Below, piece after piece: positions 1 through 9,233 of a stretch of 9,233 nt of DNA. The DNA is from a virus (lineage: Duplodnaviria; Heunggongvirae; Uroviricota; Caudoviricetes), in IMG/VR virus record IMGVR_UViG_2630968558_000007, positions 1 through 9,233 of that record; one strand, written 5' to 3'. How positions within the stretch are numbered: position 1 is the stretch's first letter; the number at the start of each line of letters is the position of its first letter. The notes below the pieces were generated by a model, which did no database searches, was not told where the DNA came from, and saw only the letters and a list, made by a program, of their open reading frames with translations. The translations under genes were made by a program, and so were the position numbers.

Positions 1-60
1 ATGAGTCACCTCTGGTTGAGAGTTTACTCACTTAGTCCTGTGTCCACTATTGGTGGGTAA
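1..60 (+). CDS. 3' end of an upstream late-operon gene (partial; by position possibly a gp20-like ejection protein)
   Basis: Frame 1 is open from the window edge to TAA at 58-60 (…SPVSTIGG*), immediately upstream of the gp16-like gene. Product inferred from synteny only. Confidence 0.3.
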   Translation: MSHLWLRVYSLSPVSTIGG

Positions 61-81
61 GATCATTCAATTTACGGTGGA

Positions 82-1923
82 ATGATGAAAGTAACTGCAA
101 ACGGTAAGACATTTACCTTTCCTGATGGTACGAGCACCGAAGATATTGGCACCGCCATTGATGAGTATTTTGCTGGTCAGGCTGTTCAGCAACAAACAGT
201 TAATCAGGCCAATAATGTACCAACACGGAAAGAACCATCATTGATGCAACAAGCTGGCGATTGGCTCACTGGTGGTCAAAGTGCAGGGCAAATTGCAGAA
301 CAGGCTGGTCGTGGTCTGGTAAACATACCATTTGACGTATTGCAGGGTGGCGCAAGTCTGATTAATGCAATCAGTCAGGGGCTTGGTGGGCCAAAAGTAT
401 TGGATGATGTCTATCGTCCAGTCGATCGACCGACAGACCCTTATGCGCAAGCTGGAGAAACAATTGGCGGGTATTTAGTTCCAGGAGTTGGAACGGCAGG
501 AAGCATGGCTATTGGATCACTGGCAGAGGCCGCAAATCAGAAAGGCGATTTCGCACAAAATGCAGCCAAAAATGCCGGAGTTAACCTTGCCGCTCAGGGG
601 GTTCTTTCCGCAGCAGCAAAGGGAATAGGGCGTGGAATAACGGCTATAAAAGGTGATATTTCGCCAGAAGTGGCGAAGAAAATTGCCACATCAGAATCGA
701 TGGGCGTGACACCAATGACATCTGATGTTATCCCGCCGAAAAATGCTTTCACTCGCGGCCTTACTCAGGATGCCGAGGGGGCTTTGCTCGGGACAGGCTC
801 AAAGCGAGCGGAGCAATATGCAACGCGTAGTAAGCTGGTAAGTAATTATTTTGACCGTTTTGGTGAGTACAACCCTGATGATGTGGTGAAATCTCTGACC
901 ACCACGTTAAGGGGGCGGAAGGATGCCGCTGGCGCTGTTATCAATGACGTCACCAATAAAATGGGTAATGCCGCAGTTGATACCACAAACACTATGAATG
1001 CTCTGAATACAGCGATCGCAAGACAGGAACGGCTTGGGACGTCTGCCAATCAAAGCCTGCTTACATCCTTGCGTAACCTACGTGAAGAATTAGCAAACCC
1101 TGCAACTGATTTGGATGTTACGTTTGATCTCCTGCGTCAGCACAGAACAGCATTTAGATCTAATGTTCAGGGAGATGCTATGGTCTTCCCCAACCAGGCA
1201 AAAGCAGCTACCAATATGGTAGAGAATGCAATGTCAAAAGACCTTCGTAACGCAGTTGCAAAAAACCTCGGTGCATCAGACGCAGCAAAATACCTTAAAG
1301 CAAATTCTGATTATGCAAACGTTTATAATAAGGTGCTTAATAAAAACATTGCTAACAAACTCAACAAGGCAAGCAGTGAAGCCAGCCCTGAACTTATAAA
1401 TACCGTTGTATTAAGCAGAAAACCATCTGACGTGAAACGAATATGGAGCGCACTGGATGATAAAGGGAAAGATGCTATGCGTGCAGCTTACGTCAGCAAA
1501 ATAGCGGAAAAGGCCGGTGACTCTCCAGCCAAGTTCATCACTGAAGTTAATAAGCTGAAATCTCAGTCAGGCGGTGAAATTTACAACACTATTTTTTCTG
1601 GAAAGCACATGAAAGAGCTTGATGCTCTTCATGAAGTTCTACAGCAAACAGCAAGGTCAGACACCGCAAATGTAGTAACTCAGACGGGGCAATCACAAGC
1701 CAACAGGATAAGGACGATTGGCGCAACTGCGACTCTTGGTGTATCAATGGGGCTTGAGGCTGGCTTTGGTGCAATGATGCGTTTGTATGAGTCCAAAGCA
1801 GCAAGGAATGCTCTCTTACGTCTGGCAAACACTAAAGCTGGAACGCCAGCCTATGAAAGAGCGTTGAATACCGCTGCAAATGCCATCAGGCCGCTGCTTG
1901 CTACTGAGGCAACACAGCAGTAA
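82..1923 (+). CDS. P22 gp16-like DNA ejection (injection) protein
   Basis: 613-aa ORF; N-terminus [18 protein letters not shown] resembles my recollection of P22 gp16; size close to gp16 (about 609 aa); Ala/Gly/Gln-rich composition typical of ejection proteins; last late gene before the immI region as in P22. Start may be ATG 85 rather than 82 (GGTGG at 76-80). Confidence 0.6.
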
Positions 1924-1947
1924 CGTATGGGGAATTGGATTCAATCG

Positions 1948-2337
1948 TTAACATTTTCTTTTTACTTTTCCAACAAAGGCTTTGGTTGAATCCATATTCC
2001 CATAACCAGAAATGGTTTTCGACATTAAAACTGTTCCATTAGGATGTATTACCCATGAGTCGATAACTCGTTGAGTTTCGCCATTCGCGCCGATTCCGAT
2101 GATGGAGTTTTTAGACAATGCTTTGTAAGCCATGCCGCCCGCATCCGTCCCAGAATATGTGATACTGGCATCTTCACCGTTTGTCTTAATGATGAATGTT
2201 CCACTAAAACCATCTTCTTCCGGTTGAAAATTATTTCGTTCTGAATAGCTTATTCCGTGCATATCTCCAACGACCCAGCACTCTGCTGAGACAGAAAACG
2301 AGAAGACAAAGAAAGCCATTGCTATAATCAATTTCAT
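1948..2337 (-). CDS. hypothetical secreted protein (predicted Sec signal peptide), third gene of the mnt operon
   Basis: 129-aa ORF. N-terminus MKLIIAMAFFVFSFSVSA|EC has a hydrophobic core and an AXA-like cleavage site, with no lipobox. Mature protein has Cys near both ends (ECWVV…KVKRKC). Start lies 15 nt after the stop of the upstream ORF, same strand as mnt. Visibly AT-rich. Confidence 0.55.
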   Translation of the reverse strand: MKLIIAMAFFVFSFSVSAECWVVGDMHGISYSERNNFQPEEDGFSGTFIIKTNGEDASITYSGTDAGGMAYKALSKNSIIGIGANGETQRVIDSWVIHPNGTVLMSKTISGYGNMDSTKAFVGKVKRKC

Positions 2338-2352
2338 TTTAAGCCCTTATTG

Positions 2353-2688
2353 TTATTGATTCTTTTTGCACGGAAATGTTTTTCCTACTGCTAGGGCGGT
2401 TAGTATAACTGCATTCTCATTTCTTGATTCTGGGTTTTTGTTTAGATATTTCTCAACGATATCGGTGTATTGATACATGTCAACGCCATCAGGAGGACAT
2501 AGAGAACCAATTAGTATCAATGAGTCAGTTACTCCGCGCAAATATCCAGTAATGTAAAGCGATGAAAAATCATCACCATTTTTACCTTGTTGAATGTTGT
2601 AAAGAAGGTCATTACCCGTTTGAAGCTCGCGCAGCTCAGCACTGGAAGAAGAGACAACTGCTAACAGGAACAGTGATAGAAATCTCAT
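2353..2688 (-). CDS. hypothetical secreted protein (predicted Sec signal peptide), translationally coupled to mnt
   Basis: 111-aa ORF. N-terminus MRFLSLFLLAVVSSSSA|EL is a signal peptide. Two Cys in the mature part (SLCPPDG, FPCKK). Its ATG overlaps the mnt stop in an ATGA arrangement (plus-strand tcat at 2685-2688). Confidence 0.55.
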   Translation of the reverse strand: MRFLSLFLLAVVSSSSAELRELQTGNDLLYNIQQGKNGDDFSSLYITGYLRGVTDSLILIGSLCPPDGVDMYQYTDIVEKYLNKNPESRNENAVILTALAVGKTFPCKKNQ

Positions 2689-2939
2689 TTCAAATCCTTT
2701 TCATAAATCTTTTTAAGTGTCTCAAACACTATAGCCTTGAACTGCTCGGCCTGCTGATCAGCCAAGCGTTCAGCTTCGTCGCGATATCCTGTAATCGGTG
2801 ATGGTTTTGATAGTGCATCCTGAACGATTTGTAATAACTCAGAGTTCATTGACCTTCCGTTAGCCTCGGCTCTTAATTTCAATTTTTCTCTTACTTCCAA
2901 AGGCATACGGAAGTTAAAGTGCGGATCATCTCTAGCCAT
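2685..2939 (-). CDS. mnt: Mnt repressor (ribbon-helix-helix maintenance repressor of immI)
   Basis: 84-aa product MARDDPHFNFRMPLEVREKLKLRAEANGRSMNSELLQIVQDALSKPSPITGY… is near-identical to P22 Mnt as I recall it. SD GGAGTGA upstream on the minus strand. Divergent from arc across the Pant/Pmnt region. Confidence 0.9.
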   Translation of the reverse strand: MARDDPHFNFRMPLEVREKLKLRAEANGRSMNSELLQIVQDALSKPSPITGYRDEAERLADQQAEQFKAIVFETLKKIYEKDLK

Positions 2940-2961
2940 GCCATCACTCCAAGTTAGTGTA

Positions 2962-2990
2962 TTGACATGATAGAAGCACTCTACTATATT
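2962..2990 (+). promoter_or_regulatory. Pant-like sigma70 promoter driving arc-ant (-35 TTGACA 2962-2967, 17-bp spacer, -10 TATATT 2985-2990)
   Basis: Consensus -35 and near-consensus -10 hexamers with a 17-bp spacer, directly upstream of arc. The Arc operator lies between the hexamers, as in P22 Pant. Confidence 0.7.
2967..2987. promoter_or_regulatory. Arc operator (ATGATAGAAGCACTCTACTAT)
   Basis: 21-bp sequence with TAGA/TCTA half-sites, matching the P22 arc operator from memory; sits in the Pant spacer. Confidence 0.8.
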
Positions 2991-2995
2991 CTCAA
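2967..2995 (-). promoter_or_regulatory. Pmnt-like promoter on the minus strand (-35 TTGAGA from 2995-2990, 17-bp spacer, -10 TATCAT from 2972-2967)
   Basis: Hexamers read on the minus strand with a 17-bp spacer, upstream of the mnt start; overlaps the Arc operator and abuts the Mnt operator. Hexamer assignment is by inspection only. Confidence 0.45.
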
Positions 2996-3015
2996 TAGGT
3001 CCACCGTGGACCTAT
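2995..3015. promoter_or_regulatory. Mnt operator (perfect palindrome ATAGGTCCACCGTGGACCTAT; 17-bp core 2997-3013)
   Basis: Perfect 21-bp inverted repeat. The 17-bp core is the reverse complement of the P22 Omnt sequence AGGTCCACGGTGGACCT as I recall it. It overlaps the predicted Pant start site. Confidence 0.8.
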
Positions 3016-3029
3016 ATTGTGAGGTGAAC

Positions 3030-3191
3030 ATGAAAGGAATGAGCAAAATGCCGCAGTTCAATTTGCGGTGGCCTAAAGAAGTATTGGATTTGGTACGCAA
3101 GGTGGCGGAAGAGAATGGTCGGTCTGTTAATTCTGAGATTTATCAGCGAGTAATGGAAAGCTTTAAGAAGGAAGGGCGCATTGGTGCGTAA
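3030..3191 (+). CDS. arc: Arc repressor (ribbon-helix-helix)
   Basis: Internal ATG at 3030 gives the 53-aa product [53 protein letters not shown], essentially P22 Arc. SD GAGGTG at 3021-3026. The 74-aa track ORF from 2967 runs back across the promoter and operators and is an over-extension. Confidence 0.9.
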
Positions 3192-3259
3192 AGTTGAAGC
3201 CCCAACTGCTGGAACAGTCAGGGCTTCGGTATCAACAAAACTTACGAGGTATTATTGAT

Positions 3260-4150
3260 ATGTCAAGCTTAGCAAAGTCAACTGTAAATTGCACTAATAG
3301 CATCATCATTTCTGACGTCAAGATTCATATGGATTCAGAGGGGCGTTACTCGCTTAATGACCTTCATGTAGCGTCTGGGAAGGAGGAAAAACATCAGCCA
3401 GCTTTCTTCATGCGTAGAAATGAAACTATTGAATTGATTAATGAAATTTTTAATTCTGCGGATATGCAGAATAAGAATCCCGTCCTTTCTAAGAAAGGTC
3501 GATATGGTGGAACCTACGTGTGCAAGGAGCTTGTTTACTCCTACGCCATGTGGATTAGTGCATCCTTTGCGCTGAAGGTTATCCGTGCATATGACGCAAT
3601 GGTTACTGCCACACAAGATAGGAAGGCTATTGGAGGTAAAACTTCAGTAGCTGAACGCACACCGCTACGAGATGCAGTAAACATGCTGGTAGGAAAGAAA
3701 GGACTTCGCTATGACGATGCATACAATATGGTTCATCAGCGTTTTGGTATTGACAGCATTGATGAACTTTCAATTGAACAAATCCCGCAAGCTGTAGAGT
3801 ACATCCACAGGGTGGTGCTTGAAGGTGAGTTCATCGGCAAACAAGAGAGGAAAGTCAACGAGCTTTCTGCAAAAGAAGCAAACAGCCTTGTATGGTTATG
3901 GGATTATGCCAACCGCTCACAGGCATTATTCCGCAAACTGTATCCGGCGCTGAAACAAATTCAATCGAACTATTCCGGCAGATGCTACGACTATGGTCAT
4001 GAGTTCTCGTATGTTATCGGAATGGCAAGAGACGTTTTAATAAACCACACACGAGATGTTGATATCAATGAGCCAGACGGACCAACGAATCTTTCCGCAT
4101 GGATGAGACTTAAGAATAAAGAATTACCTCCTTCAGTACATAACTACTGA
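3260..4150 (+). CDS. ant: antirepressor-like protein with N-terminal KilA-N domain (Ant position of immI)
   Basis: Position after arc as in P22. KilA-N-type motifs [13 protein letters not shown] and [25 protein letters not shown]. Preferred start is ATG 3260 (SD GAGGT at 3246-3250), giving 297 aa; the track ORF begins at TTG 3194, 2 nt after the arc stop and with no SD. Confidence 0.65.
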
Positions 4151-4169
4151 CAGATAACCAACGCAACGA

Positions 4170-4192
4170 CCCAGCTTCGGCTGGGTTTTTTT
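4170..4192 (+). terminator. Rho-independent terminator after ant (stem CCCAGC / GCTGGG, loop TTCG, then a 7-T run)
   Basis: Perfect 6-bp GC-rich stem at 4170-4175 and 4180-4185 with a 4-nt loop, followed directly by T7 at 4186-4192, about 20 nt after the ant stop. Confidence 0.7.
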
Positions 4193-4250
4193 ATGCCCAA
4201 AATTCACCGTAGCCATGCTGCGGCGATTCCTTGTATCTGGAGCAAATTAA

Positions 4251-6173
4251 ATGACAGACATTACAGCCAATGTGATTGTATCGATGCCTTCGCAACTCTT
4301 CACTATGGCACGTTCTTTTAAAGCCGTAGCCAATGGCAAAATTTATATAGGAAAAATTGACACTGACCCGGTAAATCCTGAAAACCAGATTCAGGTTTAT
4401 GTGGAGAATGAGGATGGTTCTCACGTTCCTGTTTCACAACCAATCATCATTAACGCTGCTGGATATCCGGTATATAACGGACAGATTGCCAAGTTCGTAA
4501 CTGTGCAAGGCCACTCTATGGCTGTTTATGATGCATATGGTGCGCAGCAGTTCTATTTTCCTAATGTGCTGAAGTACGACCCGGATCAGTTAAGGCAGCA
4601 GATTGAAGACCCTGATGGGGCAACCAAATATCCCGCATTGCAGATTTCTCGCTGGCGTGATGATTTAGACGTGCGTGGATGGGGAGTATTCCCGGATGGT
4701 ACAGATGTTACTGCTAAACTGTGTGAGGCATTGGATTATGCTAACGGTGATTATTCACAATTAGTTGAGTATGGGAAAAACAGAAAATCATTGCATATCC
4801 CTCCAGGCGATTATGTCGTTGATATGACCAAGCTGACTGGCATTCATGCTTCTGCTGGTCGCTTTGTGATCCGCTGTAACGTTGATTGTGTTGGCCGAAT
4901 CCCTAACGGGGATTTCCTAATCCTTCATAGTAAATCTATAAATGTAACTGGCCTTTCATGTAAATCGTTATACATTAGAGGGCTACAGTTTTCTATTATC
5001 TCGAACATTGATACGACCGGCGATATAAGATTTTTTTCATCAGACGCATACACTCTGCCTGGGTTGGTTGTATGGGGTGGCGGGAGTTATTGGAATCATT
5101 TTGTACGCATCAAAACAGGTACTGCGGCAGGTGGTGGCAGATTCATAATTGACATCTCTGATGGATCTATAAATCAAAATACATTTGAGCAGCTTTGCGG
5201 TGGTGGTCTGATCATAACTGGATCAGGTTTTAGTCGCCAGACCGGTGCTCCGTATGAGGGGAACGCAAACACATTTATAGGTCTTGACACATCGGGAAGC
5301 GGCGATTATTTGCTCTATAACAATAGCACCCCAAATCAGCATAATGTTGTGATAGGTTTGTATGGCGAGGTTACGGGCAATGGGAAAATACGTGGGCCGT
5401 GGACCATACTTGGCGCGCGTGCGCAATTTGGGGGCTGGGCCTCAACCATGAGCCCCATGAATACCATATTAGGGACAGACCCTACAGCAGGCTCACAGGG
5501 AGGAGAGACGTTCAGTGTCTCCGGTTCTAATCTTTGCCCTTCTGGAGATTGGTCGGTTATTGAAGGAGTCTACGGAGCACCGATTGACTTTTCCCTTTTA
5601 ACTATACCGAACGAACGAAAGGTTGGTTCTGACCCTAATGAACCATCTGGCTGCGGTAGATGGTTTGGAGTCACTAACGCATCTCAACGTTGCAGAATAA
5701 CCCTAAATTTAACTAAAACACAGTCAGGTTTCATTCGTGGAGCTTTTTACTTTAAAGGCGACACACCGCTTGAGATAGCTATAGAAGCTCAAGATGGTAC
5801 TAATACCATCTATATGCCAGTTAATATGTTCTACGATATGGGTGTTGGAGGGTGGAAGTTATACAAAGTTTCAGCGCCAACCAACGACAAAAGTAAAGCA
5901 TACAGATTAAGGATTACAGTTGAATCCGGAATGAGCGCTTATGTTGGAGGAGCGTATTTTAGCCAGTATAACGGAACCTTTCTTCCAGTATTCTGCGGAT
6001 GGGAGAAAGTAAAAATGAGATCTAGCGTAAAGCCTACTGTGACAGAGAACACAGGTTCTTTCCCAATCGGCTTGGTGTCCTACAGAACATCTCCAGCAAC
6101 ATATCCTTCCGACCCTACTGTCCAATGGGTGTGGAATGGAAGTACATGGGGGATTGTGAATATTTCTGCCTAA
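4251..6173 (+). CDS. tailspike protein (P22 gp9 / Sf6-type head-binding domain fused to a divergent receptor-binding domain)
   Basis: First ~113 aa ([50 protein letters not shown]…NVLKYDPDQ) are near-identical to the Sf6/HK620/P22 tailspike head-binding domain as recalled. The remaining ~525 aa are Gly/Ser/Thr/Asn-rich and consistent with a beta-helix receptor-binding domain. SD GGAG at 4239-4242. Confidence 0.9.
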
Positions 6174-6178
6174 CCAAT

Positions 6179-6203
6179 AGCGGCATGCTTCAAACATGCC
6201 GCT
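6179..6203. terminator. hairpin between convergent tailspike and acyltransferase genes (possible bidirectional terminator)
   Basis: Perfect 9-bp stem AGCGGCATG / CATGCCGCT with a 7-nt loop, 6 nt after the tailspike stop and just before the acyltransferase stop. No strong U-tract on either strand, so terminator function is uncertain. Confidence 0.35.
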
Positions 6204-6209
6204 TCAAAA

Positions 6210-7307
6210 TTATCTTGGAATATTTTTCTCGATATATTTATAGCTTAGTAGTGCAAAAGCTACAGATGTTATAAATACAATAAAAATAAACGAGAAGCTT
6301 TTTGATAAATCAGCCATCCCAAGCCAATCTATCATCTTAAAGCATAATATAAACGTAATTGGATGAACTAAATACAAAGAGTATGAAGCATCACCAATCA
6401 TGATGAAAATACGTGGTATTTTGATGTTGTCTTGTATGTAGTCAGAGCATGCAGTAAAGCATGCAAACATTATGCAAAAATATTTCCCTGAATGAAAAAT
6501 CCCATGCCCAGCATCAAACTGTGTTATGTAAGCCCATACAGGGATTATGATTCCAATCGAAATTAATGGTATTGCAATCCTTTTGTCTCTAATTGAAAAG
6601 TTACCACTTTTGTATAGGATAGCAATAATCGCACCGAAGACAAACTCCCAAATCAGGCTTTGCATGGTTAAATTTATATATCCTAAACCTTCAATTTTTG
6701 GTCTGTCGAATACACCCGCAATAGATGGCAAAGCTAACAGTGTAATGAAAAACCATAATATATAAAATGTATACCTAAACTTCCCCAGCGCTATTCCAAT
6801 GGCGCAAACTAAATAAAAATATATTTCATAATTGAGGGTCCATCCAACGAACAATGATGGAGGCCCAAAGTATATAGGTGACTCAGTGTTTAGTGGAATG
6901 AAAAGCAAACCTTTGATTATGTTTGTTAATTCAAATGAGCTAGATGATTGGTTATATGAAAACCCATGCATTAAAGATAAATCAACATTTTTAACAATGA
7001 CTATATATGCAATAGTCATGATGAAATATAGAGGCCAAACTCTTAAGAAACGTTTTTTAATAAACTTTATCAAATCATTGCTTTGGTAGCTATGAGACGT
7101 ATAAATTATGATAAAACCACTAATGATGAAAAATAAATCAACTCCGAATGCACCAGGCCAAAATAATCGCTGAGCCAGCCATTCATATTCTGTTCCTTTC
7201 AAAAAATCCCTTGCATGGCAAAGTACGACAAGCATAGCTGCAATAGCCCTAAGCGCCTGTATATACTGAAGGTTATTCTTTCTTGGTGGACTGTTATCGA
7301 TTTCCAA
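6210..7307 (-). CDS. acyltransferase-3 family integral membrane protein (O-antigen acetyltransferase, Oac-like serotype-conversion candidate)
   Basis: 365-aa polytopic hydrophobic protein with acyltransferase-3 signatures: N-terminal LRAIAAMLVVLCH, FGVDLFFIISGF, C-terminal SYSLYLVHP. Sits between tailspike and integrase where Sf6 carries oac. Visibly AT-rich. Apparent TTG start at 7307 with AGGTG 4 nt upstream. Confidence 0.8.
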   Translation of the reverse strand: MEIDNSPPRKNNLQYIQALRAIAAMLVVLCHARDFLKGTEYEWLAQRLFWPGAFGVDLFFIISGFIIIYTSHSYQSNDLIKFIKKRFLRVWPLYFIMTIAYIVIVKNVDLSLMHGFSYNQSSSSFELTNIIKGLLFIPLNTESPIYFGPPSLFVGWTLNYEIYFYLVCAIGIALGKFRYTFYILWFFITLLALPSIAGVFDRPKIEGLGYINLTMQSLIWEFVFGAIIAILYKSGNFSIRDKRIAIPLISIGIIIPVWAYITQFDAGHGIFHSGKYFCIMFACFTACSDYIQDNIKIPRIFIMIGDASYSLYLVHPITFILCFKMIDWLGMADLSKSFSFIFIVFITSVAFALLSYKYIEKNIPR

Positions 7308-7405
7308 AATACACCTATAATAGTTTTTTGATAAGTATCAGTAGCTTCTGAAAGGTCTGAAGTTTAGCACCACAAACGCTATTGATCGACACCGCCGATC
7401 AGTAA

Positions 7406-7425
7406 TACTGTATTAATATACAGTA
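7406..7425. promoter_or_regulatory. LexA (SOS) box TACTGTATTAATATACAGTA
   Basis: Perfect 20-bp palindrome fitting the E. coli LexA consensus CTGT-N8-ACAG; 17 nt upstream of the umuD'-like start codon, with SD GGAGGTGA at 7432-7439. Confidence 0.8.
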
Positions 7426-7442
7426 TCCATCGGAGGTGAGTT

Positions 7443-7829
7443 ATGGGATTCCCGAGTCCAGCACAAGACTACGTTGAAGAGCGCATATCGCTCGACAAGT
7501 GCATCATAAGCAGGCCAGCGGCAACGTACTTCATGCGAGCGGGTGCGACGCACTACCGGGAAGGTATCCTGAATGGCGCGCTGCTGGTTGTGGATGCTTC
7601 GCTATCACCATGCGACGGCTCATTACTTGTTTGCAGAATGGAAGGTGAGCTGAGGATTAAGCGATACCGCAAATCACCCAAGGTTCACCTGGAAGATTTG
7701 CAGACAGGAAGAAGGGAGGCTATACCTCTGCACGATGACGGAACGAGCCCTGATGCGATATTTGGCGTAATCACCTACATCATCAACGATGCGCGGACGG
7801 GTGAGTTTGATGATTGCCCGGTGATGTGA
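7443..7829 (+). CDS. UmuD'-like protein (S24 LexA/UmuD-family C-terminal domain, N-terminally pre-truncated, predicted non-catalytic)
   Basis: 128 aa. MGFPSPAQDYVEERISLD…ATYF… aligns with E. coli UmuD from Gly25 onward (UmuD: C|GFPSPAADYVEQRIDLN…SATYF). The UmuD GDSM catalytic-Ser motif is replaced by ATHY; the Lys-containing region is retained (ELRIKRY vs EFTVKKL). Strong SD, LexA box upstream, no umuC-like gene in the window. Confidence 0.8.
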   Translation: MGFPSPAQDYVEERISLDKCIISRPAATYFMRAGATHYREGILNGALLVVDASLSPCDGSLLVCRMEGELRIKRYRKSPKVHLEDLQTGRREAIPLHDDGTSPDAIFGVITYIINDARTGEFDDCPVM

Positions 7830-7899
7830 GACAGAAATGAGACACAAAAAGCTTTGCACTGAATTGCAAGGCTTAGTGCTGTCAGAGATATAGCGTTGG

Positions 7900-9057
7900 T
7901 TAGCCCACCTTTTCATCAAGCCAATCCGCCCACCACTGCATCATCTCCCTGCGCTTATCGAGATACTGAGCATGGTTGTAAATTCCACGCACAGATCCGC
8001 CATTGGCATGTGCCAGTTGCACTTCAATAGCATCAGCAGGCCATTCGTGCTCGTTCATAATCGTACTGAATTCATGCCTGAATCCGTGACCGCTTTCCAG
8101 ACCCTCATAGCCGATTTGTTTGATCACAAGTAATACCGCGTTCTCGCAGATTGGCTTCTTCTTATCATTACGCCCGGCAAAAACAAACTCTGATACTGGT
8201 TTGGTGATGGAGCTTAACGTAGTGAGAAGTTCAACCACTTGGTCCGACATCGGGACCACATGAATCTTGCGTCCCTTCATCACACTGGCGTCGATAGTGA
8301 TAATCCTGTTTTCAAAATCGACGTTCTTCCATAGCATAGAACGAAGCTCTTTCGTTCTTAGGGCTGTGTAGCGTAAAACTTTGGTCGCAATGAGCGATAC
8401 GATACTTCCTGAAAATGTTGCCAGTGCTTTGTTGAATGTCGGGATCTGGTCTGCAGGAAGAAACGGGAAGTTCTTCTTGCGGTATCCCTTCATGGCGTCA
8501 GCAAGATCAGGTGCCGGGTTATATTTAGCCCTTCCGGTGACAATAGCGTAACGGAAAACCTCGCCGCATCTTCTGCGTGCTTTGTTGGCTCGTTCCATTG
8601 CACCGCGATCTTCAAACCTGCGGATTACTTCAAGAAGTTGCATCGGCTCAATATCCTGAATTTCAAGACCGCCGATGATGGGTAAAATGTCGTCATCAAA
8701 CATTTTGGCAAGTTCAGTCGTATACCCTACAGACCAGACTTGCTTCTTGTGCTCGTACCATTCCTTGTAAATGGCGCTAAAGGAATTGTTGTTAGACGAA
8801 GCCTTTTTCGCCTTTACCGGATCGATGCCAACCGAGATGTCTTTCCTCGCAGTCCATGCTTTATCCCTTGCCTCTTGCAAAGTCATAAGCGGATATTTTC
8901 CGACGGTCAGGATTTTCTCCTTACCGTCAATCTTGTAGCGAAGCTGCCATACCTTTTTCCCTGACACAGGGACATAAAGGTACAGGCCATTACCATCGAG
9001 AAGGCGGTATGGTTTTTCTTTCGGCTTTGCTGCTTCAATCTGCTTAACGGTGAGCAT
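7900..9057 (-). CDS. int: P4-type tyrosine integrase (IntS-like, tRNA-Arg-associated)
   Basis: Product from ATG 9057 is 385 aa, MLTVKQIEAAKPKEKPYRLLDGNGLYLYVPVSGKKVWQLRY… (P4-type N-terminal arm-binding domain), with C-terminal catalytic motifs HGFRHEF and RGIYNHAQY. The track ORF extends to GTG 9093, a less likely start. Adjacent to a tRNA-Arg 3' end, like E. coli K-12 intS next to argW. Confidence 0.9.
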   Translation of the reverse strand: MLTVKQIEAAKPKEKPYRLLDGNGLYLYVPVSGKKVWQLRYKIDGKEKILTVGKYPLMTLQEARDKAWTARKDISVGIDPVKAKKASSNNNSFSAIYKEWYEHKKQVWSVGYTTELAKMFDDDILPIIGGLEIQDIEPMQLLEVIRRFEDRGAMERANKARRRCGEVFRYAIVTGRAKYNPAPDLADAMKGYRKKNFPFLPADQIPTFNKALATFSGSIVSLIATKVLRYTALRTKELRSMLWKNVDFENRIITIDASVMKGRKIHVVPMSDQVVELLTTLSSITKPVSEFVFAGRNDKKKPICENAVLLVIKQIGYEGLESGHGFRHEFSTIMNEHEWPADAIEVQLAHANGGSVRGIYNHAQYLDKRREMMQWWADWLDEKVG

Positions 9058-9218
9058 GGGTAAAAATCCGGTGGGTAAAATTATTTTATCCACTTTTTAC
9101 CCGTCATGGAGTGCGGCTGTCAACGATCTGACGCGAACCATTACGAACTGTGAATCTACGGAAGGCTTGATATTCAGGGGATTTTGCGGACTGGTACGGA
9201 TGGGAGCGAACTGATAAA

Positions 9219-9233
9219 TGGTGTCCCCTGCAG
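9219..9233 (-). tRNA. argW: 3' terminal segment of tRNA-Arg (argW-like), cut by the window edge; attachment-site core or end of the intact tRNA gene
   Basis: Reverse complement of 9219-9233 is CTGCAGGGGACACCA, matching the 3' end (…TTCGATTCCTGCAGGGGACACCA) of E. coli tRNA-Arg(CCU) argW as I recall it. Same orientation as int and about 160 bp upstream of its start. Only 15 nt are visible. Confidence 0.5.

Follow-up and report, generated by a model that had tools for sequence, protein, structure and literature searches.

The Tae4-family DL-endopeptidases Ssp1 and Tae4 are countered by immunity proteins of the PF18602 family, Rap1a in Serratia marcescens and Tai4 in Agrobacterium tumefaciens (PMC3852654). 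Rap1a has a Sec signal of ~25 residues and is all-helical and dimeric, with a C78-C122 disulfide. The Rap1a dimer blocks the Ssp1 active site; in this type of inhibition, the active site of an NlpC/P60 amidase is tightly and sterically occluded (PMC3852654). T6SS immunity genes are also known from SAIDI-1 of Salmonella Typhi, an interbacterial defence islet of orphan immunity genes (PMC7400221), and from Ralstonia prophages with auxiliary T6SS toxin/immunity clusters (PMC11481896).

Among phage-encoded systems, phage 434 transcribes its hex gene together with cI from PRM; the name, short for "heterologous exclusion", was given because lambda-imm434 lysogens of Salmonella exclude P22 (PMC3564112). 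Exclusion of P22 and lowered RecA-dependent induction are the known phenotypes of the Hex family, and they are known only for 434 Hex (PMC3564112). In P22 itself, the prophage-expressed sieA gene lies between gene 16 and mnt (PMC10883804); SieA is a 164-aa inner-membrane protein with its own promoter downstream of t_mnt. Here we describe a locus in which two small genes, ORF111 and ORF129, take this position.

Layout and transcription of the gene 16-mnt slot

The window, that is, the whole stretch of DNA that was analysed, comprises 9,233 nucleotides of a P22-like E. coli prophage. The features that bear on the slot are as follows.

82-1923, plus strand: gene 16-type gene for a DNA ejection protein; it is convergent with ORF129 and forms the slot's right border
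1948-2337, minus strand: ORF129, Hex-family (phrog_2651) protein, predicted secreted beta-barrel
2353-2688, minus strand: ORF111, putative Rap1a/Tai-family T6SS amidase immunity protein, no effector gene nearby
2456-2483, minus strand: promoter-like site within ORF111 (TTGACA, 16 nt spacer, TATCGT), from a consensus scan only, 10/12 matches
2685-2939, minus strand: mnt, Arc/Mnt-family maintenance repressor of 84 aa
2962-2990, plus strand: Pant (TTGACA, 17 nt spacer, TATATT), 11/12 matches; divergent from Pmnt and overlapping it
2967-2995, minus strand: Pmnt (TTGAGA, 17 nt spacer, TATCAT), 10/12 matches in the promoter scan
~2967-2987: Arc operator, from the P22 annotation
2997-3013: Mnt operator, AGGTCCACCGTGGACCT, from P22 alignment and annotation; the central base alone differs from P22

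The gene 16-type gene carries the RefSeq product name 'P22-gp16 family phage DNA ejection protein' (assigned in a genome that shares 99.5% identity over a 1.1-kb query) and holds the same relative position in all related loci. P22 has the order gene 16, sieA, orf59a, mnt, and ORF111 and ORF129 occupy the same slot in the same orientation as sieA, as an earlier reading made from the sequence alone had placed them. Unlike SieA, both products are predicted to be soluble and periplasmic. Homology to SieA was rejected, as a BLASTP of all ORFs from the fetched loci against P22 SieA matched P22 alone.

The gene junctions were also as the sequence-only reading had described them. The stop of mnt overlaps the start of ORF111 at 2685-2688 (tcat, or ATGA on the minus strand), and a gap of 15 nt (2338-2352) separates ORF111 from ORF129, the third gene from mnt and co-oriented with it. 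Shine-Dalgarno-like AAGGA and AAGGG sequences lie 6-7 nt 5' of the starts of ORF111 and ORF129, respectively. The region had been called visibly AT-rich; we observed a real but modest dip, to 39.8% GC against 43.7% for the whole window, with gene 16 at 47.0% and arc-ant at 43.0%. Within the window, it is the acyltransferase gene (33.6% GC) that stands out strongly as AT-rich. Comparisons with dS below ~1 gave dN/dS ranges of 0.11-0.14 for ORF111 and 0.14-0.40 for ORF129, showing purifying selection on both.

The Pmnt and Pant sequences are identical to the annotated, experimentally defined Pmnt/Pant region of P22, and alignment of the promoter/operator region shows a single base of difference from P22. 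A single transcript had been proposed for mnt and the two ORFs, with an intervening terminator or promoter as the sign against it. We found no terminator-like site between the genes on the minus strand, but did find the promoter-like site inside ORF111. Judged by its hexamers, this site (2483..2456) is a possible secondary promoter for ORF129 that might uncouple ORF129 from Pmnt. No convincing intrinsic terminator was found 3' of ORF129; the sole minus-strand terminator-like site, at 1852..1835, falls within gene 16, and its T tract is weak.

Several features of the sequence support co-transcription of mnt, ORF111 and ORF129 from Pmnt. These are the overlap of mnt with ORF111 together with the short ORF111-ORF129 spacer that carries a ribosome-binding site, the lack of an intergenic terminator-like site on the minus strand, the P22-like promoter/operator, and the conservation of the mnt/ORF111 junction in five of six diverged lineages. 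In addition, the homologous cI-hex pair of 434, which has an ATGA overlap too, was found to be co-transcribed by RT-PCR (PMC3564112). The P22 annotation places both the terminator t_mnt and a separate promoter, PsieA, between mnt and sieA; mnt transcription thus stops there before sieA, and Pmnt-driven expression of the slot is no general rule.

The mnt product matched the Pfam families Arc (3.7e-28) and Repressor_Mnt (1.3e-11). Near-identity of the gene to P22 DNA begins only at 2713, and the last ~8 codons differ from P22. They encode a C-terminal ..Y(E/G)KDxK motif that is common to other Rap1a-linked repressors. The Rap1a gene brings with it the repressor 3' end, an AAGGAT ribosome-binding site and the ATGA overlap, even where the repressors are only 36% identical, and the ribosome-binding site of ORF111 lies inside the repressor gene in five of the six lineages. 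By these alignments, the last ~8 mnt codons are part of the Rap1a cassette.

ORF111 and the Rap1a/Tai family

Profile comparison places ORF111 in the Rap1a/Tai family. The protein matched PF18602 with an E-value of 1.2e-14 and 55 bits (cutoff 27.7), residues 24-107 aligning to model positions 1-90 of 90, which is the same whole-domain match above the curated cutoff as for Rap1a and Tai4. Relatives of ORF111 carry the PF18602 assignment as well (precomputed), and the RefSeq product name of ORF111 is already T6SS amidase immunity protein. Its sequence match to A. tumefaciens Tai4 is weak, with both cysteines aligned; searches against the solved Tai4/Rap1a structures by sequence gave E ~0.1 at ~25% identity, and a profile of the ORF111 clade brought no gain over the single sequence when run against the PDB. 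The AF2 model has four helices and a pLDDT of only 73.6. A Foldseek search of this model against the PDB returned Tai4 or Rap1a as all of the top five matches (probability 0.85-0.99, TM-score 0.46-0.59, E 0.18-0.6). The model points, with modest strength, to a small all-helical fold of the kind seen in Rap1a (3zfi) or A. tumefaciens Tai4 (6ije). ORF111 had no match in NCBIfam or PADLOC. T6SS-immunity proteins had been among the families proposed for comparison, and it is there that PF18602, the Tai4 alignment and Foldseek put ORF111.

Signal peptides were assessed with a heuristic that considers N-terminal charge, the hydrophobic core and the -3/-1 residues. The N-termini of ORF111 and ORF129 comprise 17-18 residues with one K/R, Ala at -1 and Ser or Val at -3, and their hydrophobic core (Kyte-Doolittle, 10-residue window) scores ~3.0 in both, compared to -0.08 for mnt. 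The signal peptide is the only hydrophobic segment in either protein. For ORF111 the heuristic agreed with the earlier reading and located the predicted signal at residues 1-17 (2638-2688), MRFLSLFLLAVVSSSSA followed by E. A Sec-like tripartite pattern was present in seven of the seven relatives examined, though their signal sequences differ. The mature protein holds two cysteines, as had been described; C64 and C107 are invariant across the clade and form the predicted disulfide pair. They are 43 residues apart, versus 44 in Rap1a, and equally far from the C-terminus.

ORF111 therefore resembles Rap1a and Tai4 in its predicted Sec signal and small helical fold and in having two conserved cysteines close to the C-terminus. 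It differs from them in lying outside a T6SS cluster with no adjacent effector and in being translationally coupled to a prophage repressor, and its clade was found only in P22-like prophages. No Tae4/Ssp1 effector gene was found beside ORF111, in the window or in any related locus, which makes it an orphan immunity gene and leaves its protein-family membership unaffected. Since immunity is highly specific in the Rap1a family (PMC3852654), protection by ORF111 against any given attacker is not predictable.

As an immunity gene without an effector ORF111 resembles those of SAIDI-1, and like both SAIDI-1 and the Ralstonia clusters it is horizontally acquired with predicted protection from neighbours' weapons (PMC7400221, PMC11481896). 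In contrast to SAIDI-1, it is a single cargo gene of a temperate phage (two in S. fonticola) within a probable lysogeny-maintenance operon rather than part of a chromosomal islet; in contrast to the Ralstonia clusters, it is not a complete vgrG-toxin-immunity cluster (PMC11481896). We found no paper on a temperate-phage-borne orphan Rap1a/Tai gene in the incomplete library that was searched, which is absence of evidence only.

ORF129 and the Hex family

Sequence comparison identifies ORF129 as a full-length homolog of phage 434 Hex. BLASTP aligned its residues 1-129 with residues 1-132 of 434 Hex at 29% identity (E 1e-14), and both proteins matched phrog_2651 (2.3e-60 for ORF129, 1.4e-58 for 434 Hex). 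Sie-type exclusion had been proposed as a comparison for these ORFs, and ORF129 falls into the family of 434 Hex, whose exclusion function is genetically defined. Pfam had no match for ORF129 or 30 relatives, NCBIfam and PADLOC scans likewise gave none, and sequence searches of the PDB returned only chance-level matches (BMP receptor, CdiA).

The signal peptide expected for ORF129 was recovered by the same heuristic at residues 1-18 (2284-2337). Its cysteines lie near both termini, in agreement with the sequence-only reading: C20 comes second in the predicted mature protein and C129 ends it, and the two form its predicted disulfide pair. A Sec-type signal pattern was present in 31 of 31 relatives, with divergent signal sequences, and in nearly every case the mature protein has exactly two cysteines. 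From these sequence features we infer that the Hex family is secreted. ORF129 shares with 434 Hex, whose family also includes Sf6 gp38, a signal peptide that leads into CW and a cysteine at the C-terminus. The model of ORF129 is an eight-stranded beta-barrel (pLDDT 90), a fold that is predicted with high confidence; the fold search found generic barrels and nothing more specific.

Two other protein types were considered and rejected. For a PliC/MliC or Ivy lysozyme inhibitor there was no profile match or specific structural match. A Cor/Llp-type lipoprotein requires a lipobox, and none is present: ORF129 has SVSA-E-CW, with Glu before the Cys, and ORF111 lacks a Cys near the cleavage site. A few distant relatives of ORF129 do carry a lipobox-like sequence, for example ..SIAS-CW.

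Like ORF129, 434 hex lies downstream of a lysogeny repressor gene, the hex start overlapping the repressor stop by ATGA. ORF129 differs in that it occupies the immI slot by gene 16, not a position behind cI, and in that a Rap1a gene stands between it and the repressor. Its relatives are found directly 3' of 434 cI, after the Sf6 repressor and after other Arc-type or cI-type repressors, and some are oriented opposite to cI. All were seen in phage immunity regions (immI or immC) and never by toxin genes.

Expression, function and distribution of the cassette

On balance, we favour the explanation that the locus is a lysogen-expressed three-gene module, in which a Pmnt operon supplies exported ORF111 for T6SS immunity and ORF129 for Hex-family exclusion. 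Transcription from Pmnt, active while Mnt holds Pant shut, would run through mnt, ORF111 and ORF129. Translation of ORF111 would be coupled to that of mnt by the ATGA overlap and the ribosome-binding site within the last mnt codons, signals that are present in the sequence, and ORF129 would be translated from its own ribosome-binding site 15 nt after ORF111. The signal peptides and paired cysteines suggest that both products undergo Sec export, signal peptidase I cleavage and periplasmic disulfide bonding. By analogy with Rap1a, ORF111 might neutralise Ssp1/Tae4-type peptidoglycan DL-endopeptidases delivered by the T6SS of competitors, and as orphan immunity could shield the lysogen from its neighbours. 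For ORF129 the prediction is a small, probably soluble barrel of eight strands that is shut by its N-/C-terminal disulfide. Its most likely role, which is drawn only from Hex genetics, is periplasmic superinfection exclusion, for example by hindering the trans-periplasmic DNA-delivery conduit of P22-like phages. The assignment of ORF111 to the Rap1a/Tai family and of ORF129 to the Hex family supports the earlier reading, which had recognised neither protein but proposed the two for superinfection exclusion, immunity or lysogenic conversion.

We regard it as unlikely that the genes do not form one operon and that ORF111 and/or ORF129 are expressed from promoters of their own, independent of Mnt and of the lysogenic state. 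P22 sieA has such a promoter, ORF129-type genes occur alone with variable neighbours in many prophages, and the 10/12 promoter-like site in ORF111 is kept as TTGATA/TATAGT hexamers at a related site in five other lineages. However, these hexamers overlap strongly conserved codons, and the five promoter-like sites of the region are not above chance (3.1 +/- 1.9 in shuffles). ORF111 itself is beyond the reach of this explanation, because its start overlaps the mnt stop and its ribosome-binding site lies inside mnt (five of six lineages). As to function, the only biochemical study of Hex describes a cytoplasmic block of RecA-stimulated repressor cleavage, which speaks against periplasmic exclusion (PMC3564112). 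ORF129 would then bind the prophage repressor in the cytoplasm, damp its RecA-stimulated autocleavage and stabilise lysogeny, and a full-length Hex homolog from a family that repeatedly adjoins repressor genes is consistent with this. Deletion of hex is reported to raise spontaneous induction ~30-fold in recA+ cells only, and the 61-residue fragment sHex to protect the 434 and P22 repressors in vitro from RecA-stimulated cleavage (PMC3564112). The features of the family argue against the published mechanism and make it very doubtful for ORF129. Sec signals occur in all 31 members and the N-/C-terminal cysteine pair in nearly all, and the confident model shows a closed barrel, a structure out of reach of a 61-residue fragment. 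Moreover, the N-terminus of sHex, Glu43 in the 158-aa reading, is the first residue past the predicted cleavage site between ANS and ECW. That overexpressed full-length Hex is lethal fits jamming of export by a secreted protein, polarity on the cI message could account for the deletion phenotype, and several phages have the gene opposite to cI.

ORF129 might instead be a second immunity-type protein, acting against a periplasm-acting toxin (a T6SS effector, bacteriocin or lysozyme) and making the slot a small acquired interbacterial defence array. This is quite improbable, given that ~12 independent contexts, all of them phage immunity regions, contained no toxin or T6SS neighbour, that Pfam, NCBIfam and PADLOC offered no match, and that PhiA ranked below many unrelated barrels in the fold search. 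Furthermore, the sole family member with a known phenotype excludes phage (PMC3564112). Conversely, ORF111 could have been recruited for phage warfare, inhibiting a peptidoglycan hydrolase of superinfecting phages rather than a T6SS effector. Its clade was found only in P22-like prophages, Tai4-like genes are found in unrelated phages too (annotated Tai4 in phage DSL-LC04), and some neighbouring gp16-type ejection proteins have a lytic transglycosylase domain. Yet a Rap1a-type block acts on an NlpC/P60 amidase, none of which was seen among the phage genes of related loci, and the fold of the SLT domain is unrelated. Nothing that was tested points to a phage target, and we hold such a recruitment to be most improbable.

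Both protein families are already known, and the genomic context is the new element. More broadly, we tentatively suggest that temperate P22-like phages of Enterobacterales may carry a conserved repressor-coupled cassette in which a Hex-family exclusion protein of the periplasm is combined with lysogenic conversion to T6SS immunity. If so, the cytoplasmic, RecA-related mechanism published for 434 Hex needs revision. The predicted secretion of the family is in itself a reason to re-examine both the exclusion of P22 by 434 Hex and the destabilisation of lysogens upon its deletion. Should ORF111 neutralise an injected amidase, the prophage would pay its host with protection from contact-dependent killing. 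The promoter that silences the antirepressor would also drive this protection, a direct tie between phage lysogeny and warfare among gut bacteria.

Though rare, the cassette recurs. Among complete E. coli genomes, the Rap1a gene is present in 26 of 5426 and the Hex-like gene in 147 of 5426; a genome-collection scan with a shallower ORF129 alignment returned one locus. All diverged relatives of ORF111 that were looked up (62-98% identical) lie directly after an Arc/Mnt-type repressor gene, in P22-like prophages of Escherichia, Citrobacter and Serratia. Citrobacter prophages have both genes and Serratia prophages the Rap1a gene. Escherichia and Citrobacter both have diverged P22-like prophages in which the order repressor, Rap1a, Hex-like is repeated, and in a Serratia fonticola prophage the third position is taken by a second Rap1a gene.

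Organization and expression signals of the mnt-ORF111-ORF129 genes

The window covers the right end of a P22-like prophage and has the following arrangement.

82-1923, plus strand: gene 16-type ejection protein gene
1948-2337, minus strand: ORF129, encoding the 129-aa protein
2353-2688, minus strand: ORF111, encoding the 111-aa protein
2456-2483, minus strand: promoter-like site inside ORF111
2685-2939, minus strand: mnt
Between mnt and arc: divergent Pmnt and Pant promoters
3030-3191, plus strand: arc
3192-3258, minus strand: sar antisense RNA of the P22 immI type (Rfam RF00262, scored at 66 bits where the gathering threshold is 43)
After sar, in order: antirepressor gene; tailspike gene with P22 head-binding domain; acyltransferase gene; S24-peptidase ORF; integrase gene

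Since sar is present between arc and ant, the immI region is complete. A sequence-only reading had proposed that mnt is co-transcribed with the genes of two small secreted proteins, candidates for superinfection exclusion, immunity-type function or lysogenic conversion, and the sequence features on which it drew were all confirmed. The mnt stop and ORF111 start share an ATGA, 15 nt separate the ORF111 stop from the ORF129 start, and both starts are preceded by Shine-Dalgarno-like sequences. Both proteins have a predicted signal peptide, in which a short basic segment precedes a hydrophobic core and a cleavage motif of the small-x-small kind, and each mature protein contains exactly two cysteines. 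GC content is 39.8% in the region and 47.0% in gene 16, a modest AT enrichment; the lowest value in the window is that of the acyltransferase gene (33.6%). The corresponding slot in P22 carries sieA and orf59a. There, mnt is followed by a terminator and by a promoter dedicated to sieA. On the minus strand of the window, no terminator-like site was found between mnt, ORF111 and ORF129. Purifying selection acts on both ORF111 and ORF129.

The Pant/Pmnt/operator stretch differs from that of P22 at one position only, the base at the centre of the Mnt operator, and a promoter scan recovered both promoters. At the codons of the promoter-like site inside ORF111, five other lineages (L113, L006, L005, L011 and L112) have TTGATA, a 16 nt spacer and TATAGT, with ATA as the Ile codon. 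ATA is a rare Ile codon in E. coli. This site might be a secondary promoter that allows some independent expression of ORF129, or a mere by-product of the conserved GVDM..DIV codons; its hexamers overlap conserved codons, and promoter-like sites in the region are no more numerous than the chance range.

ORF111 and the Rap1a/Tai immunity family

ORF111 covers the whole Pfam Rap1a model (PF18602) at twice the gathering score, and its RefSeq product name is already "Rap1a/Tai family immunity protein". A sequence search of solved structures gave a single, weak match, to Agrobacterium tumefaciens Tai4, with both cysteines aligned. The structure of ORF111 was predicted with moderate confidence as four helices, and the five PDB structures that match this model best are without exception Tai4 or Rap1a, either alone or in complex with the amidase. 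Rap1a is exported by Sec, forms a helical dimer and contains a C78-C122 disulfide; it inhibits the T6SS DL-endopeptidase Ssp1 by active-site blockage, and the fold of Rap1a differs from that of Rap2a and the enterobacterial Tai4 proteins (PMC3852654). By analogy with Rap1a, whose cysteine spacing it shares, ORF111 would be expected to target effectors that resemble Ssp1 or A. tumefaciens Tae4, and not necessarily Salmonella Tae4. With no effector gene found in the neighbourhood, ORF111 counts as an orphan immunity gene.

Unrelated phages carry distant ORF111 relatives at 30-35% identity. One, annotated as Tai4, lies among the early genes of the lake-water phage DSL-LC04 (L110:2932-3258). Another is found in Bacillus phage Dartukuta (MW749009.1, 56662-56883), whose Gram-positive host makes a role in T6SS immunity hard to envisage.

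ORF129 and the localisation of Hex proteins

ORF129 had no match in Pfam, NCBIfam or PADLOC, and falls in the PHROG family phrog_2651. Translated searches identified ~29%-identical relatives adjoining repressor genes in phages 434, Sf6 (gp38), HK633, HK446 and Sf101. The phage 434 relative is hex; its product is homologous to ORF129 along the entire length (E 1e-14) and matches phrog_2651 at 1.4e-58. In 434, PRM drives cI and hex as one transcript, and hex takes its name from the ability of Salmonella lysogens carrying lambda-imm434 to exclude P22 (PMC3564112). The homologies thus support the interpretation of the sequence-only reading, with one member of a T6SS-immunity family and one relative of a phage exclusion protein, from which we infer the functions of both. 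Both proteins are of known kinds, and public databases already carry the Rap1a annotation. However, the searchable literature appears to contain no description of an orphan T6SS immunity gene wired, in conserved form, into a P22-like lysogeny-maintenance operon, nor of its pairing with a Hex-family gene.

A later report assigned Hex a damping effect on RecA-stimulated repressor cleavage, and described the full-length protein as toxic for an unexplained reason (PMC3564112). A canonical Sec signal peptide is predicted in 31/31 Hex-family sequences examined, nearly all of which have a cysteine at mature position 2 and another at the C-terminus. The published 158-aa frame of 434 hex (L002:2429-2905) begins 24 codons upstream of the conserved start of the family, and sHex, a stable fragment, is reported to start at Glu43, exactly the residue that follows the predicted signal peptidase cleavage point in ANS|ECW. 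Together with the toxicity, these features suggest that Hex is secreted, at odds with the published cytoplasmic mechanism (PMC3564112). On this evidence we would favour a periplasmic exclusion role over the cytoplasmic RecA model. An ORF129 ortholog in RefSeq (NZ_CP104117.1; L001:8049-8363) is annotated as 104 aa from an internal Met; it loses the signal peptide conserved in all relatives and is probably a start-site misannotation.

Distribution of the cassette and other prophage genes

All members of the ORF111 clade that were found (62-98% identity) belong to P22-like prophages and immediately follow an Arc/Mnt-type repressor. They come from E. coli and IMG/VR viral contigs, Citrobacter, further assemblies and Serratia. 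The order is repressor, Rap1a, Hex-like, gp16 in Citrobacter and the further assemblies; repressor, Rap1a in Serratia sp.; and repressor, Rap1a, second divergent Rap1a in Serratia fonticola. The latter is a two-gene orphan immunity array behind mnt, in which the second Rap1a gene takes the place held by the Hex-like gene in E. coli. This second gene (L006:8356-8715) encodes 119 aa, 21% identical to ORF111. Even with a repressor only 36% identical to the window's Mnt, the final codons of the repressor gene (..MYGKDxK), the ribosome-binding site AAGGAT and the ATGA junction are retained; the cassette therefore brings its own coupling to any upstream repressor.

In a set of 80 viral contigs that carry close relatives of ORF129, mnt-Rap1a directly precedes every allele of at least 98% identity, and ~88% identical alleles (phage Emek type) occur without Rap1a. 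The Emek-type alleles adjoin gene 16, preceded by variable cargo, or follow other repressors. More distant relatives follow an Arc-type repressor adjoining gene 16 or lie in immC regions, with no toxin gene beside them among the loci examined. In complete E. coli genomes the Rap1a gene was present in 26/5426 and the Hex-like gene in 147/5426, all copies being chromosomal. One E. coli chromosome holds a cassette 99.5% identical to that of the window (over a 1.1-kb query), in a prophage that abuts a tRNA-Arg gene next to yfdC.

Two further genes lie between the tailspike and integrase genes. The acyltransferase gene (6210-7307, minus strand; Acyl_transf_3, Pfam 1.1e-28) probably encodes an O-antigen acetyltransferase and would be serotype-converting cargo of the prophage. 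Between it and the integrase gene, a 128-aa ORF (7443-7829, plus strand) has a Peptidase_S24 match that begins at residue 1, so that a separate DNA-binding domain is not detected (UmuD-like); its GC content of 53% is well above that of its neighbours.

Follow-up and report, generated by a model that had tools for sequence, protein, structure and literature searches.

The window, by which we mean the whole 9,233-bp stretch of DNA analysed here, is a draft contig (JNBP01000177.1) that we read as the right end of a P22-like prophage. Longer contigs show the prophage extending to the left through P22-type genes for coat, tail and ejection proteins; its end is marked by an IntS-type integrase, and it adjoins a yfdC-like FNT transporter gene, mlaA and fadL. 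All open reading frames of the window are intact, and the gene order (gp16, cargo, mnt, arc, ant, tailspike) and the site, between gene 16 and the tailspike gene, are those of the P22 immI region (BK000583, 14.5–16.0 kb). The primary immunity region (immC) lies outside the window, more than 15 kb away. When complete E. coli genomes were searched with the whole window, none held more than 61% of it. The genes and RNA features assigned in the window are as follows:

82–1923, plus strand: gp16-type DNA-ejection protein (open reading frame listing and Pfam)
1948–2337, minus strand: orf129, secreted small beta-barrel protein, Sf6 gp38-like (no Pfam or NCBIfam match)
2353–2688, minus strand: Rap1a/Tai4-family immunity-like gene, 111 aa, with a signal peptide and predicted periplasmic location (Pfam PF18602)
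2685–2939, minus strand: mnt, ribbon-helix-helix repressor, 84 aa (Pfam PF03869 and PF11423)
3030–3191, plus strand: arc, 53 aa (Pfam Arc, 9.8e-31)
3192–3258, minus strand: sar antisense RNA, complementary to the ant ribosome-binding site (Rfam RF00262)
about 3196–3227, minus strand: sar terminator hairpin, part of sar
3260–4150, plus strand: ant, predicted chimeric antirepressor gene (Pfam KilA-N and P22_AR_C)
3266–3294, minus strand: candidate Psar promoter, with a TGcTAAGCT extended -10 at 3274–3266, positioned as the annotated P22 Psar
4168–4187, plus strand: intrinsic terminator after ant, an 8-pair stem followed by a T run
4251–6173, plus strand: tailspike with P22 head-binding domain (open reading frame listing and Pfam)
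6210–7307, minus strand: acyltransferase-3 (open reading frame listing and Pfam)
7443–7829, plus strand: HumD-type protein, 128 aa (NCBIfam HumD equivalog)
7900–9093, minus strand: integrase (open reading frame listing and Pfam)

The regulatory sites lie between mnt and arc, and the annotated P22 genome (BK000583), aligned to the window, served as the reference for all cis-acting elements. The Arc operator, ATGATAGAAGCACTCTACTAT, occurs once in the window, at 2967–2987 on the plus strand with 0 mismatches; 200 shuffles gave 0 chance matches. It is identical to the P22 sequence at 21 of 21 positions, aligns column for column to the annotated P22 Arc operator and sits inside the Pant spacer, which bears out a preliminary description of this DNA that had recognised it as the P22 site. 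The same description had also equated the Mnt operator with that of P22, and this holds for the half-sites but not for the full element. At 2995–3015 the window reads ATAGGTCCACCGTGGACCTAT against ATAGGTCCACGGTGGACCTGT in P22 (19 of 21 identical); both 8-bp half-sites, AGGTCCAC and GTGGACCT, are identical to P22, and the two mismatches fall at the symmetry centre (3005, G to C) and at 3014 (G to A), one base beyond the Mnt operator as annotated in P22. The window operator is a perfect 21-bp palindrome that covers the Pant -10/start region. At the centre, 48 of 82 related loci have G, 33 have C and 1 has T, and we take this base pair to be a non-contact position, with which the natural polymorphism at the centre agrees. 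At the equivalent of 3014 the A of the window is the majority state, the G of P22 being found in only 6 of the 82 loci. Compared with P22 for differences at contact positions, the operators are thus unchanged throughout the half-sites, for which part of PMC2777355 reports a 7-base energy matrix.

As first proposed, both operators are embedded in divergent promoters, and these overlap. Pant (2962–2990, plus strand; TTGACA-17-TATATT, 11 of 12 matches) and Pmnt (2995–2967, minus strand; TTGAGA-17-TATCAT) were each matched by the promoter scan, lie at the positions annotated in P22 and are identical to P22 in sequence. From 2901 to 3230 only a handful of positions differ from P22, every 25-bp block of 2910–3209 is 92–100% identical to it, and the mnt-arc intergenic sequence of the window recurs unchanged in 18 other IMG/VR contigs. 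The G to A difference at 3014 turns TGTATT of P22 into TATATT, the -10 of a second promoter-like site at 2989–3018 (plus strand; TTCTCA-18-TATATT, 9 of 12 matches) whose spacer contains the Mnt operator; this is a chance-level scan match and may mean nothing. The Pluralibacter gergoviae locus (L004) carries a 4-bp ACAT insertion, by estimate at about 4930–4945, between the Pant -35 and the Arc operator. This insertion would alter the spacing of the promoter, in a region whose operators are otherwise conserved.

The repressors that would read these sites are close to those of P22. Arc is identical to P22 Arc at 52 of 53 residues (98%), with the sole change, R16K, being the majority state among the related loci, and its beta-strand residues PQFNLRW are the same. 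Mnt matches the Pfam families Arc (PF03869, 3.7e-28) and Repressor_Mnt (PF11423, 1.3e-11) and is 81% identical to P22 Mnt overall. Within its N-domain 48 of 51 residues are identical, and residues 1–13, including the DNA-reading beta-strand, are invariant in the 82 loci. The differences from P22 are concentrated in the C-terminal third, a domain that varies together with the downstream cargo; at the DNA level, mnt is 56% identical to P22 at its 3′ end and increasingly similar toward its 5′ end, where identity reaches 100%. In one public record (L088) the arc gene call starts at 3006, inside the Mnt operator, and gives 61 aa; the P22-equivalent start is the ATG at 3030, which has GAGGTG upstream and gives 53 aa.

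The sar antisense RNA, absent from the preliminary description, was matched by Rfam RF00262 over its full length (66.3 bits against a gathering score of 43, E 2.3e-12). It is predicted to form two hairpins (-29.2 kcal/mol, z -6.7) in the shape that P22 sar also takes, and the terminator hairpin is almost unchanged from P22. Stem 1, the part antisense to the ant ribosome-binding site, differs from P22 in all six pairs with the pairing kept, and the ribosome-binding site itself is likewise of a different sequence. Four stem-1 variants occur among the related loci, all with one two-hairpin shape of about -29 to -30 kcal/mol. On the minus strand the terminator stem of the window pairs fully by way of G-U pairs, which on the plus strand become C-A mismatches; this asymmetry should stop sar yet let Pant transcripts reach ant. 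In Pluralibacter the stem pairs fully on both strands. P22 Psar is located in the first ant codons. At the equivalent place the KilA-N class of ant genes, to which the window belongs, has TGcTAAGCT as its -10, whereas every other Ant class has TGcTATACT at the same offset. The candidate -10 (TAAGCT) matches the consensus at 3 of 6 positions and was not called by the promoter scan, so that we infer Psar activity here with uncertainty. For annotation, the practical value of the locus is that sar, which carries no annotation in the E. coli records examined, is unannotated in most such prophages, and that gene callers place the arc start at 3006 rather than 3030.

Taken together, these features very probably make up a P22-type immI switch for secondary immunity, intact and flanked by ordinary mosaic sequence, in a P22-like prophage. 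The P22 immI mechanism is said to have its basis in the work of Susskind, Sauer and McClure. It should be transferable to the window, given identical cis elements and almost identical repressors; its steps are established for P22, as reviewed in parts of PMC2629481 and PMC8022706. On infection, Pant would transcribe arc and ant, and Arc, bound to its 21-bp operator, which separates the -35 from the -10 of Pant and also falls within Pmnt, would shut both promoters. In the lysogen, Mnt made from Pmnt would bind its palindrome and keep ant off, and sar, convergent and antisense, would pair with the ant ribosome-binding site as an added translational block. If Mnt were lost, Ant would be made and the primary (C2-type) repressor inactivated. 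The mnt transcript probably runs on into the Rap1a/Tai4-like and beta-barrel genes, both for exported proteins, and these would be lysogen-expressed conversion cargo in the position of P22 orf59a/sieA. From the sequence we infer repressor binding, promoter activity (that of Psar included), Ant function and co-transcription of the cargo; of these steps, the role of the KilA-N chimera and Pmnt-driven cargo expression are the least secure.

The protein encoded behind Pant had been described as KilA-N-type rather than P22 Ant, which is accurate for its N-terminal part alone. Residues 19–114 match KilA-N (PF04383, 3.3e-19, 69.2 bits against a cut-off of 23.8) and residues 197–268 match P22_AR_C (PF10548, 1.5e-28), the domain that in P22 Ant follows P22_AR_N (PF10547, 4.6e-44). 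When the whole protein was compared with P22 Ant, only residues 127–296 aligned, to P22 residues 131–300 with 84% identity over 170 aa. The N-terminal 126 residues gave no significant alignment to P22 Ant, Pfam found KilA-N in place of P22_AR_N, and NCBIfam returned no match for the protein. We therefore read the window Ant as a chimera, a KilA-N N-domain on the middle and C-terminal body of P22 Ant. The idea that the payload had been swapped fails at this point, as only the N-domain is exchanged and the C-terminal 57% is P22 Ant. As in the window, the P22 annotation has a terminator after ant, at the place equivalent to 4168–4187.

An open reading frame occupies the ant position in 74 related loci. 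All 74 start at the same offset from arc and end in the same P22_AR_C-type C-terminal body; 47 of them have P22_AR_N as the N-domain, 25 have Bro-N, and two, the window and L007, have KilA-N; the middle segment comes in two alternatives. With three N-domain types on one C-terminal body, the window Ant is one more combination in the Bro-N/KilA-N network: part of PMC10111431, citing Iyer et al. 2002, names P22_AR_N, P22_AR_C, KilA-N and Bro-N together as domains exchanged between phage regulators. Of 5426 complete E. coli genomes, 23 or more carry the KilA-N part of ant at a coverage of at least 80%. Over all 296 aa, the protein is 97% identical to the Ant of Salmonella phage vB_SemP_Emek (AFM54341), with a dN/dS of 0.115; for ant, mnt and arc alike, dN/dS is about 0.1.

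That the KilA-N chimera would act as an antirepressor is an assumption on our part. P22 Ant is broad in its targets, and KilA-N is generally regarded as a DNA-binding domain. The latter would suit a different reading of the locus, which we judge unlikely, as a decaying immI remnant in which the KilA-N::P22_AR_C protein is no working antirepressor (or serves instead as a kil-type protein or a regulator that binds DNA) and nothing but mnt and its cargo still matters. The full-length ant gene speaks against decay, as does its near-identity under a low dN/dS between a plaque-forming Salmonella phage and an E. coli-type prophage, even though the Emek annotators marked this Ant type '(Defective?)'. 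A Psar -10 that has decayed in comparison with every other class (TAAGCT against TATACT) would favour the remnant reading; intact arc and sar, together with two intact operators and two intact promoters, count against it. Also in its favour, one Serratia prophage (L089) keeps mnt and a Rap1a gene without arc and ant, and Villafane et al. 2008 (PMC2629481), in the part of that paper concerned, report degraded ant and arc genes in several relatives. The presence of this Ant allele in at least 23 complete E. coli genomes is a further point against decay.

The wider comparison used 82 loci, namely the window, P22 and 80 IMG/VR contigs. Since near-identity to Arc was the basis for collecting them, the constancy of their core is in part circular, and operator invariance in the 82 loci was for this reason rejected as a sign of constraint. 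An Arc search of genome contigs returned only two loci, the Pluralibacter locus and an unrelated RHH gene of Martelella. When the window was mapped onto the related loci (82–83 loci), its parts were present in the following shares:

gp16 gene: about 80%
orf129: 40%
Rap1a-like gene: 16%
core, 2700–3230: 99–100%
KilA-N part of ant: 2%
C-terminal part of ant: 78–96%
head-binding part of the tailspike: about 93%
receptor-binding part of the tailspike: 2%

The conserved block of about 530 bp (about 2700–3230) takes in the Mnt DNA-binding domain, the promoters and operators, arc and the sar terminator. Its left end falls at 2675–2725, the 3′ end of mnt, in 68 of the 82 loci; its right end falls at 3225–3250, just past the sar terminator, in 52 loci and at 3275–3300 in 29. 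Among the 5426 complete E. coli genomes, 173 hold at least 80% of 2901–3230. The slot that truly varies is the one downstream of mnt, for which 10 or more alternative gene sets occur. Conservation at the level of the operators amid mosaic flanks, as initially proposed, captured the conserved core and its variable surroundings and understated the extent of the block, which includes the repressor genes. The conserved unit consists of the repressor DNA-binding domains together with their sites, as expected of a co-adapted specificity unit, and the KilA-N Ant and the cargo after mnt would both result from ordinary mosaic recombination outside this repressor/operator block.

The constant core, the variable flanks, the many gene sets after mnt and a downstream protein whose N-terminal domain is unlike that of P22 would suit the initial reading as a portable, lysogeny-controlled expression cassette, re-used for a different, non-Ant payload; we regard this reading as very improbable, because the P22_AR_C-type C terminus at a fixed offset from arc in 74 of 74 loci means that the Pant-side payload is always an Ant, because the block extends beyond the cis sites to the repressor genes, and because the same Ant allele stands behind a different repressor/operator set in Emek. 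In the 82 loci, no control core was seen to drive a protein without an Ant-family domain from Pant.

Emek (JQ806763) shares with the window the genomic position of ant, its 5′ leader and the sar terminator, and orf129 is also present. Its immunity differs. Emek Mnt is only 29% identical, with His6 changed to Gln in the beta-strand, and the palindrome at the Mnt-operator position is ATAGTAGTACGGTACTAT, where the window has a P22-type operator. The Arc-operator equivalent is altered as well, and a different cargo follows mnt. Emek further has an extra gene, orf73 (4752–4973 of locus L003), between arc and the sar terminator, overlapping the arc stop and absent from both P22 and the window. The ant allele and the repressor/operator unit thus reassort independently, and the exchange goes both ways, contrary to what a cassette with a portable control core would imply.

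This biology is already known, through the 'ant moron' and the Bro-N/KilA-N network, and the Ant allele itself is present in the published phage Emek. In the part of Villafane et al. 2008 (PMC2629481) devoted to the 'ant moron', the interval between gene 16 and the tailspike gene is described as a highly variable insert, of ten types in sixteen genomes, that often contains mnt, arc, ant and sar (immI) together with genes of other function; that part of the paper does not name the combination of a KilA-N Ant with a Rap1a-like gene and orf129. Phage L, for instance, has neither arc nor ant. The window confirms that a textbook switch passes on as a repressor-plus-operator unit amid recombination of everything around it, a pattern documented in P22-like phages from 2008 onward.

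In the window the slot behind mnt is filled by the Rap1a-like gene and orf129; P22 has orf59a there, together with a terminator and a sieA gene driven by a promoter of its own. The mnt stop codon and the start codon of the following frame overlap (ATGA at 2685–2688, with an AAGGA Shine-Dalgarno sequence upstream), orf129 starts 15 nt after the end of the Rap1a-like frame, and no terminator-like site was predicted on the cargo strand between mnt and the cargo genes. This layout agrees with the earlier suggestion that mnt drives extra downstream genes.

The Rap1a-like protein scores 55 bits against PF18602 (cut-off 27.7) and has a signal-peptide-like N-terminus. Its AF2 (AlphaFold) model is all alpha, with a pLDDT of only 73.5, and in a Foldseek search of the PDB the top six matches were Tai4 or Rap1a (probability 0.87–0.99, TM 0.45–0.60). 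A PDB sequence search gave only marginal Tai4 matches (E about 0.09), and NCBIfam gave no match. The protein resembles the solved Rap1a of S. marcescens (3ZFI/4BI8) and Tai4 of A. tumefaciens (6IJE/6IJF) in passing the family threshold and in all-alpha fold, signal peptide and size; it differs from them in being only 21–27% identical and in its place directly after mnt in a prophage. It is an orphan: no Tae4/Ssp1 effector or T6SS gene lies near it in the window, where its neighbours are mnt, orf129 and gp16, nor near its relatives in the Serratia loci, where the neighbours are prophage genes.

These Serratia proteins are the closest relatives outside E. coli, at 74–78% identity, with a non-synonymous divergence of 0.16–0.19 and saturated synonymous sites. 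Their genes (L089, 6001–6336; L090, 6001–6715) lie directly after mnt in P22-like prophages, in one case with a second Rap1a-family gene next to the first and in the L089 case without arc and ant. Such recurrence of the mnt-Rap1a linkage in Escherichia-type and Serratia prophages, once in tandem and once without the Pant-side genes, would point to a selected lysogenic-conversion function rather than a passenger. It is conceivable, and we offer it tentatively, that P22-like prophages express orphan Rap1a/Tai4 proteins from the mnt transcript and thereby shield their lysogens from type VI amidase effectors (Tae4/Ssp1). If functional, the gene would add a defence in interbacterial competition to the traits of P22-like prophages. 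A literature search of limited extent found no description of the mnt-Rap1a linkage, which we regard as the only, mildly new lead of the locus.

The second cargo protein, orf129, was modelled by AF2 with confidence as a small all-beta barrel (pLDDT 85.8) with only generic matches to calycin, FABP, lipocalin and NHBA-C structures. It has a signal peptide, and cysteines lie near both ends of the mature protein.

Two further genes lie toward the right end of the prophage. The HumD-type protein (7443–7829, plus strand) scores 215 bits (cut-off 120) against the NCBIfam HumD equivalog, a UmuD'-like translesion polymerase subunit; its gene stands alone between the acyltransferase and integrase genes, with no umuC-like partner within the window. 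The acyltransferase-3 gene (6210–7307, minus strand), downstream of the tailspike gene, probably encodes an O-antigen acetylase, as does oac of Sf6.

Follow-up and report, generated by a model that had tools for sequence, protein, structure and literature searches.

Phage P22 carries, in its immunity-I (immI) region (BK000583), the genes and elements mnt, Pant/Pmnt, arc, sar, ant, terminator and tailspike, and its antirepressor Ant has, like that of epsilon34, the Pfam architecture P22_AR_N + P22_AR_C. Previous studies described that P22 Ant inactivates several different repressors (PMC3121763), that the 'ant moron' is highly mosaic (PMC2629481), and that the Ant of Phi24B shares only its C-terminal part with P22 Ant, with lysogen formation rates on superinfection that were not measurably affected (PMC3064807). 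A published list of the domains in a domain-swapping Bro network includes KilA-N, Bro-N, P22_AR_N and P22_AR_C (PMC10111431). At the ant position of P22-like phages and prophages, P22_AR_N or Bro-N heads are found on the same conserved C-terminal body. KilA-N heads are known from P1 KilA, whose N-terminal domain is homologous to the Ant head analyzed here (about 38% identity), and from KilA-N proteins of Stx, SfV, Vibrio and Ralstonia phages (45–58% identity to the same head), but all these proteins have other C-terminal domains and are encoded outside immI, and none carries a P22 Ant body.

The stretch of DNA analyzed in this study (9,233 nt, hereafter the window) has an immI circuit with a layout identical to that of P22, except that the P22_AR_N head of Ant is replaced by a KilA-N head. 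The Ant of Salmonella phage vB_SemP_Emek (YP_006560573.1; JQ806763/NC_018275) is likewise 296 aa long, is 97% identical over its full length (eight amino-acid differences), has the same KilA-N + P22_AR_C composition and the same ATG, and its gene also lies between arc/sar and the tailspike gene; Emek differs from the window in its mnt-side gene set and in having a 73-aa ORF inserted between arc and sar-ant. The Ant proteins with Bro-N + P22_AR_C (e.g., WP_000835339.1, 'phage repressor protein/antirepressor Ant') of E. coli and Salmonella P22-like prophages occupy the same slot, with the same arc and C-terminal body, and their alleles resemble the window in having sar abutting the ATG and nearly 100% identical DNA flanking the exchanged segment, but they carry a Bro-N head, a total length of 292 aa and the canonical Psar −10 TATACT. 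GenBank/RefSeq already contain the allele of the window with this architecture and this start codon (Emek 2012; PGAP), and PGAP names such proteins 'P22AR C-terminal domain-containing protein' or 'KilA-N domain-containing protein'.

Prophage setting and the immI region

The prophage in the window is P22-like (Lederbergvirus-type) and integrated, and the window comprises its argW-proximal end. With the tip of a tRNA-Arg gene as its last bases and an integrase gene immediately inside, the window extends as far as the attL/argW junction of the integrated prophage; ARAGORN found no tRNA in the window because only this tip is present. Outside immI, the following features were annotated:

82–1923: gp16-like ejection protein
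between the ejection gene and mnt, minus strand: small moron gene pair, given in the next two lines
1948–2337, minus strand: 129-aa protein with a signal-peptide-like N-terminus
2353–2688, minus strand: Rap1a/Tai-family protein (T6SS immunity-like), 111 aa; Pfam PF18602, 55 bits; phrog_3870
4251–6173: tailspike with P22 head-binding domain, 640 aa
within 4251–7307, 3' of the tailspike, minus strand: Acyl_transf_3 protein, 365 aa
7443–7829, plus strand: Peptidase_S24 protein, HumD/UmuD'-like, 128 aa, N-terminus MGFPSPAQDY
7900–9093, minus strand: IntS-type integrase
9219–9233, minus strand: tRNA-Arg 3' end, CTGCAGGGGACACCA, the last bases of the window

The P22 head-binding domain (residues 1–113) is the only recognisable domain of the tailspike, and the acyltransferase is a likely O-antigen-modifying conversion gene; relatives instead have other tailspike bodies and an SGNH hydrolase. 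The sequence MGFPSPAQDY is what we take to be the N-terminus of already-processed UmuD', and the gene at 7443–7829, flanked by the acyltransferase on one side and the integrase on the other, looks like a pre-activated UmuD'-like moron (a homologue, partial there, is named 'HumD family translesion DNA polymerase' by PGAP). The Rap1a/Tai gene immediately follows mnt within the 'ant moron' and may be a phage-borne orphan immunity gene; its homologue in E. coli strain 2-1 received the PGAP name 'Rap1a/Tai family immunity protein'. The adjoining gene at 1948–2337 has a strong match to phrog_2651 (unknown function) and no match in the Pfam search. An exact copy of the window was found neither in complete E. 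coli genomes nor in the phage collection, the best matches reaching 97.9% and 95.6%.

Positions 2685–4194 are the complete immI region of this P22-like prophage at argW, with the following elements:

2685–2939, minus strand: mnt repressor gene, 84 aa; Pfam Arc, 97.6 bits, and Repressor_Mnt, 44.4 bits; collinear with P22 Mnt
2962–2995: overlapping divergent promoters Pant/Pmnt with arc/mnt operators
3030–3191, plus strand: arc, 53 aa, with Shine-Dalgarno (SD) sequence GAGGTG at 3021–3026
3192–3259, minus strand: sar antisense RNA (Rfam RF00262)
3246–3250, plus strand: SD sequence of ant, GAGGT, facing the sar 5' hairpin loop
3260–4150, plus strand: ant, 296 aa, with a KilA-N head, a helical middle module and a P22_AR_C tail
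3266–3274, minus strand: candidate extended −10 of Psar, TGcTAAGCT, within ant codons 3–5
4168–4194, plus strand: intrinsic terminator after ant, 8-bp stem followed by a T-run

The plus-strand promoter Pant (TTGACA at 2962–2967, 17-nt spacer, TATATT at 2985–2990) and the minus-strand promoter Pmnt (TTGAGA, 17-nt spacer, TATCAT) scored 11/12 and 10/12 in the promoter scan, and the segment 2962–2995 is 100% identical to P22, where Pant, Pmnt, O-arc and O-mnt are annotated in BK000583. The stretch comprising Pmnt/Pant, arc and the sar terminator hairpin shows no less than 90% identity to P22 in each 30-nt segment, and most segments reach 97–100%. The Arc product, a ribbon-helix-helix protein of 53 aa (Pfam Arc, 104 bits), differs from P22 Arc in a single residue (R16K, 1/53). 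P22 Arc is the classic 53-aa protein, and the view that the 74-aa arc ORF (2967–3191) is an over-call was confirmed: this ORF contains the 53-aa Arc starting at ATG 3030, solved 53-aa Arc chains (e.g., 1arq) align end to end with its residues 22–74, and P22, PDB and PGAP agree on 53 aa. In addition, the A of ATG 2967 is also the final base of the Pant −35 hexamer, which places this codon outside the Pant transcript; the identical 74-aa ORF also exists in P22. The terminator at 4168–4194 is homologous to the annotated ant terminators of P22, epsilon34 and Emek.

sar RNA and the start codon of ant

The sar RNA matched Rfam RF00262 with 66.3 bits (gathering threshold 43, E = 2e−12) along the full model (1–68), from position 3258 to 3192 on the minus strand. 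Its minimum free energy fold consists of two hairpins (−29.2 kcal/mol, z = −6.5), namely the 3' terminator hairpin at about 3196–3227 and a 5' hairpin with the anti-SD CCUC in its loop, and all three head types keep this fold, including the location of the anti-SD in the 5' loop. Compared to P22, the terminator hairpin is the same except for its loop, and the sar 5' half and the SD differ in sequence but the hairpin is kept. In all 11 other loci sar abuts the ant ATG, and in 10 of these 11 it scores above the Rfam gathering threshold (the Enterobacter locus L019 has 28 bits). As sar abuts ant even where an extra gene splits arc and ant, sar travels with ant; such extra genes between arc and sar-ant are the 73-aa ORF of Emek (L001 1665–1886), an 89-aa ORF in APEC O2-211 (L005 1286–1555), a 60-aa ClpX-type zinc-finger protein in LR-64-1 (L009 721–903), and a 52-aa ORF in Salmonella (L017 2779–2937).

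The candidate −10 of Psar in the window fell below the threshold of the consensus promoter scan and was recognized by hand comparison with P22, whose annotated Psar −10 (TGcTATACT) has the same position in ant codons 3–5. Among the loci compared (L002, L003, L006, L007, L017, L019), TGcTATACT is kept in P22_AR_N, Bro-N and one Salmonella KilA-N allele; the KilA-N subgroup of the window has TGcTAAGCT, and Enterobacter has AGcTAAACT. The hexamer of the window (TAAGCT) differs from that of P22 (TATACT) at −10 positions 3 and 4, and it keeps T1, A2, T6 and the upstream TG; judged from the sequence, sar expression in this subgroup may be weaker or lost. Psar appears to constrain ant codons 3–5 (M-x-S-I/L-A) across unrelated heads, as these share M-x-S-I/L-A N-termini because the Psar −10 is conserved in these codons.

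The original prediction preferred ATG 3260 over the TTG start (position 3194) of the six-frame ORF (3194–4150, 318 aa), and five independent lines of evidence point to ATG 3260 as the true start of ant. The GAGGT at 3246–3250 is located exactly 9 nt upstream, and the homologues, PHROG and public annotation agree with this start: the methionine encoded by ATG 3260 is invariant in 14 homologues (57–97% identity), position 1 of the PHROG 2812 profile aligns to it, and the N-terminal extensions of longer database entries are mutually non-homologous. The interval from TTG to ATG is wholly filled by sar (Rfam, minus strand 3258–3192), and the 22-codon extension from TTG 3194 is the sar complement, which is open in frame by accident. 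In the near-identical KilA-N alleles L004 and L008 (from E. coli UPEC_U013 and SWYH.B349aT) as well as in P22 and the Bro-N allele L006, the upstream frame ends at a TAA located in the terminator-hairpin loop of sar, and these closed frames offer no alternative start ahead of the ATG. Translation from TTG 3194 into a 318-aa protein, translationally coupled to arc, is thus extremely unlikely and effectively refuted by comparison, although the frame is open in the window, the TTG follows the arc stop by 2 nt, and some pipelines extend relatives in a similar way. The assertion that no SD precedes this TTG was not strictly correct, as a weak GGTG is present 7 nt upstream (3183–3186), but the closed frames in the four alleles, the exact coincidence of the extension with the sar complement, the lack of homology among extensions in other taxa, and profile and homologue alignments that begin at the ATG still rule the TTG out. 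In annotations, the 66 nt ahead of ant are to be assigned to sar and not to a coding sequence.

It had also been expected that automated annotation would get both genes wrong, which holds for over-extended ant calls in Enterobacter but not for E. coli, where PGAP starts ant at the equivalent of ATG 3260 in 6/6 RefSeq loci. An 891-nt ant with this start is given in the Emek records and by PGAP in the E. coli relatives, and PGAP also calls a 162-nt arc; its arc calls in the six E. coli loci range from 50 to 57 aa and are exactly 53 aa in the three with the arc of the window. In the Enterobacter relatives (P0011, P0013, P0016, P0022, P0027, L019) the calls are 322–342 aa long, with N-terminal extensions that run across the sar-like hairpin; one contig yields both 296-aa and 326-aa entries, and the long call in L019 (2799–3779) shares 20 nt with arc. 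These 322–342-aa entries are probably start-codon over-calls in public databases.

Domain architecture and exchange of the Ant head

The following segments were distinguished in and around ant:

about 3240–3659, plus strand: putative exchanged cassette of ~420 bp, comprising the sar 5' hairpin loop/SD and ant codons 1 to about 133
3314–3601, plus strand: KilA-N domain, Ant residues 19–114 (Pfam PF04383)
3638–4147, plus strand: conserved Ant body, residues 127–296, with the middle module (127–189) and P22_AR_C (about 197–268)

Both KilA-N-like motifs reported in the original prediction are present (residues 50–62 and 106–125 of the TTG ORF) and lie within the Pfam KilA-N match (PF04383, 69.1 bits versus a cutoff of 23.8, E = 3e−19, TTG-ORF residues 41–136), which spans positions 7–104 of the 107 positions of the profile. 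P22_AR_N (PF10547) had no match in the Ant of the window and scored 150–154 bits for the Ant of P22 and epsilon34 in the same type of search. No P22-Ant-family match covering the full length was obtained with HMMs, so the KilA-N call stands. The first ~126 residues had no similarity to P22 Ant in BLASTP; in contrast, residues 127–296 are 84% identical to residues 131–300 of P22 Ant, and the C-terminal part matches P22_AR_C (PF10548) with 99 bits versus a cutoff of 22.4. The proposed placement in the KilA-N family rather than the P22 Ant family is therefore right for the N-terminal domain, which is KilA-N and not P22_AR_N, but not for the body. Ant is a chimera, with a KilA-N head (residues ~1–126) on a P22 Ant body, and its gene is an allele of ant; given the body and its P22_AR_C domain, it is a head-swapped allele in an immI circuit that is otherwise identical to that of P22, including sar.

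The AlphaFold2 model of Ant (mean pLDDT 73) consists of three modules (residues 13–117, 127–189, and 200–290) with low-confidence linkers between them, the first being an alpha/beta module (pLDDT about 65–87) and the helical ones being parted by a low-pLDDT linker at 190–199, which fits a modular protein. The top matches of Foldseek in BFVD were viral KilA-N proteins (E from 7e−9 to 1e−3). A PDB sequence search with Ant found nothing, and Foldseek against PDB gave no match at E ≤ 0.001 (best DdrC, E = 0.13, TM 0.22), the latter result being uninformative, since the model leaves the orientation of the three modules to one another unfixed (pTM 0.36). Ant is not covered by any NCBIfam model, and among PHROG matches with annotated function the best were anti-repressor families.

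At the DNA level, homology to P22 breaks at about 3231 and returns inside ant. In comparison with the Bro-N allele L007, identity per 30-nt segment is at least 93% up to about 3240 (mostly 100%), 13–63% within 3240–3659, and 90–100% from 3660 onwards. These breakpoints delimit the putative ~420-bp cassette, which would replace the P22_AR_N of P22 by KilA-N, leaving the C-terminal 170 residues as in P22 Ant. A fourth combination was found in database proteins of 296 aa (P0038–P0045), whose residues 1–195 are 97–99% identical to the Ant of the window and whose last ~100 residues are unrelated to it and lack P22_AR_C; this architecture suggests a second, putative recombination joint at the 190–199 linker.

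Function of the allele and its alternatives

Taken together, the gene at 3260–4150 is probably the antirepressor gene ant of a P22-like immI region, in a head-swapped allele that is translated from ATG 3260. By analogy with P22, with which the promoter/operator DNA is identical, Mnt would shut Pant in the lysogen, and Arc, the first product of Pant, would limit the burst after infection. The ~68-nt sar, transcribed from a putative promoter in ant codons 3–5, would pair with the arc–ant spacer including the SD and thereby block ant translation, a role attributed to an element recognized by Rfam and folding. As expected from its homology with P22 Ant, Ant would bind CI/C2-type repressors non-covalently and inactivate them, probably via the body (residues 127–296), and the exchangeable head of DNA-binding type may add a targeting or specificity function unmatched to the resident repressor. 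The antirepressor activity is predicted by analogy from the conserved body only, and the head swap could have removed a repressor-binding surface. The superinfection result for the Ant of Phi24B, which likewise has only the C-terminal part in common with P22 Ant, also counts against this activity.

In order to relate the head to the resident repressor, six prophages were compared, in which the Ant head does not track the repressor; the two loci are about 25 kb apart in mosaic genomes, and this small comparison, from which L016 was left out because it lay beyond its prophage, excludes only strict coupling. Three repressors with 31–42% mutual identity accompany the KilA-N allele: one resembling P22 C2 (93.5% identity), one of 237 aa and one of 238 aa. 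The P22-type C2 occurs together with P22_AR_N heads as well as with KilA-N heads. This absence of tracking is best fitted by repressor recognition through the conserved body, or by broad specificity, with the head in another targeting role. The P22-like prophage of APEC O2-211 combines a KilA-N Ant with a 237-aa repressor (L013 5063–5776), which is presumably lambda-CI-like, and a 66-aa Cro, in line with a free reassortment of immC and immI. The same prophages have a second antirepressor-like gene in their nin region (L011 9866–10588; L015 9390–10001), named 'phage antirepressor KilAC domain-containing protein', and the immI Ant is thus not the sole Bro-network protein per genome.

The KilA-N head could alternatively mean that the protein has another primary job, as a DNA-binding regulator or as a KilA/BstA-like host-killing or abortive-infection factor that reuses the ant slot and its control, a reading that we consider unlikely. 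DNA binding is ascribed to KilA-N domains, the head does not follow the resident repressor, a weak local PADLOC match to the candidate family PDC-S22 (39 bits) covers residues 74–123, and the P22-like prophage BTP1 encodes BstA, which is KilA-N-like and acts in defence by abortive infection (bioRxiv 10.1101/2020.07.13.199331). However, PADLOC gave no match to its BstA model (E ≤ 0.01), BstA has another C-terminal domain, and bstA adjoins cI, downstream of which it is located with its own aba element and outside the mnt/arc/sar control of immI; on these grounds the BstA/defence reading was rejected. Moreover, 57% of the protein shares the 84% identity with the experimentally characterised P22 antirepressor, the best function-annotated PHROG families point to the same activity, and the three-layer repression (Mnt, Arc, sar) is kept, as expected for an antirepressor. 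The notion of a decaying or non-functional ant remnant, produced by illegitimate recombination, has to be confronted with an ORF that is intact at 295–300 aa in E. coli, Salmonella and Enterobacter, where full-length KilA-N + P22_AR_C homologues of 57–97% identity, again beside mnt/arc, have many invariant core residues in both halves. One 90%-identity cluster of homologues has 429 member sequences, the KilA-N allele is present in 34 out of 5426 complete E. coli genomes with differing flanks and immC regions, and the SD, sar and terminator are all retained; such a remnant is thus very unlikely, even if the GenBank note of Emek flags the allele as '(Defective?)', the Psar −10 is weakened, and ant is known to be degraded in HK620 and Scho1 (PMC2629481).

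Within the antirepressor reading, ant may serve as a cassette acceptor. A constant sar/Psar scaffold (the terminator hairpin of sar, the stem of its 5' hairpin, and the Psar −10) on one side and a constant body on the other would then border a ~420-bp hot spot in which unrelated heads of DNA-binding type (P22_AR_N, KilA-N, Bro-N) are swapped. As the head does not match the resident C2/CI repressor, its role could be that of a variable targeting module directed against repressors of other prophages or against DNA (inter-prophage warfare or cross-induction) and not that of a component of the phage's own switch, a speculative idea that we hold to be improbable. The significance of the locus goes little beyond its correct annotation, but the head-swapped alleles are a natural experiment for mapping the part of Ant that contacts repressors.

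Follow-up and report, generated by a model that had tools for sequence, protein, structure and literature searches.

The hairpin between arc and ant in this DNA is most probably (at about 0.92) the 3' stem-loop and intrinsic terminator of sar, the antisense RNA of the immI region (mnt-arc-sar-ant), in a P22-like prophage. The window, meaning the whole stretch of 9,233 nucleotides that was analyzed, gave a single Rfam match when scanned throughout, namely the sar family (RF00262) on the minus strand from 3258 to 3192. This match reaches 66.3 bits, where the gathering score is 43 (E 2.3e-12), and runs the full length of the model, positions 1-68 of 68; no tRNA was found in the window. The inverted repeat GAAGCCC (3196-3202) and GGGCTTC (3221-3227) is the outer half of the 3' 14-bp helix of the RF00262 model, which scores 97.8 bits in P22, 72.4 in Kapi1 and 61.7 in Emek. 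Model score, location, two-stem-loop architecture and genetic context all agree with sar. An earlier note on this DNA had offered two readings of the repeat, a sar-like antisense RNA with the hairpin as its terminator end or an attenuator, and the RF00262 match, the annotated positions in P22 and the true arc-ant context bear out the first. A possible identity as sar was thereby already raised; what went unnoticed is that the 5' half of sar and the N-terminus of Ant are of a different allele from those of P22. The element is already known in kind, being an unannotated allelic form of the classical P22 sar, real but ordinary.

The arc-ant setting that had been presumed for the repeat is real, and both Pfam and comparison with P22 identify a genuine immI region with mnt, arc and ant. 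The arc gene (3030..3191, plus strand) encodes 53 aa with the Pfam Arc domain (E 9.8e-31), 52 of 53 residues (98%) being identical to P22 Arc. The mnt repressor gene lies at 2685..2939 on the minus strand and carries the Pfam domains Arc and Repressor_Mnt. A promoter scan places the divergent Pant (plus strand, 2962-2990) and Pmnt (minus strand, 2995-2967), with the arc and mnt operators, at 2962..2995, in a region homologous to the annotated P22 features at 97% DNA identity. A perfect 10/10 palindrome at 2995-3015, ATAGGTCCAC/GTGGACCTAT, corresponds to the annotated mnt operator of P22 (1252-1274 of the stored P22 locus, L001). Downstream, ant (3260..4150, plus strand) encodes a chimeric antirepressor with an N-terminal KilA-N and a C-terminal P22_AR_C domain; this protein shares 84% identity with P22 Ant over its C-terminal 170 aa and is unrelated to it in the N-terminal half. 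An intrinsic terminator follows ant at 4168..4187 on the plus strand, with an 8-bp stem and then TTTTTTT.

The two arms of the repeat were found in the window sequence exactly where the earlier note had placed them, and they lie as described, past the arc stop codon (TAA, 3189-3191) and ahead of the ant ribosome-binding site (GAGG, 3246-3249; ATG at 3260). However, the seven base pairs reported make up no more than the outer portion of a hairpin that continues inward, and the extent given was too short. A repeat search of the window finds arms of 13 nt, 3196-3208 and 3215-3227, which are 85% complementary. As minus-strand RNA, this segment (3196..3227) folds into GAAGCCCUGACUGU-UCCA-GCAGUUGGGGCUUC, a hairpin in which 14 continuous base pairs, G·U at three positions, close a 4-nt loop; it is assigned as stem-loop II of sar, the terminator hairpin, from its fold, its pairing across the family and the annotated P22 terminator. 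The pairing reaches 14 bp on the minus strand because two C·A/A·C mismatches of the plus strand and the closing pair there turn into G·U. As plus-strand RNA, the three G·U positions are C·A or A·C mismatches, and 7 + 4 pairs surround an internal loop. The hairpin alone is accordingly predicted at -22.0 kcal/mol as minus-strand RNA and -16.0 kcal/mol as plus-strand RNA.

Folding both strands across 3185-3290 likewise predicts the structure that had been proposed, and predicts it strongly on the minus strand. More specifically, the minus-strand fold reaches -33.1 kcal/mol with a z-score of -4.74, and none of 200 dinucleotide shuffles is as good; the plus-strand fold has a z-score of -1.94, and 6 of 200 shuffles are as good. 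A 7-bp repeat by itself is common in the window, where 56 inverted pairs of at least 7 nt lie no more than 40 nt apart. It is the minus-strand z-score, together with the Rfam match and the conservation described below, that raises the hairpin above chance.

Comparison with P22 (NC_002371.2) locates the complete RNA. The annotated minus-strand sar RNA, its terminator and its promoter in P22 map to window positions 3190-3259, 3190-3227 and 3266-3294, in line with the earlier statement that P22 encodes the sar terminator end in this interval. The complete sar RNA predicted here, from the RF00262 match and the fold of the whole RNA, is of about 68-70 nt and occupies 3190..3259 on the minus strand. 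It would be fully complementary to the arc-ant intercistronic region and would span the ant Shine-Dalgarno sequence GAGG at 3246-3249. As in P22, the predicted RNA is antisense to the gap between arc and ant, ends in the arc stop codon, starts one base before the ant ATG, consists of two stem-loops and has its promoter place inside ant. The predicted length of about 70 nt is close to that of P22 sar, which PMC7968456 and PMC3134472 describe as an RNA of about 69 nt (68-69 nt) that pairs with the ant ribosome-binding site. Folded whole (3259 to 3190, 70 nt), the window RNA gives two stem-loops at -29.2 kcal/mol against -29.5 kcal/mol for P22 sar, whereas the mRNA-sense complements of the two reach only -20.3 and -21.0 kcal/mol. 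In P22, sar has been seen in small-RNA sequencing of infection (PMC13397905), and it belongs to the variable "ant moron" of P22-like phages (PMC2629481).

The likeness to P22 is nevertheless unevenly distributed. Over 3190-3230 there are two base differences only, both in the hairpin loop, and stem and tail are identical. By contrast, the N-terminal domain of the window Ant is KilA-N where that of P22 is P22_AR_N, the predicted -10 of Psar is TAAGCT where P22 has TATACT, and the host is E. coli here and Salmonella for P22. The downstream half is instead that of Salmonella phage vB_SemP_Emek (NC_018275), whose sequence agrees with that of the window at every base but one, in the loop, from 3196 through at least 3310. 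The window-type 5' domain, Psar and KilA-N ant are common to Emek and many E. coli prophages. Emek differs on the upstream side of the hairpin, having an extra orf73, no arc stop codon and the tail ACUGUU, and sar is unannotated in its record.

The predicted 3' end of sar is the tail AACUUU (3190..3195, minus strand), since both the sar misc_RNA and the terminator annotated in P22 end at the homologous base (L001 1451). This tail overlaps the arc stop codon (3189-3191), which constrains it, and its sequence is identical in P22. The absence of a clean U-tract on either strand had been noted as a reason for doubt, and it stands as an observation: there are 3 U in the first 8 bases past the stem on the minus strand (AACUUUAC) and 1 on the plus strand. 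The terminator scan that was used needs 5 in 8 and did not flag the hairpin. The doubt is resolved by P22, whose annotated sar terminator has an identical stem and tail. The minus-strand stem itself, GC-rich, of 14 bp and at -22 kcal/mol, is of the kind that an intrinsic terminator requires, and the 69-nt length of P22 sar given in PMC3134472 is consistent with release a few bases past the stem. Termination at this site in the window is likely by analogy with P22.

The repeat is conserved in relatives. It occurs in 65 phage records and in no fewer than 97 viral contigs, and among 5426 complete E. coli genomes 235 hold some match to window 3186-3300, with at least 80% of that stretch in 53. Viral contigs were scanned for the pattern GAAGCCC-N18-GGGCTTCGG, which occurs at no fewer than 120 loci. 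Of the 129 pattern matches listed, about 32 were excluded as unrelated GC-rich hairpins, and 97 hairpins were kept, the window's included, each with a Shine-Dalgarno sequence and an ATG 25-45 nt downstream. An alignment of 35 distinct sequences from these listed relatives shows the 14-bp helix paired in 98.4% of cells, a figure in which the outer 7 bp are fixed by the search pattern, so that their invariance is no evidence and the inner 7 pairs alone are informative. Compensatory double changes occur at 3 of these 7 inner pairs, in 13 cells among the 35 relatives. None of 500 shuffles reaches the observed paired fraction or the covariation score, and when the partner columns are slid against each other pairing falls to 36-51%.

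The wobble positions are revealing of the strand on which this structure acts. They are kept as UG in 32 of 35 relatives, GU in 25 of 35 and UG in 34 of 35, and nearly every hairpin variant among the listed relatives is more stable in the sar sense. Wobbles maintained across the family keep the plus strand mismatched, which is the signature expected of selection on a minus-strand RNA. The alternative that the hairpin serves the plus strand, as an attenuator or terminator of the arc-ant transcript or as an element of its stability or processing, setting the ratio of arc to ant without any antisense RNA, is therefore highly improbable. In its favor, the plus-strand RNA still forms an interrupted hairpin of -16 kcal/mol directly after the arc stop codon, and the ant moron of P22 is thought to influence the amount of late transcription that reaches the tailspike gene (PMC2629481). 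Yet this hairpin is interrupted by a 2x2 internal loop in which C·A and A·C are mismatched, its tail GGUAUCAACAAAAC offers a single U among the first eight bases, and no terminator-like site was picked up by the terminator scan on the plus strand at the arc-ant hairpin. Moreover, the family-wide mismatch at the G·U positions is the opposite of what selection for a plus-strand structure would leave. The attenuator option on the rightward arc-ant transcript is accordingly rejected, on the folds and the terminator scan, although a minor role as a 3' stabilizer of the processed mRNA is conceivable.

Taking the hairpin as the sar terminator, the asymmetry between strands acquires a possible meaning. 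PLate also drives transcription of both arc and ant (PMC12111858), and it may be inferred that the hairpin terminates leftward transcription of sar while rightward transcription, from Pant and from the late promoter, passes through it. Its three G·U pairs would make it strong in the sar direction only, and it is proposed that the weaker, mismatched plus-strand hairpin, being without a U-tail, does not terminate rightward transcription into ant and the tailspike gene. A terminator made one-directional by G·U pairs is, in this inferred form, one addition that the comparative set makes to what is known of sar.

The 5' domain of the predicted RNA (3228..3259, minus strand), delimited by the RF00262 match and by separate folding of the modules, forms stem-loop I. 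It has an 8-bp stem, AUCAAUAA/UUGUUGAU, with an anti-Shine-Dalgarno CCUC (3249..3246) in its loop, and is followed by an ACC linker. Its target on the plus strand, defined by sequence and by the ORF and its domains, is the segment 3246..3262, comprising the ant Shine-Dalgarno GAGG (3246-3249), the spacer and the ATG (3260-3262), of which sar covers everything up to 3259. The 5' domain is 32 nt long in both the window (AUCAAUAAUACCUCGUAAGUUUUGUUGAUACC) and P22 (GUUGGUUUUUCUCCAAGGAUUUACUGACAACC), different in sequence but the same in architecture. All 16 types of 5' domain among the listed relatives fold into a stem-loop with the anti-Shine-Dalgarno in the loop, and all 16 are more stable in the sar sense, with means of -6.75 kcal/mol against -3.03 kcal/mol. 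Because stem-loop I falls out of register across module types in the MAFFT alignment, the conservation of this stem is judged from separate folds of each module.

The predicted promoter, Psar, lies inside ant codons 3-12 (3266..3294, minus strand) and was found by positional homology to the P22 annotation, where Psar occupies L001 1527-1555. It consists of a -35 GTGCAA (3294..3289), a 17-bp spacer ending in TGC (3274..3272) and a -10 TAAGCT (3271..3266), followed by TGACAT and then the predicted start, A 3259. The P22 promoter has GTGTTA, a 17-bp spacer and TATACT, with TGC forming an extended -10, and its annotation places it 6 nt before the RNA begins. A TGC-TAnnnT extended -10 located 6 nt before the predicted start recurs at the same position in most module types of the listed relatives. 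The window -10 keeps T-12, A-11, T-7 and the TG extension, but is still the poorest match of the family, TAAGCT and GTGCAA each agreeing with the consensus at 3 of 6 positions, and a simple promoter scan flagged no minus-strand promoter in 3260-3300. For these two reasons promoter activity is best regarded as presumptive, by analogy with P22. The promoter is the weakest link of the sar model, and the output of sar from the window allele could be low or absent. In P22, transcription from Pant interferes with Psar, which is given here as background and not as evidence. Another candidate minus-strand promoter, TTGACT (3281..3276) with TATCAA (3260..3255), was set aside because its spacer is 15 bp, its -10 is without the final T, and a transcript begun from it would lack the conserved 5' arm of stem-loop I.

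On the model of P22, the element may work as follows. A leftward Psar within the first ant codons would initiate the RNA near 3259, the base just ahead of the ant ATG. The resulting transcript of about 70 nt would present the anti-Shine-Dalgarno CCUC on its 5' stem-loop and then form the 14-bp GC-rich hairpin (3227..3196), after which RNA polymerase would release it in the AACUUU tail overlapping the arc stop codon. Being perfectly complementary, sar would then pair across the ant ribosome-binding site of the arc-ant mRNA, whether that mRNA came from Pant or from late-operon read-through, and would block the synthesis of Ant.

The hairpin also marks a boundary between regions of different history, which is a second addition of the comparative set. 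In a BLAST search against phage genomes, 2940-3230 is 97.3% identical to P22 and to many Lederbergviruses. The match to P22 breaks off at 3230, three bases beyond the hairpin, and that to Emek sets in at 3196 and extends into ant. The shared 35-bp block, 3196-3230, is flanked in the 97 listed loci by 27 upstream and 16 downstream module types in 43 combinations, which places the hairpin at a mosaic junction. Within this block the loop apex (3210-3212, plus-strand TGG) is hypervariable, with 9 triplets on an invariant stem, and the presence of GGG, GGT, TGG and TGT together implies recurrent G/T changes there. Where contexts are near-identical, variation is seen at 8 of 18 loop sites and at 42 of 1087 other sites (Fisher p = 3e-7, a rough value, as the sequences are non-independent). 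The 3-nt apex varies about 20 times more often than neighboring sites.

These observations lend themselves to a tentative reading, put forward as a possibility and rather less likely than its converse, that the block 3196-3230 is a linker at which immI regions exchange antirepressor cassettes by homologous recombination, and that the loop apex is hypermutable or is diversifying as a determinant of sar-ant specificity. Each exchanged cassette could carry a matched sar 5' domain, Psar and ant N-terminal type between very different phages. The apex, for its part, could determine the specificity of sar-ant pairing between co-resident phages.

A rival explanation would have the block be a conserved recombination linker between immI modules and nothing more, without RNA function here, with sar a relic left by decay of the window-type Psar. 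The 35-bp block is indeed the exact segment common to otherwise unrelated flanks, and the -10 of the window is the weakest in the family. However, the window-type 5' domain keeps its 8-bp stem, the anti-Shine-Dalgarno in its loop and TGn-TAnnnT at the right distance, and the module recurs without change in several phages as well as 53 complete E. coli genomes, which points to purifying selection. A pure linker with a dead sar is scarcely credible, since stem, anti-Shine-Dalgarno and promoter layout are kept in many independent genomes, and the roles of recombination junction and terminator are in any case mutually compatible. The reading of the region as coding for an N-terminal extension of Ant has a negligible chance of being right, for although a frame in phase with ant is open from TTG 3194 in the ORF list and the annotations of Kapi1_065 and SPN3UB gp21 begin at the equivalent upstream position, an in-frame stop lies between hairpin and ATG in 33 of the 97 listed relatives, P22 among them (TAA in the loop), a good Shine-Dalgarno GAGG stands 10 nt before ATG 3260, the Pfam domains begin past that ATG, and variation in the hairpin tracks base-pairing and not codon position.

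The importance of identifying this hairpin as the end of sar is mainly one of annotation, in that a sar allele is matched here to a KilA-N-type antirepressor. The RNA is unannotated in the records of Emek, Kapi1 and SPN3UB and under the E. coli RefSeq matches that were listed. In Kapi1_065 (L003 1205-2149) and SPN3UB gp21 (L124 1189-1911) the annotated ant gene runs through the sar hairpin (the equivalent of window 3194-3259), and the in-frame stops in the 33 of 97 listed relatives indicate that these upstream starts are probably wrong. Recognition of sar allows ant start codons to be corrected and completes the regulatory map of the second immunity region.

Control of an antirepressor by a small RNA has a counterpart in the c4 RNA of P1 and P7 (immI, icd-ant), likewise a small phage RNA of a second immunity region that blocks antirepressor synthesis at the ribosome-binding region. 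The c4 RNA is released by processing from the transcript of its own target and works in trans through short complementary boxes, whereas sar is a convergent, fully complementary cis-antisense RNA; to our knowledge there is no sequence relationship between the two. The OOP RNA of lambda, of 77 nt (PMC3134472), resembles sar in being a short convergent transcript with a 5' pairing domain and a terminator hairpin that represses a regulator of the lysis-lysogeny decision. Unlike sar, it pairs with the 3' end of cII mRNA, its inhibition is RNase III-dependent and involves no occlusion of a ribosome-binding site, and it is unrelated to sar in sequence and locus.

Cassettes resembling sar precede antirepressor genes of at least five domain types (P22_AR_N, KilA-N, Bro-N, ORF6N and Rha/ANT), some of them below the Rfam threshold. 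Six divergent examples were observed, at L012 1135-1202, L021 1392-1454, L063 1194-1260, L098 3396-3468, L116 6757-6819 and L064 987-1049, with coordinates on the forward strand of the ant-like gene, which is the reverse complement of the stored locus except for L063. All six share the same outer stem, a covarying inner stem and a 5' stem-loop with an anti-Shine-Dalgarno, and in most of them the opening codons of the gene that follows contain a -10-like hexamer; none of the six reaches the RF00262 gathering score. The genes downstream are of the P22_AR_N (L012 and L064), ORF6N, Rha+ANT and Bro-N types, and that of L021 is without a Pfam match.

Several neighboring genes of the window may also be recorded. 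Beside mnt, in the ant moron, the minus strand carries two small genes with signal-peptide-like N-termini (1948-2688), one encoding a Rap1a-family immunity protein (2353-2688, Pfam E 1.2e-14), a type of protein that gives protection from type VI secretion effectors, and the other without a Pfam match (1948-2337). The tailspike gene (4251-6173) encodes a P22-type head-binding domain (residues 1-113), the remainder of the protein being without a Pfam match. On the strand opposite the tailspike, an Acyl_transf_3 gene (6210-7307) is likely an O-antigen acetylase and lysogenic conversion gene. Between this acyltransferase gene and the integrase gene lies an ORF (7443-7829) for a 128-aa Peptidase_S24 (UmuD-like) protein, preceded by 17 bp by a LexA-box-like palindrome at 7407-7426, TACTGTATTAATATACAGTA (CTGT-N8-ACAG). 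The palindrome and the position of the gene suggest an SOS-controlled cargo gene at the end of the prophage.

Follow-up and report, generated by a model that had tools for sequence, protein, structure and literature searches.

A mosaic P22-type tailspike whose receptor-binding domain is shared, together with an acyltransferase gene, between Escherichia and Enterobacter prophages

Tailspike receptor-binding domains determine the serotype range of a phage, and they serve as serotyping reagents and polysaccharide-stripping enzymes. The window analysed here, a 9,233-nt stretch of a prophage in Escherichia marmotae HT073016, contains a 640-aa open reading frame (4251..6173, + strand, ATG start) in which a sequence-only reading had seen a P22-type anchor joined to a receptor-binding domain of another origin. 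We followed up this reading. Three independent records contain the reading frame, intact and with 100% identity, and a 96% identical copy is present in many E. coli assemblies. More than 100 Escherichia assemblies have a tailspike of the P0003 cluster. The idea that the gene is E. coli-specific was rejected, since the contig belongs to E. marmotae.

The N-terminal part of the protein consists of two conserved elements:
4251..4589, + strand: P22-type head-binding (tail-attachment) domain, residues 1-113 (Pfam PF09008, PDB matches)
4590..4694, + strand: conserved linker or neck, residues 114-148, LRxQIxDPDGAxKYPxLQxxRWRDDxDVRGWG (tblastn, DNA alignment)

As expected of a P22-like tailspike, the Pfam Head_binding model (PF09008) matches the N-terminus over its full length (residues 1-113 against model positions 1-113 of 113; E 6.5e-67). 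PDB sequence matches to Sf6 gp14 (7sg7) and P22 gp9 (2vky/2xc1/1lkt) cover residues 1-117 only. Over residues 1-113, identity is 100% to phage 611R6, 99% to CUS-3 and N7, 92% to Sf6 and 76% to P22, and the first 345 nt of the gene are 90.5% identical to HK620 DNA. "Almost identical", as this domain had been described relative to Sf6, HK620 and P22, is therefore apt for Sf6 and HK620, and also for CUS-3, but somewhat generous for P22. The order of genes in the window (gp16-like, arc/mnt, ant, tailspike, acyltransferase, integrase) is a P22-like placement, the window flanks are 94-97% identical to CUS-3, N7, HK620-like and Sf6 phages, and upstream, in locus L003, there is a full P22-like set of virion genes, for coat, tail gp4/gp10/gp26-type and ejection proteins. 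The gene is best read as the tailspike gene of a temperate podovirus that is P22-like (Sf6/CUS-3-type).

Similarity to Sf6, HK620 and P22 ends after YDPDQ, with Q113 encoded at nt 4587-4589 and L114 at nt 4590-4592, in agreement with the junction that the sequence-only reading had placed at NVLKYDPDQ, around nt 4590. When the gene was compared with the Sf6, HK620 and P22 receptor-binding families, blastn matches ended at nt 4591-4595, and phmmer and profile searches of the PDB found no homology of residues beyond 113 to Sf6 gp14, HK620 gp9 or P22 gp9. The observation that resemblance to the P22 and Sf6 receptor-binding domains stops here was thus borne out, and the C-terminal part did not turn out to be a near-identical copy of the Sf6 or HK620 tailspike. 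Every megablast match in 28 phage and 1,129 E. coli records ends within gene nt 215-436, and the whole tailspike gene was found in none of 50,697 phage records and none of 5,426 complete E. coli genomes. We conclude that the domain boundary is real, far beyond chance.

A tailspike of Enterobacter hormaechei that begins with an unrelated anchor (PF18668) matches residues 114-640 at 96% identity over its own residues 126-652, which directly shows the proposed domain swap. In all, this one receptor-binding family is found on three anchors, PF09008, PF18668 and PF03906. In the DNA alignment the linker is common to the window, CUS-3, E. hormaechei and Kuttervirus CBA6, whereas Sf6 departs directly after GATCAGTT. 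The linker alone was matched by tblastn in 113 further phage records, including those of CUS-3 (endosialidase), K5 lyase phages, Gally and Kuttervirus-like phages; other matches to it are phrog_16355 and residues 213-263 of 9vvr_A, and it is helical in the structure prediction. An endosialidase or K5-lyase-like spike was rejected, as CUS-3 and the K5 phages have only the linker (residues 114 to about 165) in common with this protein, which lacks an S74 chaperone domain. A second, inner junction lies near residues 210-240. With the shared linker and this inner junction, the tailspike gene is at least three-part, and the linker is likely to be a recombination hotspot.

The exchanged DNA extends beyond the tailspike gene, and the right half of the window contains the following features:
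4607..7424, unstranded: 2.8-kb exchange cassette comprising the receptor-binding domain, the acyltransferase and its upstream region (DNA comparison)
6179..6203, unstranded: perfect 9-bp inverted repeat AGCGGCATG / CATGCCGCT with a 7-nt loop (read from the sequence)
6210..7307, - strand: 365-aa membrane acyltransferase, Acyl_transf_3 (Pfam PF01757)
7443..7829, + strand: 128-aa S24 peptidase (UmuD'/HumD-like) moron (Pfam PF00717)
7900..9093, - strand: Sf6-type tyrosine integrase at the right prophage end (Pfam Phage_integrase and Arm-DNA-binding domain)

The cassette is 95.4% identical in DNA to E. hormaechei CP135276 (L011 10393-13210), where it sits in a long-tailed prophage with a tape-measure protein and a tail terminator. 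DNA similarity to Sf6, N7, 611R6 and CUS-3 ends at 4591-4633 and restarts only at 7827-7907. The swapped unit is larger than the tailspike domain and includes the downstream acyltransferase. The latter matches PF01757 over residues 14-356 (E 1.1e-28), has a GC content of 32-35% against 42-50% in the flanks, and is 98-100% identical beside every tailspike with at least 96% identity in the receptor-binding domain. Like Oac of Sf6, it is an Acyl_transf_3 membrane protein located between the tailspike and the attachment/integrase region; orthology to Oac was rejected, with identity only 22.6%. We presume, by analogy and with its substrate read from context (the neighbouring tailspikes and the O38 hosts described below), that it is an O-antigen O-acetyltransferase for lysogenic conversion.

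The inverted repeat occupies the 36-nt gap between the convergent stop codons of the tailspike and acyltransferase genes, and could possibly act as a two-way transcription stop. A consensus terminator and promoter scan of the gap (6174-6209) returned nothing meaningful; the hairpin has no T-run, which explains why the terminator scan did not flag it. The S24 gene, named "HumD family translesion DNA polymerase" by PGAP, accompanies the cassette in three E. coli loci and in two remnants, is missing from the Enterobacter locus, and belongs to a variable block in Escherichia prophages. The integrase region is 94-97% identical in DNA to Sf6, N7 and 611R6, and the integrase adjoins yfdC, mlaA and fadL in the host chromosome.

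The receptor-binding part comprises three structural domains and two candidate active-site residues:
4695..5570, + strand: predicted right-handed parallel beta-helix, residues ~149-440 (DSSP of the model; boundaries approximate)
5286..5288, + strand: candidate catalytic carboxylate D346 (conservation)
5367..5369, + strand: candidate catalytic carboxylate E373 (conservation)
5571..6020, + strand: beta-sandwich resembling a carbohydrate-binding module, residues ~441-590 (Foldseek, DSSP; boundaries approximate)
6021..6173, + strand: small C-terminal beta domain, residues ~591-640, and stop codon (DSSP of the model)

Sequence searches place this region in a small family, with 30 representative clusters among 1.84 billion proteins. 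A PDB sequence search with the single protein and two profiles found nothing past the linker and the first helix motif. No Pfam beta-helix family reaches threshold in the tailspike; PF12708 is absent even at E<=1, and the Pfam search found no Peptidase_S74 (PF13884) chaperone domain. PF12708 does exceed its gathering cut-off in 5 of 35 close and 2 of 10 distant relatives (a third distant match is weak and sub-threshold), and the profile link to PF12708-type structures runs through the N-terminal motif only. For the receptor-binding part, NCBIfam gave no match and the PHROGs match is confined to the linker. The BFVD viral fold search returned no close relative, all matches being at most 24% identical with low TM scores, and no relative was found when species-representative genomes were scanned with the receptor-binding alignment.

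Structure prediction of the monomer yields the anticipated right-handed parallel beta-helix at high confidence, with matches to phage depolymerases and tailspikes. The closest include the Klebsiella capsule depolymerases Depo32, K2-2 TSP and DpK2, and equally strong matches are hydrolases (phi29 gp12, CBA120 tailspikes, GH28, GH110 and GH87). The beta-sandwich, with DSSP strands spanning residues 447-571, matches CBM61 (2xon/2xom, TM on target 0.55-0.60), CBM16 (2zey, 3oeb) and the hyaluronan-binding module 4d0q, the Foldseek E values of the set ranging from 2e-5 to 8e-4. The C-terminal domain has strands at 609-612, 623-628 and 633-637 (pLDDT 82-93) and conserved residues P595, G607, R612 and W626.

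In the P22 and HK620 tailspikes, catalysis depends on Asp/Glu residues on neighbouring helix rungs. Here, D346, at the end of the modelled beta-strand 341-346, is invariant in 35/35 close relatives and in 16/16 distant relatives (22-59% identity). Position 373, just after strand 365-372 in the model and one helix rung (27 residues) past D346, is E in all 35 close relatives; of the distant ones, 14 have E and 2 have D, so that it is always acidic across relatives of 22-96% identity. We infer that D346 and E373, on adjacent rungs, are candidate catalytic carboxylates. A spike of the same architecture and with the same O-antigen target might instead be a polysaccharide lyase, acting by beta-elimination at a uronic acid rather than by hydrolysis. 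We consider this unlikely: the distant relatives retain a carboxylate pair, a feature seen more typically in glycoside hydrolases, they keep no conserved Arg, Lys or His base (H226, R390, R470 and R496 vary), and equally strong fold matches are to the hydrolases listed above. The sequence-only reading had suggested that the domain perhaps cleaves or deacetylates its target; the first role is the one to which the acidic pair points, and deacetylation is unlikely given the fold.

The genes beside the tailspike provide evidence on its target. In phages of Shigella and Salmonella, gtrABC operons serve to glucosylate the O-antigen. All six independent loci with a receptor-binding domain at least 96% identical carry the same acyltransferase, and all 11 loci with 44-66% identical relatives carry gtrA-gtrB-gtrC at the same position; hence, a locus for O-antigen modification lies directly downstream in each of the prophage relatives examined. 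The lytic phage CBA6 carries neither, and the one paper found to mention CBA6 does not state the specificity of its tailspike.

Comparison with the host O-antigen gene cluster, as the sequence-only reading had suggested, was informative. HT073016 carries the rare O38 / Shigella dysenteriae type 8 (SD8) cluster at 99.4% identity and is agglutinated by SD8 antiserum (PMC6650469); it is the sole O38-typed isolate in a table of 149 isolates (PMC11546641). The prophage of HT073016 lies at yfdC/mlaA/fadL, unlinked to the O-antigen cluster. Of the 5,426 complete E. coli genomes, 13 carry O38 wzy/wzx, and the three genomes that bear the acyltransferase are all among these 13 (chance value 1e-8, or 5e-6 when the near-clones ANT and DAM are counted once). 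O38 genomes lacking the cassette include BL12, JX21CE8 and 23CRST027. This E. coli association thus comprises three genomes, two of them near-identical. The third is NCTC9038, whose wzy and wzx are annotated "O38 family"; its serogroup is taken from this PGAP annotation, a literature search on the strain having found nothing. In all three, the prophage is decayed: IS elements truncate or remove the tailspike, and the acyltransferase is kept. The association could partly reflect clonality, and also physical linkage, because the sbcB-dacD site is ~25 kb from the O-antigen cluster. Moreover, the O-antigen of a lysogen is presumably modified, so the host serogroup points to the receptor only indirectly. 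O38 is the type of every Escherichia carrier for which typing was possible. Taken with the modification loci, this leads us to infer that the tailspike is specific for O38, and that the target is very probably the O-antigen, specifically O38/SD8, rather than a capsule.

The sequence-only reading had left the choice between "a different O-antigen or capsule" open, and the evidence favours the first. The second would have the spike target a K antigen or another exopolysaccharide common to Escherichia and Enterobacter, with the acyltransferase modifying that polymer or being unrelated. A widely shared polymer would explain a 96%-identical domain in two genera, Klebsiella capsule depolymerases are among the closest fold matches, and "exopolysaccharide production protein" is the annotation of acyltransferase homologues in phages. 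We regard a capsular target as distinctly improbable, however, given the O-antigen-modifying loci downstream of every prophage relative, the uniform O38 type of the typed carriers, and the position of the gene, which is where P22, Sf6 and HK620 encode their O-antigen-specific tailspikes. Least probable of all is that the spike only binds, is an esterase or deacetylase (known tailspike esterases have SGNH-type folds rather than a beta-helix body, and the invariant acidic pair argues for catalysis), or is a relic without current function in a defective prophage, for although decayed copies exist, as in NCTC9038, ANT and DAM, this reading frame is intact in each of its records, lies downstream of a full virion module and has its 96% copy in many E. 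coli assemblies.

We therefore favour, as reasonably probable, a tailspike depolymerase specific for O38 alongside an O-acetyltransferase that brings about seroconversion, in a cassette that moves as a unit. By analogy with known tailspikes, residues 1-113 would dock the spike, presumably a trimer, onto the tail, and residues ~149-640, the beta-helix and the CBM-like domain, would bind the host O-antigen, the predicted receptor being the E. coli O38 / Shigella dysenteriae type 8 O-polysaccharide. The spike would most likely cleave this polymer as an endoglycosidase, letting the virion descend through the LPS and reach the outer membrane. In lysogens, the acyltransferase would most likely O-acetylate the same O-antigen. 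Seroconversion by Oac of Sf6 prevents adsorption of sibling phages, and the acyltransferase described here may have the same effect. The receptor-binding domain and the acyltransferase would travel together, as the 2.8-kb cassette, between phage types and genera, exchange probably occurring by recombination in the conserved linker.

More tentatively, and as a possibility that we rate somewhat below the specific reading, "recognise and then mask the receptor" may describe a general arrangement, in which a spike domain and its modifying gene form a single mobile cassette that moves intact across tail types and genera, variants co-evolve with their own acetylase or GtrC, and the conversion gene predicts glycan specificity; the family would then constitute a new clade of glycanases, one member of which is specific for O38/SD8. 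The tail types concerned are P22-like short-tailed, long-tailed, and possibly T7-like and Kuttervirus, and the genera are Escherichia, Enterobacter, Citrobacter and Morganella.

At one level this is ordinary phage mosaicism, and the current picture of tailspike evolution is unchanged. The receptor-binding domain does, however, define a small family outside current Pfam models and structures, and a 95%-identical block of spike and putative acetylase in short-tailed Escherichia and long-tailed Enterobacter prophages is a clear case of co-movement of host-range and seroconversion functions. Neighbouring conversion genes could help to predict spike specificity; here, the specific prediction is activity on O38, Shigella dysenteriae type 8 and HT073016 LPS.

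The closest known system is Sf6 gp14 with oac. The head-binding domains are 92% identical, the order of tailspike, convergent Acyl_transf_3 gene and integrase (the integrase being 96% identical in DNA) is the same, and so is the proposed logic of an O-antigen-cleaving spike with an O-antigen acetylase. The two differ in that there is no detectable sequence similarity past residue 113, the acyltransferase shares only 22.6% identity with Oac, the window has the S24/HumD gene between acyltransferase and integrase, and its predicted target is O38/SD8 whereas that of Sf6 is the S. flexneri Y-type O-antigen. Sf6 gp14 and P22 gp9 are endorhamnosidases, and HK620 gp9 is an endo-N-acetylglucosaminidase. 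P22 gp9 and HK620 gp9 likewise have a PF09008 anchor (76% identical in P22) with a parallel beta-helix after it, and are encoded at a P22-like late or immI-adjacent position, but their receptor-binding domains are unrelated in sequence to that of the window, which has an extra CBM-like beta-sandwich after the helix. PF12708-type depolymerases (phi29 gp12, CBA120 TSP1-4, the Phi92 gp150 colanidase, Depo32/K2-2 TSP) are only 6-15% identical, and the sequence-level match stops within the first helix coils. True homologues of residues 114-640 are the tailspike of Kuttervirus CBA6 (KM389302, unannotated; P0040), at 50% identity, and the PF18668-anchored tailspikes of Enterobacter, Citrobacter and Morganella prophages, at up to 96% in E. 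hormaechei. These proteins keep the invariant motifs at 346 and E373, but on different anchors (PF18668 or PF03906) and in different virion types, and the 44-66% identical relatives are paired with gtrABC rather than with the acyltransferase.

The window corresponds to contig JNBP01000177.1 and is the right-hand end of a P22-like prophage; its tailspike gene recurs in the chromosome of strain HT073016 (CP025979, assembly GCA_002900365.1). A longer contig has a full P22-type virion module on the upstream side and, past the integrase, the host genes yfdC, mlaA and fadL. The features, in window order, are:

82-1923: gp16-type ejection protein, first in the gene order
next: two small secreted-protein morons, mnt/arc and ant
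4251..6173, + strand: tailspike ORF, 640 aa
residues 114-~148 of the tailspike: linker LRxQIxDPDGAxKYPxLQxxRWRDDxDVRGWG
4607-7424: block comprising the receptor-binding domain, the acyltransferase and the acyltransferase upstream region
6210-7307: Acyl_transf_3 gene, convergent to the tailspike
7443-7829, + strand: S24/HumD-like gene
last: Sf6-type integrase

A Head_binding domain (PF09008; Pfam, E 6.5e-67) spans tailspike residues 1-113 end to end, and matches in a PDB sequence search, to Sf6 gp14 and P22 gp9, are confined to residues 1-117. The sequence-only reading had called residues 1-113 almost identical to those of Sf6, HK620 and P22, which is fair for Sf6 (92%) but slightly generous for P22 (76%); identity to CUS-3, N7 and 611R6 is 99-100%. 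It had also proposed a domain swap near nt 4590, and the Q113/L114 boundary lies exactly there, at nt 4589/4590. Consistent with a swap, the alignment of the window protein with an E. hormaechei tailspike that has a PF18668 anchor (P0001) starts precisely at L114 and runs to the last residue, at 96% identity; nothing aligns before L114. A megablast search of 50,697 phage records and 5,426 complete E. coli genomes found the whole gene in no record, matches covering only its first 215-436 nt. We conclude that the original observation is real and was correctly interpreted.

The linker that follows L114 is common to >100 phage tailspikes with unrelated bodies, including those of CUS-3 endosialidase and K5-lyase phages; Sf6 diverges directly after DPDQ. 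The E. coli tailspike P0017 is 100% identical to the window protein up to about residue 195-210 and 35-60% identical thereafter, which marks a further junction inside the family. Hence the gene consists of three parts: the anchor, the linker with the first helix coils, and a specificity-bearing part of roughly residues 225-640.

Homologues of residues 114-640 fall into ~50 clusters, 42-96% identical, from Enterobacter hormaechei/cloacae, E. coli, Citrobacter and Morganella; no cluster carries a functional name. Among sequenced phages, Kuttervirus CBA6 alone has a full-length relative (50% identity, unannotated). The family is small: an exhaustive HMMER search of 1.84 billion representatives with residues 225-640 returned 30 proteins at E<=1e-3 and four at E<=1e-30. 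Among 35 relatives whose N-termini were scanned, the anchor is PF09008 in 10, PF18668 (TSP1/Gp66-type) in 19 and PF03906 in three, the last placing the same receptor-binding family on a T7-type anchor as well. An AlphaFold2 model built from a 35-sequence alignment is confident for residues ~145-640 (pLDDT mostly >90) and predicts a beta-helix; the low scores of the N-terminus are due solely to the different anchor in most rows of the alignment. By Foldseek, a ~150-residue stretch of the model resembles the carbohydrate-binding modules CBM61 and CBM16, and the secondary-structure pattern would place this stretch after the helix. A fold search of BFVD found no closer viral model of the receptor-binding domain, and profile searches tie the family to solved structures solely via a degenerate PF12708 start motif. 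Neither of the two outcomes that would have spoken against the sequence-only reading was therefore seen: near-identity to a characterised tailspike, or lack of a predicted beta-helix.

By blastn, similarity to Sf6, N7, 611R6 and CUS-3 stops at 4591-4633 and restarts only at 7827-7907. E. hormaechei CP135276 shares 4607-7424 at 95.4% DNA identity, in a block preceded by long-tail genes, among them those for a tape-measure protein and a tail terminator, and E. coli prophages at sbcB-dacD share 3817-7829 at 98%. The exchanged unit is thus a two-gene cassette; new here is the demonstration that a spike domain and a presumed O-antigen-modifying gene travel together, both between tail types and between genera. 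The GC content is 32-35% in the acyltransferase gene, 42-50% in the tailspike and ~50% in the S24 gene, so the cassette is itself a composite of DNA from different sources. In the E. hormaechei prophage (CP135276 2587289-2609247), which includes a tape-measure protein, the PF18668-anchored tailspike directly follows an 825-aa distal tail protein, so that here a temperate phage with a long tail bears a spike anchor of the Kuttervirus type.

Several neighbouring features deserve mention. In the 36-nt gap between the convergent genes lies an inverted repeat (6179-6203) with perfect 9-bp arms around a 7-nt loop; neither strand has a T-run there, and a terminator scan did not detect the repeat. In E. 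coli, PGAP names the S24 peptidase gene 'HumD family translesion DNA polymerase', which denotes a UmuD'-like protein; the window contains no UmuC-like partner, and Enterobacter relatives have a small ORF and a Y-family polymerase gene at this position. The moron at 2353-2688 (- strand), between the gp16-like gene and mnt/arc, encodes 111 aa with a signal-like N-terminus; its product matches Rap1a (PF18602, E 1.2e-14), a family of immunity proteins of type VI secretion, and the adjoining 129-aa secreted-looking ORF (1948-2337, - strand) has no Pfam match. The Rap1a gene also occurs, with a different neighbour, in an E. coli prophage (L010). Such an orphan immunity gene could shield lysogens from neighbours' effectors.

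Oac-type acyltransferases and gtrABC operons are O-antigen seroconversion systems of Shigella and Salmonella phages. Among all loci compared, the acyltransferase (98-100% aa identity) is convergent to the spike at 6/6 independent loci with a receptor-binding domain of at least 96% identity, and gtrA-gtrB-gtrC, with a variable GtrC, takes its place at 11/11 loci with 44-66% relatives; lytic CBA6 has neither at its locus. The association is seen on short-tailed and long-tailed prophages alike and speaks for an O-antigen as the target of the spike.

The acyltransferase is kept in 3/5,426 complete E. coli genomes (NCTC9038, ANT and DAM), within an IS-decayed prophage at sbcB-dacD; NCTC9038 retains the last 537 nt of the tailspike, and its wzy and wzx are annotated "O38 family". 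O38 wzy/wzx occur in 13/5,426 genomes, including all three carriers (chance value 1e-8, or 5e-6 with ANT and DAM counted once). Linkage, as sbcB-dacD is ~25 kb from the O-antigen cluster, and clonality may add to this association. The window's host, E. marmotae HT073016, gives independent support for O38/SD8: its prophage site is unlinked to the O-antigen cluster; that cluster matches the one of E. coli O38 at 99.41% identity and the one of S. dysenteriae type 8 at 99.24%, and SD8 antiserum agglutinates the strain (PMC6650469). HT073016 is typed O38, a type named only once in PMC11546641, in this strain's row of a 149-isolate table (24 O types). A weaker hint is that the longest contig is 458,331 bp both for an O38-cluster glycosyltransferase variant and for the E. 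coli tailspike P0003. In the decayed prophages of NCTC9038 (1793284-1798150) and ANT (4032175-4047272), IS30/IS3 or IS1 elements removed most or all of the tailspike, and the acyltransferase and HumD-like genes are intact (99.5-100% aa identity), which suggests that selection keeps the conversion gene after phage loss. In all, three decayed prophages of E. coli retain the HumD-like gene alongside the acyltransferase.

A hydrolase and a lyase cannot be told apart here by fold alone. The candidate catalytic residues are D346, invariant in 35/35 close and 16/16 distant relatives, and E373, always acidic; in the predicted model they sit where strands 341-346 and 365-372 end, with one helix rung (27 residues) between them. 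A hydrolase is favoured over a lyase because this carboxylate pair stays conserved across the relatives compared and no basic residue does. We infer trimer formation, catalysis, specificity and the acyltransferase substrate alike. We think it fairly probable that the two genes encode an O38/SD8-specific tailspike depolymerase and a seroconverting O-acetyltransferase.

That tailspikes exchange modules at the boundary between head-binding and receptor-binding parts is textbook knowledge, and the identical protein already has a database entry, generically named "phage head-binding domain-containing protein" (WP_052463014.1, Escherichia marmotae); new here are the delimitation of an uncharacterised receptor-binding family and a specific receptor prediction. 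With its anchor, genomic position and predicted beta-helix, the tailspike is a member of the P22-like class, outside the Sf6, HK620 and P22 receptor-binding sequence families and the endosialidase/K5-lyase chaperone-bearing class, and distantly related to PF12708. Its proposed pairing of depolymerase and acetyltransferase is that of Sf6 gp14 and Oac.

Follow-up and report, generated by a model that had tools for sequence, protein, structure and literature searches.

An AT3-only acyltransferase gene inherited with a tailspike receptor-binding domain in an Sf6-like prophage of Escherichia marmotae

Gene content of the argW-proximal prophage end

The window (the whole 9,233-nucleotide stretch analyzed) comes from Escherichia marmotae HT073016, where it forms the argW-proximal end of a P22-type prophage resembling Sf6 and HK620. 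It encodes a P22-type tailspike of 640 aa (4251-6173, plus strand), a membrane acyltransferase of 365 aa (6210-7307; TTG at 7307-7305, TAA at 6212-6210), the second cargo gene humD for a UmuD'-like S24 peptidase (7443-7829, plus strand), and an IntS-type integrase of 385 aa (7900-9057, minus strand, ATG at 9057). The original prediction had placed the acyltransferase open reading frame at exactly 6210-7307, and this is borne out; the strand, which had been left unstated, is the minus strand. Because the att core is at the window end, the tailspike gene, the cargo and int remain contiguous in the prophage. The head-binding domain of the tailspike spans residues 1-117. No relative was detected among solved structures or PHROGs for the receptor-binding part, which starts at about residue 137 (4659-6173), and the N-terminal part matches, over residues 1-229 only, a PHROG named for colanic acid degradation.

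The tailspike and acyltransferase genes are convergent and separated by a gap of 36 bp that holds a 9-bp, G+C-rich hairpin (AGCGGCATG / CATGCCGCT, 6179-6203; dG of -15 and -18 kcal/mol and z of -4.8 and -3.5 for the plus and minus strands, respectively). A good U-run is absent from this hairpin on both strands and the terminator scan did not flag it. In Sf6 a terminator is annotated at the matching position, and the hairpin is likely a two-way terminator. A second hairpin, followed by a U-run (AAGCCTTGCA...TGCAAAGCTTTTTGTGT, 7840-7874, minus strand), lies after int and probably terminates int transcription, in which case the acyltransferase gene would depend on a promoter of its own. Read-through transcription from int into the acyltransferase gene was considered and rejected, given this hairpin and U-run.

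The spacer between the divergent acyltransferase and humD genes (7308-7442) contains a perfect LexA box upstream of humD (TACTGTATTAATATACAGTA, 7406-7425; 0 mismatches, with 0.05 expected by chance in a search allowing up to 3). A consensus promoter scan of the spacer returned nothing at 9 or more of 12 matches. We identified a candidate promoter for the acyltransferase gene at 7361-7389 on the minus strand (-35 TCGATC, 7389-7384; -10 TAAACT, 7366-7361), with a 17-nt spacer and a TG at 7369-7368 that makes a weak extended -10. It falls in a stretch common to the region upstream of gtrA in E. coli 1506, as does a pair of GATC sites (GATCG-N7-CGATC, 7384-7400). The gtr operons are phase-variable through Dam and OxyR. 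A similar switch was considered here; the single GATC pair is present, and neither a second pair nor a clear OxyR consensus was seen upstream of the acyltransferase gene.

The acyltransferase gene had been predicted to occupy a slot for O-antigen modification, and comparison with related phages agrees. Sf6 has the order tailspike, terminator, oac (minus strand) and int (minus strand), which is the order and orientation of the window. The prediction also named gtr genes as occupants of this slot. The E. coli 1506 prophage carries gtrA-gtrB-gtrC exactly between a tailspike gene and the same humD gene, sharing the upstream spacer with the window from 7337, just upstream of the cargo start, and intS adjoining yfdH (gtrB) recurs in E. 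coli chromosomes. The gtrABC cassettes of P22-type and CPS-53-type prophages thus use an identical slot but are unrelated to the acyltransferase: they comprise three proteins and glucosylate via Und-P-Glc. Other occupants are a 95-aa open reading frame in strain 631 and another AT3 gene in phage 611R6.

As predicted, the acyltransferase gene is AT-rich, with 33.6% GC vs 45.1% in the rest of the window and 53.2% in the adjacent humD (z = -4.6 vs 119 other 1098-bp windows, which have a mean of 44.4%, a standard deviation of 2.3% and a minimum of 40.0%). GC is low at all three codon positions (35, 34 and 31%). Deviant composition and presence or replacement at the same place are traits of a moron, or lysogenic-conversion cargo, and the gene has both.

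Protein family, catalytic motifs and start codon

The protein carries the acyltransferase-3 domain that the original prediction expected from an HMM search (PF01757, Acyl_transf_3; E = 1.1e-28, 100.7 bits vs a cut-off of 31). The match is full length (residues 14-356, profile positions 2-325 of 326), as is the best profile match, PHROG 3333 'O-acetyltransferase' (E = 1.2e-59). PF01757 is the sole Pfam domain and the protein ends at residue 365, so that an SGNH domain is absent. Topology prediction had been proposed as a further check, and the AlphaFold model (pLDDT 91.4, pTM 0.90) has 10 long transmembrane helices. In the PDB its fold is matched best by HGSNAT, an acetyl-CoA transmembrane acetyltransferase (probability 0.98, but E of 0.055); HGSNAT and AT3 proteins form one fold superfamily (PMC12423673). 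A fold search of BFVD gave a weak match to one 637-aa viral protein. There was no match in a PDB sequence search, no NCBIfam model for the protein, and no megablast match of the gene in the cultured-phage collection or plasmids.

The R/K-X10-H, FFxISG and RxxR motifs are defined for this family and essential in OafA and Oac, RxxR also in OafB, and the histidine of R/K-X10-H is invariant across all characterized AT3 members (PMC7448272). All three are intact here. R20-X10-H31 lies in transmembrane helix 1, FFxISG is present in helix 2 as F59-F-I-I-S-G64, and RxxR follows helix 2 as R86-F-L-R89. Among 66 homologues, H31, F59, F60, S63, G64 and R86 are invariant, and R20 and R89 are at least 90% conserved. 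Thus, the gene encodes an intact AT3-only acyltransferase, a membrane enzyme without SGNH domain.

The TTG start proposed in the original prediction holds. It is preceded, 4 nt (TATT) upstream, by an AGGTG Shine-Dalgarno sequence (7312-7316, minus strand) that is identical in four independent genomic contexts, and PGAP calls the same 1098-bp CDS (WP_072006442.1). An in-frame TGA lies 11 codons upstream. In five homologues (43-58% identity) the ATG start is 9-14 residues before a conserved L-D/E-Y-I-Q-A-L-R motif, and ATG GAA of an Erwinia homologue corresponds to TTG GAA of the window. The only other canonical start is an ATG at codon 25 (7235-7233), which would give a 341-aa product and leave the TTG unused. 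This shorter form is called in some older deposited annotations (P0131, P0132), and ATG is the commoner start codon. However, the ATG has no Shine-Dalgarno sequence before it, and starting there would delete R20 of R-X10-H and the first half of helix 1 (residues 14-36 in the model). The Pfam match begins at residue 14 with profile position 2, homologues start ahead of the conserved motif, and the Escherichia and Enterobacter alleles conserve residues 10-24 at the protein level. We therefore regard initiation at codon 25 as highly improbable. The Enterobacter allele starts with GTG, so that two close alleles avoid ATG. Unusual RNA structure was found neither around the start codon (z = 0.37) nor at the ATG of codon 25. 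The 'low or regulated translation' that the original prediction attached to the TTG is something that we can only infer from the codon; low translation is plausible.

Co-mobility, constraint and host O-antigen

The original prediction paired the acyltransferase with the divergent tailspike, and genome comparisons bear this out: the receptor-binding domain and the acyltransferase gene have been transferred together as one block among three prophage backbones. The portable block (4695-7281, 2.6 kb) comprises the receptor-binding domain, the hairpin and the acyltransferase gene down to codon 9. An Enterobacter hormaechei prophage of a different type, with another tailspike N-terminus and other neighbors, carries it at 95.4% identity. 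In Escherichia, prophages at argW and at sbcB-dacD share tailspike, acyltransferase and humD at 97-98% identity, and the shared block ends exactly at the humD stop codon. More distant relatives show the same neighborhood. Homologues at 43-58% identity adjoin a P2-type tail fiber gene with its chaperone, a P22-type tailspike gene or another tail-fiber gene, and relatives at 30-67% identity are likewise next to tail-fiber or tailspike genes. Among 74 downstream neighbors of relatives on IMG/VR contigs, the commonest Pfam families are those of tail fibers, tailspikes and tail-fiber chaperones.

The AT-richness had been read as a sign of separate acquisition, and this part of the prediction needs qualifying. 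Homologues have 33-38% GC vs 46-52% in hosts and flanking sequence, so that low GC marks the gene family in general, and the gene arrived with the tailspike domain, not apart from it.

All typed carriers, a set to which the S. dysenteriae and E. hormaechei carriers do not belong, have the O38 / Shigella dysenteriae 8 (SD8) O-antigen locus. HT073016 itself has the O38/SD8 cluster and agglutinates with SD8 antiserum (PMC6650469). The O38 genes wzy and wzx occur in 13 of 5426 complete E. coli genomes, and all three complete E. coli genomes with the acyltransferase gene are among these 13. The gene is also present in S. dysenteriae, and the O38 cluster itself contains no acyltransferase gene. The association represents few independent lineages, given that strains DAM and ANT are one clone and that the remnants at sbcB-dacD may share descent. 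Scanning species-representative genomes for the O38 Wzy turned up no relative; as genome scans were uninformative, the host serogroup was taken from PGAP gene names and the published typing (PMC6650469). A literature search returned nothing usable on either the chemical structure of the O38/SD8 O-antigen or its O-acetylation.

The acyltransferase gene is under purifying selection. The Escherichia and Enterobacter alleles differ by 29 synonymous and 6 non-synonymous changes over 351 codons (dN/dS of 0.05), an identical protein occurs in 214 indexed blocks of the assembly collection, and the gene is intact in the decayed prophage remnants of NCTC9038 and DAM/ANT. These findings bear on the possibility that the gene is carried passively, silent or in decay, without a role in the lysogen, its TTG start and poor promoter being marks of disuse. 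The failure of the consensus promoter scan and the non-ATG start are compatible with such disuse, as are the presence of the gene in only three of the 13 complete O38 E. coli genomes and its interruption by IS1 in two S. dysenteriae genomes. The last point is weakened by the general decay of the S. dysenteriae genome. Against disuse are the low dN/dS, the intact catalytic motifs, the widespread identical protein, the good Shine-Dalgarno sequence at correct spacing, and the retention of the acyltransferase gene with humD where the rest of the prophage is lost. Thus, we consider a passenger without function improbable.

Predicted function and comparison with known systems

We predict that the gene encodes a lysogenic-conversion O-acyltransferase acting on the O38/SD8 O-antigen, which is the best explanation of the locus as a whole and one that we hold to be probable. 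The mechanism can be predicted from Sf6 Oac and other AT3-only enzymes: the protein would move an acyl group, most probably the acetyl of cytoplasmic acetyl-CoA, across the membrane through its pore and attach it, on the periplasmic face, to a hydroxyl group of a sugar in the host O-antigen. The same polysaccharide is the most likely target for binding and cleavage by the co-inherited tailspike. Once modified, it would be a poor substrate for that tailspike, protecting the lysogen and sparing released virions from loss on lysogen debris, and a serological factor would change. Homology and genomic context both suggest O-acetylation and exclusion. Transcription would run opposite to the late operon, probably from a weak promoter located between the gene and humD, and a TTG behind the AGGTG sequence fits a low-abundance membrane protein.

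Some AT3 enzymes transfer succinyl or other acyl groups. The enzyme could also be real but act on another envelope glycan, such as capsule, colanic acid, enterobacterial common antigen (ECA), osmoregulated periplasmic glucans or peptidoglycan. Known AT3 targets include capsules, exopolysaccharides, ECA and peptidoglycan, and among AT3-only proteins are ExoZ (succinoglycan), WecH (ECA) and IcaC (PNAG) (PMC9558356). Many homologues at 30-37% identity carry the source name 'ExoZ', although these names are automatic labels. The colanic acid PHROG match of the tailspike would fit such an acceptor, within its N-terminal limits, and P22-type tailspikes can target capsules, that of CUS-3 being an endosialidase. 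However, the O38/SD8 locus is present in all typed carriers, and the same slot in close relatives holds oac or gtrABC, both O-antigen modifiers. A different acceptor therefore appears rather unlikely.

The closest model for the predicted O-antigen acyltransferase is Sf6 Oac, which hinders the tailspike and thereby blocks superinfection (PMC9558356). Both are AT3-only membrane proteins with the R-X10-H, FFxISG and RxxR motifs, encoded after the tailspike gene and before int, antisense to the late operon, with a hairpin or terminator shared with the tailspike gene. The phages belong to one genus and have the IntS/argW integration module in common. The two proteins differ in sequence (23% identity, pairwise E = 6e-8), and Sf6 is absent among tblastn hits of the acyltransferase at E ≤ 1e-5; the kinship is at the superfamily level only, and Oac is not a close orthologue. 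Given this identity, acceptor and regiochemistry are not transferable. Oac is also shorter (333 vs 365 aa) and its gene less AT-rich (41.8 vs 33.6% GC). The window further differs in the TTG start and in the extra cargo gene humD between the acyltransferase gene and int. The acceptor of Oac is the S. flexneri O-antigen, whereas here it is likely that of O38/SD8. The 'ExoZ-like' AT3 proteins of PHROG 3333, putative O-acetyltransferases, are found, for example, in Salmonella Lederbergvirus SI8, SF6 and SI5 and in Yersinia phages YeP1-3, at only about 28-31% identity. In Salmonella phage SI8 the AT3 gene (31% identical) lies between int and a convergent tailspike gene.

Prophage CUS-3, which has a backbone in common with the window, shows the logic of recognition and modification that is proposed here: its NeuO is an acetyltransferase that modifies the receptor polymer (the K1 capsule) and is encoded beside the tailspike recognizing that polymer. 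NeuO is a soluble hexapeptide-repeat enzyme that modifies capsule and has repeat-based phase variation. Here, unlike in that system, tandem repeats for slipped-strand phase variation were not found.

For Shigella flexneri and Salmonella, phage AT3 enzymes that convert the serotype are textbook knowledge, but in E. coli and related bacteria their mapping is poor. Among these bacteria, E. marmotae counts as a potential invasive pathogen. The locus is an ordinary case within this known kind of system and changes no concept. It offers a concrete, predicted assignment of an acyltransferase gene to the O38/SD8 O-antigen, and a clean example of a receptor-binding domain inherited as one unit with a gene predicted to modify the cognate receptor. 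This linkage bears on sequence-based prediction of phage host range and superinfection immunity, and on O-antigen typing and vaccines, in which non-stoichiometric O-acetylation alters epitopes.

More tentatively, the 2.6-kb block may be a cassette that recognizes and masks O38/SD8 alone and is swapped intact between unrelated backbones and between genera (E. marmotae, E. coli, Shigella and E. hormaechei). Both known alleles retain a start other than AUG, TTG in one and GTG in the other, preceded by an identical AGGTG, which suggests selection for low dose. If so, the gene would explain an O-acyl substituent or serological subfactor that varies among O38 strains; such variation is expected from its presence in three of the 13 complete O38 genomes.

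The acyltransferase gene and its position in the prophage

The open reading frame at 6210-7307, which the original prediction read as an acyltransferase-3 (AT3) serotype-conversion gene, is confirmed and is encoded on the minus strand (TTG start at 7307-7305, TAA stop at 6212-6210, 365 aa). The profile search and topology prediction proposed at that stage both bear out the assignment. Acyl_transf_3 (PF01757) matches the product over its full length (Pfam profile search; E=1.1e-28, score 100.7 bits, cut-off 31 bits, profile positions 2-325 of 326), as does PHROG 3333, "O-acetyltransferase" (E=1.2e-59); no NCBIfam model matched, and a sequence-level search detected no solved structure. The AlphaFold model, made with 66 homologues as input, is confident (pLDDT 91.4, pTM 0.90) and consists of ten long helices and no other part. 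Its top fold match in the PDB is weak (probability 0.98, E 0.055): human HGSNAT, a transmembrane acetyl-CoA acetyltransferase that a 2025 paper (PMC12423673) groups with AT3 in one fold superfamily. The motifs R20-X10-H31, F59-F-I-I-S-G64 and R86-x-x-R89 are all found and are conserved in the alignment; mutagenesis shows the importance of R-X10-H, FFxISG and RxxR in OafA, OafB and Sf6 Oac (motif definitions in PMC7448272).

Over the comparable part, the window is 100% identical to the Escherichia marmotae HT073016 chromosome (CP025979.1). Along the window come, in order, gp16, two small cargo genes, mnt, arc, ant, tailspike (+), acyltransferase (-), humD (+) and intS (-), and the end is an att core at argW. 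The final 16 bases (9218-9233) align with the annotated Sf6 attP core, and in E. coli 631 the alignment to the window end stops 15 nt inside tRNA-Arg (argW). This places the window's end at the prophage-chromosome junction. Sf6-type phages have their attP core upstream of int, so tailspike, cargo and int stay contiguous in the prophage; the same orientation is described for Kapi1 (PMC8787464).

Sf6 carries oac in exactly this slot and orientation; oac and the tailspike there share an annotated terminator. In E. coli 1506 (NZ_CP059288.1, sbcB-dacD site), gtrA, gtrB and a DUF6311 gtrC-like gene (3117-5993 of that locus, L181) stand exactly where the acyltransferase does, with a GH28-like tailspike on one side and the same humD on the other; homology to the window begins at 7337, just upstream of the start codon of the cargo. 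In strain 631 the slot holds nothing but a 95-aa ORF, and in phages SI8 and 611R6 it holds other AT3 genes. This direct allelic replacement supports the reading of the place as an O-antigen-modification slot. The predicted role of the product as a phage-borne AT3 serotype-conversion enzyme in the tailspike-int slot of P22-type phages, a well-known kind, is supported.

The likely start of int is ATG 9057 (385 aa, as IntS) and not GTG 9093, and the mechanical ORF at 7900-9093 is probably too long. Also probably overlong are the arc ORF (2967-3191, 74 aa), where the Arc domain covers residues 25-74 only and relatives are annotated at 53 aa, and the ant ORF (3194-4150), where the TTG start at 3194 is uncertain and relatives are annotated at 292-311 aa. 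Between gp16 and mnt, both on the minus strand, are genes for a Rap1a/Tai type VI secretion immunity homologue (2353-2688; PF18602, E=1.2e-14) and a 129-aa protein whose N-terminus resembles a signal peptide (1948-2337; phrog_2651). The two may be cargo shielding the lysogen from T6SS effectors.

Linkage of the tailspike and the acyltransferase

The original prediction paired the enzyme with the tailspike, and the comparisons agree with this. Tailspike residues 1-117 are the P22/Sf6 head-binding domain; the remainder has no detectable relative in PHROGs or solved structures. Starting within ant or the tailspike (about 3659/3817) and continuing through the acyltransferase to the final base of humD (7829), the sequence is 97-98% identical among P22-type prophages at two attachment sites, argW (L005 and L008) and sbcB-dacD (L007). 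An Enterobacter hormaechei prophage (L177) shares 95.4% DNA identity over window 4695-7281, which corresponds exactly to the receptor-binding domain (residues 137-640, 94.6% identical), the hairpin-containing 36-bp gap and the acyltransferase as far as codon 9. That prophage has another tailspike N-terminus, and lysis genes on the far side. The receptor-binding domain and the acyltransferase gene therefore move together in a single 2.6-kb block. Besides the source and the probable antigen (O38/SD8), the analysis thus adds to the original prediction that a receptor-binding domain and a modifying gene are passed on as a single cassette among phage backbones and genera.

The E. hormaechei allele (L177 8001-9095) is about 97% identical past residue 13, with a differing N-terminal decapeptide and a GTG start behind AAGGTG. 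Its neighbours, at a prophage end, are a 761-aa tailspike on one side and a holin/endolysin/spanin cassette on the other.

Relatives with 43-58% identity adjoin a P2-type tail fibre and chaperone, a P22-type tailspike (Citrobacter) or another tail-fibre gene. Relatives are encoded on 241 viral contigs in IMG/VR; of 74 immediate downstream neighbors, most are convergent. The commonest Pfam families among these 74 are Caudo_TAP (14), Phage_tail_fib (10), Gp53-like_C (9) and Beta_helix (6), followed by Tail_spike_N (5), Peptidase_S74 (5), pectate-lyase-like (5) and Head_binding (3). In Erwinia sp. Eh17-17 (L009 6440-9110), a 55%-identical homologue is oriented divergently to another AT3 gene, a different one of 340 aa; the two adjoin fliE, with phage remnants nearby, among them a tailspike-like gene.

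Probable acceptor antigen and integrity of the gene

The HT073016 O-antigen cluster is that of E. coli O38 / S. dysenteriae type 8 (SD8) (99.4% and 99.2% identity), and the strain is agglutinated by SD8 antiserum (PMC6650469). The acyltransferase gene is present in 3 of 5426 complete E. coli genomes, all three with O38 wzy/wzx, a pair identified in just 13 of the 5426; the gene is also found in S. dysenteriae. The O38 cluster itself contains no acyltransferase. Across few independent lineages, these findings point to the O38/SD8 O-antigen as the probable receptor of the tailspike and acceptor of the enzyme. A search of the available paper library for the structure or acetylation status of this O-antigen found neither.

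The Escherichia and Enterobacter alleles differ by 29 synonymous and 6 non-synonymous changes over 351 codons (dN/dS = 0.05), and the assembly collection has the identical protein in 214 index blocks. In NCTC9038 and DAM/ANT the sbcB-dacD prophage has shrunk to IS-ridden remnants, where the acyltransferase and humD are intact. The original prediction named a pseudogene in related genomes as grounds for refutation; the one lineage-specific disruption, in the decaying genome of S. dysenteriae (L179/L180; CP026827.1 and CP119450.1), does not amount to this. There IS1 is inserted at window 6318-6326 with a 9-bp target duplication (CCCAAGCCA), giving a 356-aa chimeric product without TM10 (the last transmembrane helix is replaced).

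In some carriers, two large extra genes without Pfam matches occur between int and humD at an argW prophage (L005 6270-9400; 471 and 548 aa) and beside the remnant in strain DAM (L002 3589-7049; 471 and 658 aa). These may be further cargo or defence.

Base composition, start codon and candidate expression signals

The marked AT-richness noted in the original prediction is confirmed: the GC content of the ORF is 33.6% (z = -4.6 relative to same-length windows), against 45.1% for the remainder of the window and 53.2% for the adjacent humD, and is low at all three codon positions. Homologues in Erwinia, Citrobacter and gut metagenomes share this trait (33-38% GC, flanks 46-52%). Thus, low GC is a standing feature of the gene family and does not date a recent arrival from an AT-rich donor.

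For sequence evidence alone, support for the proposed non-ATG start is as good as it can be. The frame is closed by a TGA 11 codons upstream of the TTG, and a Shine-Dalgarno AGGTG lies 4 nt before the TTG. The sole other canonical start, the codon-25 ATG, has no Shine-Dalgarno, and initiation there would lose R20 and half of TM1. In five homologues an ATG start lies 9-14 residues ahead of the common conserved motif, and TTG GAA in the window aligns with ATG GAA in the Erwinia homologue. PGAP annotates the identical CDS; a few older records give the 341-aa ATG25 form. We add that two close alleles (TTG, GTG) both avoid ATG. About 3-4% of annotated bacterial genes begin with TTG, and in reporters GUG/UUG initiation reaches roughly 10-100% of that from AUG (bioRxiv 10.1101/063800); by these figures, reduced output from the TTG is plausible. 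No outstanding RNA structure was found around the start.

Around the gene we infer several expression signals. The gap between the convergent tailspike and acyltransferase genes is taken up by a G+C-rich hairpin of 9 bp (6179-6203), and a hairpin with a U-run after int (7840-7874) argues against read-through from int into the acyltransferase. The 135-bp acyltransferase-humD spacer contains a perfect LexA box for humD (7406-7425). The palindrome GATCG-N7-CGATC (7384-7400) includes two Dam sites and overlaps the candidate -35 element of each divergent promoter. A Dam-dependent switch here, like that of gtr operons, is possible. Ahead of gtrA in E. coli 1506, the palindrome's stretch shows 93% conservation. 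A consensus scan of the spacer identified no strong promoter; a weak candidate with an extended -10 (7361-7389) lies within the part shared with the sequence upstream of gtrA in E. coli 1506.

On the plus strand, humD (7443-7829) encodes a HumD-family UmuD'-like protein (NF051876, 215 bits), and its 53% GC marks it as a second, separate cargo gene. No umuC-like partner is present in the window. The humD ribosome-binding site is strong (GGAGGTGA), and the gene accompanies the acyltransferase in decayed prophage remnants.

Follow-up and report, generated by a model that had tools for sequence, protein, structure and literature searches.

The ORF at positions 7443 to 7829 encodes an intact, well-built and ordinary member of the HumD family, a family of phage proteins that is not new. 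We consider it likely that humD is a phage moron gene, which supplies a UmuD' that is active as made and is turned on by the SOS response of the host. The DNA analysed, hereafter the window, is the entire 9,233-bp contig JNBP01000177.1 of assembly GCA_000807695.3. The original prediction, made from the letters of this DNA, had described the ORF as an orphan, LexA-boxed and catalytically dead UmuD' mimic. As an observation this was partly confirmed, being largely right with two factual corrections, which concern the active-site motif and the palindrome of the LexA box. Its interpretation was partly supported: the kind of protein had been recognised correctly, the novelty claimed for it was wrong, and the "poisoning" was probably wrong.

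Location and identity of humD

Annotation of ORFs, Pfam and PHROG families and Rfam RNAs revealed that the window is spanned by the late/right end of a P22-like prophage, with the following gene order:

82-1923, gp16-type DNA-transfer protein, the first gene of the window
after it and before mnt, minus strand, two small cargo genes, one of them encoding a Rap1a/Tai immunity protein
after the small cargo genes, mnt, arc, sar RNA and ant, in that order
3192-3258, sar RNA (Rfam scan)
4251-6173, tailspike with the P22 head-binding domain
6210-7307, minus strand, acyltransferase (Acyl_transf_3, Pfam PF01757), the divergent neighbour of humD
7443-7829, plus strand, humD, pre-processed UmuD' homolog of 128 aa (NCBIfam NF051876, Pfam, PHROG and structure matches)
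7900-9093, minus strand, IntS-type tyrosine integrase (Pfam Phage_integrase, Phage_int_M and Arm-DNA-bind_3), at the prophage edge

The tRNA and Rfam scans gave no match at the humD locus, the sar RNA being their sole match. Gene callers placed the start of the integrase at 9057, and its relatives in E. coli carry the annotation intS. In longer contigs encoding an identical HumD protein, the integrase is followed by a yfdC-like gene, mlaA, fadL and fadIJ, that is, by the host genes that surround the argW/intS site. humD comes last among the cargo genes, ahead of the integrase, and occupies the moron slot of an integrated P22-like prophage. The same slot in K-12 CPS-53 had been described as unoccupied, and the intS-yfdG interval of K-12 did read as empty. 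The acyltransferase probably serves O-antigen modification. Together with humD it forms a block with 97.7% identity to one in E. coli NCTC9038 and DAM, where the block lies at a different prophage site; the two genes travel as one cassette.

The start of the ORF is well defined. An in-frame TGA at 7437-7439 lies two codons before the humD ATG and rules out an N-terminal extension. When the protein was aligned with UmuD by phmmer, through a 105-sequence family profile and by MAFFT with K-12 UmuD, Met1-Gly2 of HumD fell on Cys24-Gly25 of UmuD in all three cases. This bore out the proposal that the ORF starts at the match of UmuD Gly25 and encodes the already-cleaved form.

The family assignment was supported at several levels. 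Over residues 1-128 the protein matched positions 1-129 of the 129 positions of NCBIfam NF051876, "HumD family translesion DNA polymerase", with 215 bits (cutoff 120). It also matched Pfam Peptidase_S24 (PF00717) with 35.3 bits (cutoff 23.3), as expected from the S24/UmuD domain proposed for it and in agreement with the alignments to UmuD and P1 HumD, and it matched PHROG 811, "UmuD-like". A phmmer search against PDB sequences retrieved the UmuD' structure 1UMU (E = 6e-19). The AlphaFold model of HumD had a mean pLDDT of 73.5, with values of 84-89 in the core, and the best PDB matches of this model in Foldseek were 1AY9 and 1UMU, both UmuD' (TM-score 0.75, target-normalised), followed by LexA C-terminal domains. 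UmuD' was thus the best match both by sequence and by fold.

Among phage proteins, the identity over the full length was 72% to HumD of P1 and P7, and reached 84% to gp26 of N15. Near-identical E. coli alleles have been named "HumD family translesion DNA polymerase" or "S24 family peptidase" by PGAP. The protein had been considered merely comparable to P1 HumD; the full-length match to an equivalog HMM and the 72% identity make it a HumD ortholog instead, and with this the claimed novelty is gone. Strong purifying selection acts on the gene (dN/dS 0.05-0.23 against 26 relatives), and the identical protein was found in several assemblies.

We then looked for the polymerase partner. The humD stop codon is separated from the convergent integrase gene by 70 nt and is followed by no umuC-like gene, so the layout of a umuDC-type operon is absent. 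No umuC was detected in the window, either by tblastn with K-12 UmuC or as an IMS-family Pfam match, which confirmed the orphan state that had been put forward. A umuC gene lying just beyond the contig, which would have made this an ordinary umuDC-type operon, was looked for by tblastn and Pfam in two further assemblies that contain this prophage (loci L005 and L006), and none was present in their 10-kb flanks.

The LexA box and the architecture of the family

The following elements were located at the humD locus, upstream of the gene and within it:

7380-7404, imperfect inverted repeat TATTGATCG-N7-CGATCAGTA (pair I3 of the repeat search, 9-nt arms, 89% complementary)
7382-7387, plus strand, candidate -35 hexamer TTGATC (read from the sequence, by analogy with K-12 umuDC)
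7406-7425, predicted LexA operator (SOS box) TACTGTATTAATATACAGTA, matching 18 of the 20 consensus positions
7432-7436, plus strand, Shine-Dalgarno sequence GGAGG, 6 nt before the ATG (read from the sequence)
7548-7550, plus strand, Thr36 codon, at the position of the UmuD Ser60 nucleophile (profile and MAFFT alignments)
7659-7661, plus strand, Lys73 codon, at the position of the UmuD Lys97 general base, with the lysine kept (phmmer, profile and MAFFT alignments)
7788-7826, plus strand, HumD-specific C-terminal extension NDARTGEFDDCPVM of 13 residues, the last 10 lying beyond the end of UmuD

With up to three mismatches allowed, the LexA box is the sole match found in the window, and none of 200 dinucleotide-preserving shuffles gave one. 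It ends exactly 17 nt before the humD ATG. It had been called a perfect 20-bp palindrome; the box and its spacing stood, and the palindrome was reduced to 8 of 10 pairs, the 9-nt arms enclosing a non-palindromic TAAT. The K-12 umuDC operator, TACTGTATATAAAAACAGTA, reaches the same count of 18 consensus matches out of 20.

A simple consensus scan of 7250-7950 with a 9-of-12 threshold found no sigma-70 promoter, and hence the humD promoter is proposed only by analogy with umuDC. Its candidate -10 element (AATACT or TACTGT) overlaps the left arm of the LexA box, and the arrangement TTGATC-N17-TACTGT upstream of K-12 umuDC compares with a spacing of N18 in the window. The candidate -35 is conserved in BTP1; it is overlapped by the inverted repeat, which carries two GATC sites. 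The Shine-Dalgarno sequence is, by its letters, a strong one.

The regulation of humD by LexA has been stated before (PMC9603915), and for the copy in the window repression by LexA would follow by analogy. In order to place this copy within its family, the LexA box and umuC were surveyed in 80 IMG/VR loci carrying humD. A LexA-type box was present within 400 nt upstream of humD in 79 of the 80 viral loci, and only one further such box occurred in the remaining 567 kb of the surveyed loci. As judged from sequence matches, the box is essentially universal in the family. It was found within 60 nt of humD in 48 of the 79 cases, most often at exactly 17 nt, and the other 31 boxes lay about 254-285 nt upstream, ahead of a small co-oriented ORF. 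The same loci were devoid of any UmuC homolog within 6 kb on either side of humD (0/80, tblastn), and the Met-Gly start was shared by 116 of 120 HumD relatives. The pre-processed start, the orphan state and the LexA box are family-wide and not special to the window.

The small upstream ORF of the other phages is predicted to be frequently co-transcribed with humD. It matched no Pfam family, and its only match was PHROG 3893, of unknown function.

In E. coli, blastn detected humD relatives in 1,105 of 5,426 complete genomes (~20%), where they were located on P1-like plasmids as well as on chromosomes. As cargo for lysogenic conversion humD is thus common, and it is often the last gene at the prophage edge, beside O-antigen-modification genes.

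Active site, C-terminal tail and function

The catalytic serine had been reported absent, with ATHY in place of the GDSM motif of UmuD, which would put a histidine at the position of the serine. The three independent alignments, together with P1 HumD, rejected this reading. In all of them the one-residue gap of HumD falls at UmuD Ser57, so that GDSM aligns with GATH, with Thr36 at the position of Ser60, His37 at that of Met61, and Asp59 replaced by alanine. The register is fixed by P1 HumD, which has ADSH at this point. There is therefore no serine, as claimed, but the motif had been read one residue off. Similarly, the label "catalytically dead" is plausible but had been mis-derived, since in the Ser/Lys dyad the serine is exchanged for threonine while Lys73 is intact. 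The question is in any case largely moot because HumD has no Ala/Cys-Gly cleavage site of its own: it begins at the glycine of that site.

The family displayed the same trend. Among 120 cluster representatives, threonine occupied the Ser60 column in 97, serine in 21 and alanine in 2; lysine occupied the Lys97 column in 117, and a histidine stood next to the nucleophile position in 109. P1 HumD, the sole member type with a functional record, falls in the serine-bearing minority (21/120). When 1.84 billion representatives were searched exhaustively with phmmer, more distant pre-processed proteins came up, which also start with MGFPSP. These had T (11), A (5), S (5), G (4) and others in the Ser60 column, and K (17), R (15) and others in the Lys97 column. 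For comparison, the serine was kept in 50 and the lysine in 57 of 71 full-length UmuD-like relatives. Such a decay of the dyad is the pattern expected once self-cleavage is unneeded and selection on catalysis is relaxed. The lack of a cleavage site, the exchange of serine for threonine and the decay in distant pre-processed relatives suggest that the protease chemistry of HumD is probably vestigial.

The C-terminus behaved in the opposite way. The UmuD profile PRK10276 stops at HumD residue 114, and R139 of UmuD aligns with R119 of HumD. The stretch that follows, EFDDCPVM, is near-invariant and the best conserved of the family. Counting from the C-terminus in 160 unique members, R at -11 and D at -5 were found in all 160, E at -8 and F at -7 in 159 each, and P at -3 in 155, and HumD of the window conforms to the family pattern ...NDARxGEFDDCPVM. 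The tail was retained in pre-processed relatives with only 43-54% identity, in which the catalytic residues had decayed, with variants such as ...EFDDTPF and ...EFHDNLPF in a few distant ones. It was absent from the full-length UmuD-like proteins compared with HumD, and in these comparisons it is specific to the HumD clade. Its pLDDT was below 50, and it is predicted to be flexible. The C-terminal tip of SSB is DFDDDIPF. EFDDCPVM resembles it in sequence, and the endings ...DDTPF and ...DNLPF of a few distant relatives do so as well. The tail may be an SSB-tip-like docking motif by which HumD-UmuC is delivered to, or competes at, SSB-client sites, although we regard this as doubtful; if true, lysogens of these phages would have a differently wired translesion pathway.

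The GenBank record of P1 states that HumD "functionally complements E. coli UmuD'", and the title of McLenigan et al. 1999 (J Bacteriol 181:7005) that it "facilitates SOS mutagenesis". In view of the complementation annotated for P1 HumD, the likeliest reading is that of a UmuD' surrogate, induced by SOS, with which host UmuC is armed while RecA*-dependent processing is bypassed, and not that of a poison. By analogy with the P1 ortholog and with what is known of UmuD', we propose the following course of events. In an undamaged lysogen, host LexA would sit on the operator at 7406-7425, over the -10 region of the promoter, and keep humD off. Upon DNA damage, active RecA* would promote self-cleavage of LexA, and humD would be transcribed and efficiently translated from its GGAGG site. 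Removal of Met1 would leave as the N-terminus of HumD the very glycine with which UmuD' begins after RecA*-mediated cleavage of UmuD, and the slow step of processing UmuD to UmuD' would be skipped. HumD would then fold like UmuD', dimerise and bind host UmuC and RecA*, giving a Pol V-type translesion polymerase. McLenigan and colleagues reportedly saw binding of UmuC and RecA* by P1 HumD, as well as weak complementation at low copy number. The benefit to be expected is that, during SOS and induction, lesions in damaged DNA of the host and the prophage are bypassed faster, with increased mutagenesis. A benefit of humD to the phage is unproven and remains conjecture, since humD of P1 is dispensable for lytic growth.

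Four other readings were weighed against the surrogate. HumD had been suggested to be a mimic that poisons host complexes, and it might act as a dominant-negative decoy, pairing with host UmuD or UmuD', or occupying UmuC, DinB or RecA*, and thereby blocking or redirecting translesion synthesis during induction. UmuD and UmuD' preferentially heterodimerise, and the arm GFPSPAxDYVExRIxL and the core of HumD are very similar to UmuD', so that mixed dimers are conceivable; the C-terminal tail, foreign to UmuD, also speaks for a poison. Nevertheless, the idea runs contrary to the sole functional data of the family, namely the note in the P1 record and the statement in the title of McLenigan et al. 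Moreover, HumD bears no sequence mark of lost partner-binding surfaces. Nohmi and colleagues are said to have found in 1988 that Ser60 is not needed for the function of UmuD' in mutagenesis, which likewise speaks against a poison. We consider poisoning improbable. Even less likely, in fact very unlikely, is that HumD docks in the groove of RecA*, like UmuD and LexA, and there either vies with LexA or the phage C2 repressor for co-protease activation, which would tune induction, or cleaves UmuD or a repressor in trans through its Thr/Ser-Lys pair. Against catalysis speak the poor performance of threonine as a nucleophile in peptidases with a Ser-Lys dyad, the additional loss of Asp59 and the decay of both dyad columns in the distant pre-processed relatives. 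In favour of this reading stand the retention, in the 120 close relatives, of a hydroxyl residue (T or S, 118), the lysine (117) and the neighbouring histidine (109), the existence of a UmuD-RecA filament structure (8GMT), and the intermolecular cleavage documented for UmuD-like proteins (McDonald et al. 1998).

The tail could also be what HumD acts through, if EFDDCPVM-COOH docked like the SSB tip and HumD were recruited to, or competed for, SSB-client proteins at stalled forks, a role not shared by UmuD'. Being flexible by prediction, absent from full-length UmuD-like proteins and better conserved than any other stretch, the tail outlasts the catalytic residues, and this argues for some role. 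On the other hand, its likeness to SSB is one of sequence, in most members the proline does not line up with that of SSB (CPVM vs IPF), and the tail might just as well serve as a degron or contact UmuC, so that we find a tail-driven function unlikely. Even with the surrogate preferred, HumD may act beyond substituting for UmuD', given that the near-invariant tail is absent from UmuD' and that the Thr/Ser-Lys pair is retained in close relatives. Finally, decaying copies do exist: humD carries a stop codon and a frameshift in BTP1 and related Salmonella phages, and many E. coli O157 genomes contain unannotated 3' fragments of it. That the copy in the window is such a functionless remnant is hardly credible, since its ORF is intact and equipped with a strong ribosome-binding site and an operator, identical proteins recur in several assemblies, and the dN/dS values led us to reject a pseudogene.

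Comparison with known systems

The gene family, its pre-processed design, the orphan status and the control by LexA were described for P1 in the 1990s-2000s. A curated NCBI model exists and covers the family, and annotation pipelines thus already name the gene. humD here matters little as a discovery, as it is a known family in a known type of location. The value of the check lies in the near-universal LexA box of the family and in how common humD is as lysogenic-conversion cargo.

HumD of P1 and P7, the prototype of NF051876, has 129 aa against 128 in the window, besides the full-length identity of 72% and the Met-Gly start at the N-terminus of UmuD'. The P1 protein ends in the same tail (GEFDDCPV-M/I) and lacks a umuC partner, and the LexA site annotated in P1 ends 19 nt before the humD ATG (17 nt in the window). 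It differs in having kept Asp-Ser (ADSH), where the protein of the window has GATH with threonine. P1 is also a plasmid-prophage with humD beside lxr and phd-doc, whereas humD of the window stands beside the integrase of an integrated prophage. The closest named relative is gp26 of N15 ("UmuD-like protein", 84% identity), which shares the GATHY motif with threonine; a LexA-type box, TACTGTATAAAAAAACAGTT, ends 15 nt before its ATG, and gp26 stands alone after the tail-fibre gene. N15, in contrast, is a siphovirus with a linear plasmid-prophage, and the neighbours differ (sopAB/par region).

The location in the window is matched by BTP1, a P22-like phage of Salmonella, and also by MG40 and ST-35, where the humD slot lies between an O-antigen-modification gene (gtrAC) and int. 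The 20-bp LexA box of BTP1 is identical and its upstream region nearly identical to those of the window, but its humD is a pseudogene, interrupted by a frameshift and by a stop codon where Tyr29 would be, and the annotation does not name it humD, while the copy in the window is intact. The P22-like cargo slot, which had been put forward as new, was thus already represented in BTP1 by a LexA box and a humD pseudogene.

The comparison with E. coli UmuD' (PDB 1UMU, 1AY9 and 1I4V) extends to the fold, to ~40% identity and to the N-terminus after processing, and umuDC of E. coli has a LexA operator of the same strength class and a promoter of the same layout. UmuD' originates from the RecA*-dependent cleavage of a 139-aa precursor co-transcribed with umuC, whereas HumD is made directly and is an orphan. 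HumD further departs from UmuD' by the threonine in place of Ser60 and by the 10-aa acidic C-terminal tail. MucA, RumA, ImpA and SamA of plasmids and ICEs resemble HumD in being S24-fold accessory subunits that are borne by mobile elements and controlled by SOS. Unlike HumD, they are full-length, self-cleaving proteins and, to our knowledge, are always paired with a gene for a umuC-type polymerase.

humD and its O-antigen-modification neighbours

We have compared the block formed by the acyltransferase gene, the LexA box and humD (window 6210-7829) with three other humD-carrying loci (L001, L009 and L010), and found that homology to the window ended at the humD stop codon. E. coli NCTC9038 and DAM carry this block at 97.7% identity, but there it forms the right-hand edge of another prophage, with sbcB and dacD on either side. 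The neighbours of humD in strain 1506 are gtrA/gtrB/gtrC instead of the acyltransferase gene. Among the 80 viral contigs, 24 ended with the humD stop codon. The conservation of the block, the gtr neighbours and the breaks at the stop codon show that humD moves together with genes for O-antigen modification, as cargo at the prophage edge.

Decayed copies of humD were also detected. The gene is a pseudogene in BTP1, MG40 and ST-35, broken by a frameshift and by a stop codon in place of that for Tyr29, and the opposite strand across the BTP1 copy is annotated as "hypothetical protein" FGG71_gp17. The equivalent minus-strand ORF of the window is, like FGG71_gp17, probably spurious. Many complete E. 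coli genomes carry unannotated humD fragments of ~240 nt that retain only the 3' two-thirds of the gene, these being probably remnants in Stx-type prophages.

L002 (Salmonella phage BTP1, NC_042346.1) 4001-4373: humD pseudogene region
Window 7674-7919, minus strand: 81-aa ORF, equivalent of FGG71_gp17
Matches H102-H111, chromosomes of E. coli O157:H7 and others: humD 3' fragments

Sequences upstream of humD

An inverted repeat, in part conserved in BTP1, overlaps the candidate -35 and holds two GATC (Dam) sites, and may serve as an additional site of regulation.

Window 7380-7404: TATTGATCG-N7-CGATCAGTA, immediately before the LexA box

Of the 80 IMG/VR viral loci, 31 (L038, L041, L050, L058, L079 and ~26 others) have a short ORF directly 5' of humD, 80-85 aa in length (PHROG 3893, without a Pfam family), which is not present in the window. 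In these 31 loci the ORF ends right against the start codon of humD and is itself preceded by the LexA box, so that the two genes make up an SOS operon with the small ORF first.

The HumD tail and the catalytic dyad

The C-terminus of HumD carries a clade-specific tail, near-invariant among 160 unique relatives, with no counterpart in UmuD or other full-length homologs. The tail is predicted to be disordered. Its sequence resembles the acidic C-terminal tip of SSB.

Window 7788-7826 (aa 116-128): tail NDARTGEFDDCPVM

Comparison of the relatives P0123-P0266, from the wider protein search, revealed that the Ser/Lys dyad is kept in full-length UmuD-like proteins and lost in distant proteins also starting with MGFPSP, with varied residues at both columns. 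This pattern seems to reflect a relaxation of selection on catalysis once the pro-peptide had been lost.

Other genes in the window

The DNA-transfer gene and mnt are separated by two small cargo genes (window 1948-2688, minus strand), and an antisense RNA was also identified.

1948-2337, minus strand: 129-aa protein with an N-terminal signal-like sequence (PHROG 2651, unknown function)
2353-2688, minus strand: Rap1a/Tai-family protein (type VI secretion immunity-like)
3192-3258, minus strand: sar antisense RNA (Rfam RF00262, 66 bits)

The sar RNA is positioned at the arc-ant junction, the same arrangement as in the P22 immI region.

Follow-up and report, generated by a model that had tools for sequence, protein, structure and literature searches.

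The DNA analysed here (the window, 9,233 nucleotides) is the int end, attL, of a P22-like (Lederbergvirus-type) prophage at argW, of the same type as Sf6, HK620 and KplE1. Its last 334 bases share 97-99% identity with phages Sf6, HK620, CUS-3, HZ41 and others. Of 5426 complete E. coli genomes, 1900 contain its last 234 bases, each time in the setting 'intS | tRNA-Arg'; the element is thus a member of a very common IntS/argW module. The remaining genes of the window comprise a P22-type DNA-transfer protein, an Arc/Mnt/Ant immI region, a tailspike, an O-acetyltransferase and a UmuD-like protein. The tailspike (4251-6173, plus strand) has a known-family match only for its N-terminal head-binding residues 1-229, and its receptor-binding part looks divergent; the adjoining O-acetyltransferase (6210-7307, minus strand) is a candidate O-antigen modifier like Sf6 oac. 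Between the O-acetyltransferase and int lies a 128-aa UmuD-like open reading frame (7443-7829, plus strand; phrog_811, 1.2e-47), which looks like a moron; the prophage of E. coli UMNK88 that has the same attL lacks it.

The features that concern the repeats upstream of int are as follows, with RDF denoting the recombination directionality factor (TorI or HkaC).

7900-9057, minus strand: intS, a 385-aa tyrosine integrase (RefSeq 'prophage integrase IntS'), the proposed reader of the repeats
8680-8687, plus strand: an exact GGGTAAAA within int, on codons for I-L-P-I
9058-9066, plus strand: repeat GGGTAAAAA, an inverted arm-type copy in the int sense, abutting the int ATG; attP repeat_region in the HK620 record
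9067-9069, minus strand: int ribosome-binding site GGA, annotated in X59553, between two inverted copies
9073-9080, plus strand: repeat GGGTAAAA, an inverted arm-type copy reading TTTTACCC in the int sense, in the 5' UTR; attP repeat_region in the HK620 record
9084-9091, minus strand: degenerate arm-type copy GGATAAAA (GGATAAA), 11 bp past the first copy, spanning the transcription start T 9088 / A 9087
9094-9102, minus strand: repeat reading TTTTTACCC on the plus strand and GGGTAAAAA on the minus strand, published as P'1; holds the PintS -10 box TAAAAA (9094-9099)
9118-9123, minus strand: PintS -35 box TTGACA (PMC2951348 and window sequence)
9125-9152, minus strand: predicted RDF (TorI) block I3-I5, three GTTCG/GATCG-type sites; published as 2464472-2464499, that is, -95 to -68
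9188-9215, minus strand: predicted RDF (TorI) block I1-I2, ATCAGTTC, 12 nt, ACCAGTCC; published as 2464409-2464436, that is, -158 to -131
9218-9233, minus strand: attL core CTGCAGGGGACACCAT, 16 nt, the 3' end of tRNA-Arg argW and the crossover region

Read in the int sense, the arm runs from the core CTGCAGGGGACACCAT through two GTTCG/GTCCG repeats, three GTTCG/GATCG repeats, TTGACA and an 18-nt spacer to GGGTAAAAA, and from there through GT, GGATAAAAT, AA, TTTTACCC, ACCGGA and TTTTTACCC to the ATG. The same 16-nt core is given in PMC2951348 and is annotated as the attP core in HK620 and Sf6; in the window it forms the argW 3' end and adjoins the int 5' end (9233-9218, minus strand). ARAGORN detected no tRNA in the window, because argW is represented there only by a 16-nt stub.

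The IntS protein of the window is 99% identical to E. coli IntS and has the domain structure of an IntS-type integrase with an N-terminal arm DNA-binding domain: Arm-DNA-bind_3 (residues 2-86, 2.1e-25), Phage_int_M and Phage_integrase. A listing of open reading frames extends the gene upstream to GTG 9093. The preliminary description favoured ATG 9057 as the true start on the grounds that the repeats lie between the two candidate codons; the start itself is well supported, but by other evidence. The GTG at 9093 is upstream of the mapped transcription start at 9088/9087 (-31/-30; see below), the in-frame GTG at -36 occurs only in Escherichia/Shigella sequences, the Pfam arm-binding domain opens at residue 2 of the ATG-initiated protein, and HK620, Sf6, X59553 and RefSeq K-12 all annotate the same ATG. 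No start codon stands at -36 in the Klebsiella phages or in the other loci from Enterobacterales (17 of the 24 examined in the genome scan), and most loci that lack it have an in-frame stop at -30. For annotation, the int start is therefore fixed at ATG 9057.

Counted from this ATG in the int sense, the arm-type copies comprise two direct copies (-45 and -34) followed by two inverted ones (-22 and -7). Three of these, at 9058-9066, 9073-9080 and 9094-9102, had been recognised at the outset, and both their coordinates and their orientations are confirmed, as is their excess over chance (see below). They had also been placed exactly between ATG 9057 and GTG 9093, which is true of the first two and incorrect for the third, since on the coding strand that copy directly precedes the GTG. 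The count of three was itself too low, in that the degenerate GGATAAAA at 9084-9091, which overlaps the GTG codon at 9091-9093, had been missed. Because the position of this second site is occupied by GGGTAAA in many genera and the layout is conserved, we count the predicted P' sites beside int as four, not three. The HK620 GenBank record annotates the equivalents of window positions 9057-9082 and 9082-9103 as attP repeat_regions.

The further exact copy within int, at 8680-8687, was rejected as an att site. In HK620 it reads AGGTAAAA, and K-12-type loci lack it; it does not change to GGGCATA along with the arm sites of the sister subfamily described below; and it falls outside the 220-bp attL that recombines in vitro; it is probably coincidental. 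The HK620 record labels the equivalent position an attP repeat, despite the AGGTAAAA found there.

The stretch of the window that begins with the -35 box and ends with the int ATG matches the KplE1/CPS-53 attL of E. coli K-12 MG1655 at every base, and in that identical sequence the feature is already known and has been characterised experimentally. According to Panis et al. (2010, PLoS Genet, PMC2951348), the K-12 promoter PintS (TTGACA / TAaAAa) overlaps attL, five TorI sites are arranged in two blocks, and TAAA is found in every IntS arm-type P' site; the -10 box is overlapped by P'1. Primer extension, as reported in the same paper, placed the intS transcription start at T 2464536 and A 2464537. 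The attL clone of PMC2951348 extends from 2464344 to 2464630, or -223 to +64, which puts the A of the ATG at 2464567. The mapped start then falls at -31/-30, on T 9088 / A 9087 of the window, and the base identities agree. Transferred in this way, the TorI blocks fall exactly on the GTTCG-type repeats, and the coordinate transfer is therefore validated. The window would thus have all five TorI sites, with both blocks at the published offsets on the stretch that separates the core from the -35 box, their positions being predicted from the spacing, which is identical to that in K-12; I4 and I5 abut the -35 box. The TAAA-bearing arm-type sites are likewise in place, with P'1 over the PintS -10 box in a sequence identical to K-12. 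The Int sites accordingly overlap the core promoter, with the -10 box in site 1 and +1 in site 2, and the promoter and the transcription start both lie within the att arm. This is the arrangement of negatively autoregulated, tRNA-associated integrase genes, in which attL overlaps Pint.

The regulatory consequences of this arrangement have been measured in K-12. In PMC2951348, IntS brings the expression of pattL-gfp down about 5-fold, from 6368 to 1270 units, and PintS is repressed to a similar extent (about 5-fold) by TorI via I4 and I5 beside the -35 box, a repression that is abolished by mutation of the TorI sites. Changing TAAA to ATTT in single P' sites left the promoter repressed, and the mutational test could not tell P'1 apart from the -10 box (PMC2951348). 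For these two reasons the operator is still assigned by inference, and the copy at 9094-9102 is the likely operator for autorepression. A text search of PMC2951348 returned no P'2 to P'5 labels. The K-12 results would probably carry over to the window prophage, in which one or more of the copies may act as the operator and the fourth site may also be functional.

A consensus promoter scan did not list TTGACA-18-TAAAAA and listed a weaker candidate, ATGACG-16-AATAAT, instead; the published promoter is passed over because the scan demands T at position 6 of the -10 hexamer, and TAAAAA ends in A. The 1991 Sf6 record X59553.1 (L165) annotates the same ATGACG/AATAAT int promoter (window 9080-9107) that the scan chose. 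This predicted promoter differs from the experimentally mapped one and was rejected, the mapped start at 9088/9087 being upstream of its -10 box.

Arm-type sites are expected on both sides of a core, and the preliminary description had proposed a search of the other prophage end and of related argW prophages; the motif is present in both (HK620, Sf6 and UMNK88 for the former, more than 12 genera for the latter). The P-arm comparison was made on HK620, Sf6 and UMNK88, the attR of the window's own prophage being outside the window. HK620, Sf6, two Klebsiella phages and one further attP-form locus (L157) have two GGGTAAA-type copies, 12 bp apart, directly after the stop codon of the RDF gene, so that the motif is repeated in the P arm, on the attR side, beside that gene; the copies of HK620 and Sf6 are exact. 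The complete UMNK88 prophage has an attL 100% identical to the window and a pair of exact copies at attR (42241 and 42253 of L166), 60-79 bp before the second core copy. Of the eight exact copies in this 50-kb stretch, five fall within the two att arms. The gene content beside int in UMNK88 differs from that of the window. Loci in the attL form, which have the tRNA in place of the P arm, have essentially no P-arm copies.

Excision in vitro also bears on the extent of the arms. The attL primer of the substrates used in PMC3509656 ends at the intS ATG, which brings all four copies into the substrate, and the attR primer ends at the first P-arm copy. A K-12-type 220-bp attL with all four copies recombines.

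A scan of species-representative genomes uncovered IntS relatives, 57-99% identical to IntS, in more than 12 genera, with int beside argW in Citrobacter, Dryocola, Pantoea, Edwardsiella, Rouxiella, Tatumella, Xenorhabdus, Erwinia, Serratia, Kluyvera and Izhakiella. These relatives share a common layout, with TTGAC at about -66, a direct pair of copies at -45/-34 (11 bp apart) and an inverted pair at -22/-7 (15 bp apart). The first copy is at -45/-44 in all relatives, the TTGAC of the -35 box is invariant in 26 diverse relatives, and the spacers between the copies diverge while the positions of the copies hold. The equivalent of the second site (9084-9091) is GGGTAAA in Pantoea, Edwardsiella, Erwinia, Serratia and others, and GGGTAAA or GAGTAAA across the other genera.

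Several of these loci depart from the common layout or context. Two Mixta loci (L018, L148) have an IntS relative with a full four-site P' arm and no recognisable argW T-arm upstream; these elements may be integrated at another target or may lie in a rearranged context. Three loci (L019, L022 and L034) have only three P' copies and lack the 15-bp stretch between the inverted TTTTACCC repeats, which is consistent with a repeat-mediated deletion. In one of them, L034 (E. whittamii), the integrase match is cut to residues 1-159. Another, L022 (Xenorhabdus hominickii), has a 9-bp unit, AAATCCCTT, in tandem in about 9 copies between the RDF blocks, roughly 60-170 nt upstream of int; in attL, this expansion would lengthen the arm by about 70 bp. 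The RDF-type repeats of the relatives become GTAAAC, GTTACC, GAACC or TCCG classes, independently of the arm motif.

A diverged subfamily, 57-72% identical to IntS, has GGGCATA/TATGCCC in place of each copy at the same positions (int upstream regions of L017, L025-L028, L032, L059 and L097-L140). Its first copy is GGGCATATT and still supplies the -10 box, CATATT, so that the arrangement of site 1 over the -10 box persists after the switch; the CGGA at the ribosome-binding site is conserved in both subfamilies. The switch extends to the other arm, since eight attP-form contigs of this sister subfamily (L107, L109, L120, L122, L124, L125, L128 and L140) have two GGGCATA copies at the same place in the P arm. 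Among attP-form loci the class of the P sites and that of the P' sites are concordant in 13 of 13. That six dispersed copies change together requires one common trans-acting reader.

Which protein is that reader? We consider it very probable that the heterobivalent tyrosine integrase IntS uses the repeats as its P' arm-type sites in the attL arm, and that the same sites autoregulate int. Arm-type sites and an autoregulatory operator had been offered initially as alternatives; both functions are supported, and both are published for the identical K-12 sequence (PMC2951348). IntS binding to the arm sites is cited in that paper as previously characterised.

Other readings of the repeats can be weighed against the same evidence. 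The repeats share their arm with the RDF sites, and TorI too represses PintS, which could suggest that they bind the directionality factor, or a host factor such as IHF, and not integrase. The TorI sites, however, have been mapped to GTTCG/GATCG/GTCCG at other coordinates, and it is mutation of those sites that ends TorI repression; moreover, PMC2951348 names the TAAA sites IntS arm-type sites. The RDF-type repeats also vary independently of the GGGTAAA/GGGCATA class, L107 and L109 combining GTTC-type repeats with GGGCATA arms. Since the two kinds of repeat vary on different patterns, it is the integrase, not the RDF, that reads the motif, and we regard an RDF or host-factor role for the repeats as highly improbable.

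An explanation with no protein reader at all, in which the repeats reflect nothing but the composition of the promoter and 5' UTR (an A/T-rich -10 box, leader or UP-like sequence) or an mRNA hairpin for int translation, can call on the fact that one copy is the -10 box, that GGATAAAA and TTTTACCC make an inverted repeat, and that the GGA ribosome-binding site lies between inverted copies. The mRNA from the mapped start nevertheless shows no significant structure (z = 0.36; 125 of 200 shuffles fold at least as well), and a role of the inverted copies in mRNA structure was rejected on this basis. Neither a -10 nor a leader role would account for the two P-arm copies, which lie some 250 bp away, past the core, where there is no int promoter, or for the joint switch of six copies to GGGCATA; this explanation appears just as improbable as an RDF role. 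Least probable of all is chance recurrence of an A-rich 8-mer, in spite of the shortness of the motif and the additional copy within int at 8680. The 9,233-base window contains 4 copies of GGGTAAAA against 0.30 expected, a number reached by 0 of 200 shuffles, and when a look-elsewhere test asked for any 8-mer present in triplicate, on whichever strand, inside 45 bp, only 13 of 2000 dinucleotide shuffles contained one. The conservation of the motif positions across genera effectively refutes this possibility.

If IntS is indeed the reader, the following sequence of events can be proposed. The N-terminal arm-binding domain of IntS would recognise GGGTAAA at the four copies beside int and the two in the P arm, while its catalytic domain would bind the core CTGCAGGGGACACCAT. 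Bridging of arm and core, together with TorI and IHF, would then build the intasome for integration and excision. As int would be transcribed away from the core from a sigma-70 promoter within the arm (-35 box 9123-9118, -10 box 9099-9094, start 9088/9087), with site 1 on the -10 box and site 2 on +1, bound IntS would block RNA polymerase and the level of int would be kept low and self-limited (repression of about 5-fold). TorI bound at the adjacent I4/I5 would also repress, through the -35 box.

This organisation can be compared with several known systems. The KplE1 (CPS-53) attL of E. coli K-12 has the same DNA from the -35 box to the ATG, the same core, the same spacing of the TorI blocks, the same -35/-10 boxes and the same integrase family; it differs from the window by a few substitutions in the region of the TorI sites. 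KplE1 is a 10-kb remnant, whereas the window is a segment of an apparently complete-type P22-like prophage. Work by Panis et al. (2007, JBC 282:21798; 2010, Virology 404:41) is said to describe the arm-type P' sites of KplE1 IntS and the autoregulated PintS. The attP regions of HK620 and Sf6 (AF335538, AF547987, X59553) are 97.6-99.1% identical to the window over 334 bp and have the same int start, and the HK620 annotation marks the same stretches as attP repeat_regions, plus a P-arm pair. These records represent the attP form, in which hkaC/torI and the P arm are joined across the core, whereas the window contains the attL half only.

The int gene of satellite phage P4 shares with IntS transcription away from the att core and the binding of Int at similar positions relative to its own start. 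Two proteins, Int itself and the RDF Vis, down-regulate the gene (Piazzolla et al., cited in PMC2951348), and the two directionality factors differ in their mode of action: for Vis the proposed target is the int mRNA, whereas TorI is a DNA-binding factor that acts at the -35 box (PMC2951348). P4 also differs from the window in its arm motif and its tRNA target. Phage lambda Int is likewise heterobivalent, with its N-terminal domain on arm sites at both sides of the core (P1, P2, P'1-P'3) that are bridged in the intasome, although the number, spacing and orientation of the lambda arm sites differ from those of IntS. In lambda, it is the 3' end of int that faces attP, and the promoters used for int are PI and PL, with none inside the arm, and the Xis sites are in the P arm, as against the P' arm location of the TorI sites in KplE1-type attL.

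What distinguishes the integrases of the two motif subfamilies? Within the N-terminal domain, the columns that cleanly split the classes include, among others, 23 (N/D vs G/A), 38 (Q vs R), 49 (I/V vs T), 51 (T vs V) and 54 (K vs P/S/T), and, judged from their sequence positions, these residues probably lie in beta-strands. The link between N-domain residues and arm class is a correlation confounded by phylogeny and is no proof of contact. We tentatively suggest, as a possibility with somewhat less than even support, that the IntS family comprises two discrete arm-recognition classes, in which six sites (two P and four P') switch between GGGTAAA and GGGCATA together with a few N-domain residues. 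A comparison of the two classes was not found in the accessible literature.

For annotation of this and similar elements, positions 9058-9233 should be regarded as a functional attL arm with an internal promoter rather than as spacer. The underlying design is published and not new: the recombination sites double as an operator, and the integrase is thereby held at the narrow concentration needed for excision. The additions made here are small, namely the fourth site, the conservation of the layout over more than 12 Enterobacterales genera, and the joint switch of six sites to GGGCATA in the sister subfamily. If the N-domain residues named above are the recognition code, a few substitutions could reprogramme arm specificity and thereby also how far argW elements in the same host, and their autoregulation, are orthogonal to one another.

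Follow-up and report, generated by a model that had tools for sequence, protein, structure and literature searches.

The 9,233-nt stretch of viral DNA analyzed here (the window) ends in a sequence that matches the 3' end of a tRNA gene, and this locus raises the question of whether the window stops at the junction between an integrated prophage and its host chromosome or at the attP of free phage DNA. A first-pass annotation, made from the letters of the window, had proposed the former.

A 16-bp attachment core closes the window

The 3' end of the window reads ...GAACTGATAAATGGTGTCCCCTGCAG. Positions 9219-9233 (TGGTGTCCCCTGCAG) are the reverse complement of CTGCAGGGGACACCA, the 3' end of a 75-nt tRNA-Arg with the anticodon CCT, so that the terminal 15 nt of the tRNA lie on the minus strand and position 9218 is the first base beyond it. 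Together, positions 9218-9233 form the 16-bp att core, ATGGTGTCCCCTGCAG, which is common to phage attP and bacterial argW. The complete tRNA was called by ARAGORN in a segment of the complete chromosome CP025979.1 (segment coordinates 9765-9839), and it is identical to E. coli argW and to the tRNA annotated in E. coli 631. In the 9,233-nt window, ARAGORN found no tRNA because merely 15 of the 75 nt are present there. The core occurs once in the window, even with up to two mismatches tolerated, and in none of 200 dinucleotide-preserving shuffles. It aligns exactly with the annotated attP cores of HK620 (1368-1383) and Sf6 (18099-18114). Likewise, the KplE1 (CPS-53) prophage of E. coli K-12 resides in argW and is flanked by a duplicated 16-nt core, CTGCAGGGGACACCAT (PMC2951348), which is the reverse complement of window positions 9218-9233.

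The first-pass annotation had read the last 15 nt as the reverse complement of the tRNA-Arg(CCU) 3' end and had placed the tRNA in the same orientation as int. The ARAGORN-called tRNA of CP025979.1 bears out the match, and both the tRNA and int (7900-9057) are on the minus strand. Although 15 nt is a short match and no tRNA is called within the window, a coincidence with no biological meaning is ruled out for practical purposes by the shuffles, by a position that is exactly that of the annotated attP cores, by the thousands of E. coli genomes in which intS adjoins a tRNA-Arg carrying the 15-nt sequence, and by the continuation of the same-strain genome into the tRNA.

The same-strain chromosome continues into an intact argW

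Past the core, attP sequences continue with ACATCTACTTGAAG..., whereas prophage junctions continue with GAATCGAACCTGCAA..., the remainder of the tRNA. The final base of the window is the last one common to both, and the window by itself is therefore undecidable between attP and a prophage junction. An exact-pattern scan of IMG/VR found the final 101 nt unchanged in 14 contigs, of which 11 run into the tRNA, two (both metagenome-derived) run into the phage torI arm, and one ends there. The caveat attached to the original proposal, that the match could equally be the attP core, was thus justified, since contigs identical over 101 nt go both ways.

The choice is made by sequence from outside the window. 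The window is the whole of draft contig JNBP01000177.1 (9233 nt, assembly GCA_000807695.3), and the complete chromosome CP025979.1 (GCA_002900365.1) is 100% identical to it across all 9233 nt; both records came up when the integrase was used for an exact-protein look-up. We take GCA_000807695.3 to represent strain HT073016, on the basis of the 100% identity, which includes a strain-specific IS junction. Window positions 2989-9233 correspond to CP025979.1 1-6245 with no mismatches, and positions 1-2988 correspond to 4668335-4671322. CP025979 and GCA_002900365.1 represent the PacBio-sequenced type strain of Escherichia marmotae, HT073016 (PMC6650469; PMC11546641). Beyond the base matching position 9233, this chromosome continues with GAATCGAACCTGCAATTAGCCCTTAGGAGGGGCTCGTTATATCCATTTAACTAAGAGGAC (GAATCGAACCTGCAATTAGCCC...), the remaining 60 nt of an intact argW, and yfdC and mlaA come next, as they do in K-12. 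Contig 38 of Logan SRR6001585, an independent second assembly, carries the same prophage with two mismatches over window positions 64-9233. Its junction is unchanged, and in its flanking chromosomal sequence 1 of 2690 bases departs from CP025979.1. In both the chromosome and the Logan contig, the junction leads into an intact tRNA-Arg(CCU) beside yfdC.

The integrated state, which the first-pass annotation could offer as an inference from K-12, is demonstrated by these external sequences. Both checks that bear on it, extending the sequence past position 9233 and calling the tRNA, came out as proposed: the chromosome and the Logan contig continue into tRNA-Arg(CCU), followed in CP025979.1 by yfdC and mlaA, and ARAGORN reports an intact tRNA-Arg(CCT).

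An origin from free or circular phage DNA, in which the last 16 nt would merely be the attP core with no prophage-chromosome junction, draws on the attP of HK620 and Sf6, where the 16-mer and the arm before it are identical, and on the two metagenome-derived contigs that share the final 101 nt and enter the torI arm. We consider it very improbable, because the source contig belongs to a bacterial isolate assembly, the finished chromosome of the same strain joins the identical 9233 nt to argW-yfdC-mlaA, and the element contains a copy of ISEc16, as is typical of a resident prophage. As the sole state, free phage is refuted by CP025979.1; it is probably true in part, for an excised subpopulation that exists alongside the integrated form. 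We conclude, with a probability of roughly 0.95, that positions 9058-9233 are the integrase-side att junction of a P22-like prophage inserted in the 3' end of argW in E. marmotae HT073016. The present analysis itself shows the sequence identity, the continuation into a tRNA that is intact, and where the far core lies, while the core and the recombination module are taken from the literature.

The opposite end carries torI and a second core

A search with the gp20/IS junction pattern led to the contig IMGVR_UViG_2630968558_000001 (30709 nt), which, like the window, starts 65 nt inside the IS and is 100% identical to CP025979.1 over the parts compared. At its far end, a protein search with a TorI/HkaC-like ORF revealed a 66-aa gene that is 100% identical to the TorI/HkaC-type query. 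The core begins 76 nt past this gene, at the end of the contig (3275-3290 of the retrieved end segment). The contig finishes with ...CCTCAAGTAGATGT followed directly by CTGCAGGGGACACCAT (...AGATGT, then the core), and its last base coincides with the core's outer edge. This far end aligns throughout with the attR of K-12, core included, with seven mismatches. The two contigs overlap at the 16-bp core only, and the element thus has, on a same-strain contig, a TorI/HkaC gene and a second core copy at the end opposite the integrase. A direct repeat of the tRNA 3' segment far from the window had been proposed as a further check, and it is supplied by this second core; the expectation that the junction would allow the whole element to be delimited was likewise realized with the neighboring contig.

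From these ends, the phage genome would be about 39.8 kb plus a 1244-bp ISEc16. Extrapolation from the draft contig predicts the far core at approximately 4636512-4636527 of CP025979.1, and the predicted element spans approximately 4636512..4671322 plus 1..6245. The order expected at the far junction of this chromosome is the chromosomal flank, ATGGTGTCCCCTGCAG, and then ACATCTACTTGAGGCGGCAGGGG... (the torI arm). When species-representative genomes were scanned for the core plus ACATCTAC, three E. coli records were returned and no E. marmotae. Position 1 of CP025979.1 equals window position 2989, which lies in the prophage, between mnt and arc. The prophage therefore runs across the origin of the record, and prediction tools that assume a linear record would cut it in two or overlook it. 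The torI-side chromosomal flanks of argW-integrated prophages fall into at least five unrelated sequence types, a diversity that indicates a variable hotspot with tandem or remnant elements downstream of argW.

The integrase and its att arm belong to a known recombination module

The integrase-proximal att arm (attL in the KplE1 nomenclature) occupies positions 9058..9217 on the minus strand. Window positions 9040-9233 match the KplE1 attL of K-12 at 189 of 194 positions (~97%) and HK620 at 190 of 194. In HK620, the region matching this arm is annotated with attP repeats and a promoter for 'prophage excision', and a sigma-70-like promoter match on the minus strand (9107-9080) falls inside the region that HK620 annotates as the excision promoter. 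In KplE1, experiments have located the arm-type sites of IntS, the sites bound by TorI, and the promoter of intS, which is autoregulated (PMC2951348). By homology, the att arm of the window contains putative counterparts of all three.

Next to the arm, positions 7900..9057 on the minus strand encode an intS-type tyrosine integrase of 385 aa with the Pfam domains Arm-DNA-bind_3, Phage_int_M, and Phage_integrase, which is identical to K-12 IntS at 382 of 384 aa. It lies beside the core, which overlaps the 3' end of argW at the junction, in the same orientation as the tRNA and with transcription directed away from it. A megablast search with positions 7800-9233 matched 2239 E. coli records (more than 1800 genomes) at ~95-97% identity, annotated 'intS ... 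tRNA-Arg', as well as phages HK633, Kapi1, and others, and HK620, Sf6, and CUS-3, which fall in the same identity range for int.

The mechanism would then be that of the KplE1/HK620 recombination module. The IntS tyrosine recombinase would swap strands inside the 16-bp core that is identical in phage and argW. The phage copy of the core would restore the last 15 nt of the tRNA, and the tRNA gene would stay intact because of this. Integration would place intS beside the tRNA, driven by its own promoter within the att arm, and the excision factor TorI/HkaC would come to lie at the opposite end of the prophage.

The window belongs to a P22-like prophage interrupted by ISEc16

The element is a P22-like (Lederbergvirus; Sf6/HK620/CUS-3 type) prophage. 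By Pfam, the window and the adjoining chromosome together contain a P22-type virion module, an immI region, and a tailspike with a P22 head-binding domain. The chromosome upstream of the window contributes P22-type portal, scaffold, coat, gp4, gp10, gp26, gp7, and gp20.

The left contig break coincides with the terminal 65 nt of ISEc16, an IS3-family element (1..65). Positions 1-63 had no match in related prophages; in 577 E. coli records, they match ISEc16/IS3-family transposase elements at 100% identity. In CP025979.1, the full 1244-bp IS is present at 4667156-4668399 with a TTC target duplication. The point of insertion precedes the stop codon of the gp20-like ejection gene by 17 nt and lies immediately upstream of gp16. 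ISEc16 is recorded in 14 chromosomal copies (Table 2, PMC6650469), and its size agrees with that of the 1244-bp IS. The insertion is absent from the near-identical prophage of Logan SRR6001585. It may be polar on gp16, and the prophage may be defective for infection. The left part of the window had been described as pointing into the prophage interior, which holds for the prophage genes from position 85 onward, whereas the left end itself is the end of ISEc16.

The first of these genes (85..1923, plus strand) encodes a P22 gp16-type DNA ejection protein (PF26808, Phage_P22_gp16, precomputed annotation), called 'DNA transfer protein' in E. coli prophage annotation. It is followed by a P22 immI-like region (1948..4150, mixed strands) with a 129-aa ORF, a Rap1a-family immunity protein, Mnt, Arc, and the Ant antirepressor, for which the Pfam matches are Rap1a, Arc plus Repressor_Mnt, Arc, and KilA-N plus P22_AR_C. 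The 129-aa ORF protein is widespread, and its look-up gave only unrelated E. coli lysogens. The Rap1a/Tai-family gene (type VI secretion effector immunity; 2353-2688, minus strand) adjoins mnt and is kept in many P22-like prophages of E. coli.

The tailspike (4251..6173, plus strand) is 640 aa long and has a P22-type head-binding N-terminal domain (Pfam Head_binding, E=6.5e-67). Its family matches are confined to this domain, and its nucleotide similarity to Sf6, IME10, and others is N-terminal only. On the opposite strand, positions 6210..7307 encode a membrane O-acyltransferase (Acyl_transf_3, PF01757, E=1e-28), which, from its family and its location in the position of Sf6 oac, is a candidate O-antigen conversion gene. 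The host O antigen is O38 / S. dysenteriae type 8 (PMC6650469), and the tailspike and acyltransferase pair may recognize and modify this antigen. The same pair is present at 98% identity in one IMG/VR contig, which ends at window position 7829, just short of the int module.

Between the acyltransferase and int lies an accessory 'moron' gene (7443..7829, plus strand) for a HumD/UmuD-like S24 peptidase (Pfam Peptidase_S24), which scores 215 bits with the HumD equivalog model NF051876 (cut-off 120 bits). HumD is a translesion-polymerase subunit family. A HumD-like gene at this position is absent in Sf6, HK620, and CUS-3 and present in some argW prophages of E. coli.

Contig ends at the core edges suggest excised phage DNA

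The window stops at the edge of the core because a draft-assembly contig ends there. In one assembly, each edge of the 16-bp core coincides exactly with a contig end, and the IS-side ends of both contigs reach 65 nt into the repeat. A 16-bp repeat is by itself too short to cause a break, given that these contigs run 65 nt into a real one. A contig that ends at the last shared base implies two differing continuations after that sequence: the int arm and core would be followed by the tRNA in the integrated form and by the torI arm in the excised form, and the core and torI arm would likewise be preceded both by the int arm and by the chromosomal flank. We infer that breaks at the core edges are to be expected only from reads that included junctions of both kinds, integrated and excised. 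Judged from the contig ends, the sequenced culture rather probably contained, in addition to the integrated prophage, a substantial fraction of excised (attP-form) phage DNA. A similar signature is seen in two other isolate contigs, one of which ends at the same base and the other 4 nt past the core.

The ends could instead be technical, arising from a coverage drop, trimming, or another copy of the int arm, with the prophage stably integrated in all cells. A short noncoding duplicate of the int arm is possible, the number of exact IntS protein copies seen in CP025979.1 being one. This explanation appears less likely, because two independent ends fall exactly on the core edges while the IS-side ends go well into their repeat, the core on its own is too short to interrupt such an assembly, contigs that stop at the last shared base need two different continuations past the int arm and core, and other isolate contigs bear the same signature. 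If the sequenced culture did hold both forms, a P22-like prophage with ISEc16 between its gp20 and gp16 ejection genes would remain excision-proficient, and contig ends at att-core boundaries could be used, without recourse to reads, to flag prophages that induce spontaneously in draft genomes.

Significance

The argW/IntS/TorI module, its 16-nt core, and Sf6-like phages with O-antigen-modifying genes beside int are textbook knowledge. What we describe is this well-studied attachment module, now seen in E. marmotae on a P22-like prophage. One boundary of the prophage is fixed, and with the neighboring contig the whole element is delimited, which is of use for annotating the E. marmotae type-strain genome and leaves the biology itself unchanged. 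As a methodological by-product, contig breaks at att-core edges point to a mixture of integrated and excised phage DNA.

Comparison with known phages and prophages

The best coverage of the whole window was 30% in the phage collection and 61% in the E. coli genome collection. KplE1 (CPS-53) shares with the present element the argW site and the duplicated 16-nt core (PMC2951348), the nearly identical IntS (382/384 aa) and int-side arm (~97%), a torI-side arm and torI at ~98%, and yfdC as the neighbor. However, KplE1 is a 10.2-kb remnant with gtrABS-type yfdGHI and without virion genes, whereas the prophage of E. marmotae is full-length (~39.8 kb), and the genes beside its int are for an acyltransferase and a HumD-like protein, not gtr genes.

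The int/att/RDF module and the argW target are also shared with HK620 and CUS-3, as well as with Kapi1, phiv205-1, and HK633. The HK620 record annotates the 16-bp attP core, the CUS-3 prophage record continues into the same argW sequence, and Kapi1 is described as argW-integrated. The group differs in tailspikes and conversion genes, and no deposited phage covers more than 30% of the window by megablast.

The first-pass annotation had drawn its parallel with argW-intS-gtrABS of K-12. For the site and the integrase, this parallel stands; for the conversion genes it does not, since a gtrABC-type cassette (GtrA flippase, GtrB bactoprenol glucosyltransferase, and a serotype-specific Gtr) was not found beside int, where the window has the HumD-like S24 peptidase and Acyl_transf_3 and K-12 has yfdG/H/I. 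The proposed order of int, conversion gene, and tailspike is real, except that the HumD-like gene intervenes between the conversion gene and int.

The Shigella phage Sf6 has the same order of tailspike, O-acyltransferase (on the opposite strand), int, and attP core; its int-att region is 96% identical, and both have P22-like virion genes. In contrast, the acyltransferase of the window is only 23% identical to Sf6 Oac, the receptor-binding part of the tailspike is unrelated at the DNA level, and the E. marmotae element has in addition the HumD-like gene and an immI region with a Rap1a-family gene. The hosts differ as well, S. flexneri for Sf6 and E. marmotae O38 here. Overall, the closest parallel to this locus is Sf6, with its tailspike, O-acyltransferase, int, and att, and not the gtrABS arrangement of K-12.
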